Notes: generated by a model from the sequence alone, not told the origin. Numbered from the stretch's first letter, positions 1-64,000 are shown. The stretch is 64,000 bases of DNA from Candidatus Marinacidobacterales bacterium (GCA_965224085.1 CBDCYI010000009.1:480001-544000); one strand, 5' to 3'. Numbers and translations: made by a program.

Positions 1-580
1 TGCCGTCGTCGAACACTGCTTTGAATTGTCCCACCATTGTGCGGGCCACTTCGGCGGCCGTCTGATTGCGCGTGAACTGGTACCGGGTGGGGAACAAGTA
101 ACCTTCGAGATTGGGCGCGTCTCGGTCGAGCTTTGCAATCAGAGCCGCGTTTTCGAATGCGTCTTCGAGCTTTTCCGCGTCTGAGACACCGTGACTCGCC
201 AAGTGCTCGGCGATCTCGACGAGCGTCAAGCCTTCGGGAACGGTGACGCCGAACGTATAGATGTCGCCCGCGACGAGCCGGTCCAACACCTCCAATGTGG
301 AGAGCGGCTCCGAGAAGCGATACTCGCCTGCTTGAATCCGGTTCGTGTTGTCTCGAAGCCTGAGCGCCGCCTTGAAGATCCTCTCATCCTCGACGATACC
401 TGCTTCGTGGAGAGCGCGTGCGATGGACGCCCCGGCGGCCCCGCGCTCGACGGTGAAGAAAACTTCGTCGCCGAAATTCTTGTACGGCGTCTGCGCGGCC
501 TCGTAAGCGCTGTAAGCGACGGTGAAGGCGGCGGCCGCGGCGATGAGCAGAAGAAGAACGAGGACTTTGACGACGCGCAT
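1..580 (-). CDS. mltG: Endolytic transglycosylase MltG (YceG), runs off window start
   Basis: Manual translation from ATG at 580: N-terminal TM helix, IQAGEYRF, VTVPEGLT, NLEGYLFP; downstream of ruvX as usual. Confidence 0.9.
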   Translation of the reverse strand, partial: MRVVKVLVLLLLIAAAAAFTVAYSAYEAAQTPYKNFGDEVFFTVERGAAGASIARALHEAGIVEDERIFKAALRLRDNTNRIQAGEYRFSEPLSTLEVLDRLVAGDIYTFGVTVPEGLTLVEIAEHLASHGVSDAEKLEDAFENAALIAKLDRDAPNLEGYLFPTRYQFTRNQTAAEVARTMVGQFKAVFDDG

Positions 581-590
581 ATCGGAAGCC

Positions 591-1004
591 CTACCCGCTC
601 CTCGAATCCAGGTAGCCCTGGAGGATGAGTGCCGCAGCGACTTTGTCGATCGTCTGTTTGCGTTTCGCGCGCGACATGTCGGCTTCAAGAAGAGCGCGCT
701 CGGCAGAAACGGTCGTGAATCGCTCGTCCCAAGTCGTCACCGTGAGCTCGGTCGCCGCGCGGAGCGCCTCGATGAAGCGGCCGATTTTCTTTGCTTGAGG
801 TCCCTCGGAGCCGTCGAGCGACAAGGGCATTCCGACAAGAATCTCGGCGACGTCCTCGCTGCGCGCGAGCTCCAAGAGGTGCGCGATGTCTTTGCGGTTC
901 CCGCGGCGCTCAAGGGTTTGCTTGGGCGTCGCGATGACAGCACCTTCGTCGGAAAGAGCCACACCTATGCGCCTGTCGCCGACGTCGAGTCCCATTAAAC
1001 GCAT
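591..1004 (-). CDS. ruvX: YqgF/RuvX pre-16S rRNA nuclease
   Basis: [19 protein letters not shown]...VGMP...WDERFTT...[15 protein letters not shown]. Confidence 0.95.
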
Positions 1005-1060
1005 CGTTATATTAAGGTTAAAGAGAGTATAGACTTCGCTCGGAAAAGCGGTCAAACGAG

Positions 1061-2101
1061 ATGATTCTACTCGGCGCGTCCGGACTTGCGCTCGAAAGCG
1101 ACGATCGCACCCTCCTCTCCGCGCTGGCGCTTTCCGCGGCCACCGGGCGCGCCTTCCAATGGGAAGGTTTCCGCCGGCGAACGAAAGGGCTCTGTGCCAG
1201 CGAAGCGCAATGGGTCCAGTTCTTCGCTTCATTGTGCGATGCGAGAGCTTTCGCTGGCGAGCCCGGGGGCAGCGTCGTGGAGTTCCATCCCAAAACACCC
1301 GCTGTGGTTGTACCAGGCGAGCACGAGATATCCATTCCAGGCGACGAGCCTGCCCTCCCGTTTCTTCGTGCAGCGCTTTTCGCACTCGCACGGGCCGAAG
1401 GTGCGTCGCGCTTGGCGGTGAAAGGGAGCACGCACGCGCCGGGGAACGAGACGTTCGAAGTGACGAGCTCGACATGGACGGGAATGCTGAAGCCGCTCGG
1501 CGTCGAACTCGAGGTGCAGCTGGACTCTGCCGGATTTCTGCCGCGAGGCGGCGGCGAGATCACGGCGCGCGTGGCCGGCGGTGCGCGCTGGATGGGCGCC
1601 GATTGGTCGAAGCGGGATGAGCTCGACGCCATTCGAATCGTTTCCGCCGGAGCGTCGCTTCCTGCTCACGTCCAGCAGCGTCAGGCGGCTCGCGCTCGCT
1701 CGGGCGTCGCGATCTCGGGCATCGAGCCATCCGTACAGCTTTTGAAGCTCCGTGCCGGAAGCTCAGGAAGTGTCGTGGCCGTCACGGGATCCTTCGGAGG
1801 GCTCCGCGTCACAATGGCTTCGGTGAGCGAGCGGGGGAAGTCGGCCGAGACCGCCGGGGAAGAGGTTTCGGCTGCGTTTCGTCGCTACGCGCGACAGCCG
1901 CACGTCGTGCCTGAGGGCCTCGTGGACTCGCTCCTGCCTTTTCTCGCTTTCGCCGAAGCGCCGTCCACGCTTACCACGCCGCGCCTCCTGCCTCGCGCAC
2001 TCGCTGGCACGCAACTCGTCGAGGCGTTCACAGGGCGGAAAGTCGAAATCGACGGTGAGCCGAACGGCCCCGCGACCATCACGATCCCGCCTTCGCCCTG
2101 A
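1061..2101 (+). CDS. RNA 3'-terminal phosphate cyclase (RtcA)-like protein, catalytic motifs degenerate
   Basis: ALALSAATGRAF, GSTHAP, GFLPRGGGEI, ERGKSAE resemble RtcA; GEGGGQ and catalytic His not seen. Confidence 0.75.
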   Translation: MILLGASGLALESDDRTLLSALALSAATGRAFQWEGFRRRTKGLCASEAQWVQFFASLCDARAFAGEPGGSVVEFHPKTPAVVVPGEHEISIPGDEPALPFLRAALFALARAEGASRLAVKGSTHAPGNETFEVTSSTWTGMLKPLGVELEVQLDSAGFLPRGGGEITARVAGGARWMGADWSKRDELDAIRIVSAGASLPAHVQQRQAARARSGVAISGIEPSVQLLKLRAGSSGSVVAVTGSFGGLRVTMASVSERGKSAETAGEEVSAAFRRYARQPHVVPEGLVDSLLPFLAFAEAPSTLTTPRLLPRALAGTQLVEAFTGRKVEIDGEPNGPATITIPPSP

Positions 2102-2125
2102 CGGGCTTCGGCGAGGCAAGCCCGC
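2086..2125. repeat. REP-like palindromic repeat, copy 1
   Basis: CCCGCCTTCGCCCTGACGGGCTTCGGCGAGGCAAGCCCGC, similar to 7841-7879; both at gene 3' ends. Confidence 0.6.
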
Positions 2126-2214
2126 TGAGCGAGCACTGAGCGCTGGAGTTGCAAACTGCACGATGGGCTTGCATACTAAAACGCTTGGCTGCAACAAACT
2201 AGGAAAGATGCGAC

Positions 2215-3426
2215 ATGAGGCGCGCTAACCTCGCTCTATTGCTGGCTCTTTCCATGTCGGTTGCTCTGTTCGCAGGGGCTGAGTCGCCGGCTCCCGATGT
2301 CGACGCCCGCCTCGAAGACGAAGAAGCGAAGCTCGAGCTTTTGAACGAGAGGCTAGGCCTCCTGAACGAAGAGCTCTTGCAGCTGGATTCGAAGCAAACG
2401 ACACTTCTTGGTGAGCTGCACCGCTTCGATATCCAGATTCGCCTCGCGAACAAACAGCTCGAGCTTCTAGGTCTGGAGCTCAAACGCGGCTATCGTGAGA
2501 TCGACGAGAACCTGAAGCGTATCCAGGCCCTTCAAGCCTCCATCGCCGAGCTCATCCCCTACCTGAAGAGCAGGTCGGTGAGTCTGTACAAGCAAGGGCG
2601 GCTGAGCTATCTGCGGCTGCTTCTTTCCGTGGAGAAGCCTTCCGAACTGACGCGGGCCTACCGCTATGTCTCTCGTCTCGCGCGCGAGGATGGAAAGAAG
2701 ATGTCGCGCTTTCTCGACGATCAGAAAACATTGGAAGACACGAAAGCGCAGCTTCTTAGACAGACCGAAGCCGCCCTCGCGACACGCAAGCAGCTCCAGG
2801 CCGCGACCCGTACGCTCGCGAGCCGGCGGGAGAGCCGGGCGACGCTTCTCTACGAAATCGAGAGCCGCCGTGAGATGGCGGGAACTCTTGTGTACGAGCT
2901 CGAGCAGGCCCGCGAACAGCTCGGCGCCCTCCTTGAAACGTTGGCCGGGGGCGAGCCGCTGCCTGACGCTGCGACGGTCCACATTCCCATGCGCGTCTTC
3001 CAGGGTGAGCTCGGCTGGCCGCTTGACGGCACGCTCGAAGGGCGCTTCGGGACAGAGCTTCACCCGCGCTTCAAAACCGTGACGGTGCGGAACGGGATCG
3101 AGATAGACGCCCCGCTCGGCACACCGGTGGGCGCCGTTTACGACGGTGAGGTCGCCTTTGCCGCCTGGTTCGAAGGCTATGGCAAACTCCTCATCCTTCG
3201 CCACCCGGGACACGTCCACAGCCTCTACGGCTATCTCGATGATTTCACCGTTTCGCCCGGCGATTGGGTGGAGCAAGGCCAGCCCGTTGCCTCGGTCGGC
3301 GAGACGGGGTCGCTTGAGGGCGCACGGCTCTACTTCGAGATTCGGTTCGAGGGCGCCCCGGTCGACCCGGAGACCTGGCTCGATCCGTCGCGAAAGGTCG
3401 CACTTCCAATAAATGCCGCGAATTGA
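2215..3426 (+). CDS. EnvC-like murein hydrolase activator (coiled coil + M23)
   Basis: Signal peptide, long coiled coil, WPLDG...NGIEI...GYGKLLILRH...LYFEIR; Zn ligands degenerate as in EnvC. Confidence 0.85.
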   Translation: MRRANLALLLALSMSVALFAGAESPAPDVDARLEDEEAKLELLNERLGLLNEELLQLDSKQTTLLGELHRFDIQIRLANKQLELLGLELKRGYREIDENLKRIQALQASIAELIPYLKSRSVSLYKQGRLSYLRLLLSVEKPSELTRAYRYVSRLAREDGKKMSRFLDDQKTLEDTKAQLLRQTEAALATRKQLQAATRTLASRRESRATLLYEIESRREMAGTLVYELEQAREQLGALLETLAGGEPLPDAATVHIPMRVFQGELGWPLDGTLEGRFGTELHPRFKTVTVRNGIEIDAPLGTPVGAVYDGEVAFAAWFEGYGKLLILRHPGHVHSLYGYLDDFTVSPGDWVEQGQPVASVGETGSLEGARLYFEIRFEGAPVDPETWLDPSRKVALPINAAN

Positions 3427-3488
3427 CCCACGCCCACTGGCGCGGCAAAATAGCCATAGAGCCTTATCACTGGAGGATTTGCTAGCCC

Positions 3489-4643
3489 ATGAAGAAGGTA
3501 CGCGCCAAGCACCTCATTCTCACTTTCTCTCTCCCGTTCGTTCTCTACGCCATTCTCGGCGGATTTCTCGGCCGTGCCCTGGCGCGCGACAGCACCTACC
3601 GCTACCTCTCCGTTTTCCAGGACGTCGTCACCCTTCTCATGAACAACTATCTGGAGGCGCCGGAGATGGATGAGGTCATGGATGGCGCCATCCGCGGGAT
3701 GATGGAGGCTCTCGACACCGACAGTGTGTATCTCACGCCCGAGGAGTTCCAAGCTTTTCGTGACCCGAATGCGCAGCCGCAGGCGGGCATCGGCGTTGAA
3801 ATCACGAAGCGATACTATCTTCAGGTCGTAGCGGTGCTGCCGGGCTCGCCCGCCGAAGCCGCCGGGCTTCAGCCGGGCGATCAGCTGAAATCCATCGACG
3901 GCGAGAACACGCGCGAGACGAACGTCGTGGTCGGCGATACCAAGCTGAGAGGACCTGCAGGATCCAAGCTCGACCTCGAAGTGATTCGAGGACGCCAGCC
4001 GGAGCCCATCAAGATGACGGTGAATCGCCGTGACGTCGTCTCGTCACCCGTCGAGTTCGAGCTTCTCGAGGACAAAACCGGCTACATTCACGTGACATCC
4101 TTTCGCAGCCGGACGGCCACGGACGTCAAACGCAGCCTCGAGATGCTTAAAGGCCACGGCGTGTTGCGCATCGTTCTTGACGTGCGGAACAGTTTCGGGC
4201 GCCTTGCCGAAGATGGCGCCCATGTCGCCGAGCTCTTTGTGCCTGGTGGCGTCGCAGCTCGGCTGCAGTCGCGCAGCGGTGAGACAACCGACGTGACGCT
4301 AGCGTTCGACGAGGTCGCCTTCGACGGACCGACGGCCGTTCTCATCAATCGAGGAAGCTCGGGCGCCGGCGAGATCGTCGCCAGTGCCTTTCGCTCCGCC
4401 AAGCGCGGGGAGCTCATCGGCATCCAGACCTCCGGCCGCAGCGCGGTGCAAAAAACTATTTCGCTCGGAGATGGTGCCGGCATCATACTCTCGGTGGGCC
4501 AGTATTGGACCCCGGACGGGAAAGCCATGCTGGGTGAAGGCCTCGAGCCGACGATCGAAGTGAGCCGCCCCCCCGACACCCCCAAAGACAAAGACCCCGT
4601 GCTCGACAAGGCTCTCGAGGTCCTTGCTGAAGAGAGCGCTTGA
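3489..4643 (+). CDS. S41 (CtpA-like) PDZ protease homologue, probably inactive
   Basis: GAIRGMMEALD, PDZ (GSPAEAAGL), GYIHVTSF, LDVRN; catalytic SASASE/GKG replaced by SSGAGE/GRS. Confidence 0.85.
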   Translation: MKKVRAKHLILTFSLPFVLYAILGGFLGRALARDSTYRYLSVFQDVVTLLMNNYLEAPEMDEVMDGAIRGMMEALDTDSVYLTPEEFQAFRDPNAQPQAGIGVEITKRYYLQVVAVLPGSPAEAAGLQPGDQLKSIDGENTRETNVVVGDTKLRGPAGSKLDLEVIRGRQPEPIKMTVNRRDVVSSPVEFELLEDKTGYIHVTSFRSRTATDVKRSLEMLKGHGVLRIVLDVRNSFGRLAEDGAHVAELFVPGGVAARLQSRSGETTDVTLAFDEVAFDGPTAVLINRGSSGAGEIVASAFRSAKRGELIGIQTSGRSAVQKTISLGDGAGIILSVGQYWTPDGKAMLGEGLEPTIEVSRPPDTPKDKDPVLDKALEVLAEESA

Positions 4644-4891
4644 TCAGCATTCAGCATTCAGGATCGCCGTGCCTGCGGTTTTTGCCGCGGGATCCTGAAC
4701 AACGAGCGCGACGCGCACTAAGCGCGAGCCTTGTAAACCTGAAAGCTGTTGAAAGTAACTCACTCGCGTCCGCAGAAAAGCCTGAACAAAATTCTCGTTT
4801 CTGACCGTTTAGAGTTTAAAAGCGGTGGGCCGTGCCCACGATCCGACAAGACGACACGGCCTCAGTCCTGCCGAATGCTGAATGCCGCAAG

Positions 4892-4929
4892 AAAAAGCCG
4901 GCAGCCCCAAAGGGGACCACCGGCCTTTC
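4892..4929 (-). terminator. Rho-independent terminator after GWxTD gene
   Basis: GCCGG..CCCC-AAA-GGGG..CCGGC hairpin followed by a T-run on the minus strand. Confidence 0.55.
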
Positions 4930-4941
4930 CAGTTAAAGCAA

Positions 4942-6489
4942 CTAGCCTGCGATGACGAACTCCAGCTCTTCTTTGAGCCTCTCGCCTTTGATTTTGTCCG
5001 TCACGTGGATCTCGATCTTGTACGTGCCGGGCTCCTTGAAGTTCGGGATGTTGAGCGGGATTTCGAGGATTGTGAGGGCCATCTCCGCGCTCTGTAGCAT
5101 GAACGGCCCTTCCCTCGTCTGCCCGCGTCCTTGTCCGTCTTTGAAGAAGCGAACCTGAACGGTCAGGTCGGGCTTGTCACCCTCGACGCCGAAGTTATAG
5201 GCGTGGAAGACGACAGCTAGCTCATCTTCGGTGGTGTAGACCGACCCGCGCTTGGGCGTGAAGTGGTAGCCTCCCAGGAGGAAGGCATTTCCGAACTGCG
5301 CCATCGTCTCGCCGGTTTGCTCGGCATCCGAGAACATCAACAGGGAGGAGAGCTTTAGCTTGCCCGACGCGAAGTCGGGGACCTCGAGGTCGATGATCTG
5401 CGTTCCGTGGACTTGCGATTCATCGAGCAAGCCGACGTAAAGCGTGTGAAGGCCGGGGAGGAGCTGCAGCGGCCACTCATACGCGTGCTTGCCGTCCGCG
5501 GTCTTCGAGACTTTTGCGAGCTCCTCGAACTGGTAAATCTCGAAGCCGTCGGCGTTCTCGACCGAGCCGAAGATGGTGACGTCTTCTTTGCTCAGGCCTT
5601 CGGAAATAACTACGTCGATGGCGATGAAAACTTGCCCGGCGGAGGAGCTGAAGAAAACGGGGCTCAGGGTAAAACCGATATCCGTGCTGATCTCTCCCGT
5701 TTCACGAAGAGAGGCGAGGAGCAACTTGGCCGGGCTGTTGGGGTCGAACTTGTTGTCCGGCTTTCTTAGACGGCCCTTTTCGTCAAGCGCATAGTTGATA
5801 CCGGGATTTGTGATGAAACGCTCCTTGACGCGCTCGAGCCGCTCGGCGATGTCGTTGCCGTTCGAGAGGCGAAATCCGAACTGCGCTTGGTTGCGGAACT
5901 CGACCGCGAGACCGTCCGGGATACCCGCTTGCGGGTTCGGATCGTAGACCCAAGTAATGTTGGGGTTGTCCCCGCCTCTCAGATCCTGCGAGAACTCGGA
6001 GCTTCCAACGCCGCCGCCACCTGGTTCTTCGGGGCCACCGGGGCCACCGCCGCCAGCGCCACCCCCACCCCCACCGGCAGCGTCGGCAGTCGGATTTCCG
6101 CCTGCGCCAGCCGTTCGGCCGCGCTGCTGCTGGGACGGGGGTCCGAGAAGTAAGAAAATCTTGCCCATGTCGTTCTCGGAGCCCTTGGCGCCCCGGGTTT
6201 TGAAATTCTTGTCGGCGACTTTGATCCCTGCTTCGTAACCTTTCTTGAACTCGTTCTCTTGGGTTCCGCGGTTAGAATCGCGGCGCATCCAGAAAAGCTC
6301 TTTGAAGAGCTTTCTGTCGTCCTTGCTGATTTGCTGGAACGTCGCGGTTTCTTGCTTTGTGATGATGGGGCCGACTTCTGTCTCCATCCACTTTTTATCG
6401 CCTTTGCTCAGCTTGTCCTGGGCGAGGCCGGTGGCGGCGAAGCCGATTAGGCTAAAGAAGGCAAGAGTCCGCAATCGTTTGTTAAACAT
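4942..6489 (-). CDS. GWxTD domain-containing secreted protein
   Basis: Signal peptide MFNKRL..., KWMETEVGPIIT, FWMRRD, GSENDMGKIFLLLGPP, Gly-rich linker, C-terminal Ig-like region. Confidence 0.8.
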   Translation of the reverse strand: MFNKRLRTLAFFSLIGFAATGLAQDKLSKGDKKWMETEVGPIITKQETATFQQISKDDRKLFKELFWMRRDSNRGTQENEFKKGYEAGIKVADKNFKTRGAKGSENDMGKIFLLLGPPSQQQRGRTAGAGGNPTADAAGGGGGGAGGGGPGGPEEPGGGGVGSSEFSQDLRGGDNPNITWVYDPNPQAGIPDGLAVEFRNQAQFGFRLSNGNDIAERLERVKERFITNPGINYALDEKGRLRKPDNKFDPNSPAKLLLASLRETGEISTDIGFTLSPVFFSSSAGQVFIAIDVVISEGLSKEDVTIFGSVENADGFEIYQFEELAKVSKTADGKHAYEWPLQLLPGLHTLYVGLLDESQVHGTQIIDLEVPDFASGKLKLSSLLMFSDAEQTGETMAQFGNAFLLGGYHFTPKRGSVYTTEDELAVVFHAYNFGVEGDKPDLTVQVRFFKDGQGRGQTREGPFMLQSAEMALTILEIPLNIPNFKEPGTYKIEIHVTDKIKGERLKEELEFVIAG

Positions 6490-6629
6490 CAAGGTCTCCT
6501 TTTTTCGTCGAGGTCCGGGCGTCCCGGACACGCAGATGCCTGGCCGAACAGCGCCCGCCGAAGGATACGCTGCTTCGAATCGAAGCGCAAATCGCACCGG
6601 CGCACCGCGGCGACCCTCGTGCAAGTCGC

Positions 6630-7838
6630 GTGCTATACTGCCGTTTGGGGCATGTCATAAAAGCAAATCGCTTTCCCTTTCTGTTATTAGTGGCGTTTTT
6701 GGCCCTCTTGGGGCTCGCCGTGGGCTGCGCCTCCATCAAGAGGGTACAGTACACGCCAGACGAGGTCATCGCGAACCTCCGTACCCGAATTCCAGACGAG
6801 GACGTCCAGAAGATCGTCGTTCCCTATGACATCAACGACGAGATCCGGCAGGTCGCCATCGAGTCCGTCAAAGGCGTTCGCACCGACCACGACAAGACGC
6901 GAGCCATCGTCCACGCCATCGTCAGCCGTACCGGCATGTCGATCTCCTACGACTGGCTGTCGAACAAAACGGCACAGCAAGTTTTCTACGAAGGCACAGG
7001 CAGCTGTCTCGCCTACACGAACCTCTTTATAGGTATGGCTCGGGAAGTAGGCATCGACGCGGTCTACGTGGATGTCACCACCATCGAGACCATCTCGAAA
7101 GAAGCGGACGTCATCGTCAATAACGGCCACATCACCGGGGGCGTGCGTTACGGGCCGGAGCTCCGGATGATCGACTTTGACCGCACACCCGAAAGGGAAT
7201 ATATGGGCGCGAAAGTCATCGACGACTTCGAGGCGATCGCGAACTACTACAACAATCAAGGTTTTCTCTACGGCTACTTCGCTGAGACCGCTGGCGACCT
7301 CGGCGACAACTTCGACCCGAAGGCCGCCGAGCTCGAAATGTACGAGATGGCGCTCGACGTCTATCCGAACTATTACCGCGCCCTCAACAATCTCGGCGTC
7401 GCGCTCAAGAAGCGCGGGCTCGTCGACCGAGCCATCGAGAGTTATCTCCTCGCGCTTCAAGACGATCCCAAATTCGCCGAGGCGCGCTCGAACTTGGGCG
7501 CCGCTTATTACTCGCTAGGCCGCGTGGACGACGCGATCCGCGAGTTCGAATTGGCGGCCAAAGCGAGCGGATCGAACGCTTATTACTACCATCACCTCGG
7601 GGTTATCCAGTTCCAGCAGGGAAATTACAAAGACGCTCTCGACCACTTCAAAAAGGCCGTGTCGCGAGACAGAAGCATTGCGGATGCCCGCTACTACGTA
7701 GGCGAGTCCTACATGAAGCTCGGCAATCAGAAAAAAGCGATCGAGGCCTATCGCAAGACTCTCGAAACCGATCCGAACCATCTCTCGGCGCGCGCCAAGC
7801 TTGACAGGCTCGTCGTGTCTGCCAACAAGTCACCGTAA
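6630..7838 (+). CDS. Lipoprotein with transglutaminase-like domain and TPR repeats
   Basis: Lipobox LAVGC, GSCLAYTNLF/NGHI/IDFD triad, several TPR repeats; start uncertain. Confidence 0.75.
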   Translation: MLYCRLGHVIKANRFPFLLLVAFLALLGLAVGCASIKRVQYTPDEVIANLRTRIPDEDVQKIVVPYDINDEIRQVAIESVKGVRTDHDKTRAIVHAIVSRTGMSISYDWLSNKTAQQVFYEGTGSCLAYTNLFIGMAREVGIDAVYVDVTTIETISKEADVIVNNGHITGGVRYGPELRMIDFDRTPEREYMGAKVIDDFEAIANYYNNQGFLYGYFAETAGDLGDNFDPKAAELEMYEMALDVYPNYYRALNNLGVALKKRGLVDRAIESYLLALQDDPKFAEARSNLGAAYYSLGRVDDAIREFELAAKASGSNAYYYHHLGVIQFQQGNYKDALDHFKKAVSRDRSIADARYYVGESYMKLGNQKKAIEAYRKTLETDPNHLSARAKLDRLVVSANKSP

Positions 7839-7840
7839 GC

Positions 7841-7879
7841 CCCGCCTACGCCCTTCGGGCTTCGGCGAGGTGAACCCGC
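7841..7879. repeat. REP-like palindromic repeat, copy 2
   Basis: CCCGCCTACGCCCTTCGGGCTTCGGCGAGGTGAACCCGC. Confidence 0.6.
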
Positions 7880-7903
7880 TTCCGAGTCCTCCCTGCCACA
7901 CCC

Positions 7904-7925
7904 TGCTATAATCCCGCGAAGGAGG
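7904..7925 (+). promoter_or_regulatory. Extended -10 promoter and Shine-Dalgarno of hflX
   Basis: TGcTATAAT at 7904-7912, AAGGAGG at 7919-7925. Confidence 0.6.
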
Positions 7926-7935
7926 GTCGCTAGCG

Positions 7936-9600
7936 ATTCACAGACTCGAAGGAAACGTCACGGGCTTGAAAGGCCGGCAAAAAAAGCAGCTCGAAAAGCT
8001 CTACATGCGCCGGTTGCCCCCGCGAGAGCTCGTAACGCAAGACTTTGCGCGCCGCCTCACGGAAATCTCCCGGGAGATCCGCCGCCAGGTCGGTGTTCTC
8101 GTAACCCGCAAAGGTGAGGTCGAGTGGGTCATCGTAGGTAGCGCCAAGCAGATCGTCCTCCCCGATTTGAAACGCCTCCGCGTCGCGGAGCGGCGCTTTC
8201 GCGGCCTTCGCTGTCTGCACACGCATCTTTCGAAAGAACCGTTGACCCGGGACGATCTCACGGATCTCGCGCTTCTTCGGCTCGACGCGATGTGCGCCAT
8301 CGAAGCGCTCGACGACGGACTTCCCGGGATCGTGCGGACCGCCCATCTCACGCCGGCATCTGCAGGGGACAACGGTTCCGAGCCGTGGGAGCTTATGCCA
8401 GAAGCACTCCCCAGTCAGATCGACCTCGACTTCGTCGAGTTCATCACCCATCTCGAGGAAGAATTCGCGGAAAAACGCGGCGAGCACCATCGATTCGACC
8501 AGCGCGAGCGTGCGATTCTCGTCGGCGTGACGACCGGAAGTGTTTCAGAACAACGCGAGCGCCTCGCGGAGCTCGGGGAGCTCGCCCAATTTACGGACGT
8601 CGTCGTTCTCGACACGCTGGTACAGCGACGGGCCAAGCTCGATCGGCGCTACCTCGTCGGCAAAGGCAAGATCGAGGAGCTCGTCATCCAGTCGCTTCAA
8701 AAAGGCGCGGACCTCATCATCTTCGACCGAAACCTCACGCCGGCGCAGGTGCGCTCGATCGCGGCGGCGACCGACTTGAAGATTCTCGACCGGACTCAGC
8801 TCATTCTCGACATCTTCGCCCGACGCGCGCAGAGCCGGGAAGGCAAGCTCCAGGTCGAACTCGCGCAGCTGCGCTACATGCTCCCGCGTCTCACCGAGAT
8901 GGACACCGCACTGTCGCGTCTGACGGGAGGCATCGGAGGCCGCGGCCCCGGCGAAACGAAGCTCGAGATCGATCGACGGCGCGCGCGTGACCGCGTCGCC
9001 AGACTCCAGAGATCGATCGAGGAGATTCGGCGCAAGCGGGGTGAACGGCGCAAAAGACGTCTGGGTAAGGGGCTCCCAATCGTGACGCTCGTTGGCTACA
9101 CGAATGCGGGCAAGTCGAGTCTACTGAACAGGCTCACAGAAAGCACCGTGGCTGCCGGAAACCGCATGTTCGAAACGCTCGATCCGACGACCCGGCGTTT
9201 GCGCGTGCCGGTCGAGAAGGAGGTGCTTCTCGCCGATACGGTCGGGTTCATTCGAGACTTGCCGCCGGAGCTCATCGAGGCCTTTCGTGCGACGCTCGAA
9301 GAGATCGAGACCTCAGTTTTGATCCTGCATGTCGTCGACGCTTCGTCGCCCGAGTCTCGTGAGCGCATGGACTCCGTCGCGACGATTCTCTCGGAGCTCG
9401 AGCTCGACGACATCCCGCAGCTCGTCATATTTAACAAGAGTGACCTCTTGTCTTGCGACGAACGTGCCGCGCTCGGCTGGCTGCCCGATTCCATCGTTGT
9501 TTCGGCGCTGACGGGTGATGGCATGGACGCGGTCGTCGCGCGCGTCGGCGCGTTCGTGAAGACACCCCAACCCGTCGTCAGCTATCCCAGCTCTTCGTAG
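7936..9600 (+). CDS. hflX: GTPase HflX, long form; likely ATT start at 7936 (TTG 7966 alternative)
   Basis: GRGPGETKLE, GYTNAGKS, DTVGF, NKSD; N-terminal extension with LHTH. Confidence 0.95.
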   Translation: MHRLEGNVTGLKGRQKKQLEKLYMRRLPPRELVTQDFARRLTEISREIRRQVGVLVTRKGEVEWVIVGSAKQIVLPDLKRLRVAERRFRGLRCLHTHLSKEPLTRDDLTDLALLRLDAMCAIEALDDGLPGIVRTAHLTPASAGDNGSEPWELMPEALPSQIDLDFVEFITHLEEEFAEKRGEHHRFDQRERAILVGVTTGSVSEQRERLAELGELAQFTDVVVLDTLVQRRAKLDRRYLVGKGKIEELVIQSLQKGADLIIFDRNLTPAQVRSIAAATDLKILDRTQLILDIFARRAQSREGKLQVELAQLRYMLPRLTEMDTALSRLTGGIGGRGPGETKLEIDRRRARDRVARLQRSIEEIRRKRGERRKRRLGKGLPIVTLVGYTNAGKSSLLNRLTESTVAAGNRMFETLDPTTRRLRVPVEKEVLLADTVGFIRDLPPELIEAFRATLEEIETSVLILHVVDASSPESRERMDSVATILSELELDDIPQLVIFNKSDLLSCDERAALGWLPDSIVVSALTGDGMDAVVARVGAFVKTPQPVVSYPSSS

Positions 9601-10541
9601 AGACGGCAGTAGCTGTCGTAGCGCTCGCGAGCAATCCTCCCGTCCTCCACCGCGCCTTTTACCACGCAGTGCGGCTCCGGTATGTGACTGCATGACGCGA
9701 AATGGCACTGGTGGAGCAGCGGACGGAACTCGATGAAGCCTTCGGCGAGCTTCGGACGCTCGATGTGGCCCAGTGAAAGCTCGCGGACGCCGGGCGTGTC
9801 GACGAGCTCCCCGCCAAAGTCTAAACTGAAAAGAGTCGAGGCCGTAGTCGTGTGGCGGCCTTTTCCGTGACGATCGACACGCGCGCTCGAGAGTTGAAGC
9901 CCCGGCTGTATCGCGGCCGCGAGCTTTGATTTGCCAACGCCCGAATGTCCCGTTAGCACCGATCGTTTGTCTTTCAAGAGCGCTCGGAGCTCGTCGTGCC
10001 CCGCTTCGGTCTTGGCGCTCGTGAAGATGACGGGATAGCCGAGCGCGCGGTAAAGCTCGAGCTCGGCGCGGGCTTCGACGAGAGCTTGGTCGTCGCCGAG
10101 ATCGATCTTGTTCAGACACAAGGCAGGCGCGATAGCGGCGTCATGCGCAATGACGAGAAAACGGTCGATGAGCCCCGCCTTGAAGCGCGGACGCTCGAGA
10201 GCGGAGACGATGACGATCTGATCGACGTTCGCCGCCAGCACTTGCAGTGATGGCTTTCGCTTGCCAACTTGTCGCACGATCGCCGTACGGCGTGGCAGCA
10301 CGGCGTGGATGACGCCTTTCGACGTGCTGAGAGGAGTGAGCTCGACGCGGTCGCCGACCGCCAGTTGGTTGCGCTCACCCGAGCCGTCGCCCGTGAAGAG
10401 CCTGCCGCGCAGATAGCAATCGAAGCTCTTCGTCTCCGTGTGTACGGACACTTCCTTCCCCAGGATTCTGCAGACAGTTCCGACCTCGACGTCGGTAGGC
10501 TCGAGCATGGCTATTTCGGGTGAAGCGAGGCGAGCCGCCAT
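9582..10541 (-). CDS. rsgA: Ribosome small subunit-dependent GTPase A
   Basis: NKID, GHSGVGKS, GRHTTT, DTPG, CHFASCSHIPEPHC Zn finger. Confidence 0.95.
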   Translation of the reverse strand: MAARLASPEIAMLEPTDVEVGTVCRILGKEVSVHTETKSFDCYLRGRLFTGDGSGERNQLAVGDRVELTPLSTSKGVIHAVLPRRTAIVRQVGKRKPSLQVLAANVDQIVIVSALERPRFKAGLIDRFLVIAHDAAIAPALCLNKIDLGDDQALVEARAELELYRALGYPVIFTSAKTEAGHDELRALLKDKRSVLTGHSGVGKSKLAAAIQPGLQLSSARVDRHGKGRHTTTASTLFSLDFGGELVDTPGVRELSLGHIERPKLAEGFIEFRPLLHQCHFASCSHIPEPHCVVKGAVEDGRIARERYDSYCRLYEELG

Positions 10542-10590
10542 GCTATATTCGTTGCCGAACCGCTGTCAAAAACAAGGCCGGCCCATCCAC

Positions 10591-11727
10591 GTGAAACGCC
10601 CCTCGATTCTGATCAGCTGCGGTGAGGCGTCGGGAGACCTCTATGCCTCCGAGCTGTTGAAAGAGCTGAAAAGGCTCGAGCCCACCTGCGAAGCCTTCGG
10701 CCTTTTCGGCGAGCGTACGGAGGCCGCCGGTGCTACGCCTATCGTCCGGCTCGAGGAGATCTCGGTCATCGGCCTCGTCGAGGTCGTGAGCAAACTCCCC
10801 GCTCTTTTGAGCGCGATGCGCCGCCTCTCGACCGCGGCGCTTTCGAGACGCCCGGACGTCGCCGTGCTCGTCGACTTCTCCGGGTTCAATCTTCGGCTGG
10901 CAAAGCGACTGGAAGCGCTCGGGATCCCCATCGTCTATTACGTCAGTCCACAAGTCTGGGCTTGGCGCCGAGGGAGGGTCCGAACGATTCGAAAGCTCGT
11001 GGACGAGATGCTCGTGATCCTTCCCTTTGAGAAGAGCTTCTATGAAAAAGAAGGTGTGAGGGTCCGCTATGTCGGCCATCCCCTCGTGGATCTCGTGTCG
11101 GCATCGGAAAAGCGTGAGGCTTTCTGCCGCCGTCATTCTCTCGATGCTACGCGGCCGATCGTGGCGGTCCTACCCGGGAGTCGCCGGAGCGAGATCGAGC
11201 TTCACGTTCCGTTCCTACGCGACAGCATCGAAGTGTTGTCGCGAAAACAGCCGGAGCTGCAATTTGTCGTCAGCCGCGCACCGACCGTGCCAACGGGGAC
11301 GCTCGTCGATCGACTCGGACTGGCGTTAGATCGTGTGCGCCTCATGAACGGGAGCGTCCACGACGGCCTCGCGCATGCCGCCGTCGCGATCGTGGCCTCC
11401 GGCACGGCCCCGGTGGAGGCCGCGCTTCTCGGCACACCGATGGTGGTCGTCTACCGCGTGAGCCGCGCGAGCTACCTTCTCGGGAAACCTTTCGTCGATG
11501 TGCCGTTTTATTCGATGGTCAACCTCATCGCGGAGCGCGAGCTCGTGCCTGAGCTGATTCAAGACGCGATGACACCGGCCAATATCGTCGAGCAAGTTTT
11601 AGGCTTGATGCAAGACGACCGCGCCGCGTCGATGCGCGCCGGGCTTCTGGACATGAAACAGCGGCTTGGCGGCGGCGGTGCGTCGCTTCGTGCGGCCGAA
11701 GCTGTGCTCTCACACGTCGAGCTATGA
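10591..11727 (+). CDS. lpxB: Lipid-A-disaccharide synthase
   Basis: GEASGD, YYVSPQVWAWR, YVGHPL, LPGSR, SGT. Confidence 0.95.
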   Translation: MKRPSILISCGEASGDLYASELLKELKRLEPTCEAFGLFGERTEAAGATPIVRLEEISVIGLVEVVSKLPALLSAMRRLSTAALSRRPDVAVLVDFSGFNLRLAKRLEALGIPIVYYVSPQVWAWRRGRVRTIRKLVDEMLVILPFEKSFYEKEGVRVRYVGHPLVDLVSASEKREAFCRRHSLDATRPIVAVLPGSRRSEIELHVPFLRDSIEVLSRKQPELQFVVSRAPTVPTGTLVDRLGLALDRVRLMNGSVHDGLAHAAVAIVASGTAPVEAALLGTPMVVVYRVSRASYLLGKPFVDVPFYSMVNLIAERELVPELIQDAMTPANIVEQVLGLMQDDRAASMRAGLLDMKQRLGGGGASLRAAEAVLSHVEL

Positions 11728-11753
11728 TAGAGATTCTTTGACTTCAAGGAGGC

Positions 11754-12323
11754 ATGTTCATGCGATGCATCTGGACGCGGCTATCGGTGTTGCTTGCCGC
11801 ATTGTCTTTCCTCACCGCCGGCCCCAGCTACATCGAGGCGGGATCGGTTGTGGCCTACAACCTCGAGCAAATGACGGACCGCGCCGATTTGATCTTTATG
11901 GGCCATGTGGTGGGCAAGCGCGCAGAGTGGAGCGCCGATCGAGCCCGCATTTACACGTTGGTGACATTCGAAGTCGACGACTACTTGAAAGGCGGTAACG
12001 AGGCGCGGGTTACCACCGTGCGTCTTCTTGGAGGACAGGTTGGGCGTTATCTGGCCATGGTGTCCGGAACACCTCAATTCGGAATCGGCGAAGAGGTGCT
12101 CCTGTTTTGCGCGGGGGGCGGCGCAAGAATTCCGTCGGTACTCGGGCTCTCACTCGGCAAGTTCTCCATCACGACCGACGGCAGCGGCGAACGCATCGTG
12201 AAGCGCGACATTTCGACGTTGATGGTCGCGAACCACAATACTCGAGCGCGCAAGCCGGACGATCCGATCACACGCTATCGCCTCGCGGATATCCGATCGC
12301 GGATCGAGGTGTATCAACGATGA
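11754..12323 (+). CDS. Secreted hypothetical protein, translationally coupled to matrixin
   Basis: Signal peptide; ADLIFMGHV...LGGQVG...GEEVLLF; ATGA overlap with next gene. Confidence 0.7.
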   Translation: MFMRCIWTRLSVLLAALSFLTAGPSYIEAGSVVAYNLEQMTDRADLIFMGHVVGKRAEWSADRARIYTLVTFEVDDYLKGGNEARVTTVRLLGGQVGRYLAMVSGTPQFGIGEEVLLFCAGGGARIPSVLGLSLGKFSITTDGSGERIVKRDISTLMVANHNTRARKPDDPITRYRLADIRSRIEVYQR

Positions 12324-13339
12324 AGGCGCGCACCTTCTCAGCCGGTCTCATCGCTTTGGCGCTACTCGTTTTCGTCCCAGGCTCGGGCGCCTATCACATC
12401 ATTCAGCACGTCTCACCGTCCGGAGACGAAGTCGAGCTCGGCTGGGACACGAGCCTCGGCCCAGTCCCGTACTTCGTGAACAACAAGACACCGCTCGACT
12501 TCACTCTCCAGGAAGCTGTGCAGGCCATCGAACAGTCCTATCAGACGTGGGAGGACGTGGAGACGGCGACGGTTACGTTCGAGCTGGCCGGCCTCACCAG
12601 CGCGGAACCGTTCGACTTCTTCGACGAAAGGAGCACGCTTGGCTTCACTTCCGATCCGGATCTCGCATCTCCCGGCGTGCTCGGAGCGACACTTCAGGTC
12701 ATCGACATCTTCACGGGCGAGATCGTCGAAGCGGACGTTTTTTTCAGCAACAACTTCATCTGGTCGGTCGACCCGAATGGAGCCCCCGGTACGTTCGATT
12801 TGGTCTCGGTCGCAACGCATGAGATCGGCCATTTCTTTGGGCTCGACCACTCGCACGTCGGCTTCATGGAGAACGAAGGCTTCGATCGTCAACTCGTCTC
12901 CGGCGCGGCGATCATGTTTCCCTTTTCTTTCGGTCCCGACAACGTCGAGGGCCGCACGCTCACCGACGACGACGTGACGGGCATTTCCGTCATGTACCCG
13001 ACGGGTGCTTTCATCCAGCAGAGGGGACGACTCGCGGGCCGGGTGACGAAAGGAGGCCGAGGAGTGGCGTTCGCCCACGTTGTTGTGTTCAACCCGTTCA
13101 CGGGAGAAACGATTGCCGGCTTCGCGGACGATACGGGGGCGTACGAGATCCGAGGCCTGCCATCGGGCCCCGTGACCGTGCGCGTGAACCCGATATCCGA
13201 CCCCACTTCGCCCGAAGATTTCGGGTTTTCATCGAACATCGCGGATCTCGACTTTCGCGACGCGCTCTTTGTCGGCGGCTCCGCCCAAGTCGTGCCTTCG
13301 GACACGACGACAGGTATCGACATCGAGGTGCAACCGTGA
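12320..13339 (+). CDS. Matrixin (M10) zinc metalloprotease with carboxypeptidase-regulatory-like domain
   Basis: HEIGHFFGLDH, Met-turn AIMFP, signal peptide. Confidence 0.85.
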   Translation: MKARTFSAGLIALALLVFVPGSGAYHIIQHVSPSGDEVELGWDTSLGPVPYFVNNKTPLDFTLQEAVQAIEQSYQTWEDVETATVTFELAGLTSAEPFDFFDERSTLGFTSDPDLASPGVLGATLQVIDIFTGEIVEADVFFSNNFIWSVDPNGAPGTFDLVSVATHEIGHFFGLDHSHVGFMENEGFDRQLVSGAAIMFPFSFGPDNVEGRTLTDDDVTGISVMYPTGAFIQQRGRLAGRVTKGGRGVAFAHVVVFNPFTGETIAGFADDTGAYEIRGLPSGPVTVRVNPISDPTSPEDFGFSSNIADLDFRDALFVGGSAQVVPSDTTTGIDIEVQP

Positions 13340-14010
13340 GAGGTGCCGTGGCGACGTCGTCCGTTTTGTGTGCCTTCCTGATGGCCACGGCGGCGAGCGC
13401 GCAGTTCGAGGTCAATCCAACGGCTCGGGGTCAATCCAAGCCAAAACGGTTCGAGGTGTCCGGGTTCATCGGCATGCTGTCGGTAAACCAGAGTCTCGGG
13501 ACGGCCACGAACATCTATCAGACGGTGACCGGCGAGGCGGAGAATATCGATTTCGGAAAACTCCTAGGATTCAGAGCGAGCTGGGCTTTCACATCTATGA
13601 TCACTGCCGAGTTCAACGTGTCTCGTGGCAACAACACCCATGCGCTCACCGTCGACGACGAAACGGTCGGCACAGAGAATCTTGCCGAACAGTTCGAGAC
13701 CGATCAGCTCTTTTTAGGCGGCAACCTCATCCTCCAGTTTCCACGGGGCCACTTCGTGCCCTACGTCACCGGCGGCGGCGGACTTCACCGAATGACGCCA
13801 ACGAGCCCAATTGCCGAAATCGAGCACGTCTCCGCGTTCGACATCAACTTTGGCGGCGGCACCAAGCTCTGGTTTCCATCGCCGGACCGACTGGCCGTAC
13901 GCGTCGACCTGCGCTATCACACGGCGACGGTCGGCATCACGTTTCCTGGTGGCTCGTCGAAACCGAAAGGACTCGAGCTCACCATCGGCGCTTCCATCGC
14001 CATTTTCTAG
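13336..14010 (+). CDS. Outer-membrane beta-barrel protein
   Basis: Signal peptide, PYVTGGGG, alternating beta strands, C-terminal Phe. Confidence 0.75.
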   Translation: MRGAVATSSVLCAFLMATAASAQFEVNPTARGQSKPKRFEVSGFIGMLSVNQSLGTATNIYQTVTGEAENIDFGKLLGFRASWAFTSMITAEFNVSRGNNTHALTVDDETVGTENLAEQFETDQLFLGGNLILQFPRGHFVPYVTGGGGLHRMTPTSPIAEIEHVSAFDINFGGGTKLWFPSPDRLAVRVDLRYHTATVGITFPGGSSKPKGLELTIGASIAIF

Positions 14011-14156
14011 TCGTCGCGCCGACGACCTTCCGGATGCGTGCGCCGTCACGCGACTCCGAGGCGTGAGGCGGGATGAAGCCGTCTTGACAGCGTCGATCCT
14101 GTGGTCTAACCTTTCGACTTCGCCCCTTCCCTCGGGCGGGTGCCCACCTACAATAA

Positions 14157-14231
14157 GCCGGCGTAGCTCAGTGGTAGAGCAGCTGATTCGTAATCAGCAG
14201 GTCGGAAGTTCAAATCTTCTCGCCGGCTCCA
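14157..14231 (+). tRNA. tRNA-Thr(CGT)
   Basis: GCCGGCG/CGCCGGC acceptor stem, GCTGA-TT-CGT-AA-TCAGC anticodon arm, GTTCAAATC T-loop, encoded CCA. Confidence 0.97.
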
Positions 14232-14594
14232 GTAGTTTCAACAACTTACAGATATTTGCGGATGAGCAGTGACCAGCAAGTAGGCTTTTAGGGGACGTTT
14301 AGGGGACACGATGTCTTCGGGAGCTTTTCTGATTATCATGAACTCCACCCCCGCGACTTAGAGGACACTATCCTTGACATCCTTGAGCGCCTTGTCCACC
14401 AAACGCGAGCACTCGGGGCAGATCGCCGAGGACGTGGTGTATATCTCCGTGGTTTCGGCGCTTTTGCCGAAAGGCGAAAACTGAAACTCGGACCATCCAG
14501 CCTCTCGGTTTGGCACGCCAGTACGGTGACAAAAGAAACACACTTGCCCTGAGCCCGCGTTTCTATCCATTTGAACCTCGTAGGGTCAAGATAT

Positions 14595-14860
14595 TCATGC
14601 GGCTTCCCGATGGTAGAAACGGAGCAACCCCCCAAGGCGTTCACGGCACTGAATGGCGCCCTCTAGACCGTTAGTCTGAGCGATCGCGGGCTCGGGGAAC
14701 AATAAGAGATTGTCCTTGCCTTGATGATTCCTCTCGTGGTGATGATGGGCGACGTAGTCCTTCAGCGCGTGACGCAGGGAGTTCTCCCCGAACAAGATGA
14801 GCTTCGAAAGACATTCCTCTTTGACCGATCTCACCCAGCGCTCCGCGAACGCATTTGGCT
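14595..14860 (-). pseudogene. rve/IS481-like transposase C-terminal fragment
   Basis: NAFAERWVRSVKEECL...RERLGGLLRFYHREAA. Confidence 0.8.
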
Positions 14861-14899
14861 GTACCGTCGACTGCACTTGATAAGAGCTCTGCGTCAGAA

Positions 14900-15090
14900 C
14901 GTTTTCGGATAACGCATCCATTCCACCCGTATGTGGGCGAGGAGTACGAGCTCGTCGTTTGGCGGCAAAACTGGAGCGAAGAGAGGCTCTACTTCGAGGA
15001 CGGTAGAGGGCGATTGAGGTCGGTCCCAGTACATTGGACGGATCTGGCAGCGGAAGATACCGTTGTCATCGTGGGTGCGGGGCGATTGTC
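14900..15090 (+). pseudogene. Y4bD/DUF5372-like mobile-element accessory protein fragment
   Basis: FRITHPFHP...SVPVHWTD. Confidence 0.5.
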
Positions 15091-15157
15091 CAGCGTCAAC
15101 TACCTTTCCCGCTCGTGTTGCCTCATTCGAAAATCGCACCGGTCGTGAACTCTTGCC

Positions 15158-15963
15158 GGTATTGTCAAGTTGACGTTGAGCGAGCGAACCTATCGCGTCG
15201 AGCTGACTTCCTTTGCTCTCATCGGACGGCACAGGTTACCTCCTGCCAGACGATGAAAGCGCGGTCTCGTAGCTCCCGATGATGATGCGCTTGCAACAAA
15301 TGCCGTCCGACGCGAAAGAGATTTTGCACGAGTCCATGCACGGTCAAGAATCGTTGCGCCTGCCCAGGAGCTTTAAACTTCCGCATCTGTCGTTCCCGTT
15401 GTCGCGTCGGTTCGTGCGAGACTTCGGCTAGGTTGTTTCTGTACTGGTCAGTGTCGTGGACGACGGACGGCATGACCTCGCGGTGAGCGGCGCTGTAGCT
15501 TCTCAGTTTGTCGGTGACCAGCTGCCAGGGCGGGCGGCCTTGCCCCTTCAACAGCTTGCGGAAGAATCGTTTGGCGGCTTTCTGATCACGGCGAGGCTGG
15601 ACGAGGATATCGATTACATCACCATCTTGGTCTACCGCGCGCCAGAGGTATTGGCGTTCACCTTGTATCTTTATGAAGACCTCGTCCAGGTGCCATGTGT
15701 CACCGAGACGACCCTGCCGACGCTTCAGTCGCCGAGCGTATTCCGGCCCGAACTTAATGCACCACAGTCGGACCGCTTCGTAAGAAACCGTGATGCCTCG
15801 CTGAGCGAGCAACTCTTCGACGTTTCGAAAGCTCACGCAGAATCGGTGGTAGAGCCAGACGGCGTGGCTGATGATTTCCGGTGGAAATCGATAGCCGTGG
15901 TAGCTTGGCGCATCGGTCTTCATTGGACCATTCTGTCAGTCATCAGCTCAATTTGACAATACC
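15158..15963 (-). mobile_element. IS6-family element (transposase 15219-15923)
   Basis: TIRs GGTATTGTCAAGTTG / CAATTTGACAATACC; YRFP, WHLDE, LWRAVD, TDKL, NNLAE; no TSD. Confidence 0.92.
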
Positions 15964-16922
15964 GGCGTGAATATGAGGCGGGTCTACGCAACCGTGGGAG
16001 CCTGACCGTCTGGATCTCGCTCACCGCCGGCAAGCTTGTGAACTGGGACGCGCCCCGGCCGAGGAGGAGGAAACCGGGCCGTCAACGCAAGTACTCGAAC
16101 CACGCCATCGAGACGGCTGTCACCCTGGGCATGGTGTTTCATCTGTCATCTAGGCAGAGCGAGGGATTGCTGCGGTCGTTGTTCGCTCTGATGAAGCTAG
16201 ACAACGATGTGCCCGATCACACCACGATTTCGAGGCGCAAGGCGAAGCTGGGTAAGGTCCCCTTCTACCAAGACAAGCAGAAGACGCCGTTGCACATCTT
16301 GATCGACAGCAGCGGTCTCGCTGTCCACGCCGGCCAGCTGCGCAGAGCACCAAATAGCAGGGACTATCGCAAGCTCCATCTGTGTGTCGACGAGCAGAGT
16401 GGCGAAGTCGTCGCCGGCGAGCTGACGAGCAAAAGAGCCCGCGATTCATCGCGGGTTGCATCGCTTGTCGGACAGAGCGACAGTCCCATCTCATCGGCCA
16501 GAGCTGACACCGCATACGACGCCAGCGGCGTCTATGAGGCAATCGAGAATCACAGCGCTCATCGCTCGCCGAGGGTGCTGATACCGCCGCGCAAGGGCGC
16601 CCTGCTCGCATCGGGGCCGGCGAGCAGCCGACAGCGCAATCGCAACATTGCAGCACAAGCTCGGCTCGGCAAACGAAAGTGGCACACAGAATCGGGCTAC
16701 AGCAAACGGAGCAAAGTCGAGACAACGTTCCATCGCTACAAGGCTATCGTGGGCTCAGCGATGCGAGCGAGAGGGTTGGCGGCACAGAGAGTCGAGGCAA
16801 GGATCGGGTGCAAGATTCTCAACACCATGACGGCGCTCGGGATGCCTGATAGCGAGATGATCGGGTGATGGGAGTCGGGGCCAAGCGAGCTCTCGGCCTC
16901 TATCGGAGTTGTGCACCAAGGC
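15964..16922 (+). mobile_element. IS5-family element, 5'-truncated (ORF 16038-16868)
   Basis: VPDHTTISRR, IDSSG, RKLHL, ADTAYD, YSKRSKVET; right TIR GAGTTGTGCACCAAGGC. Confidence 0.85.
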
Positions 16923-17100
16923 AGTCTGCCGGCACCATGCCTGCTTGATTTCGTCGTTTGTTCGCGCTCTCATCTCCGTCTTCAAGGCTCGTCGCGAGCT
17001 GGCTCTCGACAATGTCGCTCTTCGGCAGCAGCTCGCCGTCCTCCGCCGTTCGGTGAAACGGCCGCGGCTCTCGAACGTCGACCGCGGGTTTTGGGTAACT
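16923..17100 (+). pseudogene. rve transposase N-terminal fragment (also at ~47660 and ~61215)
   Basis: RRELALDNVALRQQLAVLRRSVKRPRL. Confidence 0.7.
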
Positions 17101-17130
17101 GTAGAGCCTAAGGGCCCTTGGCCCAGTCGC

Positions 17131-17186
17131 TAAGCTGCTGATTTATGGTCTATTTCAAAAGGGCTGAGTTTTGGCACAGGACGGGG
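17131..17186 (+). repeat. 56-bp element end with IHF site; 12 copies: 17131+, 19087-, 26108/26584+, 30409+, 48127+, 50668+, 52191+, 55624+, 56404+, 60286+, 61608-, 61774-
   Basis: Consensus TAAGCTGCTGATTTATGGTCTATTTCAAAAGGGCCGAGTTTTGGCACAGGACGGGG. Confidence 0.9.
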
Positions 17187-17399
17187 GAGACATTTCCGAT
17201 CGGCTCCAAGAGTCGTTGCGTGTTGTACCAATGGACCCACTCGAGGGTGGCGAACTCAACGTCTTCGAGACCACGCCAGGGCCCACGTCGACGGATCACC
17301 TCGGTCTTGTAGAGGCCGATGATGGATTCAGCCAAAGCGTTATCGTAAGAGTCGCCTCGGCTGCCGACGGACGGCTCAATACCCGCCTTGGCTTGCCCG
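17187..17399 (-). pseudogene. IS3 orfB internal fragment
   Basis: [20 protein letters not shown], near-identical to IS3 at 42655. Confidence 0.85.
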
Positions 17400-17595
17400 G
17401 TAGGGTCGAGGGCTGGCGCGGTGCTCCGTAGGCGCGGCCTATCTGTTTCTCCCCGTTTCCTGTGGGAGTGCCTCACTAGCCGCACCGTAAGTCCGTTTCC
17501 AGCCCCCGCCACATCGCACGCAGCGTGCGGCTTTCCCGCACTACGCGCTCCTGCACACTTCCCGCGAAGGGTTATGTGACACCCGTGCCAGGGGA
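17400..17595 (-). ncRNA. Group II intron 3' remnant (domains V-VI), no RT
   Basis: Minus strand GGAGCGCGTAGTGCGGGAAAGCCGCACGCTGCGTGCG (DV), then GGGGCTGG...CCAGCCCTCGACCCTAC (DVI, 3' AC). Confidence 0.8.
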
Positions 17596-17645
17596 TTGAC
17601 CGCTTAGGATCAGTCGGACATGCTCGTACTGATCTGCCGCGTCCT

Positions 17646-17993
17646 TTACTTGGGGATTGGGGATTTCCCGACGACTTTTCCAATCTTGGGGGTATAGTTC
17701 GTCCGTGTCCCCCTGCTGTGCATCAACGCGCGCCTGACGGCCTCGGGTTCCTTCTGGATCACGCACAGGAGCGTCGCCGCCGGGCCGCTGACCCGGCGTG
17801 TGCCCTGCTCCCATTTCCGATAGCCGGACAGGCTCATGCCCATCAGGGGCGCCATCTGTGCCTGCGTAAGCTTCGCTTGCTTCCGAACCTCGCGTGGCAC
17901 TACGGGTGCATGAACGATGGCAGGACCTCCGCCCTTCGCATGGGCCAGAGCCTCTTCGAGCGATTGAATCAAGTCCTCTCCGAACGTGCTCAT
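17646..17993 (-). CDS. HigA-like Xre HTH antitoxin (C-terminus possibly read-through)
   Basis: REVRKQAKLTQAQMA...KWEQGTRRVSGPA. Confidence 0.8.
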   Translation of the reverse strand: MSTFGEDLIQSLEEALAHAKGGGPAIVHAPVVPREVRKQAKLTQAQMAPLMGMSLSGYRKWEQGTRRVSGPAATLLCVIQKEPEAVRRALMHSRGTRTNYTPKIGKVVGKSPIPK

Positions 17994-18334
17994 TTCCTCT
18001 CCTTCTCCTTCCCGGCGGCCTTGATCGCCGCCACAAGCGCGGACACCGTTCGCCGCTCGTGCGGTTTCAGGTCCGTCTTTGCCGACTTTGCATAGGCGAG
18101 AAGTGCATAGACCGGCATGTCTTCGCCACCATAGAAGTAGATCACTCGCGCACCGCCTTGCTTGCCACGGCCCAAGGCCCCGAAACGCAGCTTTCGAACA
18201 CCGCCCGTTTCCGGTATCTCATCGCCCGCCATGGGATTTTCCGCGAGGAAGTCAATCAGTTCGCGTCTCTCTGTCTCGCTGAACAGCTTGTCGGCCTGAC
18301 GGGAAAAGGTCGGGGTTTCGGCCACCGTCTGCAT
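17990..18334 (-). CDS. RelE/HigB-family toxin
   Basis: MQTVAETPTF...GDEIPETGGVRKLR...GKQGGARVIYF...YAKS. Confidence 0.88.
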   Translation of the reverse strand: MQTVAETPTFSRQADKLFSETERRELIDFLAENPMAGDEIPETGGVRKLRFGALGRGKQGGARVIYFYGGEDMPVYALLAYAKSAKTDLKPHERRTVSALVAAIKAAGKEKERK

Positions 18335-18755
18335 CCGACACAATATAACCCAATGGGGCATTCACGGCAATGCTTGAACAGGATGGGGTGGCGCGCCCGT
18401 GGTCGTCTGGTCAAAATACTCGAACGCCCAGGAAGTCAGCAGTTTGCGCCTTCAGGTGACTCCGGTCCTCCGCGGAAGGTGTCCGGTGCTCCGCAGAATT
18501 CCGATTTGAAACGAGGGGCGCACGAGGGAAGCCAGGGTAAGAACGCATGTAACGTTCTTAGTCCCAATAGTTTACATACCAACAATGTCAAGGACTGAAG
18601 GGCCACGCCCAGATGCAAAAGCACCCCTCCGCATAGGTCTTGCCCGCCTCGATCCGATTCGAGCCAGGAGAGGGCGTTGGCGCTCCTCCACTACGACGTG
18701 ACATTATCAGATCAGGCCGGTCCCTATTTTTTATGATGTCCAGCCGAAGGCGTCC

Positions 18756-19090
18756 ATGGGAAAACGACGACGCAGGAAGTTCACGGGGGAGTTCAAGAAG
18801 GAAGCGGTCCGGTTGTTCAGGGAAGGCGAGCGCAGCATCGGCCAGGTCGCTAAGGAACTGGACCTGACGGAATCAGCCCTTCGAAACTGGGTGAAACAAT
18901 ACAAAGTTGATCACGGTGAAGGTCCACGCGAGGCTCTGACGACGGCGGAACGTGATGAGCTGGGTTCGCTACGATGTCGAGTGCGCACGTTGGAGCAAGA
19001 GCGAGAAATATTAAAAAAGGCGGCGGCCTTCTTCGCGAAAGAAAGCGAATGAGATTCAATTTCATTCACGCGGAGCGGGCCAACTACCCC
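18756..19090 (+). pseudogene. IS3-family orfA plus start of orfB, truncated by the 56-bp end
   Basis: RRKFTGEFKKEAV...EILKKAAAFFAKES. Confidence 0.85.
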
Positions 19091-19546
19091 GTCCTGTGCC
19101 AAAACTCAGCCCTTTTGAAATAAACGATAAATCAATAGCTTAGAGTCTGTGTTTGCGACCGTGCCAAGGGCCGTAGGCTCTACAATCGTCTTGGGCGGAC
19201 AGGTCGTCACCATGCAGACGACCACCTGGTTGAGAGCGAATATCCAAGCGTAAGAGAACAAGTAAGAATAGACGAAGCGATAATGGACTTGTACGGAATC
19301 GTGTATGCCTGTGTCGAGTACCACAAGAGCCGGGATGCGCAGCAACAGTAGCTTTTGCAGGTACGCGCGCGCACCCTACGGCCTCGGCTCCACCCGTGCG
19401 CCGCGTGCGTGGCCCACCGGGCGAACCCTCCCTGACCGCCTTCGGCTGACGCCGCTTATCGAACGTTGCGCCCGTTCCACCGTCCCAGCTTCCGCAGTCG
19501 AGCAACATACGAACGTCCCCGCTGGTTTCGTGGGTGTTGGCTCGGG

Positions 19547-20356
19547 ATGACTCCGACCAAGAGCGGTATGAGCGGAAAGCCGTCGGACTACGAGAACCGG
19601 GCGCGCGAGCAGATCGGCGAGTGGAAGAAACCCGACCAGGGCTGGTTCGGCCAGACCATGCGCCAAATCGGTTGGCCCGTCGACCGCGTGCGGGCGCTGA
19701 TCGGGAACGCGGCCGTCGCAACGGGTCTGCATGACGTGCTCGCCAAGGCGCTCGCCGGCACGTTACATGTCCTCGGGGACGCTGCCGCTCGTGCAGCCCG
19801 TTCCCCACTGGCAAGCAAGCTCTTCGACGAGACCGGGGACCGGCTGACGCCGAGCCACACCAAAAAGAAAAACGGGCAACGGCTCCGCTACTACGTCTCC
19901 CGGCGCCTCATCCAGCACAGTGGCCAAAAAGACCTCTCCGGCTTGCTCGACCGCAATGCGTTCGCTGCTTGCCTCTCTATGGGGCCCGACCGCATTCGCG
20001 AGGATGCACTCCGCATCCACGCACCGTTCCGCTTGCGTCGACGCGGCGTCGAGACCAAGCTCGTTCTGGGCAACCCCACGAAATCCGTCGACCGCACACT
20101 CCTGCGCAATATCGCCAACGCCCTCTCCTGGCTCGACCGAATCAAAGCAGGCAAAACCTATGAGCAGATTGCCACCGAAAACGCCATCCCAACGGACCGC
20201 GTGCGCAAGGCAATCCGTTATGCCTTCCTGGCTCCCGACATCGTCCGCGCCATTGTCGAAGGCCGCCAGCCCGTTGGGCTGACCTCGAGCTACCTCTTGC
20301 ATCATCCGCTTCCCGACGATTGGGAGAAACAGCGAGTGCTCGTCAAAACGCTGTGA
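19547..20356 (+). pseudogene. Chimera of EcsC-like N-terminus and serine recombinase C-terminal fragments
   Basis: YENRAREQIGEWKKP; then LFDETGDRLTPSHTKK..RYYVS, RRRGVETKLV, AFLAPDIVRAIVEGRQP. Confidence 0.6.
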
Positions 20357-21611
20357 GCCTGCCAGCGCCCACTTCGTGAATAGGCTCGGTTAGCAGCAAG
20401 CTGCTCTCCGACACTGGCCTCCACCAATCAGACTCAAACTGGCCCAAATTTCCTGTCATGGTTTCCAGACTCGGATAGCTCCTTGTACTGGACCGTCTGC
20501 GGAGTCATCTTCGTTTCCTCCGTAAAACTCCGCTGGATGAATTCGAGGTTTGGCCAATTCGAATTCCACTATTCGCCTTCTCCTCAGGCGCGATCTAGGC
20601 ATTGAGCGTCTTCTCATTGTCTGCGCGATTAAGTGAAAAAACGTCCCGATAAGCCCCAAAATCGCCCCAAATTGCACGCTAATGGCCTGGTTAGCTCTGT
20701 TTCTGATCGTTTCCAGCCAAGAATCGGAAGCTCCACTCAAGCCTCCCGACTGCGATAGTCAGAAAGATGTTCCCGTAGACGAACATTCGCTGATGAGACG
20801 TAAAGCCTTTTGCGGCAATGAGTAACGGTCGGAGCCGCCTCCGGAGGGTTTACGACACGGCCCTCTTTCAAGCGTCCAGGAGGTTGAGATTGCCGTATAA
20901 AAAATTTGATTGAAGCAAATTCGATTCCGGCTCGGAACGAGCACCCGTCGATGAGATGTGCGGGGACCAGTACGTGGTGGCTTCCTTTAAGTCACTGTAA
21001 AAAAACAGGATAGAACGCTGTGGGCATCAGGGCTTCTCTGAGTTTTCGCTACATTGCCCCAACCACGCGCACGGCCAAAAGTTCGATCCTGACTCCCAAA
21101 ATTGCCAAAATACCTTTTGCCGAGACCGGATGGCTCGAGACTGCACCATCCGCCACCCAGTCTGCCCAATTGTGACACTGCAGAGACGGGTGAGATTTTC
21201 CGCGCCGTTGGCGCGGTTTTGCAGGATCACGTGGCACCAGAGACGCGCTAGAAGGACGGAACGGGCCTCATTTTCGGTATTCGTCTCTAATCCCGATTTT
21301 CGAGTGCCACGTTTGCGCCCAATAGGAGAACGGACGCTGACCGGGCCGTGCGGCGGCGGAAAGAAAGGCCACCTGAGAGGCCCAAAATCGAGGTCGGGAC
21401 TACCGCGGCGTAGCTGCCCGAGCACGTTCTGGTCCAGGTGCGGCCCGGGCCTGGATCCAGGTCTCCGCCCTGGAACGTGGCATCCCGTTGCTGGATGGTG
21501 TTTTCCCTGCGCGTACGGGGAACCCGAATCGCCCGACATCGCCTCCGACACGCCCCAGATCTGGGGCTCGCCACGGGGCGATGACGATCGAAACGGCCCG
21601 GCGCGCCAGTC

Positions 21612-21643
21612 TTGAGTTCGTTTGTATTCTTGGACACGACGGG
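21612..21643 (+). repeat. Second orphan element-end family (also 48544+, 53825-, 60430+)
   Basis: TTGAGTTCGTTTGTRTTYTTGGACACGACGGG. Confidence 0.75.
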
Positions 21644-21644
21644 T

Positions 21645-21788
21645 TCCCCCGCATATCTTGCAACGGTAACGCCGTCTGCGACCCGACTTGGTGGTAAACC
21701 AGCCGTAGCCACCGATGTTGATGCCCCGCTTTCCACAGTGCTCACACTCTGGCTTGGAGCATGTCTGATTCTGGATGGGTTTCATCAT
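21645..21788 (-). pseudogene. IS1-like transposase Zn-ribbon fragment; related pieces near 25620-25850, 29450-29900, 48300-48620
   Basis: CSKPEC...RRYRCKICG. Confidence 0.55.
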
Positions 21789-21875
21789 TCTAGTGTAGCG
21801 GCGTTGAAAAATAGGCTGTTATACTCATAATCTCATGGGCTTGCAGTCGATCGATCAACAGCGAACAGGGCAAGC

Positions 21876-22020
21876 ACCGAAATTCGATTGGTTCAACATG
21901 TGCCGGCTGCTCGAGCCGATCGGCTACGTGCCGCCAGCGGAATTCGAAGCGCGTTACTATGAGCAGGCCGCAGTGACCTGACTCAACTAATTCGCCCTCC
22001 GGGATTCCAGGTACGATTCA
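21876..22020 (+). pseudogene. IS3 3' remnant
   Basis: WFN..RLLEPIGYVPPAEFEARYY and degenerate IRR ending TTCA. Confidence 0.7.
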
Positions 22021-22496
22021 GTGCACTTCTGGTGCATTTTCTTGTGAAGCGGAGCAGTCGAAGCAAATGTTTAGTTCGTGGCGAGCCTATCAGATAAACC
22101 GGGAAAGTCACTGTTCTGCACGTGGCATGGCAAGGTGCGCCACATGACGCCCCGCCTACACTTCTCCTGGCCTATCCGTGCGGGTGAACCGGTCTACGTC
22201 GTGTACGCCGGCCGGAAGCTCACCAGGCGATGACGTCTTCGGCCGATACAGGGAACCGATAATGCCCGCTTCGCGCAGGAAAAGGTCAACCTGCCGAAAG
22301 CGTTTTCTGGACCTTGCACTGCTGGATGACCGCCGTCCAGCAGTGGGACGAGCCGAATCTGGGATGAAGCCTTCATGACCGCCAGCACGCTGAAGCGCCT
22401 CGTGCGCGACACGGACCCGCCGGCACGCCGTACCCAAGACCGACAGATAGTCTTGCCGAGCCAGCCGGTGCGGACCGCTCCGGGCGGGGGTTCGTG

Positions 22497-23350
22497 ATGG
22501 ACGCCTTCGACCTCGATGAAACCGTCATCGGGCGCTACAAGGCCTTCGCACGCTCCTTTACAAATATCCGCTCGCCGGAGCTGAATGCGAAGGTCGATGA
22601 ACTGTACGCGACCAAGCGCTTCTGGCCCGAGCCGTTGGTCCAGCTCAACCCGCACTATGCGGGCGGCGGATCGATACAGGATTTCATTGACGCCGGCGAT
22701 CTAGAACCGGAATGCGCCGACGTGTTTCGGGACCTCTTGGCCTCGGGAAGCCCCCGGGATCGAACGCTGAGGCTCCGCAAGCACCAGCAGCAGGCCATCG
22801 GCTATGCCCTGAACAATCAGAGTTACGCCGTCACGACCGGGACAGGCTCGGGGAAGTCACTGTGTTTCTTCATTCCGATCATCGACGCCGCGATCAAGGC
22901 GCGGAAAGCGGGCCAGGCCCCGGGCACCCGCGCGATCGTCATCTATCCGATGAACGCCTTGGCAAACAGCCAGGCGGAAGAGCTGAGGCGCTACCTCGGT
23001 GTGGGCAACCCCCACACCCCCACCTTCGCGCGATACACCGGCCAGGAAGGCCCGGATGAACGGGAGCGCGTCAAGGACGACCCGCCGGACATTTTGCTTA
23101 CCAACTTCATGATGCTCGAATTGCTCATGACGCGGCAGAACGATCTGGACCGGAAGGTCATCGAGAATTGCCGCGGCCTGCGGTTCGTCGTGCTCGATGA
23201 GCTGCACACCTACCGCGGGCGCCAGGGCGCGGATGTGGCGATGCTGATGCGCCGTCTCAAGGCGCGGATTGGCGATCCGAAGGCATCCGCCGATTTGCGT
23301 CGGCACGTCCGCGACCATGGCAAGCGAAGGCGCCCCGGAAGAGAAGCGCG
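22497..23350 (+). pseudogene. DEAD/DEAH helicase N-terminal fragment (DrmA-like)
   Basis: TGTGSGKS, YPMNALANSQ, LDELHTYRGRQGADVA, TSAT after a frameshift; truncated. Confidence 0.8.
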
Positions 23351-23672
23351 CCGCTTCTTCCGTCTTCTCCCTTTTGAGCGCGCAGACCCTCTTCACGATG
23401 AGCGACGAGTGCATTGTGAACAGCTTAGTCGTCTTGACGATCGACTTCTTTGGAAGTCGGCCTTGGGCAAAGTCGGTGTCGGAGAGTTGGACTGCGTTCG
23501 GGTCATCCGTGATATGTGAGGTTATTGCCGCCAGTACGAGGTCTTCCCCGGCAGCATTGAAGGAATCAGGGGAAAGGATCAGCGCGGGGCGTCTCTTGGA
23601 CGACGTGAGGTCGGTGAAGGGGAAGAAGACCAGTACGATGTCGCCCTGTCTATAAACTGTCGTAGACGGCAT
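23350..23672 (-). pseudogene. PemK/MazF toxin lacking native stop
   Basis: GDIVLVFFPFTD..KRRPALILS..LAAITS. Confidence 0.8.
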
Positions 23673-23850
23673 CCTCCTTGTTCTCCCAGAACTCGAAGCT
23701 CCGCTCCGAGGCCTTCAGCCACGGCAGGTCCTCGGTGAGCCGCTTCAGCTCATCCTCTGAAAAGACTCGGTAGACCTTTCCCGAAGCGGCGTCGCTCACT
23801 TCCTCCAGCGGCCTGAAGACCCCATCCCTGTACTCGACCTTAATGCTCAT
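23650..23850 (-). CDS. DUF104/AF2212-like antitoxin
   Basis: KVEYRDGVFRPLE...FWENKEDAVYD overlapping the toxin start. Confidence 0.7.
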   Translation of the reverse strand: MSIKVEYRDGVFRPLEEVSDAASGKVYRVFSEDELKRLTEDLPWLKASERSFEFWENKEDAVYDSL

Positions 23851-23956
23851 TATCCAGATTATATCAGGCAAAGCTTAAAACGTGTTTCCCGGTCGTGCGT
23901 CGGGGCATGACGGGATGATCCTCGCATCACAGCAAGGGTCTGCTTCGCAGGACGCC

Positions 23957-24150
23957 TGAACCGCCCCGGGTTTCCCGGAGACTGTTTTAGTTGAGTCTCG
24001 CCATCTCTAGCAAGCCTTCCTGCGACCGATAGTAGTTCATCTCGTACTCGACGGGGGCGACATTTCCGATCGGCTCCAAGAGTCGTTGCGTGTTGTACCA
24101 ATGCACCCACTCAAGGGTAGCGAACTCGACGTCCTCGAGACCACGCCAGG
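23957..24150 (-). mobile_element. IS3 right-end remnant (others at 25850-26008, 48183-48300, 61380-61460)
   Basis: TGAACCGCCCCGGGTTTCCCGGAGAC IR plus orfB 3' sequence. Confidence 0.8.
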
Positions 24151-24153
24151 GCC

Positions 24154-25499
24154 TGTCCTTCATCATTATTGATCCAGCGGGAATGGTACCGCTGGTGGCC
24201 CTACGACGAACGAAGAAACCCGGGTCGGCGCGCGCGGGAACTTGCCGAGATCACGCGATCAATGGGCCGCGGAGCTGGACAACGCAATCGCGAGGGACCC
24301 CAGCAATCGACGCGCAGCGACTAAACTGGCTCAGGCGGCGTCACGCCATTCGTAGCGGTGATGAAGCCCACCCACTCGCGGCAACGCGACGACTTTTGCG
24401 GTCGGTGATGGTCGGGGCGTGACGGGTCTTGAGTTCGGGGTGTCTTTGTCGAGACCCAAGTGGCAACGGTCCTCGTGGTAGTAGCTGATGTACAAGCGCA
24501 TGAGCCGGACGAGATGCCGCTCACTGAGGACAACTACATGCTCTAACATCTCGCGGCGGCAGTTTCCGATCCAGCGTTCGGCGGTACCGTTTTGCCAAAG
24601 GCTGCGATAAGAAATGCGAACAGGCTTTGTGCCCATGGCCCTGATGAACTCCACCACTGCAGGGCTGAAAATCGCGTCGCGGTCAAAGACCAAGTATCGT
24701 GGTGCCGTGTCGTATGGGAACGCCTCGCGCAGTTGTTGAATCACCCACGCTGACGTGGGGTTGTACGTCGCGTTGAAGTGCAAGATATGGCGACGGCCGT
24801 GCTCGATGACGAAGAAGCCGTACAGCAGCCGTAGCGACGCCGTCGGTACGGCGAACAGTTCCATCGCGGCGATGTCGTCCTTGTGGTTCCGCAAGAACGC
24901 AATCCATCGCTTCACTTCGTCGGGTTCGGCTCGGCGGCGCGGCATGTATCGCGACACCGTCATCTCGCTGACAACGAATCCGAGCTTCGTCAGCTCAGCG
25001 TGGATACGAGGTGCACCCCAGCCGTCTTGGGCCATCGTGCGGACGAGACGACGAATCTCGGCATCAATCCGAGGTCGACCTGGATAGCACGGACGGGAGA
25101 TCCGAGCCCAGTATCGGCGGAACCGATCTCGATTCCACCGGGCGACCGTGTCGGCGTTCACGATAACGAGCCGGCTCGCCCACGCTGGCCACGAGCTTCG
25201 GAGCGCAACCCAGAATGCTCGGTCCGTGTCCTCGAGCGGTGGCCGGGGGCGCTCCTTCTTCAACGCCGTAACTTGCAGCCGCAGGGCCAGGTTTTCAATC
25301 ACGAGGTCGGCTCGGCACCGACACATCGCCCGGATCGCACGGGCGCCGAGTGAGACGAGGAAGATGAGGACACGGAGCATGGCGGCAGAGTTTGCCGTCT
25401 CAAGACCGGGATCTCAAGCGGGAGATGCGCTCGTTGGCCGAGGCGTGAACGGTGCGTAAGTCCTTGATTTCAGGAGCGGACGGATATTGATGATGCACA
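24154..25499 (-). mobile_element. IS481-like rve element, copy 1 (transposase 24331-25380)
   Basis: Imperfect TIRs TGTCCTTCATCATTAT / TGTGCATCATCAATAT; WGAPRIHAEL, DRD, QNGTAER; IHF-like site near left end. Confidence 0.85.
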
Positions 25500-25521
25500 C
25501 CGTGGGATCCTCGTCGATGGC

Positions 25522-25615
25522 TGTGATCCGCAAAAAAGAAAACCGGCCAGAAGCAGCTGACCATGTCAGGTCTAAAACGCGCAATCAACGCCGGATCGAC
25601 TATTTGCGGAGCACA
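25522..25615. mobile_element. ~94-bp MITE, copy 1
   Basis: TGTGATCCGCAA...TTGCGGAGCACA; homologous to 50512 and 53972. Confidence 0.75.
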
Positions 25616-26137
25616 AGTGTCAGTTGGCCTGCGTGTGCCGGCAAATGTTATCGCTACTAATAAGGATGTCGGGGTGCCCACGAAGATGTCCCTGAACGTC
25701 AGGCACCGCGTGGTCAGCCCAGCCTGCATCGCCGAAAGAACAGCGTCTCTCGAAATCAGGCTCAAACTCTAGCACGTGAGCGGGTTACGCGGCTGCGGCC
25801 AACACTTGATTGCGGAAGCACCCATTAATTCGCAAGAACCTCCACTCCGCTCGAGTGGGTGCATTGGTACAACACGCAACGACTCTTGGAGCCGATCGGA
25901 AATGTCCCCCCGGTCGAGTACGAGATGAACTACTATCGGTCGCAGGAAGGCTTGCTAGAGATGGCGAGACTCAACTAAAACAGTCTCCGGAAAACCCGGG
26001 GCGGTTCAGAATTGCACGTGGTACGTCATCATGGAGCTGAAGATAACACCCTCGGGCCAGACGATTGTAAAGCCTACGGCCCTTGGCCCCGGCGCAAACA
26101 CAGACACTAAGCTGCTGATTTATGGCCTATTTCAAAA

Positions 26138-26583
26138 GGGGCTTATATCCATGACTAGACACGACAGAAGAATAGGAGAAGATGAAATATGCGGTCACTA
26201 AAAGGATGCTTCATGCTCGCCGTAGCTTTCGTTTTGACGCTCAACAACTTCTTCTACGCCGTCAATCCCGCTGCGGCCAAGCCCATATTCGATTGGATCG
26301 ACCCTTTCGCAGTCGTCGCCCTCGTACTCGTTTTCATCGAGAAAATCCTCGGTTCGATGCGGGGCGAAACCGAATGGCCTCGGCTCGTGGTGACGGTCCT
26401 GGTGGGGGCGCTGGTTCATTTATACGCCTACAATTACTTGGCGAAGATGGCGGGCAGTGGACTGGAGAGCGGGACCTTGTGGCTGGTTATGGTGCCGTTT
26501 GCGGTCTCCTTGCTCATCTATGAGGGCCTTTTTCTGATTCGTGAATCCAAATAGGGGCTTGTCTAGTCATGTATATAAGCCCC
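26138..26583. mobile_element. Non-autonomous mobile insertion cassette (446 bp)
   Basis: 24-bp TIRs (1 mismatch) GGGGCTTATATCCATGACTAGACA; 8-bp TSD TTTCAAAA at 26130-26137 and 26584-26591. Confidence 0.9.
26189..26554 (+). CDS. Small 4-TM membrane protein (cassette cargo)
   Basis: 121 aa with four hydrophobic segments; fills the cassette; AGGAG upstream. Confidence 0.7.
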   Translation: MRSLKGCFMLAVAFVLTLNNFFYAVNPAAAKPIFDWIDPFAVVALVLVFIEKILGSMRGETEWPRLVVTVLVGALVHLYAYNYLAKMAGSGLESGTLWLVMVPFAVSLLIYEGLFLIRESK

Positions 26584-26706
26584 TTTCAAAAGGGCCGAGT
26601 TTTGGCACAGGACGGGGTGCGTCCGCCGATTCGACCCCAAGATGTTGGCAACGCGATACGCTCAAGCCCCATTATCTAGCGGCCTGCTCCGAGCTTGAGC
26701 CCTCAA

Positions 26707-28190
26707 CTAATAAGAAACTCAGGGTGTAGCGTTGGCAAGAGGTGTGAGAGTGACGTCAAAACCGAGCTCCCTTAGGCGTCGTGTCATTCGTATTGTGAGC
26801 TGTTCCTTGTCACGTTGATGGAAGTAATCGGCACCCAGTTCCCGGTATGGAATCTCATTGTGGAGCATGTAGTAGACGGCGGTGATGATGGAGGCGGCGA
26901 CGGCGACGACAGCTTTCTTGGGGCCCCGACGAGATTTGAGCCGGAAGAACTGGGCACGCAGATAGCTGTCGCGCTTGCGGCTTGCCGCCCAAGCGGCTTG
27001 GACAAGAGCGGTCTTGAGCCATGGAGCCCCTTTGCGGGTTTTCTGAGAAAAGCGTTTACCGGCACTCTCATGAAGCCGTGGGCATAGACCGGCCCAAGAG
27101 CGAAGGTGTCCGGCCGTTGGGAATGCCGAGACATCGGGTCCGATCTCGGCGACGAGAATGGCCGCCGTGGCTTCACTGATGCCCGGGATCGTCACCAGAA
27201 GCTCGATGGCCGACCGAAAAGGGCACAGGCTCTCTGTGATACGGGATTCGAGCGCGCTCACTGAGGCTTCAAGCTGCTCGATATGATTGAGATGAAAACC
27301 CAACAGGAAACGATGATGGTCGGTAACGTAGCCCTCGAGCGCTGCGCTCAATTCCTGTTCAGTGGCTTTGAGTCGGCTCGAGCCCAGCTCACTCAGCTTG
27401 TGAGGGTCGCTTTCTCCCGCAATGATCGCTCGGAGAATCGCCCGCCCGCTTACTCCCAAAATCGTGCTAATCACGCTCGTCAATTTGATGTTCGCGTCTT
27501 CCAACGTCTTTTGAATTCGCTGGGTCTCCCGAGCGATTTCTCGAACGAACTGCTTTCGCGTTCGGGTCAGCTCTCGCAGTTCCTGGATCGGCGTTGGCGG
27601 AACGAAGCTAGCTCGAATGAGACCATGGGCAAGCAAATCCGCTATCCACAAGGCATCACTGATATCGCTCTTACGACCCGGCATGTTCTTGACGTGGGCC
27701 GGTTGTGCCAACACCAACTCAAAATGACCTTCGAGCACATGCCACACCGGCTTCCAATACACTCCGGTCGCTTCCATCGCTACAATCGTGCAACCGCACT
27801 GCCCCAGCCAATCCAACATTTCCAGCAATTCGCTCGTGGCCGTGCCGAACACACGCGTCTCGCGCACCACCTTCCGCTTCGTCGCTACCCGCACGCAAGC
27901 CGTAATCGATTTCTGGTGGACGTCCAATCCAGCGCATCGCTTATGAACCACTCTAATCGCAGCCTCCTTCACGTCGCACCGGCGTGGAGCCCACGAACTT
28001 GTAATCTAATAGACGCGCTCAACTATCCCAGCTGGAATAGAAAACGCAATTTGGGGTACGCGCAGGACTCCCAGCCAAACTTGACAACGGGCTCAGTCGC
28101 ACCAACGTTAAGCCGACCTCTGAGCCGGTGCCACCTTCACAGACTACCGCGTTTCATTTATTCGGGGTGACCGCCAGGCCGTGGAAAACT
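26707..28190 (-). mobile_element. IS110-family element (transposase 26719-27972) with 5' noncoding bridge-RNA region
   Basis: GLDVH, MEATG, RKSDISDA, TIPGI, ESAGK; duplicated CT core at 26707 and 28189. Confidence 0.9.
27975..28140 (-). ncRNA. Putative bridge RNA of IS110
   Basis: Contains TGTCAAG and CTTAAC (target match), TATTAG and AAATT (donor match). Confidence 0.6.
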
Positions 28191-28248
28191 TGACATGCCC
28201 CTGAGCGGCTTCAGCAAGGTGACGGTGGACGACGTCGCGGTCGCCCCC

Positions 28249-29238
28249 CTAGGGTTCATCGGTCGGCGCGGACGTGTTGATGTCTGGGTAGAGCCACGAG
28301 TGTTCGAGTCCGGCGTGTCGCTTGCCGTATCGTTCCGGTATGTTCTGTGTCCAGTTGCTGGGCAACGTCAGACAGCACGCCAGTAAAACAACGAGTACGA
28401 TTCTCTGTAACACGAAAGGCGCTTTTTTGGGCGGGGCTTCCACCTCCAGTGCCTCTTTGACACCACTTCGCAGCCGATCCAGGCGCCGAATGCGCGATCG
28501 GATCAAAAAAACGATACCGATCGACACCATGATGAGGTTCAGGGTCTGCCCGGTCCCGAGAGCCAGACGGTGAGTCGGATAGTCGCGAAACAGATCAATG
28601 AATACACGCAAGAACGCATACCAGAAGACGAAACGAGCTGCGGTTGCCCCCGGTGTGGGGTTCATCTTTCGAACACGGAGGAGGAAAGGCACCAGCAGAA
28701 GATTCTTGATGCCGTCATAGAGAACCACCGGATGCCGGATTCCAGCTGCGTCGGGAAACAGCACTCCCCACGGTACATCGGTGAGAGCACCCACGATCTG
28801 ACCGTCGATGAAGTTCCCGACCCTTCCCATTCCCATCAGAAACGAACCGGGGATCACGACTGCGTCGAACAGCGCGAGCAGGTCCTTTCGATAGAGCAAG
28901 GCGAAGGAGGTGACGGCTACAGTCGCTCCGAGAAGTACCCCGTGAGACGCCAGGCCCCCAAGCCAGTATGCCGGAATGAGGATAGGGTGCGCGCTGTAGA
29001 AGGGCCACTCGTCGAATGCGACTTCGATGAGACGCGCCCCGACCAAAACGCCCACCACGATGAAAAGGGTGAGGGTGTATACGTCTCTGGAAGTGAGTCC
29101 GAGCCGAAGCCTGTGGCGGCGCAGAAACAGATGCAAATGCAGGAATCCCAGCGAATAGCCCAACCCATACCACCAGAGATAGACGCCGCCCACTTCGGCA
29201 ATGATCGGGTCGACATTATGGACATAGGGTCCGAACAT
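28249..29238 (-). CDS. lgt: Prolipoprotein diacylglyceryl transferase homologue
   Basis: WYGL, GARL, GLASHG, GRVGNFIDG, PWG, RHP..LY, FR. Confidence 0.85.
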   Translation of the reverse strand: MFGPYVHNVDPIIAEVGGVYLWWYGLGYSLGFLHLHLFLRRHRLRLGLTSRDVYTLTLFIVVGVLVGARLIEVAFDEWPFYSAHPILIPAYWLGGLASHGVLLGATVAVTSFALLYRKDLLALFDAVVIPGSFLMGMGRVGNFIDGQIVGALTDVPWGVLFPDAAGIRHPVVLYDGIKNLLLVPFLLRVRKMNPTPGATAARFVFWYAFLRVFIDLFRDYPTHRLALGTGQTLNLIMVSIGIVFLIRSRIRRLDRLRSGVKEALEVEAPPKKAPFVLQRIVLVVLLACCLTLPSNWTQNIPERYGKRHAGLEHSWLYPDINTSAPTDEP

Positions 29239-29913
29239 CTTTTAAGCTCCCGCATGACATAGCTGTACGTCGTCAGAGTAATTCGGACAAAAGCGCCGTT
29301 TTTCTAAGAGACGAACGCGCCTACCCTACCCGGGCCATTCGTCAGAGGTTGTACGTCGGTCCTTTCTAGTCGTTGAGCAGCCGACAGACAAAGCGGATGC
29401 GTCCCTAGGTTCGTGGAAAAAGAACAGCGCACCTCCACTTCGTCATCAAGGTATCAGATCAAGCGGCGACCTCACCGCTAGCGAGAACCTCGGGCAGATG
29501 TTGGTAGCCATCGATGCGTCGTAGCTGAATCTGGCCAGAGGCAATAAGCGCAAAGAGCAAAGCGACAGCCCACTCCTCGGTGGTGAACGACGCCTGGGTC
29601 TTCGTCCGGCGTCGAAACTCGCGGTTGAGGTTCTCCAAAGCATTGGTTGTACGAATCGAGGTGCTTCCGCTATTAAGTGTTGGTGAGATAACGCTAAGAC
29701 TTTACGCTGCATTAACCCTAATCGCAAATAAACGTCACCGTGTCTGAGGTCTTTGGCCCCGTGAATAGCACCTTTTCCAGGTTCTGCATACACCGTGCAG
29801 AATCACCTATAGTGGCGGCGAGCGGGTGCCCCAGCACGAGCTTCTCGCCTGCGCCCAGTGCGGCTGTTTCGCGTTTCGTGCTTCGAAGATTTTGCGATTA
29901 GGGTTAAATTACT

Positions 29914-30268
29914 GCCTTGGTGCACAACTCGCGATCTCGGTCCACAATTGTCCTTTACTCACGGATTCGAGGTTCCCCATGAGCATTTTCAAACGCACTC
30001 AGCGGAAGTATGTGATGAAGGCCTATCGCGTGAGGAATTGGCGTGAATATGAGGCGGGGTCTACGCAACCGCGGGAGCCTGACCGTCTGGATCTCGCTCA
30101 CCGCCGGCAAGCTTGTGAACTGGGACGCGCCCCGGCCGAGGAGGAGGAAACCGGGCCGTCAACGCAAGTACTCGAACCACGCCATCGAGACGGCTGTCAC
30201 CCTGGGCATGGTGTTTCATCTGTCATCTAGGCAGAGCGAGGGATTGCTGCGATCGTTGTTCGCTCTGA
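29914..30268 (+). mobile_element. IS5-family left part
   Basis: Left TIR GCCTTGGTGCACAACTC (exact complement of 16906-16922); YRVRNWREY..RGSLTVW. Confidence 0.85.
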
Positions 30269-30502
30269 TGTCAAAACTTGGAGTCTCCGGAAAACCCGGT
30301 TCTCCTCTCGCAGGTAGTCGATCACATCCTGCTCCTGGCGGTTGAGCCAGCCAGCCAGAACGAGGAGTAGGAATTGCACGCCCTTGGCCCGGGCGCAAAC
30401 ACAGACACTAAGCTGCTGATTTGTTGTCTATTTCAAAAAGGGCCGAATTTTGGCACAGGACGGGATCGGTCAGTCGAGTTTTCATTAATTAAATCATCCA
30501 CC

Positions 30503-31848
30503 TGTCCTTCATCATTATTGATCCAGCGGGAATGGTACCGCTGGTGGTCCTACGGCGAACGAAGAAACCCGGGTCGGCGCGCGCGGGCACTTGCCGAGAT
30601 CACGCGATCAATGGGCCGCGGAGCTGGACAACGCAATCGCGAGGGACCCCAGCAATCGACGCGCAGCGACTAAACTGGCTCAGGCGGCGTCGCGCCATTC
30701 GTAGCGGTGGTGGAGCCCACCCACTCGCGGCAACGCGACGACTTTTGCGGTCGGTGATGGTCGGGGCGTGACGGGTCTTGAGTTCGGGGTGTTTTTGTCG
30801 AGACCCAAGTGGCAACGGTCCTCGTGGTAGTAGCTGATGTACAAGCGCATGAGCCGGATGAGATGCCGCTCACTGAGGACAACTACATGCTCTAACATCT
30901 CGCGGCGGCAGTTTCCGATCCAGCGTTCGGCGGTACCGTTTTGCCAAGGGCTGCGATAAGAAATGCGAACAGGCTTTGTGCCCATGGCCCTGATGAACTC
31001 CACCACTGCAGGGCTGAAAATCGCGTCGCGGGCAAAGACCAAGTATCGTGGTGCCGTGTCGTATGGGAATGCCTCGCGCAGTTGTTGAATCACCCACGCT
31101 GACGTGGGGTTGTACGTCGCGTTGAAGTGCAAGATATGGCGACGGCCGTGCTCGATGACAAAGAAGCCGTACAGCAGCCGTAGCGACGCCGTCGGTACGG
31201 CGAACAGATCCATCGCGGCGATGTCGTCCTTGCGGTTCCGCAAGAACGCAATCCATCGCTTCACTTCGTCGGGTTCGGCTCGGCGGCGCGGCATGTATCG
31301 CGACACCGTCATCTCGCTGACAACGAATCCGAGCTTCGTCAGCTCAGCGTGGATACGAGGTGCACCCCAGCCGTCTTGGGCCATCGTGCGGACGAGACAA
31401 CGAATCTCGGCATCAATCCGAGGTCGACCCGGATAGCGCGGACGGGAGATCCGGGCCCAGTATCGGCGGAACCGATCTCGATTCCACCGGGCGACCGTGT
31501 CGGCGTTCACGATAACGAGCCGGCTCGCCCACGCTGGCCACGAGCTTCGGAGCGCAACCCAGAATGCTCGGTCCGTGTCCTCGAGCGGTGGCCGGGGGCG
31601 CTCCTTCTTCAACGCCGTAACTTGCTGCCGCAGGGCCAGGTTTTCAATCACGAGGTCGGCTCGGCACCGACACATCGCCCGGATCGCACGGGCGCCGAGT
31701 GAGACGAGGAAGATGAGGACACGGAGCATGGCGGCAGAGTTTGCCGTCTCAAGACCGGGATCTCAAGCGGAAGATGCGCTCGTTGCCCGAGGCGTGAACG
31801 GTGCGTAAGTCCTTGATTTCAGGAGCGGACGGATATTGATGATGCACA
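30503..31848 (-). mobile_element. IS481-like rve element, copy 2 (transposase 30680-31729)
   Basis: Near-identical to 24154-25499. Confidence 0.85.
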
Positions 31849-31960
31849 GGCCGTCAGGCCGTGGAAAACTTGACAATACCCAGCTACCAGGTTTTCGATC
31901 ATAACGTTGAGCCTTCCCTGCGGCGAGAAACTACTCGCTAAATGTGATATGAACTATCGG

Positions 31961-32353
31961 ATGTCAGAACTTGGAGAAGCGACTAGAGAAGTCCTTGGAC
32001 ACCATCTGATCGCCGACATGACGGGGGTGTCCCCCGGCCTCCTGTGTGATGGAGATCGGATCATGCGGGTACTGAATGAAGCGTTGGCCGAGGCAGGCTT
32101 TCACTCCATCAGGAGCGTGGAACATCACTTCGTCAAGCGTGGCGCGGGATTTACGGGGATGGTCCTTTTGGAGGAATCCCATGCCGCCGTTCATACCTAT
32201 CCCGAGCACGAATACCTCGCACTAGACATCTTCGCTTGCGGCAGCATCGATCCATCCACGGTCCTGGACACGTTGGTTTCAGAACTGGGTCCTACAGCAG
32301 TCGACGTACGGACGCTGACACGCATTCCTCGCGCCAGCATTCCCGGCAGATAG
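31961..32353 (+). CDS. speD: S-adenosylmethionine decarboxylase proenzyme
   Basis: GHHLIAD...GFTGMVLLEESHAAVHTYPE...LDIFACG. Confidence 0.88.
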   Translation: MSELGEATREVLGHHLIADMTGVSPGLLCDGDRIMRVLNEALAEAGFHSIRSVEHHFVKRGAGFTGMVLLEESHAAVHTYPEHEYLALDIFACGSIDPSTVLDTLVSELGPTAVDVRTLTRIPRASIPGR

Positions 32354-32453
32354 AAATCCTCAATAGCCCGTCGAAGGAGTCCGACCAAGCTCAATGCCGC
32401 AATGGCGGATGGATCCGGTGCTGCAGCAGACCTTAGACAAAAAATGGGGGCTG

Positions 32454-33461
32454 CTAGAAGGTCCAAACGATCAGGATCGAAGCGCCGATGTAGCCGAACG
32501 CTTCGAGGAGGCCGGAACCGATATTTGGATGTTTCTGCGTTTGCTCGTTGACAAGTTTGACGCCGGGCGCCAGCAAGATGTCGGTGAATTTGTGGATGAA
32601 AAACAACATTATGAAGCCAAATGTCACATCGACGGCGAACCGCATGAGGCTATTGGTCCACCCGGTGAAATCGCCGCTGACCGCCAGACCGATGATATTG
32701 CCGATACCGATGAGTGCCCCTCCGAACGCCAGTCCCACCGCAGCGTTATCTCGCTCCAGCTCTTCAAGGAACCTGTACGGGGTCACGAACTCGTACAGCC
32801 GTCCGGCGATCACCAGCACCACCTGGGCGAGTAGCCAGAAAGCCAACAGAACAAGCATGCCGGAACCCAGGGCGCCGGATGTACTCGCCACTGGAGAAGT
32901 TCCCGCTACATCGCCCTCGGAGGCGCCGAGAATAATCAGGCCGTTGGCGATGTATACGCCGGCCTCGACGAACCCGACGCCGAGGTTGCGATCCTGGACA
33001 ACCTCTTTGGTATTATTGAATGTCGGTAGAAGGATCTTCTCGCACATGGCGCTGGCCAGCAGCATAAGCACGATGGCGGAAAGACCGTAGACACCGATCA
33101 TAACCGCGTCCGTTATCAGACCCTGTGATTCGCCTGAAATCGCCCCGCCGAAAGCGATCAAAATTCCGAAGTAAAAGCCAACCGTTGAGATTGCGAGTGC
33201 CTGGTTGTCCCGACTGAAAAGCTCGGCATTCAATTCCACACGCCGATACAGCCTAGAATAAGCGAACTTCGCGATCCACAAGAGAACAAACGCCTCAAGG
33301 ATATAAACGAAGGATTGGCCAATCAGGTAGAGACTACCTGCGAGAGAAAACTGGGCCAGCGGTGGAGTAGGAGTTTGCGCAGAGAGGGTAAATTCCGGTC
33401 CGGCGAATATTGGGGCGGCTAACAGAAGTACGACAGCGGGCAAGACCGGCTGTTTGCTCAT
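32454..33461 (-). CDS. DUF350 (YjfL-like) membrane protein, repeated domain
   Basis: Multi-TM; repeated EL..DN.A(V/L)A motifs. Confidence 0.8.
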   Translation of the reverse strand: MSKQPVLPAVVLLLAAPIFAGPEFTLSAQTPTPPLAQFSLAGSLYLIGQSFVYILEAFVLLWIAKFAYSRLYRRVELNAELFSRDNQALAISTVGFYFGILIAFGGAISGESQGLITDAVMIGVYGLSAIVLMLLASAMCEKILLPTFNNTKEVVQDRNLGVGFVEAGVYIANGLIILGASEGDVAGTSPVASTSGALGSGMLVLLAFWLLAQVVLVIAGRLYEFVTPYRFLEELERDNAAVGLAFGGALIGIGNIIGLAVSGDFTGWTNSLMRFAVDVTFGFIMLFFIHKFTDILLAPGVKLVNEQTQKHPNIGSGLLEAFGYIGASILIVWTF

Positions 33462-33494
33462 AATGAAATCCTTATTGTGCCGTCGGGTCGAAGA

Positions 33495-34220
33495 TCATTT
33501 TCCCAGGCTGCTCCATCCAGAGGCCGCCCGGCTGGTTGCTCTGGCCTGGAAACGCGCCTGTTTGGCCTGATACCTCTGAGAGAAAGATGGCCGCGTTGTG
33601 GCCGTCGCAGTACCGTTCGCGCCGAAAGTGGGCCGCCCACCGGTCTGAGGGCCGTAATACGACTGTCCGCGGTTCCTCGTGCCGGTGTAGGCGTCGTAGT
33701 CCCCCCGATTGATTCGGTGACCACCTAGCGCGGCGCTCATGAACGCGTACTGCCCGTAAAAGATCCAGAATCCGCCGGGACCAAAGTACCCGTATTGGCT
33801 ACGGCCCACATGCTGATAGTAGGGAGGGTGGCTCTGGTCATAGCCGGTCAAGGTGCCATCTGCCCTCTTTGCAGCCACTACCATACCGATGGATCGTTCA
33901 TAGCGGTCTACCAGCCTGTCGGAAATCGAATACGTGTCCAGCCGTTCATCAAACTGGGCGGCTGTTCCCATGTCGGGGTTCTCTCCGATTGGCTCGGTGA
34001 CCTGGAAGCTGCTCTTGAGCGCCATGCTGTTTCGCAGAAACCCGTCCTCGACATCGTCCACGACGATCGAATACTCGGGATACTGCGCAAGCTGCTGCAC
34101 CAAATTCGGAAGCGGGTCGTCCCTCGACAGCAAGCCGACGACGAGCCAGACACCGAGCAGTATCCCGACCACAACCATGCCCACCAGGACCCAGCGTTCC
34201 TCGTTTGTCTGCCTGGGCAT
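33495..34220 (-). CDS. Membrane-anchored hypothetical protein with Gly/Tyr/Arg-rich tail
   Basis: N-terminal TM; PPYYQHVG..YG..GFWIFYGQYAFM; in operon. Confidence 0.7.
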   Translation of the reverse strand: MPRQTNEERWVLVGMVVVGILLGVWLVVGLLSRDDPLPNLVQQLAQYPEYSIVVDDVEDGFLRNSMALKSSFQVTEPIGENPDMGTAAQFDERLDTYSISDRLVDRYERSIGMVVAAKRADGTLTGYDQSHPPYYQHVGRSQYGYFGPGGFWIFYGQYAFMSAALGGHRINRGDYDAYTGTRNRGQSYYGPQTGGRPTFGANGTATATTRPSFSQRYQAKQARFQARATSRAASGWSSLGK

Positions 34221-34553
34221 TCTAAACTCCTTGGAACATCTTTGACCCTGGTAGTGCCTACGCATTCCCACTGGGCAGGATGTTCATGAATTGATACTCT
34301 TGCACATATTCACCCGCGACGAACTTGAAATCCCTTTCTCCGTACTGCGTCACGAACAGCACATTCTTCCCTGAACTATCACAGTAGGTCCAACTAATAA
34401 AGCTTTTTCCCGGGCCAGCGGCGCTTTCATGGAACAGGCCCGCACCACTCTCCATCAGTCGATAGCTCCGCCCATCGTGGGTCAGGGTTTTGGGTGGATC
34501 TTCATGTCGGATGGTGTGTTCAATGACCTCCTCGGCAATCTGACAGATAGCAA

Positions 34554-35894
34554 CATATCTGGACTCCTCAATCATATCTGGACTCCTCAATCAACACCTT
34601 TCTTATCTGGACTCCTCAATCAACACCTTTCTCAAAAAAGTCTTCCTCAGAGCTGCTCGTCCAAATCGGTGACGAGTGGGTCAGACTGCAAACATATCTA
34701 CGGCCTCAGTGAGGAGCGTCTTGGGTGCTCCGGGCCATGACGGAAAATCCGCGCGCGAGGAGCCAATCACTTTGAGCGACCTCAATCAGCCTTGGAAGGG
34801 AAGAAGGAAAACACGAAAGTGGAGCCTGAGCGACCTCTGAGGGCCAGTGTTGCTATCGGCTTGACCCCGCGCCGGCTCCGGCACGGTACGCCGTCCGACC
34901 GGTACGCCGTCAGTTGGATGGGTATCGTCGCAGCCTCTGTTGGAAGGGAAGAAGGAAAACACGAAAGTGGAGCCTCTATGCGGCCGCGGGCACCGACTGG
35001 AATTCACTCTCGCGGGTGGAGACGGCCCAGACTATCCGGGCGAGTTTGTTGGCGACATATCTGGACTCCTCAATCAACACCTTTCTTATCTGGACTCCTC
35101 AATCAACACCTTTCTCAAAAAAGTCTTCCTCAGAGCTGCTCGTCCAAATCGGTGACGAGTGGGTCAGACTGCAAACATATCTACGGCCTCAGTGAGGAGC
35201 GTCTTGGGTGCTCCGGGCCATGACGGAAAATCCGCGCGCGAGGAGCCAATCACTTTGAGCGACCTCTGAGGGCCAGTGTTGCTATCGGCTTGACCCCGCG
35301 CCGGTCCGACCGGTACGCCATCAGTTGGATGGGTATCGTCGCAGCCTCTGTTGGAAGGGAAGAAGGAAAACACGAAAGTGGAGCCTCTATGCGGCCGCGG
35401 GCACCGACTGGAATTCACTCTCGCGGGTGGAGACGGCCCAGACTATCCGGGCGAGTTTGTTGGCGACATATCTGGACTCCTCAATCGCGGCTTTGTTCTG
35501 ACTCCCCGCGAGCGGTGGACCTTTCTCGTCGCCTCAGGCGCGGAGCTGCTCGTCCGGGCTCTTGCGACGTGGCCGCTCGGAGCACGGCAAACGTCCGCCC
35601 TGCAGTGAGGAGCGTACGGAGGTAGGAGTCGCCACGCTTGGGATGCGCCCGAGGCGGCGAATGTCACCACTGGAGTTCTCTTTGGGAACGAGGCCGAGGT
35701 AACTCGAGAGCGGCGTCCCGATGGGAAGCGGCGCAGATCCCCAACGAAGCCGACGATGGCGGTCGCGGTCAGAAGTCCGATGCCGGGAATGGTGAGAAGT
35801 CGTTGCACCTCAGGAAGCTGCTTGGCGAGCGCCTTGAGCTCGTGCTCGATGCCAGCGCACTTGTCCTTGAGCTCTCGAATCTCGGAGCACGCAT
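34554..35894 (-). repeat. Tandem array of IS1111 right-end/noncoding fragments
   Basis: TATCTGGACTCCTCAATC at 34556, 34575, 34604, 35058, 35087, 35469 (and 35897). Confidence 0.85.
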
Positions 35895-37317
35895 CATATC
35901 TGGACTCCTCAATCAACACCTTTCTCAAAAAAGTCTTCCTCAGAGCTGCTCGTCCAAATCGGTGACGAGTGGGTCAGACTGCAAACATATCTACGGCCTC
36001 AGTGAGGAGCGTCTTGGGTGCTCCGGGCCATGACGGAAAATCCGCGCGCGAGGAGCCAATCACTTTGAGCGACCTCTGAGGGCCAGTGTTGCTATCGGCT
36101 TGACCCCGCGCCGGTCCGACCGGTACGCCATCAGTTGGATGGGTATCGTCGCAGCCTCTGTTGGAAGGGAAGAAGGAAAACACGAAAGTGGAGCCTCTAT
36201 GCGGCCGCGGGCACCGACTGGAATTCACTCTCGCGGGTGGAGACGGCCCAGACTATCCGGGCGAGTTTGTTGGCGACAGCAATCGCGGCTTTGTTGTGTC
36301 CCCGCGAGCGGTGGACCTTCCGCGCCCAGGCGCGGAGCTTGTCGGGCGGGCTCTTGCTGACGTTGGCCGCTCGGAGCACGGCGCGTCCGCCCTGCGTGAG
36401 GAGCGTACGGAGGTAGGAGTCGCCACGCTTGGTGATGCGCCCGAGGCGGCGAATGTCACCACTGGAGTTCTCTTTGGGAACGAGGCCGAGGTAACTCGAG
36501 AAGCGGCGTCCCGATGGGAAGCGGCGCAGATCCCCAACGAAGCCGACGATGGCGGTCGCGGTCAGAAGTCCGATGCCGGGAATGGTGAGAAGTCGTTGCA
36601 CCTCAGGAAGCTGCTTGGCGAGCGCCTTGAGCTCGTGCTCGATGCCAGCGCACTTGTCCTTGAGCTCTCGAATCTCGGAGCACGCATCACGCAGGTGCGG
36701 ACGGAGCACGTCGGGCAAATCAGAATCAGCGTCTTCGACGAGCTCGGAGATGGCGGGCACGACGAAGTGAGCGCCCTTGGGGATGAAGAGTCCGAGCTCG
36801 CGCAGGATCCCGCGTACGGCATTGATGCGTGCGGTCCGTGTGGAGAGCCATCCTGAGCGTAGGCGATGGAGCGCGGCGAGGGTGTGCTGGCGCACGGACT
36901 TGATGGGCACCGAAAGAATCTCCTCGTTCCGGTAAGCCTCGAGCAAAGCTTTGGTGTCCGCGCGGTCGTTCTTGCTCCCGCGTCGATACGGCCTTACGAG
37001 GTGAGGTGGGAGCAGGACGACGTCGTGTCCCAACCGTCGCAACGTCCTTGCCCAAAAGTGAGCCGAGCCGCAGGCTTCGAGAAGCACGGTGGCAGCGCTC
37101 TGTTTCGCAAAAAACGACACCAACTTGGGTCGACTCACACGGAGTTGCTTGGACACTTTCCCCGCTTCGCGCGAGATGGCAATCTCGAAGACGTTCTTTG
37201 CAAGATCCACAGCGATCGTCGTATCTTTCATTCGGACTCCTCCTTTTTCGATGCGTTCTTTCGACTGACTTTGGCACATCGATGCCGTCTATGTCAGCGG
37301 AGGAGTCCATCCCATCA
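35895..37317 (-). mobile_element. IS110 family, IS1111-group element (transposase 36197-37231)
   Basis: VDLAK, LEACG, KNDRADT, TIPGIG, SSG; subterminal IRs ATGGACTCCTC / GAGGAGTCCAG; long 3' noncoding region. Confidence 0.92.
35960..36150 (-). ncRNA. Bridge/seek RNA of the IS1111-group element
   Basis: Guides GATAGCAACAC and AAAGTG match the target; CCGTCAT and AGATATG match the donor junction. Confidence 0.75.
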
Positions 37318-37599
37318 CTTTCTGTCAGCGTCCAGGAAATCTCGCCGTCACTATCAGCCCGCTCCAGGTAGCCGACCTTGTCGGAGGTTTCGATTACCCA
37401 TTCCTTAGTCTCGAATCCAGAGTAGTCGTAGGTGTTATACCCTGTGACCTCCCATGTCTTCATATCGTAGTCAACGAGGTATCCCACTTTCATGGCGCCC
37501 AGTTTATAGTCCACTAGCGAGTCGGATTCCCCATCGTCGGACGCTCCGCCAAACCATTTTCCCAATACTATCATTCATTTTCCATCGGAAAGCATCGGA

Positions 37600-39177
37600 C
37601 TACCATCGAGCGAGATCCTCGCGATAATACCTCGCCAGACGCGGTCGTGCCAAGGTGTTGGGCTCGACGTCAACGCGGGACATGTCCGCATCGAAGTCCA
37701 GCTTGGACAAGAAGAGCTCCTTGTGCAGGTAACGCAGCCCGGGCAAAAACTCGATGTCACTGGGATCGATCGGTTGACCGGACCCGAGATGAAAGCCCCA
37801 TTCGCCGAAGGAAGGCACGTAGGCGTGAAAAGAGAGCACCTCGAAGCCCGCTTCCTTGATTGTTTCGCCGATCGACCAGTAGGCCCGGCGCGTGTAGTAG
37901 GGGCTCGTCGCCTGGGCAATCACCACTCCTCCGGGAGCCAGATGCCGCCGAATCAACCTGTACGCTTCGACCGAAAACAGTTTTGAGATCTCCTCTTCTC
38001 GTGGATCCGGCAGATCGATTATCACGACAGAATAGGGTTCGTGTTCCCTCTGCAGGAAAGTAAACCCATCCTCGTTCGTCACACTCACTCGCGAGTGGCT
38101 CAAGGCGTTCTGGTTCAGGTCCGTGAAATAAAGATTGCGCCTGGCAAGGGTCGTCATCGCCGGATCGAGGTCCACGAGTTCGATCTCTTCCACTTCGGCA
38201 TACCGGAGGATCTCACGAACCGCGAGACCGTCACCTCCGCCGATGACAAGAACCCGAGCTCGGTTATGCGATAACGCCATTGCGGGGTGAACCAGCGCCT
38301 CGTGATACCGGTATTCGTCGACTGACGAGAACTGCAGATGCTCGTTCAAATAGAGTTGAGTTTCGCCCTTCCAACGCGTAACCACAATCTTCTGATACTC
38401 GGTCTGCGTACTGGAAACCACCTGGCCGTCGTAGAGAGAATCTTCCCATCGCTCCATCAGGGGTTGGGCCTCAATTGCGAACCCAGCCAATACCATGGAA
38501 ATTAGGACGCCCTGAGCGACGAGTTGTCCCCGGTCCCTGACCGACAGCTGAGCCCACACAGCCATAAGAATTGCCGAACCGGAAAGAACGTTGAGGGCGC
38601 CGGCGACCAGTGATGTATGAAGCGCTCCGAGAACCGGCAAGCAAAAAAACGGAAATAGAACAGCGGCGGCTAGAGCGCCGACGTAATCGACCGAAAGCAC
38701 ATTCGACAGGATCGTCCGTAACGATCCGTGTCTTCGCAGGATTCGTGTCAGGAGGGGGATCTCCAGCCCGATGAGCGTGCCGATGATCAGGATGATGACG
38801 AGCATCAGGTACTTGTAGACGCTTGTGTAGGCATGGGCTAGGTACAGAGCTGGAACTGTCAGGCCTCCGAACAACCCGAGCCAGAGTTCCAACGCCACCA
38901 GCCGCCGGATCAATTTTCCATGAACGGCCCGCGAGATCCACGAGCCTAGGCCCATCGCGAAAAGAAAGAATCCAATTGTCAGCGAGTATTGTTTGACACT
39001 GTTTCCCAGGAAATACGAAGAGACACTTCCAACCAGTAGTTCGTAAACGATTCCGCACGCCGCGGCAACAAAAATCGATACGAGTATCAGGAACAGCCCC
39101 CCCCTCGACATCTTTTCCTCTCCGGACCCGACATCGTCGAACTCTAGATCGCCGTCAGGTGCCTTGCTGAAGCTCAT
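37600..39177 (-). CDS. Membrane-fused polyamine aminopropyltransferase (spermidine synthase-like)
   Basis: N-terminal TMs (CGIVYEL), QFSSVDEYRYHE, VIGGGDG, DLPDP, PSFGEWG. Confidence 0.9.
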   Translation of the reverse strand: MSFSKAPDGDLEFDDVGSGEEKMSRGGLFLILVSIFVAAACGIVYELLVGSVSSYFLGNSVKQYSLTIGFFLFAMGLGSWISRAVHGKLIRRLVALELWLGLFGGLTVPALYLAHAYTSVYKYLMLVIILIIGTLIGLEIPLLTRILRRHGSLRTILSNVLSVDYVGALAAAVLFPFFCLPVLGALHTSLVAGALNVLSGSAILMAVWAQLSVRDRGQLVAQGVLISMVLAGFAIEAQPLMERWEDSLYDGQVVSSTQTEYQKIVVTRWKGETQLYLNEHLQFSSVDEYRYHEALVHPAMALSHNRARVLVIGGGDGLAVREILRYAEVEEIELVDLDPAMTTLARRNLYFTDLNQNALSHSRVSVTNEDGFTFLQREHEPYSVVIIDLPDPREEEISKLFSVEAYRLIRRHLAPGGVVIAQATSPYYTRRAYWSIGETIKEAGFEVLSFHAYVPSFGEWGFHLGSGQPIDPSDIEFLPGLRYLHKELFLSKLDFDADMSRVDVEPNTLARPRLARYYREDLARW

Positions 39178-40871
39178 TGAACTGGCGCCGCCTCTCCGGA
39201 TAGACCCTTGATTGACGATTCGAATGTTCTGCCGAGGCGCTTCAGGACCTGTTCGGCCGCCCGGATGCCGGAAAAACAAGCTTCTTCGAACAGCGGCAGT
39301 CCCGTCGTGTCACAAGAGGCGAAACACACGTTTCCGAAAGGCTCCCTCCGAATTAGGCTTTCGCGTCCCCATATGACTCCCGGGCTCGGTCGGATCATGG
39401 CGTGACCCCACCGGTAAACGTCGATGTGGCTGACGACACGCTCCAGATCTGGATGGGCCACCAACAAGTCCTGCATGATCACATTGACCCAATAAGGATG
39501 TTCTTCTTCCAGAAGCTTCTGACGAGCCTGATCGATGTCCTCGACGAACGGGAGATAATAAACTAGGACCGATGGGTTGTCTCTGTAGTCGCTTCGGGTC
39601 TGGTGATCAGCAACAACGTAGCCTAAGGATTGGCTATTGTAGAGTACATTGTCCCATGCGATCGAAACTTCGGTGTTTGTGGGCAACTCGCTCACGTGGA
39701 TACTGGCGGTCAGCCATGGACTGTAATCGCAGGATTCGATCGCTGCTACCTGTGGACCTGGCAATCCATCGACCAGGAAGGGCGCGGTATGGAGCTTGGA
39801 GGCATGGATCACGGTTTGGGCCAAAATACTGCGATATGTCTCACTGAGTGTATCGAAGTATCCGACCCGGACGCCGCCATCATCGTTGTCGATCCGGAGC
39901 ACCACGCATTGCAGTCGGTATTGCGAGTCTGCTAGGTCTTGGGCTAGGCGTTGTACGAGAAATCCGTTTCCCGCAGGCCACGTCAAGGTATCCGAAGGGT
40001 ACTCGTTCCGCAGCCGCTGGTCGTAGTATCGGCAGGCGAAGTAGTGAATGCCGGCCCAGGCCGACACCGTTGCCATCGTGCCCCCGTAATCATCCCGGCA
40101 AGCGTAATTGATCATCCAATCCAACCGCGGCGAATTCCATCCTTTGGCGCGGACATAGGTTTCCATCGAAATGTCATCTAGTTGGCGAACGTGGGAGTCG
40201 GTGGTGCTGTAGCTGAGAGGGATGGCAAATGCGCGCCGTCCGTCGAAACCGCGGTAAAGGGTCCAGGAAAGCATGTCGTCCTCAAAGGCGAGGATGGTTT
40301 CCTGTTCTCCTGCTGATGCTCCGCCGAGCAGATTCCATTCGATCCATCTTCCGTCCGTGAAGAGACGTTCGGTCGGCCATCGCAGGATATGTTCTTCGGG
40401 AATTCTCGGCCGGCCGGCCTCGTCGTAGCCTTCGATTATCCCGAGGTCAGACAGGACTTCTTTGATGCAGTCCGCTTCCGCTGGCGGAACATTAATATAG
40501 TGTGCGGCCCAGGCGAATTCGGTGCCTTCTGCGCTTCCGGAGGCAGCGGTGCCTCCAAGCCAGGGCTCCATTTCCAGCAGAATAAAGTTGTCCAGTCCGG
40601 CCTTCTTCAGCTTCCAAGCTGCGCACAGCCCCGAAACGCCTCCCCCAACGATGGCGACATCGAAGGTATGAGCTTCAGATTCGGGAAACCGATCGCGGGG
40701 GCGAGATTCGCGAAGAAGATGCCCCGCCCGCGGGTTTCCTCCCACGATTCGCCCCGGGATGTCGAAGGTCCTGGCAGGCACAGTGCCTGCATTCCAGCAC
40801 GAAGGGACGACTCCCAAAAGGCTACTGGTCGAGGCGAGGTGGAGGAACTGGCGGCGTGTGAAGGACGACAT
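39174..40871 (-). CDS. Tat-signal FAD-dependent amine oxidoreductase
   Basis: TRRQFL, IVGGGVSGL, LGG, RDDYG, RWGHAM, LFEEA. Confidence 0.85.
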   Translation of the reverse strand: MSSFTRRQFLHLASTSSLLGVVPSCWNAGTVPARTFDIPGRIVGGNPRAGHLLRESRPRDRFPESEAHTFDVAIVGGGVSGLCAAWKLKKAGLDNFILLEMEPWLGGTAASGSAEGTEFAWAAHYINVPPAEADCIKEVLSDLGIIEGYDEAGRPRIPEEHILRWPTERLFTDGRWIEWNLLGGASAGEQETILAFEDDMLSWTLYRGFDGRRAFAIPLSYSTTDSHVRQLDDISMETYVRAKGWNSPRLDWMINYACRDDYGGTMATVSAWAGIHYFACRYYDQRLRNEYPSDTLTWPAGNGFLVQRLAQDLADSQYRLQCVVLRIDNDDGGVRVGYFDTLSETYRSILAQTVIHASKLHTAPFLVDGLPGPQVAAIESCDYSPWLTASIHVSELPTNTEVSIAWDNVLYNSQSLGYVVADHQTRSDYRDNPSVLVYYLPFVEDIDQARQKLLEEEHPYWVNVIMQDLLVAHPDLERVVSHIDVYRWGHAMIRPSPGVIWGRESLIRREPFGNVCFASCDTTGLPLFEEACFSGIRAAEQVLKRLGRTFESSIKGLSGEAAPVQ

Positions 40872-41076
40872 TCTGGATGATACCCGCCTTTTGAAGACTT
40901 TTTTCAAGCGATCCCCGCCCCAAGTGGGGTTCGGCGTCGGCAGCCGGGAATCGATAGTGAAGCGAGCTTCGCCGAGCAAGATTCGATGGGAACGTTCAGG
41001 GCAACAACGGTATCGATCCACCGATCTCGGTGCCGGTGCTCGGTGAGTCCGCTCTCCGACGGAGATTGCTTAAAAC

Positions 41077-41778
41077 TCAGATGCCCATTTTCTTCTTGAG
41101 CTCAGCCAGCGAATCACTAGTCTCTGCCGCGCTGGTCTCCGCAAGGGTTCTGTTGATCTCCTCCTCAAGGGTTGCGCTCGCGTCGGTCATTTCCCCGTAG
41201 GCCTCGGCAAGCGACTCCTCCTCGATTACTTTGTCCTTCATCTTTTCCAGTAGCGCAATCGTACTAGAGGAATCGACGTTCGACATCTGCTGGTTTATTT
41301 TCCGCATGGACGTGGCAGTCTTGGCACGTGCTTTCAAGGTCACTAACTCGGTCTCGTAGCGGGTGACCGTTTCCTTCAGCGTTTGCACCTTTGCCTGAAG
41401 CTGATCCCCCATGGCTTTCTGCTGCTCGTGATCCTTCTTGAGGGTGTCTGCACGTTGTAACGCTTCTTCCTTCTTGGTCAAAGCTTCGGTTGCCAGACGT
41501 TCCGCTTCAGCTTCTTGCAGATTCCCGGTCTTCATTTTCTGGAGAAGAAGCATGGCTTTTCTCTCGTAATCATTCGCAAGCTTTCTTTGGTCATCCGAGT
41601 CCTTTTTAAGACGAATTGCGATCGCTTTAACTTGAGCCAAACTCCGCATGGAACCTTGCAGGTCTTTCTTCAGGTCGCGAATTCCTTGCTCGCTCAGCTT
41701 GATCGGGTCCTCAAGCTGATCCACCACAGAATGTGCCTGGGACTGTACGTTTTTGAAAATTCTTTGGAAAAAACTCAT
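41077..41778 (-). CDS. PspA/IM30 family protein
   Basis: MSFFQRI...LEDPIKL.EQ.IRD...LKARAKTA...LAELKKKMG. Confidence 0.92.
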   Translation of the reverse strand: MSFFQRIFKNVQSQAHSVVDQLEDPIKLSEQGIRDLKKDLQGSMRSLAQVKAIAIRLKKDSDDQRKLANDYERKAMLLLQKMKTGNLQEAEAERLATEALTKKEEALQRADTLKKDHEQQKAMGDQLQAKVQTLKETVTRYETELVTLKARAKTATSMRKINQQMSNVDSSSTIALLEKMKDKVIEEESLAEAYGEMTDASATLEEEINRTLAETSAAETSDSLAELKKKMGI

Positions 41779-42194
41779 TGGTCAGCTCCCATCCGGCTGT
41801 CGGTGATATATTCCAGTAATTCTGCACCGTTTTCGGCCAGGGCAAGCTCCAGTGACCGAATGGAGCCTTCCAACTCGTTACGATCCAGGTTCTCAAGTTG
41901 CAACGTATCGCGAAAAATCACACGGCGGCCGGCCTCGTCGTCAAGCACAAACGCTCCATGTACCATTGTTCGATTCATCTGGAGGAGGCGCTTGAAGAAT
42001 TCTCCAGGAACCTCGGGAGCATCCATAATGAGCTGTTCGAGGATGACGATCGGTGGCTCGCAGTCGATGATCAAGTTTCGAATTCCATTCTCCTCATCCT
42101 CCACGACGACCAACTCCTCGGCCTCATCTTCGCAGACGATGTTCAGATCGATGTCGAGCAGATAGCCCTTGACCAAATCTAGGTTCTCGGACAT
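41775..42194 (-). CDS. YbjN/CesT-like chaperone-fold protein
   Basis: LLQMNRTMVHGAFVLD...IFRDTLQLENLD.NE. Confidence 0.8.
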   Translation of the reverse strand: MSENLDLVKGYLLDIDLNIVCEDEAEELVVVEDEENGIRNLIIDCEPPIVILEQLIMDAPEVPGEFFKRLLQMNRTMVHGAFVLDDEAGRRVIFRDTLQLENLDRNELEGSIRSLELALAENGAELLEYITDSRMGADQ

Positions 42195-42196
42195 GT

Positions 42197-42581
42197 TTAC
42201 TTCTCCTGTCTGTTTGTCGCCCTCTCCAGCCGCTTTCGCAGCTGTTCGTAAGCACCGTTCAACCGTTTCGCCAGTTCATCGGCGTTCATTCCTCGGGATC
42301 CCTTGAATGCAGATCCGGGTGGTATTTCCGCAACAGTAGCTTCCATGCCTTTCGAACCGTGGCAAGATTGGAGCCAGAGTGCACCTCCAGGTTGGGATAT
42401 AGCTCGGTCAGCTGCGGATCGAAGCCCCCGTTGGTAGTCGCGGCCTGTTGGCTAGTGTCGCCCGGTCCGTGGGCACGAGTCTGCTTTTGGCGTCCACGGT
42501 GCCTGGTCGAGGCGAACCCGCCGCTCGAGTCCCGTGAATCTGGGATCCGATGAGGTGGATCACGCGGGTCACTAGTTCCAA
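42197..42581 (-). pseudogene. J-domain (DnaJ-like) protein with two frameshifts
   Basis: Manual translation LYPNLEV...VRKAWKLLLRKYHPDLH / ADELAKRLNGAYEQL; AAGGAG before TTG at 42581. Confidence 0.75.
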
Positions 42582-42654
42582 TGAATCAACTCCTTAGAAA
42601 ATAGGTTCTCAACGACGACCTTGCGTACTCATCACAATCATAACTCAAACTAGG

Positions 42655-43969
<1,315 letters not shown>

Positions 43970-44033
43970 CTAGGTTATATTTAGCGGTATTTGCAAGTTC
44001 GGCGTTCGCCAGTGAAGGAATGACTCGATAACC

Positions 44034-45092
44034 ATGCTCAAGCTGCTCATTGAATTGTTACGGCGTTTCAGGATGGAAAGACGCGGCGGAATCCTTAAGG
44101 TGATCTTCTTGTTTTTCGCCCTGATCGCCCTGGGTGCTATCGGTTATAAACTTTTTGAGGGTGCTGTCGAACCCGAGCTTTCTTGGGGCGATGCCATTTG
44201 GTGGTCGATCGTTACGATGACTACTGTGGGATACGGAGACTATTTCCCGACGACCGCCTACGGTCGCTACTTGGTAGCCATTCCAGTGATGTTTGTCGGT
44301 ATTGGCATCCTTGGCTACCTGCTGTCGGTGATGGCAACTGCATTGATCGAATCGCGGTCAAAGGAGTTGAAAGGCATGACGAATCTCCGCGTTGAATCAC
44401 ATGTACTCGTAGTGAATTTTCAGAGCCCAGGCCGGAATCTAGAAATTGTCAAGGAGTTGCGGGAGGACTCCAAGACCAAGGACCTTGTAATAGTGTTGGT
44501 CGATGACCGCCTCGACGAACTGCCGCACGAATTGGGGAAATGGGGTGTCCGTTTTGTGAAGGGCAACCCATCGAGGGAAAGTGTTCTGCGCCGCGCATGC
44601 GTCGACAAGGCACATTATGCCATCGTTCTTGCCTCCGAGTTGGACCAAGTGCGCGCCGATGACCATACTCTTGCCGCAGTGCTTACCATCGAATCGATCA
44701 ATCCCAACATCTTCACGGTCGCCGAATGCCTCGATCCTGAGCGTGTGGCCCTGATGCGCCGGTCGGGATGCGACAGCGTGGTCTGCATGGCCGACCTTGC
44801 ATCGTCCTTTTTGGTTCAGGAGGTTTGCGATCCTGGAACGCAGGCAGTTGTCAACGAACTGATGTCAAACAGATTTGGTCAACAAGTCTACGTCATACGG
44901 ATTGAACAAATGCAAAACTGGAATTTTTCCGAACTGCAGGCACATCTTTCACAAAAAGAGTGCCTTGTATTGGGGGTACAACGCGGCGGCGAAGCACTGC
45001 TCAACCCAGGTAATGCTTACAAGATCGAAGCGCACGATCACGTCATTTGCATGGGGCCACACAGACCCGCTCCGGTTCGGATCTCAACCTAG
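44034..45092 (+). CDS. Potassium channel with RCK (TrkA-N/C) domains
   Basis: TMTTVGYGD selectivity filter, RCK tail. Confidence 0.92.
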   Translation: MLKLLIELLRRFRMERRGGILKVIFLFFALIALGAIGYKLFEGAVEPELSWGDAIWWSIVTMTTVGYGDYFPTTAYGRYLVAIPVMFVGIGILGYLLSVMATALIESRSKELKGMTNLRVESHVLVVNFQSPGRNLEIVKELREDSKTKDLVIVLVDDRLDELPHELGKWGVRFVKGNPSRESVLRRACVDKAHYAIVLASELDQVRADDHTLAAVLTIESINPNIFTVAECLDPERVALMRRSGCDSVVCMADLASSFLVQEVCDPGTQAVVNELMSNRFGQQVYVIRIEQMQNWNFSELQAHLSQKECLVLGVQRGGEALLNPGNAYKIEAHDHVICMGPHRPAPVRIST

Positions 45093-45149
45093 AGCAAGCG
45101 CCTCTAGCGAGGCTTTGTCAATATGTCTCTCAATCTCAATCCAAGTCGC

Positions 45150-45950
<801 letters not shown>

Positions 45951-45951
45951 T

Positions 45952-46181
45952 GGAATGTGTGCCACTCTTAGTTGAAAATTGAAACGGCTCCCTCTCAGGT
46001 GGTTTGATGACGTTGTGAAAAGCGAAATCAAGCCGCTCAAGAAAGGAGCCGATATGGGAAGTCTGCTACGAAGGGTCAAGGAACGCAAGAAGACGCGTCG
46101 TCTAGGTGAAGTAGAGGTCATGGAGCAAGAGGGATACGGGGAGCTCGAGGTGGACTCGAAGGTCGAGATGATCCGCGCACT
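45952..46181 (+). pseudogene. IS256-like left end and N-terminal fragment
   Basis: MGSLLRRV...VDSKVEMIRAL, truncated by an rve element end. Confidence 0.5.
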
Positions 46182-46309
46182 GGTCGTCTGGTCAATAAAC
46201 TCAAACGCGCTCCCGTAGGCCAGTTTGAGAGGGCTTGGCCTCGGCCTGTTAGACCGGTTGAATCACAGGTCGTGGTCAGGTACTTACTCTGGTTCTCCGG
46301 GGAGACACA

Positions 46310-47377
46310 ATGGACTGGAAGACCATGCTGGCGTACATCACGGGATCGGTCGACCGAGAACTGCTCCTGCGCAACGAGTACCTCGTTACCGAGAATCGTA
46401 TTCTTCGAGATCAGCTGCAAGGCCGTTTGCGCCTGACCGATGGTGAGCGGAGAACCTTGGCGGAGATCGGAAAACAGCTCGGCAAGCGCGCGCTCGAAGA
46501 GGTGGCGAGTATCGTCAGGCCCGATACGATTCTCGGGTGGCACCGCAAGCTCATCGCCAGGAAGTTCGACGGTTCCAAGAACCGGACGTATCCGGGGCGA
46601 CCACGAATCGACGAAAAGATCGAACAGCTGATTATCCGCTTCGCGAGAGAGAACCGATCGTGGGGCTATGATCGCATTGCCGGGGCCATGGCGAACCTCG
46701 GGTATCGAGCGAGCGACCAAACCGTCGGCAACATACTGAAGCGCCACAGTATACCGCCCGCGCCGGAGCGAGAAAAGACAACGACGTGGAACGAGTTCAT
46801 CCGCTCGCACATGGACGTCCTTGCGGCAACGGATTTCTTCACCGCGGAGGTGTGGACGAAGTCCGGGCTGGTCACCTACTACGTTTTATTCTTCATACAC
46901 CTGGCTACGCGACGCGTTCATATTGCCGGTATCACACCCTATCCAGACGAAAGGTGGATGACCCAAGTGGCCCGGAATGTGACCATGGCGGATGTCGGCT
47001 TTCTTTGCTCGACCCGCTACTTGATCCACGATCGCGACTCGAAATTCTGCGCGTCGTTTCAGCGGACACTCGAAGAGGTGGGTATCAAGACCGTCAAACT
47101 GCCTGCGAGAAGCCCGAATTTGAACTCCTTCGCGGAGCGCTGGGTGAAGTCTGTGAAGGAAGAATGTCTATCGAAGCTGATCTTGTTCGGCGAGCCAGCA
47201 TTCAGACGGTGTCTGGCTTCCTATCTCGCTCATTATCATGGAGAGAGGAACCATCAAGGCAAGGAAAACGTCATTCTCTTTCCGTCTGTAGAAAGCAGCG
47301 GCCCCCGCGAAGGGCCAATCCTTTGTCGGGAAAGGCTCGGTGGGCTGCTGAGATACTACCACCGAGAGGCGGCATGA
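46310..47377 (+). CDS. rve/IS481-like transposase (left end ~46182)
   Basis: WGYDRI, TDFF, HDRD, NSFAER, RERLGGLLRYYHREAA. Confidence 0.88.
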   Translation: MDWKTMLAYITGSVDRELLLRNEYLVTENRILRDQLQGRLRLTDGERRTLAEIGKQLGKRALEEVASIVRPDTILGWHRKLIARKFDGSKNRTYPGRPRIDEKIEQLIIRFARENRSWGYDRIAGAMANLGYRASDQTVGNILKRHSIPPAPEREKTTTWNEFIRSHMDVLAATDFFTAEVWTKSGLVTYYVLFFIHLATRRVHIAGITPYPDERWMTQVARNVTMADVGFLCSTRYLIHDRDSKFCASFQRTLEEVGIKTVKLPARSPNLNSFAERWVKSVKEECLSKLILFGEPAFRRCLASYLAHYHGERNHQGKENVILFPSVESSGPREGPILCRERLGGLLRYYHREAA

Positions 47378-47615
47378 AAACTGGAGCCATGGCCGGCGAG
47401 AAGGAAATTCAGACCACCGGGTTCTTTGTCTTCGGCGCCCTCACTTTGATCGTGGCACTCCTTAAGCTGGCCGTTTTCAGCGACTGGTCGTGGTGGCGAG
47501 TATCACTACCCATCTTGATCTTTGTCGGCTTCAATATCGCTTACATAGTCACGGGCTTTGGCTATCTGTCCTTTGCTGAGGCCAGGGAAAGACCCTCCCG
47601 GGACGAAGTCAACCC
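47374..47615 (+). pseudogene. Small membrane protein, truncated
   Basis: ATGA overlap with transposase; LLKL...WSWWRVSLP two-TM. Confidence 0.5.
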
Positions 47616-47640
47616 TGTGCCTTCTATTTATTCATCCGGG
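47616..47640 (+). repeat. Third orphan end family (also 53920, 60247, 61171)
   Basis: TGTGCCTTCTATTTAYTCATCCG. Confidence 0.75.
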
Positions 47641-48670
47641 CGCCCCAAACTTGATTAGTCTCCGGTCTGCCGGCACCATGCCTGTTTGATTTCGTCGTTT
47701 GTTCGCGCTCTCATCTCCGCCTTCAAGGCTCGTCGCGAGCTGGCTCTCGACAATGTCGCTCTTCGGCAGCAGCTCGCCGTCCTCCGCCGTTCGGTGAAAC
47801 GGTCGCGGCTCTCGAACGTCGACCGCGGGTTTTGGGTAACTGTAGAGCCTAAGGGCCCTTGGCCCAGTCGCAGCTTAGTGTCTATGGTGCGCTCCCGTGA
47901 ACGGCTTGGCGGGTTGCTACGTTTCTACCATCGGGAAGCCGCATGAGTATTTTGACCTCACGACTTCCGGGTGCGCAGTTTACTGCCCGTAGCTCGCCCC
48001 GCAGCCGATTTGAGCCAGCCGTGCGCACCCCCGGTGGGCCTGTCGCTCGCCACCCGCAGCCCAGGGGTCGGAAGACAGCCCGGCAGCACGAAATACCCTC
48101 GATTCTGCGCGGATTCCAAGGGCGTCTAAGCCGCTGATGTGTGGTCTATTTCAAAAGGGCTGAGTTTTGGCACAGGACGGGGTGCATTGGTACAACACGC
48201 AACGACTCTTGGAGCCGATCGGAAATGTCGCCCCCGTCGAGTACGAGATGAACTACTATCGGTCGCAGGAAGGCTCGCTGGAGATGGCGAGACTCAACTA
48301 ACCCTAATCGCAAATAAACGTCACCGTGTCTGAGGTTTTTGGCCCCGTGAATAGCACCTTTTCCAGGTTCTGCATACACCGTGCAGAATCACCTATAGTG
48401 GCGGCGAGCGGGTGCCCCAGCACGAGCTTCTCGCCTGCGCCCAGTGCGGCTGTTTCGCGTTTTCGTGCTTCGAATATTTTGCGATTAGGGCTAACAGTCT
48501 CCGGAAAACCCGGAGCGGTTCAAAACGTCCCGGCGAGCCGGTCTTGAGTTCGTTTGTATTTTTGGACACGACGGGGTTACGCGGCCGCCGCCAACACTTG
48601 ATTGCAGAAGCACCTCAACTATAATAGTTTCTGACTTAGAAGTCGTGTTTTATGCTGGGGAGGAAGACTA

Positions 48671-49363
48671 ATGGTTGGACGCCGAGCGCAAACGGACGAC
48701 CTCCGCGAGCTACCTGCCTACACGATCTCGGAGGCGGCGCACTATCTCACCGTGCCGGCGGCGACCGTCCGATATTGGTCGGTGGGCCAAGGCGACTACG
48801 AGCCACTCATTGTGGTGCCCAAGCGTTCCCCGACGCTGCTTTCATTCCTCAACCTCACAGAGCTTCATGTTCTCGCCGCCATCAGGCGCAAGCATGTCGT
48901 AGCGATGCCAAAAGTCCGAAAGGGCATCGATTACTTGGTGGAGAATATTCTAGATGTACCTGATCGGCGGCATCCGTTGATTAGTTGCCAGCTGGAAACA
49001 AATGGCTTGGATCTGTTCGTCGAGCGATATGGGCAACTGATCAATATCAGTCAAGGGGGTCAGATGGCCATGCGAGAAGTCATCAGTGCTGCCCTGCATC
49101 GGATCGCGCGTGACCCCAAAGGCGTCCCCATCAAGCTCTATCCGTTTACCCGAACAGCCATGGAAGACGCGCCAGCGATGGTCGTCATCGACCCAGGGCT
49201 ATCCGCTGGTCGACCCGTCATCGCCGGAACTGGAATCGCTACCCAGGTTATTGCCGAGCGCTGTAAAGCAGGTGAGTCGGTCAGCCAGTTAGCGGAAGAC
49301 TATGAGCGTGCAGAAGCGGAAATCGAAGAAGCGCTCCGATGTGAACTCAGACTGGCAGCGTGA
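48671..49363 (+). CDS. DUF433 antitoxin (VapB45-like)
   Basis: PAYTISEAAHYL, LSFLNL.E, IDP..SAGRPVIAGTGI. Confidence 0.85.
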   Translation: MVGRRAQTDDLRELPAYTISEAAHYLTVPAATVRYWSVGQGDYEPLIVVPKRSPTLLSFLNLTELHVLAAIRRKHVVAMPKVRKGIDYLVENILDVPDRRHPLISCQLETNGLDLFVERYGQLINISQGGQMAMREVISAALHRIARDPKGVPIKLYPFTRTAMEDAPAMVVIDPGLSAGRPVIAGTGIATQVIAERCKAGESVSQLAEDYERAEAEIEEALRCELRLAA

Positions 49364-49766
49364 AGAGCCCATCCTCTTCTTGGATCGCAATCTTGGAAAG
49401 CACGTTATCGCAGACAGGCTTCGTTCTGCGGGGATGAAGGTTGAGATACACGACAATCACCTTCCGCTGGACGCGCCGGACGAAGATTGGATCGCGCTTG
49501 TTGGACGGAGAGGTTGGGTCGCGCTTACGAAAGACAAGAACATCCGCTATCGAACTGCTGAACTCGCATCCATCATAAGGAATGCTGCGCGTGTCATCGT
49601 GATTCGGGCGAAAAATGCGACAGGGTCGGATATCGCCGAGCTCTTGGTGAAAGGAAGACGCCGGATTGCCCGCTTCGTAGCAAAGACGCCTGCTCCATTC
49701 GTGGCAGCAATTGACCGTAGCAGCAAGGTGCGGGATTATAGGAACGTTTTCCTGCCGCCATCGTAA
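49341..49766 (+). CDS. VapC45-like PIN toxin
   Basis: FLDRNLG...PDEDWI...LTKDKNIRY. Confidence 0.85.
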   Translation: MNSDWQREEPILFLDRNLGKHVIADRLRSAGMKVEIHDNHLPLDAPDEDWIALVGRRGWVALTKDKNIRYRTAELASIIRNAARVIVIRAKNATGSDIAELLVKGRRRIARFVAKTPAPFVAAIDRSSKVRDYRNVFLPPS

Positions 49767-50067
49767 AAAAGAGCTACAGATGGATAATCCGTTGCAAAGT
49801 CTACGGTTTGACACCGGCGTCCGCCGCCAACGATGCGGATGATGGAACCACGATGTTGGCGAGCTCGTATGGTGCAAATAGTACGTCGAGCTCGAAGTCG
49901 GCCTGTGGAGGGTCGATGACCGGATCTGTACGAATCGAGGCTCGCTGGTCGGGAACATAATACATTGCCCCCTGCCTTGATTCGGTTTCAAACGGCCGGA
50001 GGTGGCGGCGAAACAACCTCGGAACTTGCTGGCCTGCAGCGCGTTCGAGTATTTTGCCCACACGGAC

Positions 50068-50256
50068 AGAACGTTCGCGGAGCACGGTGCGGCATGTGCT
50101 TTCAATGAGCGTCTTGGCGAGGTCGAAGGCAAGGCCGGAATTTCCGACGATGGCCTGTTCGATGCCCTCCACTTGTTCCTCGATATGCGCGAGGCCGCTG
50201 GCCATGGCGTCGCGTGCACCATGCATGGCGAATGGGGCGATTACGGCATCGGCCAT
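50068..50256 (-). pseudogene. Abortive-infection family protein 5' fragment
   Basis: LAFDLAKTLIESTCRTVL, cut by an element end at ~50065. Confidence 0.6.
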
Positions 50257-50497
50257 CAGCTCGCTCCCGAAAAAAACACGCCGGCGTCCTTCACTCGAAG
50301 TTCGCCGGAGATGAGCTTGGGTAGCAGCGCGTCGCGCAAGGCGGCGAGGGTACGGGATTCTCGCTCATTATTGACAATACGGTTGTAAATTGATCGTATA
50401 AATTGGTCATGGGTTTCTCTGATTGATTCATGTGGCACAATCACAGGCAACGGTCGAAAATTGGCCTTGCTGATTTCCTGAAACGTCGAGCCGTTCG
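50256..50497 (-). pseudogene. hsdS: Type I RM specificity subunit C-terminal fragment
   Basis: GSTFQEISK...[19 protein letters not shown]. Confidence 0.85.
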
Positions 50498-50511
50498 TCC
50501 GGACTGCCGGG

Positions 50512-50603
50512 TGTGCTCCGCAAAAAGTCTATCCGGCGTTGATTGCGCGTTTTAGACCTACTATGGTCGGCCGCTTTTAGCCGATCTTTTTTTGCGGATC
50601 ACA
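50512..50603. mobile_element. MITE, copy 2
   Basis: TGTGCTCCGCAA...TTGCGGATCACA. Confidence 0.75.
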
Positions 50604-50775
50604 ACAGGTCAGAAGACAGCCCTGCGGCACGAAATACCCTCGATTCTGCGCGGATTCCAAGGGCGTCTAAGCTGTTGATTTGTGGTCTATTTCAAAAGGG
50701 CCGAGTTTTGGCACAGGACGGGTTCGAGATTTCGGCTCCGTTCGCGTTTTCGGACACGGACGGGCGTCGCGCTTA

Positions 50776-51139
50776 TTATGACCAGGTGCCGATCGCCCGC
50801 TCCACGTCGCGCCCCGACGGACTCTGGAACACTCGCAGGTCGAACTCCGGCACCACCGCCAGCAGGTGGTCGAAGATGTCCGCCTGGATCGCCTCGTAGC
50901 GGCTCCAGACCTGATCGCGGCTGAAGACGTAGACCTCGATCGGGAGCCCGTGCTCGGTTGGCGCCAGCTGCCGGACTAGGAACGTCATGTCCTGGTGCAC
51001 CATCGGGTGGTGGCGGAGGTACGCCACGACATAGGCGCAAAACGTCCCGACGTTCGTCAAATGGCGGCCGTCGGCCAAGCTCGCCGGTTCGACCCCCCGC
51101 GCCGCGTTCCAGTTTGCAATCTCCTCTCGCTTGTCCTTC
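50776..51139 (-). pseudogene. MscS (YbdG-like) channel C-terminal fragment
   Basis: [39 protein letters not shown]. Confidence 0.85.
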
Positions 51140-52246
51140 AAGCTCGTTGCCGAGACCTTGGTGGTTCCGTTCTGTGTGATAGTGCACTACGTATTCGGCT
51201 ATCGCTGTCCGCAGGTGTCGCTCACTGAGAGGTACGAAGCGGTCGAGACACTCTCGACGTATGGAGAGAACGAATCTTTCCGCATATGCGTTCAGATTCG
51301 GACTATTAGCGGGAAGGCGAAGGGGCTTCACGCCTGAATCTCTCAACAGCCCACGTACAGCCTCGGTGAATAGTGGGTCTCGGTCGTGGATGAGGTATCG
51401 CTTGCCAAGGAGGAAACCATCCCACATGTCCGTGAGGTTTCTTGCCACCTGCTTCATCCACTCCCCGTTTGGGTCCGACGTTATCCCACCGATGCACACG
51501 CAGCGAGTGGCGATATCGATGACAAACAGGACATGGTAGCGGACGAGCCCGAACGGGTTCACAACCTCGACGGTGAACAGGTCTGTCGCAGCGATGGCGC
51601 CCCAATGAGCCTTGATGAAGGTGCTCCACGACATGCTCTTGCCCCGCTCCGGCGCAGGCGCGATACCGTGCTCGGCGAGGACCCTCTTGATGGTGTTGCG
51701 TCCGAGTTCATGTCCGAGGTTCTTGAGTGCGCCTCGCAGGCGCGTATATCCCCACGTCGGGTTCTCCCGCGCCACGCGCACAATGAGCTCACGGATGTCC
51801 TTCGCCGTCGGAGGTCGGGCCTGGGCTCCGGTTCTTGCTGCCATCGTACTTGACTGCGATGAGGCAGCGGTACCAACGCAGAAGCGTAGCGGGTGTGGCA
51901 ACGGACGCAATCTGGGCCAGCGCCTCGCGGCCCAAAGCCTGGGCCTTGACCGCGAGCCTGCGCCGATCGTCGTCCGAGAGACTGAGACGCTTGCCCCGAA
52001 GCCCGGCTCGGAGCACACGGTTCTCCTCTTGCAGGTAGTCGATCACATCCTGCTGCTGGCGGTTAACCCAGCCAGCTAGAACGAGCAGTAGGAATTGCAC
52101 GTGGTACGTCATCATGGAGCTGAAGATAACACCCTCGGGCCAGACGATTGTAAAGCCTACGGCCCTTGGTCCGGTCGCAAACACAGACACTAAGCTGCTG
52201 ATTTATGGCCTATTTCAAAAGGGCCGAGTTTTGGCACAGGACGGGG
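51140..52246 (-). mobile_element. rve element, frameshifted and 3'-truncated; source of the 56-bp end
   Basis: [28 protein letters not shown]...WGYTRL..HDRD..NAYAER directly inside the 52191-52246 end. Confidence 0.85.
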
Positions 52247-53819
52247 TGAGCAGAAGCGTTTTTTCCACTGGTTTCTGGAGTTCCCGGAGATCATGGAACG
52301 GGGCGGATTCGACTGCATCCTGGGGAACCCGCCGTACCTAGGCGGGCAGGCGCTAAGTGGTACTTTTGGTCATGCCTTCTGTGAGTGCATGAAGTGGTGC
52401 TACGCGCCCACAGGCCTGAGCGAACTGGTAGTCTATTTCCTTCGCCGCATTTACGGATTGCTCCGGGACGGCGGCTTCACCGCGATCATCACCACCAACT
52501 CCATCGTCGACGGCGATGTGCGCAAGGACGGTCTGGATCGGGTGGTCGCAGCCGGCGCCCAGATCAATATGGCGGTTCGCGGCATGAAGTGGCCGGGCAC
52601 GGCGAACCTCGTTGTGTCGCTTCTCGCCCTGCACAAAGGGGAGTGGAATGGCCTGAGAGTACTCGACAACCAACCTGCCACCATCATCAACACATTCTTC
52701 GAGGAAAGCGACGAACTGGGGACGCCCTTAGAGTGCCGAAAGGGTAACGAGGTGATGTTTATGGGAACCATCTACCTCGGAGACGGGTTCGTCCTAGATG
52801 AAAATCAATCCGCTGAACTCTACACCCGTGGTGTATCCAATGGCGCTATTCGTTCCCTACTGAATGGAAAAGAGGTGAACTCGTCGCCTCGTCAGATGCC
52901 CGAGCGAAAGATCATTTTTCTTGAACAGTATGAAACATTGCATGAGGCTGAATCACATGAACCGGTAGCTGTTGACCACCTACGTACGCACGCCCTGCCC
53001 GATAGACTCGCCCAGAAGAACGAGAGAGCTAAGGCACGATGGTGGCGTTACTATCGATTCAATGAAGTGTGCTATCAGAATCTTCGCTCGCTCAAGGCGT
53101 GCTTCGTCGCTGCTAGGACTACAAAGTACCTGAGCTTTTCGGCAATGCCGACGGACTATATCTTTAGTGACGCCCTCTACGTCCTTACCACTGACCGCTG
53201 GGACCTCTTCACCGTGGTCCAGTCCACCCTTCACGAGGTCTGGGCCCGCAAATACAGTGGCTCACTGAAACAAGATCTCCGCTACTCTCCATCGAAGTGC
53301 TTCGACACCTTCGCCTTCCCCGCCGGGCTCTGGCAGACCGCCGACATCGGCCTCGTGAAACTCGGCGAGCGTTACCACGCGCACCGCAAGGCGCTGATGC
53401 AGTCCCTCTGGCTCGGCCTGACCAAGGTTTACAACCTCTTCCACTCCCGCGATCTGTCGCACGAGATGGTCACCCGGGTCTCGAAGCGGGACGCCGAGAC
53501 CGCCGCCGCAGGGTACGAGGCCCTGCTCGAACTGCGCCGGCTGCACGTCGCGCTTGACATCGCGGTTCGCGATGCCTACGGCTGGCAGGATCTCGACCTA
53601 CAGCACAACTTTCACGAGGTCGAGACCCTCCCTGAGAACGACCGCGTCCGCTACGCTATCAGCCCCGCCGCCCGCCGCGAGGTGCTCAAGCGCCTGCTCG
53701 CCGAAAACCACGCCCGCTCCAAATCCGAGGCCAAGAACCCCATGCCTAGGCCCACACGCAGTGGCCGCAAGCGCACCGCTGCCGCTGACGGCCCCGATCT
53801 CTTCGGTGGAGCGTCGTGA
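52247..53819 (+). pseudogene. Type IIG (Eco57I/MmeI-like) N6-methyltransferase, C-terminal half
   Basis: [41 protein letters not shown]; motif I missing. Confidence 0.82.
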
Positions 53820-53971
53820 CATGCCGTTGTGTCCAAAAACACAAACGAACTCAAGACCGGCGCACCCGGATGTTTCGGACTAGACGTGTCTACGCTGAGT
53901 TCGGGGATGTCCCGGCCGCTGTGCCTTCTATTTATTCATCCGGCGGCTGCTTGCTTCATTTACTGTTGCCC

Positions 53972-54066
53972 TGTGCTCCGCAATAAATCGATCCGGCGTT
54001 GATTGCACGTTCTAGACCTACTATGTTTGGCTGCTTCTGGCCAATCTTCTTTTTTTGCGGAGCACA
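53972..54066. mobile_element. MITE, copy 3
   Basis: Perfect 12-bp TIR TGTGCTCCGCAA; GCCC on both flanks. Confidence 0.8.
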
Positions 54067-54088
54067 GCCCCGTTAGAGAATAGAGTCC

Positions 54089-55569
54089 ATGCCGACGGCA
54101 AGAACCAGCGAGAGCCACCCACTGCGCATCACGGCGATGACCCTGGGCGACGGCCGGGGCCGGATCGGCTTCTCGCAGTGCCCCGGTAGGATCGATCGCT
54201 ACGCAATATCCGGGCCCTGGAAGCGGGATCTCGACACCGACCTCGACGCGATTCAGCGCTGGGGAGCGACTGCGGTGGTCAGCCTGATCACCCACGAAGA
54301 AATCGCCTATCTAAAGGTGCACGATCTCCCGAGGGCGGTTCGAGACCGGCACATGGAGTGGTGGCATGCCCCGATTCCCGACGGAGAGGCACCGGAACAG
54401 GACTTCGAGCACGCCTGGAAGGCCACCGGCGAGTCCATCAGGAACCGGCTGCGGCTCGGCTTCGACGTGCTGCTCCACTGCCGGGGTGGTCTGGGACGCG
54501 CCGGGACCATCACAGCCCGCCTGCTGGTGGAGTTGGGCGTGCAACCGGACGATGCGATCCGCCGCGTGCGCGACGCCCGCGAATGGACCATCGAGAACGA
54601 CTCCCAGCTGGCTCACGTGAGGCAGTGTTCGGCACAAGCACCATCGGTTCCATCCCGGACCGCGGACGACATCCACGACCGGGCGCTCGGGGCCTTCTCG
54701 GTCTGGCGGTGGGCGACGCGGTCGGCACGACGCTCGAATTCTGCTCCCGCGATACGCAGCCGCGTCTAGAAGACATGGTCGGTGGCGGCCCGTTCGACCT
54801 GCCGGCCGGCGCTTGGACCGACGACACGGCCATGGCGCTGGCCCTTGCCGACAGCCTGGCGGAATCCAAGACGCTCGACTGCCGGGACCTGATGGACCGT
54901 TTCGTGAAGTGGTGGCGAGACGGAGACTACTCGTGGAGCGGAGACTGCTTCGACATCGGAAACACGACCTGCCAAGCGCTCACCCGGTACCTACGGACGG
55001 GTGACCCGGTCGCGGGTTCGACCGATCCCTTGAGCGCAGGCAACGGCTCGCTGATGCGGCTCGTCCCCGTTGCGCTCCGGTTCAGGCACGACCGGCCGCG
55101 CCTGATCGCAGCAGCCGCCGACCAGTCCCGGACGACCCACGGAGCCAAGGAAGCAGTGGACGCCTGCCGGGCGTTCGGCGAGCTCCTAGCGGACGCCATC
55201 GCCGGGTCACCATTCTCGGACGTTCTGGCTCCGAGACGGTTCACGGGAGCGGCGGCAATCACTCAGGTCATAGCCGGCAGCTGGCGAGGACGGACACGGG
55301 ATACGATCCGCTCCAGCGGGTACGTCGTTCACACGCTCGAAGCCGCCATCTGGTCAGTCGCCCGCACCGGAGACTTCCGCGGCGCGGTGCTGCTCGCGGC
55401 CAACCTGGCCGACGACGCCGATACGGTAGCAGTAGTGACGGGGCAGCTCGCCGGCGCCCTCTACGGCCTGAACGCCATCCCCGACCACTGGCGGGAACGC
55501 GTTGCCTGGAAGGATCAACTCCTGGCAGCGGCGCGGCGGTTGCTGTCGGAACCCTTTGCCGACCGGTAG
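54089..55569 (+). CDS. Dual-specificity phosphatase-ADP-ribosylglycohydrolase fusion, 1-nt frameshift near 54695
   Basis: HCRGGLGR; GLAVGDAVG, WTDDT, FDIG, AGNGSLMR, DDADT. Confidence 0.85.
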
Positions 55570-55679
55570 AAGTTGGGTGGGTAGCCGAAGCACGGCTCTT
55601 GACCCGGTCGCAAACACAGACACTAAGCTGCTGATATTATGGTCTGTTTCAAAAGGCCGAGTTTTGGCACAGGACGGGG

Positions 55680-55960
55680 TGCCACCTTCTTTCTGTTTGG
55701 TATCGAACTCAAGCAGTAATGTCCGCGTTAGCTTACCGGCCGCAGCATTGATCGCTTTTTCATATATGTCGGTCGAAAAATCCAGAGATTCAGCCGGTTG
55801 CTCCAAAACGATTTTCCAGAGACGCTCGAGCCAGCCCTCCAGATCCGCAACGCGTTGCCGTGGTGCGGATCGGATCAGGTCAGCCAGACCGGAAGCCATT
55901 GGCTTCAAGACATCGGGATCAAAACCAGCTAAATGATCCAACGCGCGGATTGCGAGATCG
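55680..55960 (-). pseudogene. Internal fragment of a large helical protein, possibly Dsr1/SIR2-type defence
   Basis: WLERLW...DIYEKAINAAAGKLTRTLL. Confidence 0.35.
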
Positions 55961-56222
55961 TCGCAGATCGGCTTACTTCGAAAGGATGATCGGCTCCATT
56001 CGACGTGAGTGTCTCGACCACGTGATCGTCCTTGATGAGCGGCACCTGAAGCGAATCCTACGCAAATACGTCGACTACTATCATTCGTGCCGGACTCATT
56101 TGTCGCTTGAGAAGGACGCGCCTGAGCCTCGCCGGGTAGAGTCACCGGCGATGGGCAAAGTGAGAGCCATTCCAAAGGTCGGTGGTCTCCATCATTATTA
56201 CACTCGACACGCCGCTGCTTGA
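55960..56222 (+). pseudogene. rve transposase C-terminal fragment
   Basis: [15 protein letters not shown]...VGGLHHYY. Confidence 0.8.
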
Positions 56223-56660
56223 GCCGATCCGCTCGGGACGGCTACGGGACTTCGCGCCAGCTTACACCTATACCCCTGAGTAGAGCCGACGCCGATCCTC
56301 GAAACGTCCTACATGAAGACGACCCAAGCATCCTGGTTGCAGGCAGCTCGCTAATCTCACGCAGCTCGAGTTTATGGAAGGGACAGGCCCTTGGCCCAGT
56401 CGCTAAGCTGCTGATTTATGGTCTATTTCGAAAGGGCCGAGTTTTGGCACAGGACGGGGATGCGAATCCTGGCTTTACGTCACGCCAAGGAAAGGCGACC
56501 CGGAAGGGCTTCGCTGCCGCTGCATGGCGCTCAATCTAAACCTGAGACCGAAGTAACATACCGGACGACTTCCGCGCCACGGTAGGCGGCGTATCAAGGG
56601 TGCGCGGCGGGAGTCTGCCGGGATGCAGCAGGCCCGCAGGTTCTGCCAGAAAGGGAGTGA

Positions 56661-59600
56661 ATGAGCGACGCAGCGGTGGCGCCAGAACTCGTGAGGGCCG
56701 CCAAGTCCTATGCGCGGGATGCCGGTACCTTGATCGCGACCGGTTCGACGACGGAGGCCACCTACTACCCTGCCATCAAGGCGCTCGTCGCTGCAGCGCT
56801 CAGCGTCGAGGACCTGCCGTTTGACGTGCGGGTCAATACGAGTGAGGAGAAACCGGACGGCGGTATCAATCTTCCGGATGTCGCCCTCTACGACGCGGGC
56901 GGCCAGTTCCTCGTGGTGTGCGGCGAAGTCAAGCTTCCCGATACGGAGCTTGAAGAGCTCGCCATGTCGACGGATCGCAACGACCAGATCGGGCGCTACC
57001 TGGCCTCTACGCGGGCCGTTCTGCTCTCAAATGTGCGTGCGTTCGGACTCTTGACCGTCAAACCCGACTGGGACGGCAGCGGACCGGTGCCGCCCAAGAC
57101 GCGGCGTATCGAGCAAGTCGTTGATCTGTGGCCTTCGCCTGCGGCGCTGAAACAGAAGAAGCCAATCGATGCAGCGTCACTCGCCGCTTTCGCTGAGCTA
57201 GTCGAAACGGCTGTCACTCGCTACGCGCCAATCGCCGAGCCGGAATCGCTCGCGCGCATCATGGCGCTGCAGGCTAGACGCGCAAAGGCCGACTTGCCGG
57301 CCAAATTCACCCATGCCGTGCAGGGCCTGCTGGATGACTTCGGCAAGGCGCTGGGCGTGACATTCGAAGGCCCAGAGGGCGAGGAGTTCCTGCGCTCTTC
57401 CCTGATCCAGACAGCCTTCTACGGCCTTTTCGCTGGCTGGGCGCTGTGGTGGCAGGGCGAGCGCAAGTGGCCGTTTCGCTGGGAGGATTTGGCAGATTAT
57501 CTGAAGATTCCGTTTTTGGGCAGTCTGTTCTACGAATTCAGGCACCCATCGCGTATCAAGGAGCTGCGGCTCGCAAAGCATCTGGACATCGGGACGGAGA
57601 CCCTGACGCGTGTCGACCCCGAAAGGTTTTTCAAACGCTTCCGGCCGCCGACGCTTGACGAGGACACGCAGGCAACGACGACGGCGATCATGTATTTCTA
57701 CGAGCCCTTCCTCGAAGCGTTCGATCCGAAGCTTCGGAAGGAGCTGGGCGTGTGGTACACGCCGACGCATGTCATCCGCTACCAAGTCGCCAAGATTGAT
57801 CGCCTGTTGCGGGATGAACTCGGCTGCAGCCGAGGCTTTGCGGATGAGCGCGTCGTGGTTCTCGATCCGGCCTGCGGCACGGGCGCCTATCTTATGGAGG
57901 TTCTGCGCCACATGGCGCGGCAGCTTGCCGACGAAGGCGTGCAGGCCACACTTCCGGCGCAGTTGCTCGATGCGATGTGCCGGCGCTTCATCGGCTTTGA
58001 GATCCTTACGGCGCCTTTCGTGGTGGCGCAGCTGCAGGTCTATCTCCTGCTCTCGCAGGCTGGCGCGGAGCCGGACCCGAACCACCGGCCTGCGATCTTC
58101 CTGACGAATGCCCTCACGGGCTGGCACGGGCCGGACCAACTGAAGCTTAACTTCCCGGAGCTTCAGGAGGAGCACGACGCGGCGCGCGGCGTGAAGCGCG
58201 ATGCCAAGGTCATCGTTGTGCTCGGCAATCCCCCTTACAACCGCTTCGCCGGGATGCCACTGGAGGAGGAAGCAGCGCTCGTCGATCACTACAAGGGGAT
58301 CAAAAGAAACAAGGACGGCAAGCAGATAGGCCAGTCCGCGCTCTTCATCCGCTGGCGCATTCGCAAGCAGCTGCTCGACGATTTGTATGTGCGCTTCCTG
58401 AGGCTTGCTGAGGTTCGCATTGGCGAGAAGGCAGAGTTTGGCGTAGTGTCATACATCTCGAATTCATCCTTCCTGAGCGGGCGGTCGCATCCCATGATGC
58501 GCGAATCCCTGCTGCACAGTTTCCATGCGATCTGGATCGACAACCTTAACGGCGACAAGTACAAGACCGGCAAGGTCATCCCGGCCGGGCTGCCGGGTGA
58601 AGGCACGGCGGATCAAAGCATTTTCACCACCGGACATGACCCGCGCGGCATTCAGGTGGGGACCTGCATCACGACCTATCTAAAGCGCAAGCCGGTCACA
58701 CAGAATACCGGCGCAATCGCCGCGGTTAGTTACCGCAACTTCTGGGGCCGCGCGGAAGGCAAACGGGAGGCTCTTGTTGCGTCGTTGACTCTGAAGTCGT
58801 GGCCAAGAGCGAAGAGCGCGGGGGCCGCCCGCACACCGGCGGGACCGCGCGGTTATGAGCAATTCGTCCCGACAGACGCGACCGGCTGGCGTCTGATGCC
58901 CGCGAGCGGCAACGGCTTCGAGGAATGGCCGGGATTTGACGACGTCTTCCCTGTGTATTTTCAGGGCGTGAATCCGAATCGAGGCCTTGAAGGCAGCGTG
59001 ATCGACACAGATCGAACGGCGCTCGAAGAAAGAATGCGCGACTACTTTTCGAAGTCCAGCTTTGGCGAATTGAAGAAGCGCCATCCGATTCTATGCACTG
59101 AACGCGCGCGGTACAAGCCACAGGTGGCGCGTGAAACAATCCTAGCTGAGGGCAACTTCGATAGAGGGAAGGTGTTGCCCTATGTCGTGTTTCCGTTCGA
59201 TGTGCGCTGGATTTACTACGAGCGCGAGGCGAAGTTCCTTAACGAAAGTCGGCCTGATCTTGGTGATCATCTAAAGGACAACGAATTCCTCGTTAGTGCC
59301 CCGAAGGCCCGGCGCGTGTCAGAGAGCCGACCGCTCGTCTTGTCCTGGCTCTTCGATCTGCACCTGCACGATTGGGGTTCGGTGGGATTCCCTGCCGAGG
59401 TTAATCCTGATGAAGGGATCGTCGACCTCTTCAAGTCCCATCCTACCGACCTCAAGCGCAGCGCCAATCTCGCCGAGGGCGTCTGGACTGTTCTAAAGGA
59501 TGCCTGGGGAAAGAAGGGGGATCTAACAGGTAGGGACGCGAAGCGCCTGTGCCGGGGGCTTTTCCGCTACTGTCTTGCAATCAGCCATGCGCCGCAGTAC

Positions 59601-60236
59601 GAGGCCGACCACAAGGAGTCGCTCGCGCAGGACTGGCCGCATATCCCGATCTGCAAGGACGCAGCGGGATTCAATGAGATAGCAACGCTCGGGGAGCGGC
59701 TCGCGCGGCTGCTCGACCCGCAGGGTGATGCCGGCTTCGTTCTCAAGGACCTGCTCGACGAGGACGCGAAGACTCTTGCAGTTGTGCGCCAGGGCGCGAG
59801 GGGCAGCGTCAAGGAATCCGATCTTGTTGTTGAGCACAGATACTTTGGCAGTGCTGCGGGCAAGTGGGAAGAGAGGGCGCCGGAGGACACTGAGTCGCAG
59901 CATCCGGAGTGGGGTGCGCTCACCGGTGATCTCTATTTGAGCGACACGGTCTTCTTGAGTCACGTCCCGAAGGCCGTGTGGCGTTACGAAATGGGCGGTT
60001 ATCCAGTTCTGAAAAAGTGGCTCGGTTACCGCGATGCGCGGCGCCGGGACGGCGCTCCCTTGACCCTTGCTGAACTCGCGGATCTGCGCGGTATGATCCA
60101 TCGTATCGCTGCGCTCCTCACGCTTCGGCCGACCCTCGACAATGCCTACGAGAAGGCAAGCGCAGACGCCTGGCTGATCGACGAATTGACCGGCGAGGCA
60201 TCTGCAAAGCTCCCGGCCAGGCGCAACGATTCTTGA
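56661..60236 (+). CDS. Single-chain RM enzyme (PD-ExK nuclease, N6-MTase, type ISP-like TRD; no helicase)
   Basis: PDV..GEVK, YFYEPFL..GVWYTP, DPACGTG, GNPPY, GGYPVLKKWLGYR. Confidence 0.88.
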   Translation: MSDAAVAPELVRAAKSYARDAGTLIATGSTTEATYYPAIKALVAAALSVEDLPFDVRVNTSEEKPDGGINLPDVALYDAGGQFLVVCGEVKLPDTELEELAMSTDRNDQIGRYLASTRAVLLSNVRAFGLLTVKPDWDGSGPVPPKTRRIEQVVDLWPSPAALKQKKPIDAASLAAFAELVETAVTRYAPIAEPESLARIMALQARRAKADLPAKFTHAVQGLLDDFGKALGVTFEGPEGEEFLRSSLIQTAFYGLFAGWALWWQGERKWPFRWEDLADYLKIPFLGSLFYEFRHPSRIKELRLAKHLDIGTETLTRVDPERFFKRFRPPTLDEDTQATTTAIMYFYEPFLEAFDPKLRKELGVWYTPTHVIRYQVAKIDRLLRDELGCSRGFADERVVVLDPACGTGAYLMEVLRHMARQLADEGVQATLPAQLLDAMCRRFIGFEILTAPFVVAQLQVYLLLSQAGAEPDPNHRPAIFLTNALTGWHGPDQLKLNFPELQEEHDAARGVKRDAKVIVVLGNPPYNRFAGMPLEEEAALVDHYKGIKRNKDGKQIGQSALFIRWRIRKQLLDDLYVRFLRLAEVRIGEKAEFGVVSYISNSSFLSGRSHPMMRESLLHSFHAIWIDNLNGDKYKTGKVIPAGLPGEGTADQSIFTTGHDPRGIQVGTCITTYLKRKPVTQNTGAIAAVSYRNFWGRAEGKREALVASLTLKSWPRAKSAGAARTPAGPRGYEQFVPTDATGWRLMPASGNGFEEWPGFDDVFPVYFQGVNPNRGLEGSVIDTDRTALEERMRDYFSKSSFGELKKRHPILCTERARYKPQVARETILAEGNFDRGKVLPYVVFPFDVRWIYYEREAKFLNESRPDLGDHLKDNEFLVSAPKARRVSESRPLVLSWLFDLHLHDWGSVGFPAEVNPDEGIVDLFKSHPTDLKRSANLAEGVWTVLKDAWGKKGDLTGRDAKRLCRGLFRYCLAISHAPQYEADHKESLAQDWPHIPICKDAAGFNEIATLGERLARLLDPQGDAGFVLKDLLDEDAKTLAVVRQGARGSVKESDLVVEHRYFGSAAGKWEERAPEDTESQHPEWGALTGDLYLSDTVFLSHVPKAVWRYEMGGYPVLKKWLGYRDARRRDGAPLTLAELADLRGMIHRIAALLTLRPTLDNAYEKASADAWLIDELTGEASAKLPARRNDS

Positions 60237-61539
60237 CCGCCCATGGTGTGCCTTCTATTTATTCATCCGCGCGCACCGAACTTGCTAAGCTGCTGATTTA
60301 TGGTCTATTTCGAAAGATCCGAGTTTTGGCACAGGACGGGGAACTCGAATCGCCGACATCGCCTCCGACCCCCAGATCTGGGGCTCGCCACGGGTTGATG
60401 ACGATCGAAACGGCCTCGACGCGCCGACCTTGCGTTCGTTTGTGTTTTTGGACACGACGGGCGAGGTCGCCGCTTGATCTGATACCATCACGAGGACGCG
60501 GAGAAGCGCCATTCTTTTCCACGAGATCAGGTACGCATCCGAACCGCGTCGCGTTGTCGGCGTTGCACCGGATGCACCGGAGTTTGTAGGAAGTAGGAAG
60601 TAGCCGACGTGGAAGTGTCCAGACGCTCCAGACGCGCTCCGCTCGGCCGCGAAGTTAGGCGGAGGGACAGGCCCGGTCCCGACACACGCGGCCGCCGCGA
60701 GTTCGACCGACGCCCGAGAATCGCAATCGAAAATCATTGCCGCGTGAGGCGAGGACGGATTGTGGTAATCTCCGCCCTGGCTCCGCTCGTGCATGGCGTT
60801 ACAAACGCACGTCAGAGACCCGTTTTCGCTCCCGCCTGGCCGGTTTCGGTTCCGGTCGCAAAATCCCGCCTTTTTGGGGAGCCGTTCGGCTCCCCACCCG
60901 CCCTTCATCGACATCTTCGGGAAGTACGAGTTCATCTCCATGAGTTCATCTCCATAGCAAGCTCGATTCGCTCGGCAAAGACGGGGTACCCTAAGAAATT
61001 CGGAGCCCCACAGGAAGCGGAACTGGTCGAGGTGCGAGCCACGAGCGAAGCCGCGCATGGACTCGGTGCGTGGTGGGCTGTTCCGGTTCGACCCGCAAGG
61101 AGGTGATGGAAGTCATGAAGCACGTTATCGCGATATCTTTGGCAGCAACGATCGTCGTTCTATGGCTGGCTGTGCCTTCTATTTACTCATCCGCGCGCAC
61201 CGAACTTGATTAGTCTCCGGTCTGCCGGCACCATGCCGGCATGATTTCGTCGTTTGTTCGCGCTCTCATCTCTGCGTTCAAGGCTCGTCGTGAGCTAGCT
61301 CTCGAGAATGTCGCTCTTCGGCAGTAGCTCGCCGTCCTCAGCCGTTCGGTGAAACGGCCGCGGCTCTCGAATGTCCCTGAGCGATGAACTATTATCGGTC
61401 GCAGGAAGGCTCCGCCCCAGATAGCGAGACTCAACTCAAACAGTCTCCGGAAAGCCCGGGGCTGTCCCTTCCATTTAATTGATCCAAATGAATTTAGAGC
61501 CCCGACCGCCATCATCTAAGGGTTCGTCATGGGGTGCCG

Positions 61540-61591
61540 AGTGTGCAATTTTCGTCCGCCACAAATGTGCAATTTACAGCCGCCGCTAACA
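61540..61591 (-). mobile_element. IS21-like terminal remnant
   Basis: Minus strand TGT terminus with two GGCGG..AAATTGCACA subterminal repeats. Confidence 0.55.
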
Positions 61592-62618
61592 ATGGTGACG
61601 ATCGCTACCCCGTCCTGTGCCAAAACTCGGCCCTCTTGAAATAGGCCATAAATCAGCAACTTATCGGCGCGGTAGGCTGGCTTATTGAGGCGTTCCCGTG
61701 ATAGGCTCGCGCCGTTAAATGGGTATGCCAGCGGCAATCTCCCAACAGGCGGTTACCACCGAGGGGCAAGCGTCCCCGTCCTGTGCCAAAACTCGGCCCT
61801 ATTGAAATAGACCATAAATCAGCAGCTTAGTGTCTGTGTTTGCGACTGGGCCAAGGGTCGTAGGCCGATCCGCGGCGAGACGTCGCCTAGGTAACCCCAC
61901 TTTCTCTATCCAGGCAATCCACAACTTTCAGGAATATGCGGAGGAGCCGACAATGATAACGGCACTGGGCTGGTTCACATACCGCGAGTGAGTGCCAACT
62001 CGGCGGCAAAAACCCTTCAGTTCTTCTTCCGACGATTCCCCGCTAGGATCGTCATCGTCCTGTGCATGATGTTCGCCACGAGAGTATTCGTTGATGTCAC
62101 GCAGGTCCTCGATCCCACCCTTGTACGGGTGGGGGGCACTCAAAAATGGCCGCTGAGCAGCGCTTTCACGCTGGCTTTTCCCACTCGCTTCGTGGCACAC
62201 TGGATCGCCTTTCGTGGCGTCGCATCTGTTGTCTGCAAAAACAAAGTTTAGATGCGAAAAGCCCACAGCTCCTGGTCACTGCCAGAAGCTGTGGGCTACT
62301 CTCTCACTCGAGCCCGTCCGAGATCAAAGCGTCACACGCCCGCTCCTCTGACATTCACGCTGAAACAAAACCCTCCCTACCCGTCATTGGTACTGCAACG
62401 TAACACCCCTCAACCGCCTTGTCTCGCTGCTCGAGTTCTGCTACCCTCACCGGGACTTAATCGGGCCGCACAGCCCTATCCCTTGGGGAAAATTCGAGCG
62501 GATCGGCGACGGACACGTATGAAATCTCCTATCTTTTCCAGGGCGTTCGAGCCTACTCCGGATCCCGCTTGAACCTCTGCTCGGGGGCCGATACAATCCC
62601 CTACAGGTCCAGATCCCC

Positions 62619-63968
62619 ATGAGGATTCGGATGTCCCACAGGCTCTTCTTCGCGCTTCTGCTGCTTTCCCTCTACGGCCCTACCCTGGCCAACGGCAAGG
62701 ACATTGTCGCCTCGCCCTCGTCTGCGAAAGTGATCGTGTTCTTAGACGGCAGATGGATGCGGGTGCAGCGTTACATAGCCGTGGAACCCGTGGTCTTGAT
62801 CACCACCACCGATGGGAAACTCCGGTCGGTGCGCCGGTCCTCTGTCAACCTGGAGGCCACGGAGCGGAAGTGGGGGATAGCATTGGCCGAGAATCGTCCT
62901 CGAAGCATAACAGATCGGCCAAACGGCTCTTTGTCGACTGGCGATCGCTTTGCTCTTCGCTCGACGTCGCTGGGAACGCATACCGATCACAAATTAACGT
63001 TTCCGATAAAGCGCTCACAGCTCAAGTTCTCGTTCGCTCGACAAAGGATGGATCCAAAGAAGCTGAAAAATCTGAAGCAGCTGTCCGAATATTTGAGCGA
63101 AAGAAATACGCTTATGCAATCCTCCGGAACTGTTCCCCTTCTTGACAAGCGGCTAGATAGTGAAGTCGAACTTGGTTACAGCTATATCCCCGGTGAACCG
63201 GAGCTTGGCGGGAAGAAAGGGGCGGCGGCGGCTCGGCTCGGCCTCAAGGGAAAATGGGATCGCGTGAAGTACTGGGGCGAGTACAGCTTCTATGGCAAAG
63301 AATTTACGAATATCCGGCGTCCCACTCTTAAGGACCGTGTGGGAGGGAAGATTGGAGCGAAGTTGAAATTGGGCGTTCTCAGTTCGAAAGCGGAGCTCAC
63401 CCGGTTTCATAACGATGTCCAGCGGGATCCTACTGAATCTCAGACCATTAAGTCTCAGGGAAAGGTATCCTTCGATCTGGCGGTTCCGCAGTGGCCAAAG
63501 TTGACACTCACCTATAAGCGCAGGGACAAAGAAACATCCAGGCCAAACGGCACAGTGAGCCAAAAGTTTTCAGCCAACACGGTAAGTGGGACGTTGCGGT
63601 ACTCGCGATCGACGTGGGAGATCAAGCCCTCCCTCAAGTTCACCCGGTATATCTACCCTTCGCGCGATTACCGCAAGGAGAGACTTTATGCCTCTTTGGT
63701 TTCAGATTACTCCATCATAGAGAGGTCGATGACCCTTTCTCTCACTGGAAGATTCACCGCCGATAAGGCCACCGATGGAGATTACGATACTCAACGTTTC
63801 GACGGCTCTATAGGGTTAGTAAAGAATGTTAGCAACGTATTCGGCCTTCCTGACGATAAGGCGATCCTGTCTGTTAAGCTGAATTACAGCCGATATATCG
63901 ACCTGGTCGATCAGGGCGCCGATCTTGAAAAATACTCCGTACTTTTACTGTGTGAGATTAGCCCCTAA
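62619..63968 (+). CDS. Secreted/outer-membrane beta-barrel-like hypothetical protein
   Basis: Signal peptide, many alternating beta strands. Confidence 0.65.
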   Translation: MRIRMSHRLFFALLLLSLYGPTLANGKDIVASPSSAKVIVFLDGRWMRVQRYIAVEPVVLITTTDGKLRSVRRSSVNLEATERKWGIALAENRPRSITDRPNGSLSTGDRFALRSTSLGTHTDHKLTFPIKRSQLKFSFARQRMDPKKLKNLKQLSEYLSERNTLMQSSGTVPLLDKRLDSEVELGYSYIPGEPELGGKKGAAAARLGLKGKWDRVKYWGEYSFYGKEFTNIRRPTLKDRVGGKIGAKLKLGVLSSKAELTRFHNDVQRDPTESQTIKSQGKVSFDLAVPQWPKLTLTYKRRDKETSRPNGTVSQKFSANTVSGTLRYSRSTWEIKPSLKFTRYIYPSRDYRKERLYASLVSDYSIIERSMTLSLTGRFTADKATDGDYDTQRFDGSIGLVKNVSNVFGLPDDKAILSVKLNYSRYIDLVDQGADLEKYSVLLLCEISP

Positions 63969-64000
63969 TCTCATGCCCTCTTTCAGGCGTCCAGGAGGTT

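What the first reader, a model, noticed from the sequence alone, without database searches (positions are those of the whole stretch)
26700..31880. IS110 whose bridge RNA appears programmed against IS6 terminal inverted repeats
Seen (minus strand): left junction GGCATGTCA-AG|TTTTCCACGGCC and right junction TTCTTATT-AG|TTGAGGG rebuild the target ATGTCAAGTTGAG, matching the IS6 TIRs here (GGTATTGTCAAGTTGAC at 15158; GGTATTGTCAAATTGAG at 15963). A second junction at 31851-31880 reads GGTATTGTCAAG|TTTTCCACGGCCTG, an exact IS6 TIR fused to the same IS110 end. The noncoding leader holds CTTAAC (28107-12, pairs GTTGAG with one wobble) and TGTCAAG (28080-86), then AAATT and TATTAG matching the donor. 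Known: bridge-RNA mechanism, and IS4321/IS5075 targeting Tn21 TIRs. Inference: an RNA-guided hyperparasite of IS6 (IS26-family) ends.
Basis: partly seen in the sequence, partly recalled or inferred. Interest (0 to 1): 0.78.

Follow-up and report, generated by a model that had tools for sequence, protein, structure and literature searches.

The report
IS110 element aimed at IS6-type ends
A small jumping gene of the IS110 kind carries a guide RNA whose target-reading letters match a motif inside the end repeats of another jumping gene (IS6 type), and it is mostly found inserted there: a new example of a known RNA-guided mechanism.

Summary
Window 26707-28188 (minus strand) is a 1482-bp IS110-family element, here called ISa, with an intact 410-aa DEDD transposase gene.

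Its upstream leader aligns with the leaders of 45 homologues into a two-loop RNA of the bridge-RNA type. In the first loop, the segment UGUCAAG (28080-28086) sits where, in 40 non-redundant homologues, the RNA repeats the 7 nt left of the element (192 of 240 positions identical; shuffles 71±7). CUUAAC (28107-28112) lies on the opposite side of that loop and is complementary to the right flank. In the second loop, UAUUAG (28006-28011) repeats the element's own right end.

Genome-wide, 21 of 25 left junctions carry TGTCAAG. In eight related genomes, 23 of 37 left junctions read GGTA(C/T)TGTCAAG, the outer half of the IS6-type terminal repeat.

The target is a ~9-bp motif, TGTCAAG|TT. About 45-58% of its genomic copies lie in IS6-type ends, and insertions follow that availability. 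Only 1 of 33 true IS6 left ends in this genome is occupied, so "hyperparasite" is not shown.

A second, unrelated IS110-family element targets the same repeat on the other strand.

Verdict: new member of a known kind.

The parts
26707..28188 (-). ISa: IS110-family insertion sequence, 1482 bp, counted with one copy of the AG core at its right end
   Evidence: The boundaries come from 25 left and 26 right junction rows in the genome. Homology among copies begins just before TTTTCC and ends at TTATTAG.
26719..27951 (-). Transposase gene, 410 aa, GTG start preceded by GAAGGAGG (27963-27970)
   Evidence: Pfam DEDD_Tnp_IS110 E 4.5e-28 and Transposase_20 E 2.1e-23. Match to the IS621 transposase 8wt6 at E 1.2e-10. 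The frame is open in 7 of 9 full copies.
27979..28128 (-). Predicted bridge RNA core, closed by CCGGC (28124-28128) pairing with GCCGG (27979-27983)
   Evidence: RNAalifold on 46 leaders gave 34 pairs, 23 of them with compensatory changes.
28070..28119 (-). Target-binding loop module: outer stem, 5' side GCUUAACG, inner hairpin UUGGUGC..AGCCCG, 3' side UUGUCAAGUU
28080..28086 (-). Long target guide UGUCAAG (5 nt plus the AG core). Same sense as the left flank, so it would pair with the opposite DNA strand
   Evidence: In 40 non-redundant homologues the five variable positions equal the flank in 34-39 of 40 cases. The total is 192 of 240 against 71±7 in 2000 shuffles, maximum 98. TGTCAAG is present at 21 of 25 left junctions.
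28107..28112 (-). Short target guide candidate CUUAAC, complementary to G|TTGAG of the right flank with one G-U pair
   Evidence: It lies on the 5' side of the same loop. Family-level complementarity to right flanks exceeds shuffles: 31 of 48 and 34 of 48 against 19.9 and 24.2, and run lengths in two registers. A relative's copy reads CUCAAC, a full Watson-Crick match. In element X the aligned positions GGUAC match its right flank G|TACC.
27986..28072 (-). Donor-binding loop module. The 5' side UACCCCAAAUUGCG (28045-28058) holds AAAUU; the 3' side is GAGCGCG-UCUAUUAG
28006..28013 (-). Donor guide UCUAUUAG, same sense as the right end CTTATTAG (6 of 8 identical here)
   Evidence: In 78 homologue rows the aligned 8-mer finds a 7-8 of 8 match just after the stop codon in 67. 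The mean is 7.18 against 5.63 with shuffled guides.
28189..28199 (-). Left flank GGCATGTCAAG: diverged outer half of an IS6-type end, including the AG core (28189-28190)
   Evidence: Variants GGCATTGTCAAG flank the same element in a related genome.
26620..26706 (-). Right flank TTGAGGGCTCAAGCTCGGAGC...: inner part of a short element with IS6-type ends, cut off at about 26619 by another repeat family
   Evidence: Uninterrupted copies read GGTATTGTCAAGTTGAGGTCTCAAGCTCGAAGC.... Two contigs of run X4 continue from 26708 into TGACAATACC, the empty-site form. The other repeat is family D7.
31869..31880 (-). Outer half of an IS6-type end, GGTATTGTCAAG
31849..31868 (-). 20-nt stub of an ISa left end, TTTTCCACGGCCTGACGGCC (the common sequence type of the left end)
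30501..31848 (-). rve-family IS (349-aa ORF 30680-31729) that cuts off the stub. A second copy lies at about 24152-25499
   Evidence: Alignment of the two copies, Pfam rve_3, census of its ends.
15158..15963 (-). IS6-family element carrying the target motif in one end (15158-15174)

Best explanation
ISa is an IS110-group insertion sequence that chooses its insertion site with an RNA encoded in its 237-nt left end.

Inferred mechanism (by homology with IS621):
- The RNA has two internal loops.
- In the first loop, UGUCAAG on the 3' side and CUUAAC on the 5' side read the two strands of the DNA target TGTCAAG|TT(GAG).
- In the second loop, UAUUAG reads the element's own right end, and a short segment (AAAUU) reads its left end.
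- The DEDD/serine recombinase exchanges strands at the shared AG.

Where the target lies: the motif is the inner part of the IS6-type terminal repeat GGTA(T/C)TGTCAAGTTGA. This repeat is carried by about 33 IS6 copies and by many short derivatives, so most usable sites, and most insertions, lie in such ends.

Tandem arrays: the left end starts with TT, so the left junction rebuilds TGTCAAG|TT. That explains the observed tandem arrays.

What is shown and what is inferred:
- Shown here: the anatomy, the covariation, and the flank census in nine genomes.
- Inferred: that the RNA is made, that it binds the protein, and that it guides recombination.
For: Protein domains. Similarity to the solved IS621 transposase.

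Structure: a two-loop consensus with 23 of 34 pairs compensatory.

Guide covariation:
- Long target guide: 192 of 240 identical against shuffles of 71±7.
- Donor guide against the right end: mean 7.18 of 8 against 5.63.
- Short target guide against the right flank. A CUCAAC variant in a relative.

Flanks:
- TGTCAAG at 21 of 25 left junctions, with unrelated sequence further out.
- Of 17 intact right junctions not followed by element Y, 15 start with TT, 10 with TTG and 7 with TTGA.
- In eight related genomes 37 left junctions were examined: 23 exact GGTA(C/T)TGTCAAG, 3 in ends already holding element X, and 11 near variants.

Unoccupied sites:
- 47 copies of TGTCAAGTTGA in the genome.
- 28 intact IS6 left ends.
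- The empty-site form in contigs of run X4.

One IS6 copy (contig C4, about 169779) has ISa exactly between GGTATTGTCAAG and TTGACGTTGAGCG, 53 bp from its transposase gene.

Natural tandems of right end|left end occur at C4:29375 and in a relative.
Against: - No RNA data: all 24 runs listed are kept as contigs only.
- No sigma-70-like promoter was found in the element or across a natural right-end/left-end junction.
- The single-sequence fold of the leader is no better than shuffles (z 0.15).
- Rfam has no matching family.
- CUUAAC does not sit in the commonest register of the family, and the base opposite the core A is G, a mismatch.
- The donor guide matches only 6 of 8 here.
- The long guides lie on the 3' side of the loops, whereas passages of Durrant et al. 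place them on the 5' side for IS621.
- A homologue with the same guide, L099, is not in an IS6-type end.
- Insertions follow motif availability, so nothing shows selection for IS6 as such.
Confidence: 0.85

Rival explanations
1. Safe-harbour by abundance. ISa reads only a ~9-bp motif. Its presence in IS6-type ends reflects only that these repeats hold most copies of the motif. There is no adaptation to IS6 and no effect on it.
For: - The guide position before UGUCAAG does not covary (7 of 40), and nothing reads GGTA.
- 8 of 26 junctions in this genome lack any IS6-like context.
- The share of junctions in exact IS6-type ends (23 of 37) is close to the share of TGTCAAGTT copies in such ends in five relatives (353 of 604).
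- 1 of 33 IS6 left ends is occupied.
- L099 has the same guide elsewhere.
Against: This is a nuance of the main reading rather than a contradiction of it.
- A guide that matches a multi-copy repeat across at least nine genomes is the usual sign of an evolved target, as with REP- and Tn21-end-targeting relatives.
- A second IS110-type element with different guides hits the same repeat.
- CUUAAC extends the match to TTGAG, beyond the 9 bp.
Confidence: 0.45
2. Passenger spread. Many junctions of the type GGTA(C/T)TGTCAAG|ISa arose not by separate targeted insertions. Instead, IS6-type elements that already carried ISa or its miniature moved as composites.
For: - After insertion the first 14 bp of the end are unchanged (GGTATTGTCAAGTT), because the ISa left end starts with TT.
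- For element X, 14 of 22 same-length IS6 copies carry it at the other end with different outer flanks, mostly within one SNP haplotype.
Against: - Right flanks of ISa differ in kind: IS6 proper, several short elements, and unique DNA.
- Only one IS6::ISa composite exists in this genome.
- Non-repeat sites share only TGTCAAG.
- Guide-flank covariation across the family shows targeted insertion.
Confidence: 0.2
3. TGTCAAG, or GG.ATGTCAAGTTTTCC, is simply part of one element's own terminus. It is either the IS110 end or an IS6 end, and the likeness to a split IS6 end is coincidental.
For: All copies share TGTCAAG next to TTTTCC, so copy comparison alone cannot place the boundary.
Against: - Uninterrupted TGTCAAGTTGA is present 47 times. 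Intact IS6 ends read GGTATTGTCAAG directly joined to TTGACG.
- An empty-site contig exists.
- In 40 homologues the 7 nt left of the element differ between elements and match each element's own RNA loop.
- The right junctions carry the other half of the repeat.
Confidence: 0.02

Closest known systems
IS621 and related IS110-group bridge-RNA elements (Durrant et al. 2024, PMC11208160, passages read; Hiraizumi et al. 2024, PMC11208158, passages read)
   Same: - The same two protein domains.
- A long non-coding left end and a short right end.
- A two-loop RNA in which the first loop matches the target and the second the element's ends.
- A dinucleotide core shared by target and donor.
- A short (about 4-nt) guide on one side of the loop and a 7-9-nt guide on the other.
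   Different: - The proteins are only distantly alike: E 1.2e-10, C-terminal domain only.
- The core reads AG in the transposase sense.
- The long guides are on the 3' side of both loops, not the 5' side.
- The natural target is a transposon end, not a REP sequence.
- I could not check from the text seen how IS621's left/right frame relates to its ends. Whether this is a true mirror arrangement is therefore open.
IS4321 / IS5075 (IS1111 group), which target the terminal repeats of Tn21-family transposons (Partridge and Hall 2003; seen only as a reference entry, content recalled)
   Same: A DEDD-transposase IS that inserts at one fixed position and orientation inside the terminal inverted repeat of another transposable element.
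   Different: - Those are IS1111-group elements, with a long right end and subterminal inverted repeats. ISa is IS110-group, with a long left end.
- The host element there is Tn3-family with 38-bp ends. Here it is IS6-type with about 17-bp ends.
ISPpu9 / ISPpu10 / ISPa11 (REP-targeting IS110-family elements; abstracts, passages)
   Same: The target is a short multi-copy genomic repeat, and there are many unoccupied sites per genome.
   Different: The repeat here is itself the end of a mobile element.

Membership tests
IS110 family, IS110 group (bridge-RNA elements) | DEDD (RuvC-like) N-terminal domain plus the IS116/IS110/IS902 C-terminal domain | tested here: met
   PF01548 E 4.5e-28 and PF02371 E 2.1e-23. 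Match to the IS621 transposase 8wt6.
IS110 family, IS110 group (bridge-RNA elements) | Long non-coding left end upstream of the gene, short right end | tested here: met
   The left end runs 28188->27952 (237 nt). The right end is 12 nt after the stop codon, 26718->26707.
IS110 family, IS110 group (bridge-RNA elements) | No terminal inverted repeats and no target duplication; one dinucleotide core shared by both junctions | tested here: met
   AG precedes the left end and ends the right end in ISa and in nearly all homologues. The ends TTTTCCACGG and ...TTTCTTATTAG are not inverted repeats (direct reading).
IS110 family, IS110 group (bridge-RNA elements) | Conserved RNA structure with two internal loops | tested here: met
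   46 sequences, 34 pairs, 23 with compensatory changes.
IS110 family, IS110 group (bridge-RNA elements) | Loop nucleotides covary with target flanks and with the element's ends | tested here: met
IS110 family, IS110 group (bridge-RNA elements) | Loop polarity and core as in IS621: 8-9-nt guide on the 5' side, CT core | tested here: not met
   The long guides are on the 3' side, and the core is AG in the transposase sense. The IS621 description comes from passages.
IS110 family, IS110 group (bridge-RNA elements) | Circular intermediate whose junction drives the RNA; the RNA binds the recombinase | not testable with these tools
   Only contigs were available. Promoter scans were negative.
IS6 family (the targeted element) | DDE transposase of the IS240/IS26 type, about 234 aa, in an element of about 0.8 kb | tested here: met
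   PF13610 E 1.1e-37, 234 aa, 806 bp. About 33 copies in the genome.
IS6 family (the targeted element) | Short terminal inverted repeats starting with GG | tested here: met
   GGTATTGTCAAGTTGAC and GGTATTGTCAAATTGAG, 15 of 17 identical.
IS6 family (the targeted element) | 8-bp target duplication | tested here: inconclusive
   The 8 nt on the two sides of the window copy differ. That such elements often lack duplications after cointegrate resolution is recalled, not tested.
IS1111 group (IS4321/IS5075-like end-targeting elements) | Long right end carrying the guide RNA; subterminal inverted repeats | tested here: not met
   The right end is 12 nt and the RNA is in the left end.

The most novel reading that the evidence does not exclude
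IS6-type terminal repeats in this bacterial lineage are a shared landing pad for at least two independent bridge-RNA elements. ISa enters at GGTATTGTCAAG|TT on one strand. Element X enters at GGTA|CT on the other strand. Their RNA loops are arranged as a mirror image of IS621 (long guide on the 3' side, AG core). Both insertions keep the outermost bases of the repeat: 14 bp for ISa. The IS6 or its miniature may therefore stay mobile and carry the IS110 element along. That would be hitch-hiking, not just a safe harbour or sabotage.
Probability: 0.2. Interest if true: 0.7.

Novelty: new member of a known kind. Interest (0 to 1): 0.5.

Why it matters
- It adds a natural case in which an IS110-group bridge RNA is matched to the end of another insertion sequence, here an IS6-type element. 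The match is documented by guide-flank covariation and by about 60 junctions in nine genomes.
- The subfamily offers a second loop layout for comparison with IS621: about 550 relatives matched in the genome collection, with an AG core and the long guide on the 3' side.
- The locus also shows how site-specific elements stack on one another. Two IS110-type elements sit on the two ends of one IS6 copy, there are miniature derivatives, and tandems arise from a self-regenerating target.
- This helps in reading IS-dense regions and in predicting targets from leader sequences.

Tried and rejected
- Rfam search of 26600-28300 at E up to 10 found only two chance-level hits.
- A single-sequence fold of the whole leader gave z 0.15 and was uninformative.
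- First attempts to place the short target guide with fixed offsets gave weak signals. Two registers had to be allowed.
- Promoter scans of the element and of a natural tandem junction found nothing.
- Self-insertion into the copy of TGTCAAGTT inside the RNA gene: none seen. Of the 13 left-end rows checked, one was full-length. The other 12 lose ungapped homology for other reasons. In three, another IS follows directly: repeat family Z in L011 and L116, and an IS6 copy in L129.
- A fixed target for the rve-family IS in the ISa left end: only 2 of 7 of its ends abut the 20-nt stub. The other side of the window copy does not continue ISa. The history of the second junction is therefore not resolved.
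- An idea that the core is TT rather than AG was rejected. In homologues the right flank does not repeat the first two bases of the left end.
- Public runs: all are contigs, so there is no evidence on expression or circles.
- Literature searches listed no paper describing an IS110-family element that targets IS6-family ends. This covers only the held library. Supplementary Data 2 of Durrant et al. lists natural target motifs and may bear on this claim.
- Genome G027 is marked unpublished.

Full report
WHAT IS THERE

The window is G000:C9:480001-544000 and is dense in insertion sequences.

On the minus strand, 26707-28188 is a 1482-bp element, here called ISa.
- Its 410-aa ORF (26719-27951, GTG start after GAAGGAGG) has the two IS110-family domains.
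- The ORF matches the solved IS621 transposase distantly.
- The best annotated relatives are 'IS110 family transposase' at no more than 57% identity.
- The closest relatives in the species collection are 53-65% identical and come from several phyla.

The IS6 copy at 15158-15963 has a DDE_Tnp_IS240 transposase. Its ends are GGTATTGTCAAGTTGAC and GGTATTGTCAAATTGAG.

COPIES AND BOUNDARIES

The genome holds:
- nine full or nearly full copies at 98-100% identity, seven with an open 410-aa frame;
- one 3' half;
- about 14 places with a miniature, roughly 155 bp, made of the first 75 nt and the last 80 nt.

Left junctions. I examined 25 rows.
- 21 carry TGTCAAG directly before TTTTCC.
- One has CGTCAAG, one is a right-end|left-end tandem, one is rearranged and one is a diverged fragment.
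- Further out the flanks are unrelated, except for two recurring contexts: GGTA(T/C) directly upstream, or the end of a second element (X, described below).

With the window's 20-nt stub added, the 26 left junctions divide as follows:
- 6 exact GGTA(T/C)TGTCAAG;
- 5 near variants;
- 4 X-type;
- 8 with no such context;
- 3 not informative.

Right junctions. Twenty rows have an intact right end. Three are followed at once by another element (Y). Of the other 17, 15 start with TT, 10 with TTG and 7 with TTGA.

Putting the two halves together gives TGTCAAG|TTGA(C/G), the inner part of the IS6-type end.

One IS6 copy, on contig C4, has ISa exactly there, 53 bp from its transposase gene. That same copy carries the miniature of X in its other end.

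THE RNA

I aligned the leaders of 78 homologue loci and folded 46 non-redundant ones.

The consensus has these parts:
- a terminal hairpin in the first 25 nt;
- a closing stem (CCGGC/GCCGG);
- two stem-loops, each with an internal loop.
23 of 34 pairs show compensatory changes.

First loop, 3' side. This side reads CCCG-N-NNNNN-AG.
- In 40 non-redundant homologues with a clean flank, the five N plus AG equal the 7 nt left of each element.
- Per position this is 34-39 of 40. The total is 192 of 240, against 71±7 in shuffles with a maximum of 98 in 2000.
- The first N does not match (7 of 40).
- For ISa this guide is UGUCAAG (28080-28086), exactly the invariant part of its flanks.

Second loop, 3' side. 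This side reads GAGCRCG-NNNNNN-AG and repeats the last 8 nt of each element's right end.
- 67 of 78 rows match at 7-8 of 8.
- The mean is 7.18 against 5.63 with shuffled guides.
- ISa has UCUAUUAG against CTTATTAG, 6 of 8.

First loop, 5' side. This side is complementary to the right flank.
- With the register set by the last CU, the first two flank positions pair in 31 and 34 of 48 rows, against 19.9 and 24.2 in shuffles.
- Allowing two registers, mean run lengths exceed nearly all shuffles. Several members have runs of 6-8.
- ISa's CUUAAC (28107-28112) pairs with G|TTGAG in the same register as L034.
- A relative's copy has CUCAAC, which replaces the G-U pair with G-C.

TGTCAAG and TATTAG are firmly placed, CTTAAC moderately, and AAATT only by position.

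DIFFERENCE FROM IS621

Passages of Durrant et al. [quoted passage not shown]

Here the long guides are on the 3' side, and the shared dinucleotide reads AG in the transposase sense. Read on the other strand, the core is CT and the strand logic equals that of IS621. The element's left end is then joined to the 'right' target half.

I could not verify from the text how IS621's frame relates to its ends. I therefore report this as a difference in layout and not as a proven inversion.

IS IT AIMED AT IS6 ENDS?

Related genomes. In eight of them the same element (92-99% identity) has 37 non-tandem left junctions that I read.
- 23 are exact GGTA(C/T)TGTCAAG with unrelated sequence upstream.
- 3 are X-type.
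- 11 are near variants.
- Right flanks there are IS6 proper (L149) or short elements with IS6-type ends (L111, L124, L146, L151).

Public contigs. Contigs from four public runs, labelled as four organisms, hold the element at about 99% identity. Two contigs of X4 show the uninterrupted repeat...CCCTCAACT|TGACAATACC. These are contigs, and one run may be the source of the window.

Availability of the motif. The RNA reads about 9 bp.
- In this genome TGTCAAGTT occurs 99 times. That count includes the occupied junctions and one internal copy in each full element's RNA gene. 45 of the 99 are preceded by GGTA(T/C).
- In five relatives 353 of 604 copies are so preceded. The reversed control pattern gives 112 and 0.
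- The share of insertions in IS6-type ends (62%) therefore matches availability (58%).

Occupancy. Only 1 of 33 true IS6 left ends is occupied here, and 28 are intact.

Other points.
- The other IS6 end has AAA instead of AAG, so it lacks the AG core.
- A homologue with the same guide (L099) sits in unrelated DNA.

My reading: the guide is matched to a motif whose main carrier is the IS6-type end. This parallels REP-targeting or Tn21-end-targeting relatives. Selectivity for the repeat beyond the motif, and any cost to IS6, are not shown.

THE SECOND JUNCTION

Positions 31869-31880 are the outer repeat half, and 31849-31868 are the first 20 nt of an ISa left end. The rve-family IS starts at 31848.

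The far side of that IS does not continue ISa. The same 20-nt stub abuts the other end of another rve-IS copy on C4. The junction is thus a relic of an ISa, or miniature, insertion into an IS6-type end, followed by further rearrangement.

CONSEQUENCE OF THE SEQUENCE

The left end starts with TT, so the left junction reads TGTCAAG|TT again. It is therefore a target for a further insertion. This accounts for the right-end|left-end tandems at C4:29375, in L152 and in an X4 contig.

The first 14 bp of the interrupted repeat are also unchanged. Whether this leaves the IS6-type element mobile is untested.

NOVELTY

RNA-guided IS110 elements are known, and so are DEDD elements that target transposon ends. 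In three searches of the held library I found no report of an IS110-group element matched to IS6-family ends. Supplements could not be seen.

I file ISa as a new member of a known kind, with an unverified variant loop layout.

Noticed in passing
G000:C9:576964-578651 (locus L158); about 33 places in the genome: Element X is a second IS110-family element.
- It encodes a 469-aa DEDD transposase, 33% identical to ISa's. A miniature of about 65-80 bp, X1, also exists.
- Its left junction is ...TTGACAG|CAATGG and its right junction ...CGAAAG|TACC.
- The rebuilt target is therefore GGTA|CT|GTCAA(A/G)TTGA: the same IS6-type end, on the other strand and 7 bp further out.
- Its leader aligns with ISa's. 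It carries UUUGACAG and GGUAC at the two target-guide positions and UUCGAAAG at the donor-guide position.
- 16 of 26 IS6 right ends carry X or X1.
- Most such copies share one SNP haplotype, which also includes copies with an intact end. Composite spread and repeated insertion both remain possible.
   Followed up: partly
about 14 places, e.g. G000:C9:26865-27010, C4:1208565-1208712: Miniature ISa of about 155 bp, made of the first 75 nt and the last 80 nt, 80-97% identical to ISa. It lacks the RNA loops and the gene, and it sits at the same kind of target. It is presumably moved in trans. It also occurs in related genomes.
   Followed up: partly
38 places, e.g. G000:C9:27010-27549; none inside the finding's span: Element Y is about 540 bp, starts TGTCTCTTCCGGGGATGG and ends GGTGGTTGTTCAC. 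No Pfam match was found for the 213-aa frame at L159:172-813, which overlaps it. Its left flank ends in TTAG in 36 of 38 rows, and its right flank mostly starts with TT. It therefore lands exactly on ISa right junctions (TTATTAG|TT) in four places.
   Followed up: partly
window 26579-26619, 30427-30467 and seven more places (families D2 and D7): A repeat ending ...GGCCGAGTTTTGGCACAGGACGGGG is the end of another element, Z. It cuts off the short IS6-type element right of ISa. In relatives it cuts ISa left ends after 26, about 96 or about 150 nt.
   Followed up: no
L129 (G002:C1, about 280600): The reverse case: an IS6 copy (GGTATTGTCAAGTTGACGTTGAGCG...) is inserted inside an ISa left end, just after the target guide.
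   Followed up: no
alignment rows: In the family, the two RNA bases after the AG of the long target guide usually equal the first two bases of the element's own left end (TT, TC, TG, AT), not the right flank. This would be a handshake-like contact with the donor. It is unexplained here.
   Followed up: no
G033:C3:4290622-4292116 (L111): A genome of another family in the same order holds ISa at 99% identity, while same-genus genomes hold only fragments or none. This suggests recent horizontal spread.
   Followed up: no
window 28249-29238 (-): The prolipoprotein diacylglyceryl transferase gene (lgt, Pfam LGT E 1.8e-42) ends 50 nt from the ISa left junction. ISa lies downstream of it and does not interrupt it.
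   Followed up: no
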